Assembly (NCBI RefSeq): GCF_006345805.1
Contig: NW_021825944.1
Location: 1-13,952, forward strand
DNA: 13,952 bases
From: Octopus sinensis
Lineage: Eukaryota
Reading direction: 5' to 3'
Below the pieces are notes generated by a model. It was not told where the DNA came from. It saw only the letters and a program-made list of their open reading frames with translations, and ran no database searches. Position numbers and translations under genes: made by a program. Positions within the stretch are counted from its first letter, which is position 1. Each line of letters starts with the position of its first letter. Shown here one piece after another: positions 1-13,952 of this stretch.

Positions 1-60
1 TATGCTAGACCACTGGTCTTAATTTATAAATATCAATTTCTACCCCTTAATTAATTTTAA

Positions 61-78
61 TATTATATATATATTGTT

Positions 79-114
<36 letters not shown>

Positions 115-447
115 TATGTATATATATATAATATAATATATATATATATGTTTATGTATATATATATATTTTATGTATATATATATATATATATATGTTT
201 ATGTATATATATATATATGTTTATGTATATATATATATATATGTTTATGTATATATATATATATATATATGTTTATGTATATATATATATATGTTTATGT
301 ATATATATATATATATGTTTATGTATATATATATATATATATGTTTATGTATATAATTATATGTTTATGTATATATATAATATATATATATATATGTTTA
401 TGTATATATATATATATATACATATATCTATATATATTATATATATA
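61..447. repeat. Compound (TA)n minisatellite with recurring TGTTTATGTA unit
   Basis: About a dozen TGTTTATGTA motifs separated by variable (TA)n runs. Confidence 0.95.
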
Positions 448-474
448 CACGCCATCTCGGCGAAGCAATTATTC

Positions 475-516
475 CTGTGCCGAGGAAAAGAATAATCCAG
501 AAACCGCGGTCCACAG
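475..516 (+). ncRNA. Decayed type I hammerhead ribozyme motif
   Basis: Stem I CTGTG 475-479 / CACAG 512-516; core CCGAGGA 480-486 (U4->C versus CUGANGA); GAAAC 500-504; palindromic stem III ACCGCGGT 503-510; GTC triplet 509-511. Stem II (487-499) does not pair well. Confidence 0.5.
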
Positions 517-588
517 ATTATTGGTTTGTAGTGAGAAGTGGTACTAAAATCTATGTTTCGAAATATAAGGACACAGATGTGTGTCATA

Positions 589-658
589 TAGCCAGCTGAA
601 GAAGATGTTTTCCTGGGTACAAAACAACAGTAACTTTTCATCCCAACCGGGACTGCTA
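589..658 (+). ncRNA. Decayed type I hammerhead ribozyme motif
   Basis: Stem I TAGCCAG 589-595 / CTGCTA 653-658 (one bulge); CTGAAGA 596-602; stem II GATG 604-607 / CATC 639-642; the GAAACCGGTH half is degraded to CAACCGGGA (644-652). Confidence 0.4.
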
Positions 659-662
659 CGCT

Positions 663-746
663 ATGTTGGCAAATAATCTTTACTTTAAAGTACTGTTACT
701 CTATGTCTCTCGTTTGAGATTTCGAAATAATAGTTTCCTCTCTCTC
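663..746 (+). repeat. Dispersed repeat, copy A (homolog at 3158-3222)
   Basis: ATGTTGGCAAATA (663-675) and TCTCGTTTGAGATTTCGAAATAATAGTTTCCTCTCTCTC (708-746) recur, in the same order, at 3158-3170 and 3182-3222. Confidence 0.65.
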
Positions 747-756
747 GTCTTCTCTC

Positions 757-757
757 A

Positions 758-789
<32 letters not shown>

Positions 790-809
790 TATATATAATA
801 TATATATAT

Positions 810-852
<43 letters not shown>

Positions 853-860
853 ATATAAAT

Positions 861-895
<35 letters not shown>

Positions 896-913
896 TATAT
901 TATATATAATATA
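757..913. repeat. (TA)n microsatellite
   Basis: Near-pure TA run with occasional slippage. Confidence 0.95.
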
Positions 914-1039
914 CAGGGTGTCCCCACAATGTATACACATAGTGGTTCGGCCAAAAGAGAACGATAGAATATGTACTAGGCTTACAAAGACTAACAAATT
1001 TACAATTATTTAAGGTGTGTATACATTTTGGGGGACACC

Positions 1040-1042
<3 letters not shown>
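914..1042. mobile_element. 129-bp non-autonomous Tc1/mariner-type element (MITE-like) containing a SINE fragment
   Basis: TIRs CAGGGTGTCCCC-ACAATGTATACACA (914-939) and rc of 1016-1042 CAGGGTGTCCCCCAAAATGTATACACA (1 indel, 1 mismatch); TA on both sides (912-913, 1043-1044), the Tc1/mariner TSD, although TA is uninformative in this context. Confidence 0.85.
940..993 (+). mobile_element. Internal SINE body fragment (no head, no tail)
   Basis: TAGTGGTTCGGCCAAAAGAGAACGATAGAATATGTACTAGGCTTACAAAGA aligns with SINE body at 2417-2470 and partly 9350-9380. Confidence 0.85.
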
Positions 1043-1081
<39 letters not shown>

Positions 1082-1162
1082 TAATATAAATAATAAATAA
1101 ATACGTGCTTATATACATACCTATATGTACATCCCTACATATATATGTATATATACATGCAT

Positions 1163-1376
1163 ATATGGGTACAGGACATCAAAAAAAAAACGATGAACAC
1201 AATGAGAAACGAAAGCATAACAACAAAAACATAGAAAGTGTCTTTTTTCAAACAACGAAAAAAACAGATTACAAGACATACAACACAAGGAATATTCCCC
1301 TTCTTCAGTTGTCCCTGCTTCATCTACTCCGCGTGATGAAGGTAAGGACAAGACATGACTTCGTTGAACCAGTTCA
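1163..1376 (-). mobile_element. Repeat fragment with hammerhead-like scaffold and T-rich tail (possible Penelope-like terminal-repeat remnant)
   Basis: 1211-1302 is about 88-90% identical (by eye) to 2038-2129 in opposite orientation; minus strand has GTC-TTGTCC...GGACAA-CTGAAGA. Family assignment is inference. Confidence 0.55.
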
Positions 1377-1435
1377 TATATATATATATATATATATATA
1401 TAAATGAAAGAATGGAGTCGAACGAAGATTTTAAC

Positions 1436-1540
1436 AAAATTCCTTTACTCTCAACACATGTATCGAAGACTGCATACTCTTAATTCCGAAGGAATAAAGG
1501 GTGCATTATGCCGTCTTCTCATCAGTAAAGACAAGGAACC
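1436..1540 (-). ncRNA. Mirror copy of the hammerhead, predicted inactive
   Basis: Reverse complement of 1664-1768 except GAAA->GATA (position 1462, A14) and stem I closing C2.1->A (position 1526). Confidence 0.8.
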
Positions 1541-1663
1541 TCTATCAGCCTCAAAATTGACGTCATTGCTTATAACGGATTATTTAAAAAAAACACTCAT
1601 TATCAGTGTGGACACCATGTAGGCAGTCATCAAAAAGTTTTTGTTCGTCTTGAGGCTGATAGA

Positions 1664-1768
1664 GGTTCCTTGTCTTTCCTGATGAGAAGACGGCATAATG
1701 CACCCTTTATTCCTTCGGAATTAAGAGTATGCAGTCTTCGAAACATGTGTTGAGAGTAAAGGAATTTT
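1664..1768 (+). ncRNA. Type I hammerhead ribozyme with complete catalytic core
   Basis: Stem I CTTTC 1674-1678 / GAGAG 1752-1756, 2x2 internal loop, TTCCTT 1666-1671 / AAGGAA 1759-1764; CTGATGA 1679-1685; stem II GAAGAC 1686-1691 / GTCTTC 1734-1739 (canonical G10.1-C11.1), extended by GCATA/TATGC; GAAA 1740-1743; stem III ACATGTGT 1743-1750; GTT triplet 1749-1751, predicted cut after 1751. Confidence 0.88.
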
Positions 1769-1951
1769 GTTAAAATCTTCGTTCGACTCCATTCTTTCAT
1801 TTATTCATATAAAAAAACACACAAATTTCCACACAAGAACACGTGGTTTCTGCCCTTGGCATGTATCTTCAACCGTGTTTTCTGACGTGAATTTGCTACC
1901 CAGGTATCGATTAACCGAATTATCCATACTAACATAATTCATTCACCTACT

Positions 1952-1967
1952 ATATTTATATATATAT

Positions 1968-2034
<67 letters not shown>

Positions 2035-2036
2035 CA
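1952..2036. repeat. (TA)n microsatellite
   Basis: Near-pure TA run. Confidence 0.95.
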
Positions 2037-2037
2037 T

Positions 2038-2129
2038 AAGGGGAATATTCCTTGTGGTGTATGTCTTGTACTTTGTTTTTTTTCGTTGTTTTGAAAAGTC
2101 AGTTTCTATGTTTTTGTTGTTATGCTTTC
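2038..2129 (+). repeat. Second, partial copy of the 1163-1376 repeat
   Basis: AAGGGGAATATTCCTTGTGGTGTATGTCTTGTAC...TTTCTATGTTTTTGTTGTTATGCTTTC matches rc of 1211-1302. Confidence 0.85.
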
Positions 2130-2156
2130 TTATATATTATATATATATATATATAT

Positions 2157-2566
2157 GCACAGGATTGGCTGTGTGGTAAGGAGCTTGCTTACCAACCACA
2201 TTATTCCGGGTTCAGTTCCACTCATTGCGTGGAACCTTCGGCAAAAGTCTTCTGCTATAGCCTCGGGCCAACCAAAGACTTGTGAGTGGATTTGGTAGAC
2301 GGAAACTGAAAGAAGCCTGTCATATATATGTATTGTGCATGTGTGTGTTTGCGTGTCTGTTTGTCAGCCCTCCATCGATTGACAACTGATGTTGGTGCGT
2401 TTACATCGCCGTCACTTAGCGTTTCGGCAAAACAGTGACTAATATAAACAAGTACTAGACTTACAAAGAATATGTCCTGGAGACGATTTGCTCGACTAGA
2501 AGCGATGCTCCAGCACAGCCGCAGTCAAATGACACAAACAATTAAAAGATTAAATGAGTAAAAGAA
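2157..2566 (+). mobile_element. Full-length tRNA-derived SINE, copy 1 (octopus OR/OK-like, CORE-like segment)
   Basis: A-box-like TGGCTGTGTGG 2166-2176, B-box-like GGTTCAGTTCC 2209-2219, internal (TA)/(TG) microsatellite about 2322-2350, 3' CAGTC-AAAT-GAC hairpin and AAAAGA-type tail; aligns end to end with 9077-9486. Family name is from recognition only. Confidence 0.9.
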
Positions 2567-3004
2567 TACGTCTGCGCACAAGTTTATGCAATTTTTCCCC
2601 TTCTACCAAATATTTACATATCCCAAAGTTATTATATCCAAACCATTAATCATTCCCTCTAATCTATCATTCCCTCTAACCGTTTGCAACCTATCATTAC
2701 TCTTCTCTCCTTATTCTCTATTATTTCTGCTTTCTATTTACGTATTTTCAATACTGTTGCTGTTGCCAGAAAAATGTCCAGTAAACTAAGTATAATTGCT
2801 AAATGCGCTTAACGTTATCCACATTAGATCGCATTAATTTGATTTAATTTAATTTAGCAATTAAAAGATTGCATGGCAAAACAACAACAATCTAAACTGT
2901 AAGAACGCGTCTGAGCTAAATAAAACTGAAGGACAGCATTTTAACTTAGCTTTTATTGATATTTTCTGCTGGTCGTTAACCAACTGTTGACGTAAGAGGG
3001 TATA

Positions 3005-3157
3005 CTTTTCATAAATACATATATATGTATGTATACATATATACCTACTTACATATGTACGTCCAGACATATATAGATACATACATACATACATGCATAC
3101 ATACAGACATACATATATACACACAGATATATATGTATATATATATATATATATATA
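3005..3157. repeat. Mixed (ACAT)n/(TA)n microsatellite
   Basis: ACATACATACAT runs followed by TA run. Confidence 0.85.
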
Positions 3158-3222
3158 ATGTTGGCAAATATTGATGATGTTTCTCGTTGAGAGATTTAGA
3201 AATAATAAAGTTACTCTCTCTC
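3158..3222 (+). repeat. Dispersed repeat, copy B (homolog of 663-746, shorter middle)
   Basis: See copy A. Confidence 0.65.
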
Positions 3223-3339
3223 TCTATCTATCTATCTCTCTGTATATATAATATATATATAAGCATATACATACATATATATAGGGGGTACATTTATATA
3301 ATTACATACATGCATATGTTTATATATATATATATATAA

Positions 3340-3530
3340 TTTTATTCTTTTACTTGTTCCAGTCATTTGACTGCGGCCATGCAGGACTTATTCTTTTATA
3401 GCCTAGGACTTATTTTGTCGGCTCTCTTTAACCGAACCGCCAAGTTACGCGGACGTAAATACACCAGCATCGGTTGTCAAATGATGGCAGGTAACAAACA
3501 CAGAAATACAACACACGACTCACACGCATA
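3340..3530 (-). mobile_element. SINE 3' half (body and tail only), with internal deletion
   Basis: rc reads TTGACAACCGATGCTGGTGTATTTACGTCCGCGTAACTTGGCGGTTCGG...GCATGGCCGCAGTCAAATGACTGGAACAAGTAAAAGAATAAAA; it begins exactly at the SINE internal microsatellite. Confidence 0.9.
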
Positions 3531-3557
3531 TATATGTTATATATATATATATATATC

Positions 3558-3590
<33 letters not shown>

Positions 3591-4339
3591 TATTATACAA
3601 TGCATATATATATATATACATATGCATATATATATATATACATATGCATATATATATATATATATACGTATGCATATATATATATATATATATATAGATA
3701 TATACATATGCATATATATATATATATATATACATATGCATATATATATATATATATACATATGCATATATATATATCAATATATATATATATACATATG
3801 CACATATATATATACATATATGCATATATATATATAATATATATATATATATGCATATATAATAATATTATATATATGCATATATAATATATATATATTA
3901 TACATATGCATATAGATATATATATATATGCATATGCATATATATATATATATATACATATGCATATATATATATATATATATATATACATATGCCATAT
4001 ATATATATATATATATACATATGCATATATATAAATATATATATACATATGCATATATATATATTATATACATATGCATATATAATATATATATGATATA
4101 TATCCATATGCATAATATATATATATTATACATAATGCATATATATATATATTATACATATGCATATATATATATTATATATACATATGCATCTATATAT
4201 ATATACATATGCATATATATATATAACATATGCATATATATATATATATATAATGCATATATATATATATATATATTATATGCATATATATATATATATA
4301 CATAAATGCATATATATATAATATATATATATACATATC

Positions 4340-4371
<32 letters not shown>

Positions 4372-4642
4372 GCATATATATATATACATATGCATATATA
4401 TATATATATACATATGCATTATATATATATATATACATATGCATATATATATATATACATGCATATATATATATATATATATACATATGCATATATATAT
4501 ATATACATATGCATATTATATACATATGCACATATATATAGTATATATACATATGCATATATTATATATATATATACATATGCATATATATATATATAAC
4601 ATATGCATATATTATATATATATATATTACATATACATATGC

Positions 4643-4673
<31 letters not shown>

Positions 4674-4954
4674 AACATATGCATATATATATATTATATA
4701 TATATATATATGCATATCTATATATATATATATATACATATGCATATATATATATACATATGCATATATATATATATATACATCTATGCATATATAGATT
4801 ATATATATATATTTATATATATATATATATATATACATATGCTATATATATATATATATAATATATATATATATATACATATGCATATATATATAATTAT
4901 ATATATATATATACATATGCATATATAATATATATATATATATATATCATATGC

Positions 4955-5022
<68 letters not shown>

Positions 5023-5070
5023 GCATATACATATGCATATATATATATATTATACATATGCATATACATA

Positions 5071-5107
<37 letters not shown>

Positions 5108-5199
5108 GCATATATATATATATATATATATATACATATGCATATATATATATATATATATATATTATATTACATAATGGCATATTATTATTAGACATA

Positions 5200-5242
<43 letters not shown>

Positions 5243-5334
5243 GCATATATATATATATACATATGCATATATATATATATACATATCATATATATATATA
5301 ATATCATATGCATATATATATATATATATACATA

Positions 5335-5375
<41 letters not shown>

Positions 5376-5422
5376 TATATATTATATATATATATATACA
5401 TATGCACATATATATATATATA
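3531..5422. repeat. Compound satellite block 1: TACATATGCA unit with (TA)n spacers
   Basis: Dozens of ACATATGCATA motifs in the same polarity between TA runs. Confidence 0.97.
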
Positions 5423-7621
5423 AATCCTTAAATCCTTAAAAATGTTTTTAGCCCGAAGGCCGCGGCCATGCTGGGGCACCAACCGCTGAATGAGCTACAC
5501 TAGTTTGTGAATCCACCTCTGATACGTGGCACTTGATCAAGGGAGTTCGATGCTGCTGCCCGCATCCGTGTCTCCTGTCGTGAGGTAGGTTCATCTGGGA
5601 CTCCCACAAGAAGAGAATCCAGTTAGTTTTAAAAAACCCACATCCACACCATGTAAGTTTCTCAGGCATTTAGGGAGGATGTTAAAGACTGTGGTCCTCT
5701 GAAACCCAGCTGTTGCAGTATCTGGACCTGTATTTTGATGGTGATGTTGGAATCCTTGGCACCAAGCAGCGGGCGCCCCGTTCTGCGGTTGGAATAACTT
5801 AATGCCAAAGTTTGGGACAAGACCCTCCAGGATTTTCCAGATGTATATCACTGCATATCTCTCCCGGCCTCCGCTCCAGGGAGAAGAGGTTTAATACCTT
5901 CAGTCTTTCCCAGTAGCTGACATTTTGCATTGAGACGATTTTCTTTGTGTAGCTTCTCTGAGTTGCTTCGAGTTCTGCTGTTTGTTTTATATTGTGTGGT
6001 GACCAAGTTGGGAGCAGTAGTCCCAAGCGGCTGAGGACAAATGTTTTCCATAGGACCATCAGTGTCTCCTTCTCTCTTGTTCTGAAAGTTCGGAGAATCC
6101 ATCAGCTAGCCGTCTGCATTTTATCACCAGATTAGCAATATGCATTTGGAAAGATGCATCATTGCTCATTGTCAATGCCCAGTCACGCACTGATTTTGAC
6201 TCAGGGATTGCACTTTTTCCTGGGCCAGTGTATCCAGTCTTCACGTCATTTAACCTTTGTGTGCCAGTAGCGCAGGGCCTGGAACTTACCTGCATTAAAC
6301 TGCCATGTTGTTGTCCTCAGCCCACCTGTATATTGTGTCCAGCTCATGTTGCAGATGCGCAATATTTTCAGGGTTTTGTTTGCGTGGGAGACTTTTGTGT
6401 CATCTGCATAGCTAGCAAGGGTGGTCATCGTAGCAACTGAAGGCATGTCTGAAAGGGCCACTATGAACATCAGTGGCCCCAAGACAGTGCCCTGTGGGAC
6501 AACGCTTGTTATTTGCGTTTCCCTGGGTGGCTCCATTGCTCACACTGCCTGTTTTCGTCTTTTAGGAAGTTGTGCAGCCACTCTCCAAGTTTCCCGCCTA
6601 TGCCAGACCACGCAGTTTGTGACAGATCATACCATGGTCGACTTTATCAAAGGCTTTTGCAAAGTCAAGATATATTACATCCACATTTGAGCCATTTAGT
6701 AGCTTTTTCAACACCCATCATAGTGTTGCAGGAGCTGTGTTAGGCAGCCCTCTACCTGGTCGAAATCCATGCTGGGTGTCAGACAGTAAGTCATTTTCTT
6801 CAAGGAACATGATTAGTTTCTTACGACTATCGTTCCATGACTTTGCTGATGGTGTGAGGTCAGAGAGATAGGCCTATAATTTTTAGCATCTGCTCTGCTA
6901 CCTCCCTTATGGATAGGCATATTACCCCGCCCTCTTTCAGTTTGACTGGGAGCTTACCACTTGCAAGAAAGCTCTGAAAAAGAAGCTGTAGCGGTTTTGC
7001 AGGGCTCGTTTTGCACGATTTGAGAGCATCGCTGGGAATCCATCAGGTCCAGCAGCTGGTTTTGGTCAATCTCATCAATGGCTAGTGTGATATCATCTTC
7101 TTCGATGTTGATGTACTCAATTTTTGCTCTTTGGCCGCTGGTAAAGTGGCAAAGAATTCTTCTGGGTGTTTACTTGCCTGTGTCCTAGAGGTGTAGTGAA
7201 CACACTTTGGAACTGTTCGTTCAGTATTCACTTATCCTCGTGGGATTTCCTGTGAGAGAGCCATCTTTTGGGAAGAGGGTCCTATTCTCTGGTGCACTGT
7301 GGCTGTCTCTTTGCAAACTTAAAGAAAGCTTTAGGGTTTGATTTTATATTTTCTATTACCCAAGCTTCTTTATCTGCTCTCTCCTTTCATGGGACTGATG
7401 TAGACTTTTCTCAGTTGCCATTAGCATTCTTTCGAGCCGAGACTCTCACCACTTTTGGTGTGCTTGCTCAGGCGTTTGCAATCCTTGTTCGTCGTCTCAT
7501 AAGAATCCTCCTTTCTCTAGGGATCCTGTTTTTGTTCTTGTGTGTGCTGGCCCTGCACATTGGGACATATTTGTCACATATGGCTTGTAATATGGACACG
7601 AAGTGTTTTGTGTTTCATGTT
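5423..7621 (-). mobile_element. 5'-truncated CR1-group non-LTR retrotransposon (LINE)
   Basis: Minus-strand ORF2 motifs: IKSNPKAFFKFAK linker (about 7300-7360), YLDFAKAFDKVDHG (6631-6672), VPQGTVLGPL (about 6474-6500), YADD (6399-6410), YWERLKVLNLFSLERR, WKILEGLVPNFG, PDEP...RAAASNSL, stop at 5500-5502; short 3' UTR ending in a tail of two 8-mers (AATCCTTA x2, 5423-5438); flanking 22-bp direct repeat TATGCACATATATATATATATA at 5401-5422 and 7622-7643. Confidence 0.95.
5500..7621 (-). pseudogene. Disrupted ORF2 (reverse transcriptase, linker and C-terminus; endonuclease domain lost by truncation)
   Basis: LDFAKAFD and PQG/YADD motifs lie in different frames; further frameshifts near 5867 and 5620; SGVPQG motif reads SVVPQG. 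Confidence 0.92.
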
Positions 7622-7813
7622 TATGCACATATATATATATATACCATATGCATATATATATATCATATGCATATATTATATATATATATATACATTGCAT
7701 ATATTATATATTATATACGCATATGCATATATATATATATATACATATGCATATATTATATATATATATACATATGCATATATTCTTAATATATATATAT
7801 ATACATATACATA

Positions 7814-7844
<31 letters not shown>

Positions 7845-7862
7845 CTTACATATACATATGCT

Positions 7863-7893
<31 letters not shown>

Positions 7894-8009
7894 TATACAT
7901 ATGCATATATTATATATATATACACATATGCATATATTATATTATATATATACATATGCATATATTATATATATATATATATATACATATGTATATTATA
8001 TATATATGC

Positions 8010-8040
<31 letters not shown>

Positions 8041-8234
8041 CATATGCATATATAATATAATATATATATACATATGCATATATATATATATATACATATG
8101 CATATATATATAATATAATATGCATATATATATATACATATGCATATATATATATATATATATATTATATATACATATACATATGCATATATATATACAT
8201 ATGCATATATAATATACATATACATATGCATATA

Positions 8235-8286
<52 letters not shown>

Positions 8287-8587
8287 ATATATATATATAT
8301 ACATATACATATGCATATAATATATATATATATATACATAATATAATATATATCATATACATAGCATATATATATATATATATATATATACATATGCATA
8401 TATATATATACATATGCATATATATATATATACATATGCATATATATATATATACATATGCATATATATATATACATATGCATATATATATATGCATATG
8501 TATATATATATATATATATAGTATATACATATGCATATATATATATATATATATATATTATACATATGCATATATTATATATACATA

Positions 8588-8621
<34 letters not shown>

Positions 8622-8643
8622 TATATATATATATATATGCATA

Positions 8644-8711
<68 letters not shown>

Positions 8712-8929
8712 GCATATATATATATACATATGCATATATATATATATATGCATATATATATATATATCATATGCATCATTATATATTATACATATGCATA
8801 TATATATATACATATGCATATATATATATAATATATATATATACATATGCATATATATATATATATATATATAATATATATATATATATACATATGCATA
8901 TATATATAATATATATATATATACATATG

Positions 8930-8966
<37 letters not shown>

Positions 8967-8968
8967 TA

Positions 8969-9005
<37 letters not shown>

Positions 9006-9072
9006 GCATATATATATATATTAATATATAATATACATATGCTTATGTATATATTATATATGTATATATATT
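7622..9072. repeat. Compound satellite block 2: TACATATGCA unit with (TA)n spacers
   Basis: Same unit and polarity as 3531-5422. Confidence 0.97.
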
Positions 9073-9076
9073 TGTA

Positions 9077-9486
9077 GGCGGCAGGAGTGGCTGTGTGGTA
9101 AGTAGCTTGCTAACCAACCACATGTTTCCGTCTTCAGTCCCCACTGCGTGCATCTTCGGGAAGTGTCTTCTTCTGCTATAGCCCCGGGTCGACTAATGCC
9201 TTGTGAGTGATTTGGTAGACGGAAACTGAAAGAAGCCTGTCGTATATATGTATATAATATATACATATATATGTGTGTGTGTGTGTTTGTCCCGCCCCCT
9301 GGCATTTTGCTTGACAACCGATGCTGGTGTGTTTTACGTCCCCGTCACTTAGCGGTTCGGCAAAGAGACCGATAGAATAATCCCCGGGGTCGATTTGCTC
9401 GACTAAGGCGGTGCTCCAGCATGGCTGCAGTCAAATGACTGAACAAATAAAAGAGTAAAAGAGTGAAAGAGTAAAAGTGTAAGAGT
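9077..9486 (+). mobile_element. Full-length tRNA-derived SINE, copy 2
   Basis: GGCGGCAGGAGTGGCTGTGTGGTAAG head, internal (TA)(TG) run about 9244-9285, GGTGCTCCAGCATGGCTGCAGTC-AAAT-GACTG 9410-9441, degenerate (AAAGAGT)n tail to 9486. Confidence 0.92.
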
Positions 9487-9750
9487 ATATATATATACCT
9501 ATGCATATATATTATATATAGATATGCATATATTATATTTTTATGCATATATATATATATGCATATATATATATATATACATATGCATATATATATATTG
9601 CATATAATATATATATATTATATACACATATGCATATTATATATGCATATAATATATATTATATATATATATATATACACATATGCATATATATATATAC
9701 ACATATGCATATATACATATATGCATATATATATAATATATATATATACA
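9487..9750. repeat. Compound satellite block 3: TATGCA unit
   Basis: Continuation of the ACATATGCATA unit after the SINE. Confidence 0.9.
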
Positions 9751-9853
9751 TATAGATATATATATATTATATATATATATATCTATATTATAATAATATA
9801 TATATATTATAATATATATATATATATATATAATAGATATATATAATATATAT

Positions 9854-9925
<72 letters not shown>

Positions 9926-10715
9926 ATAATATATATATATATATAGATATATATATATAATATATAGTTAGATCTATATATATAAGATATAGATATATAT
10001 ATAGATATATATATATATATATAAGATAGATATATATATATATATAGATATATATATATATATATATAGATATCTAATTAATATATATATAGATATATAT
10101 ATATATATATAATAGATATATATATATATATATTATAGATATATATATAGTATATATAGATATAATATATATATATATATAGATATAGTAGATTATATAT
10201 ATAGATATATATATATCTATATATAATATAGATAGATATATAATCTATAATAGATATATATAATATAATAGATATATATATATATAGATATATAATATAG
10301 ATATATTAATATAGATATATATATATATATATAGATATATATATATATATGATATATAGAATATATATATATATATAGATATAGAGATATTATATAGATA
10401 TATATATATATATAGATATAGATATATTATAGAGTATAGTATATATAATATATATAGATATATATATAGATATAGATTATATATATATAGAATATAGATA
10501 TATATATATAGATATATTATTAGTAGAGATGATATATATATATAGATATATATAATATATATATAGATATAATATATAATATCTATATAGATATAGATAT
10601 ATATATATAGATATATATAATATATAGATATAGATATATATATATATATAGATATAGATATTATATCTATATATATAATATATATATATATACAACACAT
10701 GCATATATATATAAC
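9751..10715. repeat. Compound satellite block 4: TAGATA unit with (TA)n
   Basis: TATAGATATA motifs replace TATGCA motifs. Confidence 0.95.
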
Positions 10716-10876
10716 TATATACGACGGGTTTCATCCAGTTTCCGTCCACCAAATCCACTGAGAAGTGTTTGGTCGGCCCGTGACTATATGAGAAGACACT
10801 TGCCCAAAGTGCCACGCTGATGGACTGAACTCGGTACCATGTTGTTGGAAAGCAAGCTTTTTACCACACAGCCACT
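10716..10876 (-). mobile_element. SINE 5' half (tRNA-like head plus CORE-like segment)
   Basis: rc reads AGTGGCTGTGTGGTAAAAAGCTTGC...GAGTTCAGTCC...GGCACTTTGGGCAAGTGTCTTC...GGACGGAAACTGGATGAAACCCGTCGTATATAG; it ends exactly at the SINE internal microsatellite. Confidence 0.9.
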
Positions 10877-10877
10877 A

Positions 10878-10930
10878 TGTGTGTGTGTGTGTGTGTGTGT
10901 ATGTGTTTTGTGTGTGTGTGTGTGTGTGCA
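10878..10930. repeat. (GT)n microsatellite
   Basis: Interrupted GT run. Confidence 0.95.
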
Positions 10931-11035
10931 TGTACGCAATGAGATCTATTGAACTTTATCACTACAAATTCCATTAACATGTTATAAGAGAATTTAGAGG
11001 AGAATTCGTTAGTTAGATTAACGTCTAGTTGCTTC

Positions 11036-11076
11036 TGGTCGCAGTCTAATGACTGAAACAAGTAAAAGATAAATGA
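11036..11076 (+). mobile_element. SINE 3'-terminal fragment (about 40 bp)
   Basis: TGGTCGCAGTC-TAAT-GACTGAAACAAGTAAAAGATAAATGA matches the SINE tail hairpin and tail. Confidence 0.8.
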
Positions 11077-11699
11077 TGCACCGGCTGAAGTTAGTGCACC
11101 TGATAATTCACCAAATCATTCTCCACCTCGCCTTCTCTCTCTGTCTCTCCCTCTCACCTTCTCTCTCTCCCTCTTTGTCATTTTCTTCTCTTCTGGTTTC
11201 CCTGTAGGTCTTGAGTATCCTCTAACCCCAGTTGATTAATGATACTTTGTAGGTGCTTAAATTATGTGCTAATTTCACCAGCTTACATAATATTGATTTT
11301 ATGACGTAAAAATCTGATCTAGTTTAAAGGACTCTAATGGGGAAACAAATTCTATTTACTGGTATTTAACTCTCCTTTGATGATCTCACCACTGCAGACA
11401 GTTTAACACCATTAACAGTATTTACGAGAAACTCAACATGAAATTTGTATGGTAGCGCATAGAAAGTGATTACTCACGTTGAATGTTATTCCAATAATTT
11501 CTTGAATTCATTTACACATCAAAACACCCGCAAATTACATACTTCTAACTGAAAAATCATTTAGCAGTGCTATTTGGTAAAAATCGATGGCGAGGTCATT
11601 CTAAATGTGATAAATATATAGTTTGATTTCCGTTGCAGGAACTGTTCCCATTTTGCTGTACATAACAATGTCCTAGTAATTATCTTATCTCTATCTTTC

Positions 11700-11703
11700 T
11701 CTG

Positions 11704-11785
<82 letters not shown>

Positions 11786-11786
11786 C
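11700..11786. repeat. (CT)n-(TA)n compound microsatellite
   Basis: CT run followed by TA run. Confidence 0.95.
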
Positions 11787-11981
11787 TTAACATTCCGTTA
11801 CCGATATAACAATGTAGTCCATCCAGCGAGAGATAAATATGATTTAATATACACAATTTACAAAGCAGCATTGTTTTTTTCTCTCTCATGTTCTCTCATA
11901 GATCAACGTCCTGTTCATTTTAATGCACTTAGCCTGAAAGATTACTCTGCCAATTTATTGTATCCTTAAAGCATGAAACTA

Positions 11982-11984
<3 letters not shown>

Positions 11985-12062
<78 letters not shown>

Positions 12063-12072
12063 GTATATATAT
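11985..12072. repeat. (TA)n microsatellite
   Basis: Near-pure TA run. Confidence 0.95.
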
Positions 12073-12693
12073 ACGTATAATTTGTACTGTCTCCCTGGTT
12101 TTTTTATGTGCTAGGCCACTTGGTGTTAAACTGATGGTATTATTAAATTAATATCTAATTTTTCACCCTCATTTATGAATTTATAAATTTAATATGCTGC
12201 AGTAAATATTATATGCAGTATTAGTTGCCACTAAGTCTTTGCATGCTTTTGGCGGGGAGGCTAAACCACAACTATGTATGCTATCGATCAGACCGCATGG
12301 GTATTTATCGCCCGTGAGGGTCTGATAAATTGTATCGAGGACAAATGCTGCCGATGACTTATAGACAAATATGTGAGTATAATTGCATATTATGTTGATA
12401 AAGAAACAATTGTTCAGCATTAATCTATCTTTTCGTTGTATTTCGCCTTCCTTACGTTGAAGGTAATGTTATTTAGTTTGTGGAAACAACTTCGGTGGCT
12501 ATACCAGAATAAGGAGCTATTTCTAGCACTAGAGTTAACCACTTAACGTTAACTCTCTCATATTTACGTATATATATATATATATATATATACATCATCA
12601 TAATCATCACATTTTCAAAATGTAATCACATGTGGATCGTTGGCGATTTTCCCACCCCGTCTCCCTTTACTCTTGGCCCTTCCTCCGTCACCT

Positions 12694-12728
12694 GTTTCTG
12701 ACGAAGAGCTTTGCTCGAAACGTAAAAC
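12694..12728 (+). ncRNA. Minimal type I hammerhead ribozyme (dimer-type)
   Basis: GTTT 12694-12697 / AAAC 12725-12728 (stem I); CTGACGA 12698-12704; extra A 12705; GAGC-TTT-GCTC 12706-12716 (stem II); GAAA 12717-12720; loopless palindromic ACGT stem III; GTA triplet, predicted cut after 12724. Confidence 0.8.
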
Positions 12729-12854
12729 TACTTTTCTTTCTTTCCCTGAGCGTCTGCTAATACTTTGCATGTACCACTTCCTTGTGTTGTTATCTTTTTC
12801 TTCGTTTTTTTTTGGGGGGGGTTATAATATGTGTGTGTGTGAGTAAAGTAAAAT

Positions 12855-13268
12855 CAGTCGCCACATCAAAGTGGCTGTTCCATGTTAATACTAGTTTAAC
12901 TCCAGTCAAATCCTCTGCCAGCTGGATATTGGTGTAACGTTGCACCCTTTATATACAACATATATTGTTAGCAGGGGGAGTGCACACCTAACATCCTCTA
13001 GCAAACAACATGATCGCGAGGTTGACTCACTTTCGAGCTATTTGGTCCGTCCTCAGTCATGAGCACGTGGCCGCCAGAGTGATAGCCAGAGTCTGCTCCA
13101 GCCAGTAATATATTCTGAACAAAGCGATCGTCGCTCACTGATTTGGAACAAGCAAAATAGCTTGTAAAATCGCAAGAAGAAATCAGAGTAGTAGCTGTAC
13201 TAAAAAGTAATGTCTGCCCGGGAGTAAACTAGTAGTAACATGGAACAGGTAACTTCATGTAGCGACTG
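12855..13268. mobile_element. Non-autonomous DNA-transposon-like element with about 49-bp terminal inverted repeats
   Basis: 12855-12903 versus rc of 13221-13268: 41/49 identical, both starting CAGTCGC; AAT on both flanks (12852-12854, 13269-13271). No transposase ORF. Confidence 0.7.
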
Positions 13269-13479
13269 AATTTGGTTGTTAGTATAGTTACTACCAAGCA
13301 CGTGCCGTCAGTAATTACTCAGGGTACGCAGCTGGTGACGTTTATGTAGCAAAACACAGAAAGAAATAAGCGAAACAGAGGCGCACGACTGAGTTGAAAG
13401 CAAATTTACTTATGCCTTTGTTGTGCGTAAAGAAAACGTTGTTGTAGGAATGTACGCAGCAAGTGAACTACAGCAGTAC

Positions 13480-13676
13480 TATTCGTAGTTTTAATACTGA
13501 GATTGAAAGGCAGGGGCAAATTATGACTACCTAACATACAAAAAAAATAAAATATTTTGCATTTTATGCATATTAATTTGATTACTATGCATAAAATGCA
13601 AAATATAATGTTTTTTGTAGATTAGGTAGTCATAATTCGCTCCTGGCTTTCAATCTCATCATTAAAAATACGCATA
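13480..13676. repeat. About 197-bp imperfect palindrome (foldback/MITE-like)
   Basis: Arms 13480-13572 and 13586-13676 about 85% complementary (for example TGAGATTGAAAG, AATTATGACTACCTAA, ATATTTTGCATTTTATGCATA), 13-nt centre. Confidence 0.9.
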
Positions 13677-13909
13677 ATTTTATTGAATTTGGTGCATAAT
13701 TTACCATAAAAGGAAAATGTTACTATCGATGTATTTTATTTAGGTATATATATATATAATTTTAAGATCCCAGAGCGGGCAACAGGGAAAGAGAAAAAAG
13801 ACGACTGGTGTTTACGAGTTGCACATGGTGAAAGGGCGGATGTTTACGAAAACAGAGCAAAGTGGGTTTTTAAAGCAAAAGAGTGGAGACAAGGTTGGTA
13901 ACGCAACAG

Positions 13910-13952
13910 ATGTGTGTGTGTGTGTGTGAGTGTGTGCTGTGCGTGTGTGTAT
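13910..13952. repeat. (GT)n microsatellite
   Basis: Interrupted GT run at window end. Confidence 0.9.

What the first reader, a model, noticed from the sequence alone, without database searches (positions are those of the whole stretch)
1401..1803. Complete hammerhead ribozyme embedded in a young 154-bp inverted duplication
Seen: all conserved hammerhead core positions are present on the + strand (CUGAUGA, G10.1-C11.1, GAAA, U16.1, GUU), with an 11-bp-plus stem I carrying a 2x2 internal loop, an unusually long multi-segment stem II (54 nt), and stem III ACAUGUGU that gives 2 bp in cis but an 8-bp self-complementary duplex (two G.U) in a dimer. The unit is duplicated in inverted orientation at 152/154 identity. 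Known: Penelope-like elements carry type I hammerheads in their terminal repeats and often leave inverted terminal segments; non-coding retrozymes use the same ribozymes. Inference: a recent insertion of a PLE-related or non-autonomous ribozyme retroelement. A read-through transcript could either self-cleave or fold into a 154-bp dsRNA that masks the ribozyme (potential Dicer/ADAR substrate). Whether the family is already catalogued is unknown.
Basis: partly seen in the sequence, partly recalled or inferred. Interest (0 to 1): 0.85.

Follow-up and report, generated by a model that had tools for sequence, protein, structure and literature searches.

The report
Hammerhead ribozyme in inverted retroelement relic
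A complete self-cleaving hammerhead ribozyme motif sits in one arm of a nearly perfect 155-bp inverted repeat, which looks like two head-to-head truncated copies of a ribozyme-carrying retrotransposon; this arrangement is already known from other animals, so it is a new example and not a new kind of thing.

Summary
Arms 1400-1554 and 1650-1804 are inverted copies with 153/155 matches. The + strand of the right arm carries a full type I hammerhead: helix I, CUGAUGA, a 54-nt helix II with G10.1-C11.1, GAAA, an 8-nt quasi-palindromic helix III (ACAUGUGU) and GUU, with cleavage predicted after 1751. No motif this good appeared in 4 Gb of composition-matched random sequence.

The only two arm differences hit ribozyme-critical positions (A14 and N2.1), so the inverted copy reads GAUA and is predicted dead.

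No Rfam hammerhead model detects the motif, and neither does a model I built from three validated animal hammerheads. The probable cause is the very long helix II.

The window holds no other copy, no tandem repeat and no RT/GIY-YIG ORF. No relatives could be retrieved from any searchable collection, so family conservation is untested.

Four features match published Penelope-like-element (PLE) behaviour: head-to-head truncated copies, a (TA)n flank, a short palindromic helix III, and dual hammerheads on opposite strands. My best reading is an inert relic of a PLE-type or PLE-mobilised insertion. I rate it a new member of a known kind, of modest interest.

The parts
1378..1399 (.). (TA)11 microsatellite abutting the left end of the palindrome; putative insertion target
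   Evidence: Read directly. PLE insertion bias for (TA)n / AT-rich DNA comes from the literature.
1400..1554 (-). Left arm: inverted copy of the element's terminal 155 nt. Its hammerhead homologue (about 1432-1547, minus strand) reads GAUA instead of GAAA and has A instead of C at 2.1, so it is predicted inactive.
   Evidence: The two mismatches are at 1462 and 1526.
1555..1649 (.). 95-nt non-palindromic spacer. It is probably the further 5' extension of one of the two truncated copies; which one is unknown.
   Evidence: pairing stops at 1555/1649. Inference for the rest.
1650..1804 (+). Right arm: sense copy carrying the intact hammerhead
1657..1678 (+). Helix I, 5' strand: 5 bp next to the core, a 2x2 internal loop, 6 bp, a bulge, then up to 8 more bp
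1679..1685 (+). Core box CUGAUGA (C3-A9)
1686..1739 (+). Helix II, 54 nt: 6-bp base starting with G10.1-C11.1, a G/A mismatch, a 4-5-bp segment, then a distal hairpin. Unusually long.
1740..1743 (+). Core box GAAA (G12-A15.1). A14 = 1742 is one of the two positions that differ between the arms.
1743..1750 (+). Helix III ACAUGUGU: 2 bp plus an AUGU loop in cis. It is self-complementary (8 bp, two G.U) between two molecules.
   Evidence: Validated mussel (ACGCGCGU) and axolotl (ACACGUGU) hammerheads have the same design.
1751..1752 (+). Predicted self-cleavage site (GUU|G) between U1751 (H17) and G1752 (N1.1)
   Evidence: Position follows from hammerhead numbering. Cleavage itself is not tested.
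1752..1772 (+). Helix I, 3' strand
1805..1955 (+). Right flank of uncertain status, ending at a second (TA)n array (1956-2036). It is either unique target DNA or a 3' extension ('tail') of the sense copy. If the latter, the whole insertion is 1400-1955 inside one (TA)n array.
   Evidence: No similarity to the element. Inference only.

Best explanation
The right arm carries a genuine type I hammerhead ribozyme inherited from a ribozyme-bearing retroelement. That element was most likely a Penelope-like element (PLE) or a short non-autonomous element mobilised by PLE machinery.

The locus consists of two severely 5'-truncated copies of the element's 3'-terminal region, joined head to head. The RNA 3' ends face outwards, at 1400 on the minus strand and 1804 on the plus strand.

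The inferred mechanism is this. A PLE-type GIY-YIG endonuclease cut both strands of an AT-rich (TA)n target. Both 3'-OH ends primed reverse transcription of element RNA. The two short cDNAs were then joined in the middle, which produced a palindrome at the moment of insertion.

The ribozyme has the short palindromic helix III typical of animal type I hammerheads. It would therefore cleave efficiently only as a dimer (tandem copies or two RNAs).

At this locus there is no tandem partner, and the inverted copy has lost A14 and the 1.1-2.1 pair. Any RNA spanning both arms would fold into a 155-bp hairpin. The locus is therefore most likely an inert, fairly recent relic and not a working ribozyme gene.

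Shown: the motif, the palindrome, the positions of the mismatches, the folding energies and the flanks. Inferred: retroelement origin, priming on both strands, and activity only as a dimer.
For: - Complete core and all three helices at exact positions.
- It satisfies the published catalytic boxes CUGANGA / GAAAY / RUH (supplement of PMC7229834).
- No match of equal quality in 4 Gb of random sequence.
- The MFE fold of 1655-1775 is the hammerhead junction, z = -3.35.
- Helix III is an 8-nt (quasi)palindrome directly comparable with the experimentally cleaving mussel (GAAACGCGCGUC) and axolotl (GAAACACGUGUA) ribozymes.
- The predicted homodimer (-76.8 against 2 x -34.0 kcal/mol) is the double-hammerhead with an intermolecular helix III.
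- Helix I of 5 bp up to an internal loop and helix II of 6 bp resemble PLE-type hammerheads (helix I 4-5 bp, helix II 6-8 bp; small palindromic helix III in several PLE variants; G10.1-C11.1 conserved) (PMC4209133).
- The same paper reports dual hammerheads 100-700 bp apart on opposite strands, attributed to truncated PLEs.
- PLE insertions often have an adjacent inverted 5'-truncated copy and a bias for microsatellites, (TA)n in the Naiad clade (PMC8557442).
- A purified PLE protein cleaves AT-rich DNA and extends both strands (PMC11167929).
- The left arm abuts (TA)11 and the right flank begins TTC-ATATA-A7.
- Arm identity is 153/155.
- GC is 0.37, in the range of animal hammerhead repeats.
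Against: - No Rfam hammerhead model matches, even at E<=10 on a 121-nt slice.
- A model built from three validated type I hammerheads recovers only GAAACAUGUGU at 5.5 bits.
- There is no second copy, no direct or tandem repeat (pLTR) and no RT/GIY-YIG domain in the 14-kb window. The only RT is a LINE (jockey-like) remnant 3.6 kb away.
- No relatives were retrievable, so there is no family alignment, no covariation and no evidence for a constant 3' end with variable 5' truncation.
- The motif lacks the unpaired nucleotide between A9 and G10.1 that is typical of PLE minimal hammerheads.
- The 54-nt helix II has no counterpart in the hammerheads described in the papers I read (helix II 4-8 bp).
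- (TA)n is so common in this window that a (TA)n flank is weak evidence.
- Self-cleavage is untested.
Confidence: 0.6

Rival explanations
1. A solo hammerhead-bearing element (a single PLE 3' end, a retrozyme monomer or a SINE-like hammerhead retroposon) inserted once. The palindrome arose later by a local inverted duplication, for example replication template switching. It is unrelated to the insertion mechanism.
For: - The structure alone cannot separate formation at insertion from later duplication.
- The right flank is not (TA)n, whereas the left flank is.
- The two arm differences show that some time or error has passed since the arms were identical.
Against: - The left arm ends exactly where (TA)n begins, as expected if the arm end is an element terminus joined to target DNA.
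- Inverted truncated partners and opposite-strand hammerhead pairs are a documented, recurrent PLE signature.
- No flank sequence is included in the palindrome.
Confidence: 0.15
2. A miniature inverted-repeat or foldback DNA transposon with 155-bp terminal inverted repeats and a TA target-site duplication, moved by a transposase. The hammerhead is a captured passenger or plays no part in its mobility.
For: - Long terminal inverted repeats, 405 bp overall, AT-rich, with TA dinucleotides at both ends (1401-1402 and 1802-1803).
- The hairpin shape gives sub-threshold matches to hairpin-precursor miRNA models, MIR5048 at 72.8 bits (gathering 160) and MIR9486 at 43 bits (gathering 100).
- A second, older inverted repeat (1211-1302 / 2038-2129) surrounds the locus, so foldback-type structures exist here.
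Against: - A full hammerhead with this quality of stems is not expected by chance (0 in 4 Gb). To my knowledge hammerheads have not been reported in DNA transposons; they are well documented in retroelements.
- A TA duplication means nothing inside a TA microsatellite.
- No second copy is present in the window.
Confidence: 0.12
3. Assembly or sequencing artefact: the inverted junction (a palindromic chimera) does not exist in the organism.
For: PLE-type tandem/inverted insertions are known to cause assembly problems (PMC8557442). Near-perfect palindromes are a classic chimera product.
Against: - The arms are separated by a 95-nt unique spacer, differ at two positions, and have different unique flanks on each side. 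A simple fold-back read artefact would not give this.
- The hammerhead in the right arm would remain real in any case.
Confidence: 0.05
4. The hammerhead-like motif is a chance resemblance in an unrelated hairpin-rich repeat.
For: - No covariance model recognises it.
- The helix II length is atypical.
- One other weak descriptor match in the window (minus strand, CUGAAGA at 1308) shows that relaxed descriptors do produce noise.
Against: - The random expectation for a motif with these stems is below about 0.1 per genome.
- Features not required by the descriptor are also present: G10.1-C11.1, GAAAY, RUH, and a palindromic helix III identical in design to validated ribozymes.
Confidence: 0.04

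Closest known systems
Hammerhead ribozymes in the pseudo-LTRs / 3' regions of Penelope-like elements (Cervera & de la Pena 2014, PMC4209133; Craig et al. 2021, PMC8557442; Frangieh et al. 2024, PMC11167929)
   Same: - Type I topology and G10.1-C11.1.
- Short helix I (5 bp up to a loop) and an enlarged helix II base (6 bp).
- Small palindromic helix III, which implies action as a dimer.
- Occurrence as truncated copies, including pairs on opposite strands 100-700 bp apart.
- Inverted 5'-truncated partner.
- Insertion next to (TA)n / AT-rich DNA.
   Different: - No RT-GIY-YIG ORF, pLTR direct repeat or recognisable 'tail' at this locus.
- No unpaired base between A9 and G10.1.
- Helix II is 54 nt in three segments, against 6-8 bp plus a loop.
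- Homology to any catalogued PLE could not be tested.
Metazoan non-LTR retrozymes with canonical type I hammerheads (Cervera & de la Pena 2020, PMC7229834; Li et al. 2026 preprint, 10.64898/2026.07.22.740005)
   Same: - Type I hammerhead with the CUGANGA / GAAAY / RUH boxes.
- Helix III of 2 bp plus a tetraloop forming an 8-nt palindrome, as in the mussel Mg353 and axolotl Ax353 ribozymes.
- Low GC (0.37).
- No coding capacity.
   Different: - Retrozymes are head-to-tail tandem repeats of about 170-400 bp. Here there is no direct repeat, only an inverted pair.
- Canonical helix I / helix II lengths (6 bp / 4 bp with interacting loops) are not matched.
Rfam hammerhead families (searched as part of the whole Rfam 15 library)
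   Same: The same conserved core and three-helix junction when read by hand.
   Different: No Rfam family of this kind scores at E<=10 on this sequence. By that criterion it lies outside the curated models, probably because of the long helix II.
Long-TIR MITEs / foldback elements and hairpin-RNA loci
   Same: A near-perfect 155-bp inverted repeat with a short loop, predicted to give a -288 kcal/mol hairpin RNA.
   Different: It carries a complete ribozyme in sense orientation in one arm. No meaningful target-site duplication and no other copies are visible.

Membership tests
Hammerhead ribozyme, type I | Conserved catalytic core: C3 U4 G5 A6 N7 G8 A9, G12 A13 A14, A15.1-U16.1, H17 not G | tested here: met
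   CUGAUGA 1679-1685, GAAA 1740-1743, U1750, U1751. It also meets the GAAAY and RUH boxes used by the de la Pena laboratory.
Hammerhead ribozyme, type I | Three helices around the core, with helix I open-ended and helices II and III closed | tested here: met
   The MFE fold of 1655-1775 gives exactly this junction, z = -3.35. Descriptor values are helix I 5 + >=6 bp, helix II 6 bp, helix III 2 bp.
Hammerhead ribozyme, type I | More than chance | tested here: met
   0 matches of equal quality in 4 Gb of composition-matched random sequence; the relaxed descriptor gives 498 per Gb.
Hammerhead ribozyme, type I | Recognised by curated covariance models (Rfam gathering score) | tested here: not met
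   No hammerhead family at gathering score or at E<=10. A model built from three validated type I hammerheads finds only an 11-nt fragment at 5.5 bits.
Hammerhead ribozyme, type I | Conservation and covariation across family members | not testable with these tools
   The only other copy is the left arm (2 differences, both damaging). No relatives were found in the searchable collections.
Hammerhead ribozyme, type I | Site-specific self-cleavage | not testable with these tools
   Needs in vitro transcription.
Penelope-like element (PLE) insertion | ORF with telomerase-like RT and GIY-YIG endonuclease | tested here: not met
   Pfam scan of all stop-free segments >=40 aa (after excluding Y/I-rich low-complexity ones) found only a LINE-type RVT_1 remnant at about 5450-7500 on the minus strand and no GIY-YIG. 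A missing ORF is expected for heavily 5'-truncated copies, so this result does not argue against the PLE reading.
Penelope-like element (PLE) insertion | Pseudo-LTR: partial tandem (direct) repeat | tested here: not met
   No direct copy in the window or flanks.
Penelope-like element (PLE) insertion | Adjacent inverted 5'-truncated copy forming an inverted repeat, with hammerheads on opposite strands | tested here: met
   Arms 1400-1554 / 1650-1804. The feature is described.
Penelope-like element (PLE) insertion | Insertion into microsatellite / AT-rich target | tested here: inconclusive
   (TA)11 lies directly left. Only ATATA-A7 lies directly right, with a further (TA)40 151 bp away. (TA)n is ubiquitous in this window.
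Penelope-like element (PLE) insertion | Sequence homology of the hammerhead-bearing end to an autonomous PLE of the same genome | not testable with these tools
   The source genome and TE libraries are not available here.
Metazoan non-LTR retrozyme | Head-to-tail tandem repeats of about 170-400 bp, each with a type I hammerhead | tested here: not met
   No direct repeat of the unit.
Metazoan non-LTR retrozyme | Expression as linear and circular RNAs of unit length | not testable with these tools
   No RNA data.
MITE / foldback DNA transposon | Terminal inverted repeats plus a target-site duplication, in many copies with constant ends | tested here: inconclusive
   Inverted repeats are present. 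A TA duplication is possible but uninformative inside (TA)n. No other copy is in the window.

The most novel reading that the evidence does not exclude
This may be the first sighted member of an uncatalogued hammerhead family in what looks like a cephalopod genome. Its three-segment 54-nt helix II would make the family invisible to current covariance models. The palindromic insertion may form a hairpin RNA that masks one live ribozyme against one dead copy. In that case the concentration of both arm differences on A14 and N2.1 (about a 1% event under neutrality, a post hoc estimate) would reflect a functional filter on ribozyme activity during or after retrotransposition, and the hairpin could feed small-RNA or RNA-editing pathways.
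Probability: 0.15. Interest if true: 0.55.

Novelty: new member of a known kind. Interest (0 to 1): 0.3.

Why it matters
If the family proves abundant, the locus would add a mollusc lineage, apparently cephalopod, to the catalogue of animal hammerhead-bearing retroelements. It would also show that covariance-model screens miss hammerheads with a long helix II, so genomic ribozyme counts may be underestimates. The natural live/dead pair in one palindrome gives a ready-made control for cleavage assays. Otherwise it is an ordinary transposon relic with no indication of host function.

Tried and rejected
- Rfam at gathering threshold on the whole window, and at E<=10 on 1300-1900 and on 1655-1775. 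No hammerhead family matched. Only sub-threshold hairpin-type miRNA models matched the palindrome.
- A covariance model built from three experimentally validated type I hammerheads (coral, mussel, axolotl; sequences from the supplement of PMC7229834), searched with filters off. Only the fragment 1740-1750 matched, at 5.5 bits. A fourth sequence (Ax330) was dropped because MAFFT misaligned its GAAA box.
- Family retrieval by exact or gapped DNA patterns. Two metagenome scans and two viral-contig scans gave 0 hits.
- Family retrieval through spurious ORFs of the element in the 5.8-billion-protein database. Two searches gave no homologues.
- A LINE RT search to identify the organism and fetch more of its genome. 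The best named hit was an Octopus jockey-like RT at 58% identity, and the genome itself is not held.
- A test for a diverged tandem or inverted copy of the element in the 75-nt left and 151-nt right flanks. Scores equalled the shuffled nulls.
- A second descriptor hit on the minus strand (CUGAAGA at 1308). I rejected it because helix II is only A-U, G-U, G-U, there is no G10.1-C11.1, and the homologous outer-repeat arm lacks the core.
- A tRNA/SINE origin. ARAGORN found nothing. A B-box-like CGTTCGACTCC at 1780-1790 has no A box upstream.

Full report
**1. What is in the sequence**

Positions i and 3204-i are complementary from 1400/1804 inwards to 1554/1650. This gives two 155-nt arms with only two mismatches (1462/1742 and 1526/1678) around a 95-nt non-palindromic spacer at 1555-1649.

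On the + strand of the right arm, every element of a type I hammerhead is present at exact spacing:
- helix I 5' strand 1657-1678
- CUGAUGA 1679-1685
- helix II 1686-1739 (54 nt; six contiguous base pairs at its base beginning with G10.1-C11.1, then a G/A mismatch, a second paired segment and a distal hairpin)
- GAAA 1740-1743
- ACAUGUGU 1743-1750 (A15.1-U16.1 and C-G closing an AUGU loop)
- U1751 as H17
- helix I 3' strand 1752-1772 (5 bp, a 2x2 internal loop, 6 bp, then more)

The predicted scissile bond is 1751/1752. Folded alone, 1655-1775 adopts exactly this three-way junction as its minimum-free-energy structure (-34.0 kcal/mol, z = -3.35 against dinucleotide shuffles).

**2. Is it more than chance?**

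I wrote a descriptor in the style used in the field: CUGANGA, GAAA, A15.1-U16.1, H17, with helices adjacent to the core, helix II up to 70 nt and helix III up to 30 nt. In the window it finds this site and one weak site.

In 4 Gb of random sequence with the window's non-microsatellite composition, the relaxed descriptor fires 498 times per Gb. Only 3 per Gb reach helix I >=5 bp, helix II >=6 bp and helix III >=2 bp. None also has a >=6-bp extension of helix I. The observed extension is 10 bp, and G10.1-C11.1 comes on top of that. A motif of this quality is therefore expected well under once in a genome of several Gb.

The motif also shows features the descriptor did not demand: GAAAY, RUH, G10.1-C11.1 and a palindromic helix III. 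Cervera and de la Pena list the last two among their arguments against a random origin (PMC4209133).

**3.

The only two differences between the arms lie on ribozyme-critical positions. Position 1742 is A14 of GAAA. Position 1678 is N2.1, which pairs with G1.1.

Read on the minus strand, the left arm is therefore ...UUUA-CUGAUGA...GAUA..., with a mutated invariant A14 and a broken first pair of helix I. From the general hammerhead mutagenesis literature (my own knowledge), changes at A14 abolish activity. So only one arm carries a complete hammerhead.

Two neutral substitutions would both hit the roughly 13-19 core or core-closing positions out of 155 with a probability of about 1%. This is a post hoc calculation. 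I record it as unexplained and do not treat it as evidence of selection.

**4. Formal model searches are negative**

Rfam 15 gives no hit at gathering score in the window. It gives no hammerhead family at E<=10 on 1300-1900 or on the 121-nt ribozyme slice. Only hairpin-type miRNA models (MIR5048, MIR9486) match the palindrome, far below their thresholds.

I then built a covariance model from three experimentally cleaving type I hammerheads: coral Amil224, mussel Mg353 and axolotl Ax353 (sequences from the supplement of PMC7229834). With filters off it recovers only GAAACAUGUGU (1740-1750, 5.5 bits).

By the curated-model criterion the sequence lies outside known hammerhead families. By the descriptor criterion it is a textbook core.

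**5. Surroundings**

- The left arm abuts (TA)11 (1378-1399).
- The right arm is followed by TTC-ATATA-A7-CACAC, then 151 nt of unique sequence and a (TA)40 array (1956-2036).
- An older inverted repeat of about 90% identity (1211-1302 / 2038-2129) brackets the whole region.
- There is no other copy of the element in the window and no direct or tandem copy. The flanks are no more similar to the element than shuffled controls.
- A Pfam scan of all stop-free segments of at least 40 aa, after excluding Y/I-rich low-complexity ones, finds no GIY-YIG domain. The only RT is a frameshifted LINE-type RVT_1 remnant at about 5450-7500 on the minus strand. Its best named relative is an Octopus jockey-like protein at 58% identity.
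- Together with the SINE-like repeats and the huge TA-rich microsatellites, this suggests a cephalopod-like genome. The organism is not established.

**6. Attempts to find relatives**

Gapped and exact DNA patterns found nothing in the metagenome collection (two scans) or the viral collection (two scans). Two protein searches with the element's accidental ORFs also found nothing. The genome of origin is evidently not in the searchable collections. Family conservation, covariation, copy number and truncation profile remain untested.

**7. Folding of the alternatives**

- An RNA spanning 1400-1804 folds into a near-perfect hairpin of -287.9 kcal/mol, which buries the ribozyme.
- A transcript starting in the spacer (1590-1830) keeps helix II but not helix I in its MFE structure.
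- Two ribozyme RNAs form a dimer of -76.8 kcal/mol, against -68.0 for two monomers. In the dimer, helix III is the intermolecular ACAUGUGU duplex and the helix I strands are swapped, which is the classical double-hammerhead.

**8. Comparison with what is known**

- Animal type I hammerheads typically have helix III of 1-2 bp capped by a small palindromic loop, and they work as dimers (PMC4209133; PMC7229834).
- The mussel and axolotl ribozymes have 8-nt palindromic helix III segments (ACGCGCGU, ACACGUGU) of exactly the design seen here.
- PLE hammerheads have a short helix I (4-5 bp), a larger helix II (6-8 bp) and conserved G10.1-C11.1. Most are dispersed single motifs from truncated PLEs. 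Some occur as pairs 100-700 bp apart on opposite strands.
- PLE insertions often carry an adjacent inverted 5'-truncated copy and show a bias for microsatellites; (TA)n is the reported bias of the Naiad clade, which itself lacks canonical hammerheads (PMC8557442).
- A purified Poseidon-clade PLE protein cuts AT-rich DNA and extends both strands (PMC11167929).

Priming on both strands of a double-strand break, each from the 3' region of element RNA, would directly produce what is seen: two outward-facing 3' ends with truncated 5' ends joined in the middle.

Differences from PLE hammerheads:
- no unpaired base between A9 and G10.1
- a helix II several times longer than any in the hammerheads described in the papers I read
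- no ORF, pLTR or identifiable tail at this locus

The retrozyme alternative fails its defining test here, because there is no tandem repeat. A MITE reading cannot be excluded on structure. However, it would require a DNA transposon to carry a complete hammerhead, for which I know no precedent.

**9. Verdict**

The interpretation as a recent insertion of a PLE-related or non-autonomous ribozyme retroelement is the best available explanation (confidence about 0.6). It rests on architecture and literature and not on homology.

The locus itself is most likely an inert relic. It has one intact ribozyme without a tandem partner, one dead inverted copy, and a hairpin that would mask both in a read-through RNA.

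It is a new member of a known kind. The points of modest interest are the long helix II, which hides it from covariance models, and the coincidence that both arm differences hit the catalytic core region.

Noticed in passing
window 1211-1302 and 2038-2129: An older inverted repeat (about 93 nt, about 90% identity) brackets the whole hammerhead locus. The right arm abuts (TA)40 directly. The left arm is separated from (TA)11 by 75 nt of unique sequence. It may be a foldback/MITE-type element into whose TA-rich loop the hammerhead element inserted.
   Followed up: partly
window 1462/1742 and 1526/1678: The only two differences between the 155-nt arms fall on A14 and N2.1 of the hammerhead. This is about a 1% coincidence under neutral substitution (post hoc estimate). 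The direction of change is unknown without a family consensus.
   Followed up: partly
window about 1205-1322, minus strand: A second, weak hammerhead-descriptor match: CUGAAGA at 1308-1302, a 52-nt 'helix II' closed only by A-U, G-U, G-U, and GAAA at 1249-1246. The relaxed random rate is about 0.5 per Mb, so a second hit in 28 kb is unusual. The motif lacks G10.1-C11.1, and the homologous outer-repeat arm lacks the core. I judged it chance.
   Followed up: partly
window 1780-1790 (mirrored at 1414-1424): CGTTCGACTCC resembles a pol III B box / tRNA T-arm (GGTTCGANNCC) near the element's 3' terminus. No A box lies upstream and ARAGORN finds no tRNA.
   Followed up: partly
window 1359-1377 vs 1405-1427: A short imperfect inverted repeat spans the (TA)11: CTTCGTTGAACCAGTTCAT against the element terminus CTTCGTTCGACTCCATTCTTTCAT. 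This is what Rfam's weak mir-3688-like hairpin hits pick up. It could be a remnant of an earlier terminal fragment. It was not significant in alignment tests.
   Followed up: partly
window about 5450-7500, minus strand: A degraded non-LTR (jockey/CR1-like) reverse-transcriptase remnant with several frameshifts and stops (RVT_1, E = 9e-18). The best named relative is an Octopus jockey-like RT at 58% identity.
   Followed up: yes
window 2156-2580, 9082-9470, 10692-10874 (-), 3341-3377 (-): Four copies or fragments of one SINE-like repeat at 80-86% identity. From memory it resembles the abundant octopus SINE, which I did not verify.
   Followed up: partly
window 60-440, 3520-5420, 7620-9020, 9500-10700: Very large TA-rich microsatellite/minisatellite arrays ((TA)n, TATATGCA-like and GTTTATGTA-like units) with GC of 8-14%. 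They make up roughly 40% of the window.
   Followed up: no
window 1586-1597 and 1812-1822: The motif A7-8CAC occurs both in the palindrome spacer and just right of the right arm. It could mark a unit boundary if the element is more than unit length. It was not significant in alignment.
   Followed up: no
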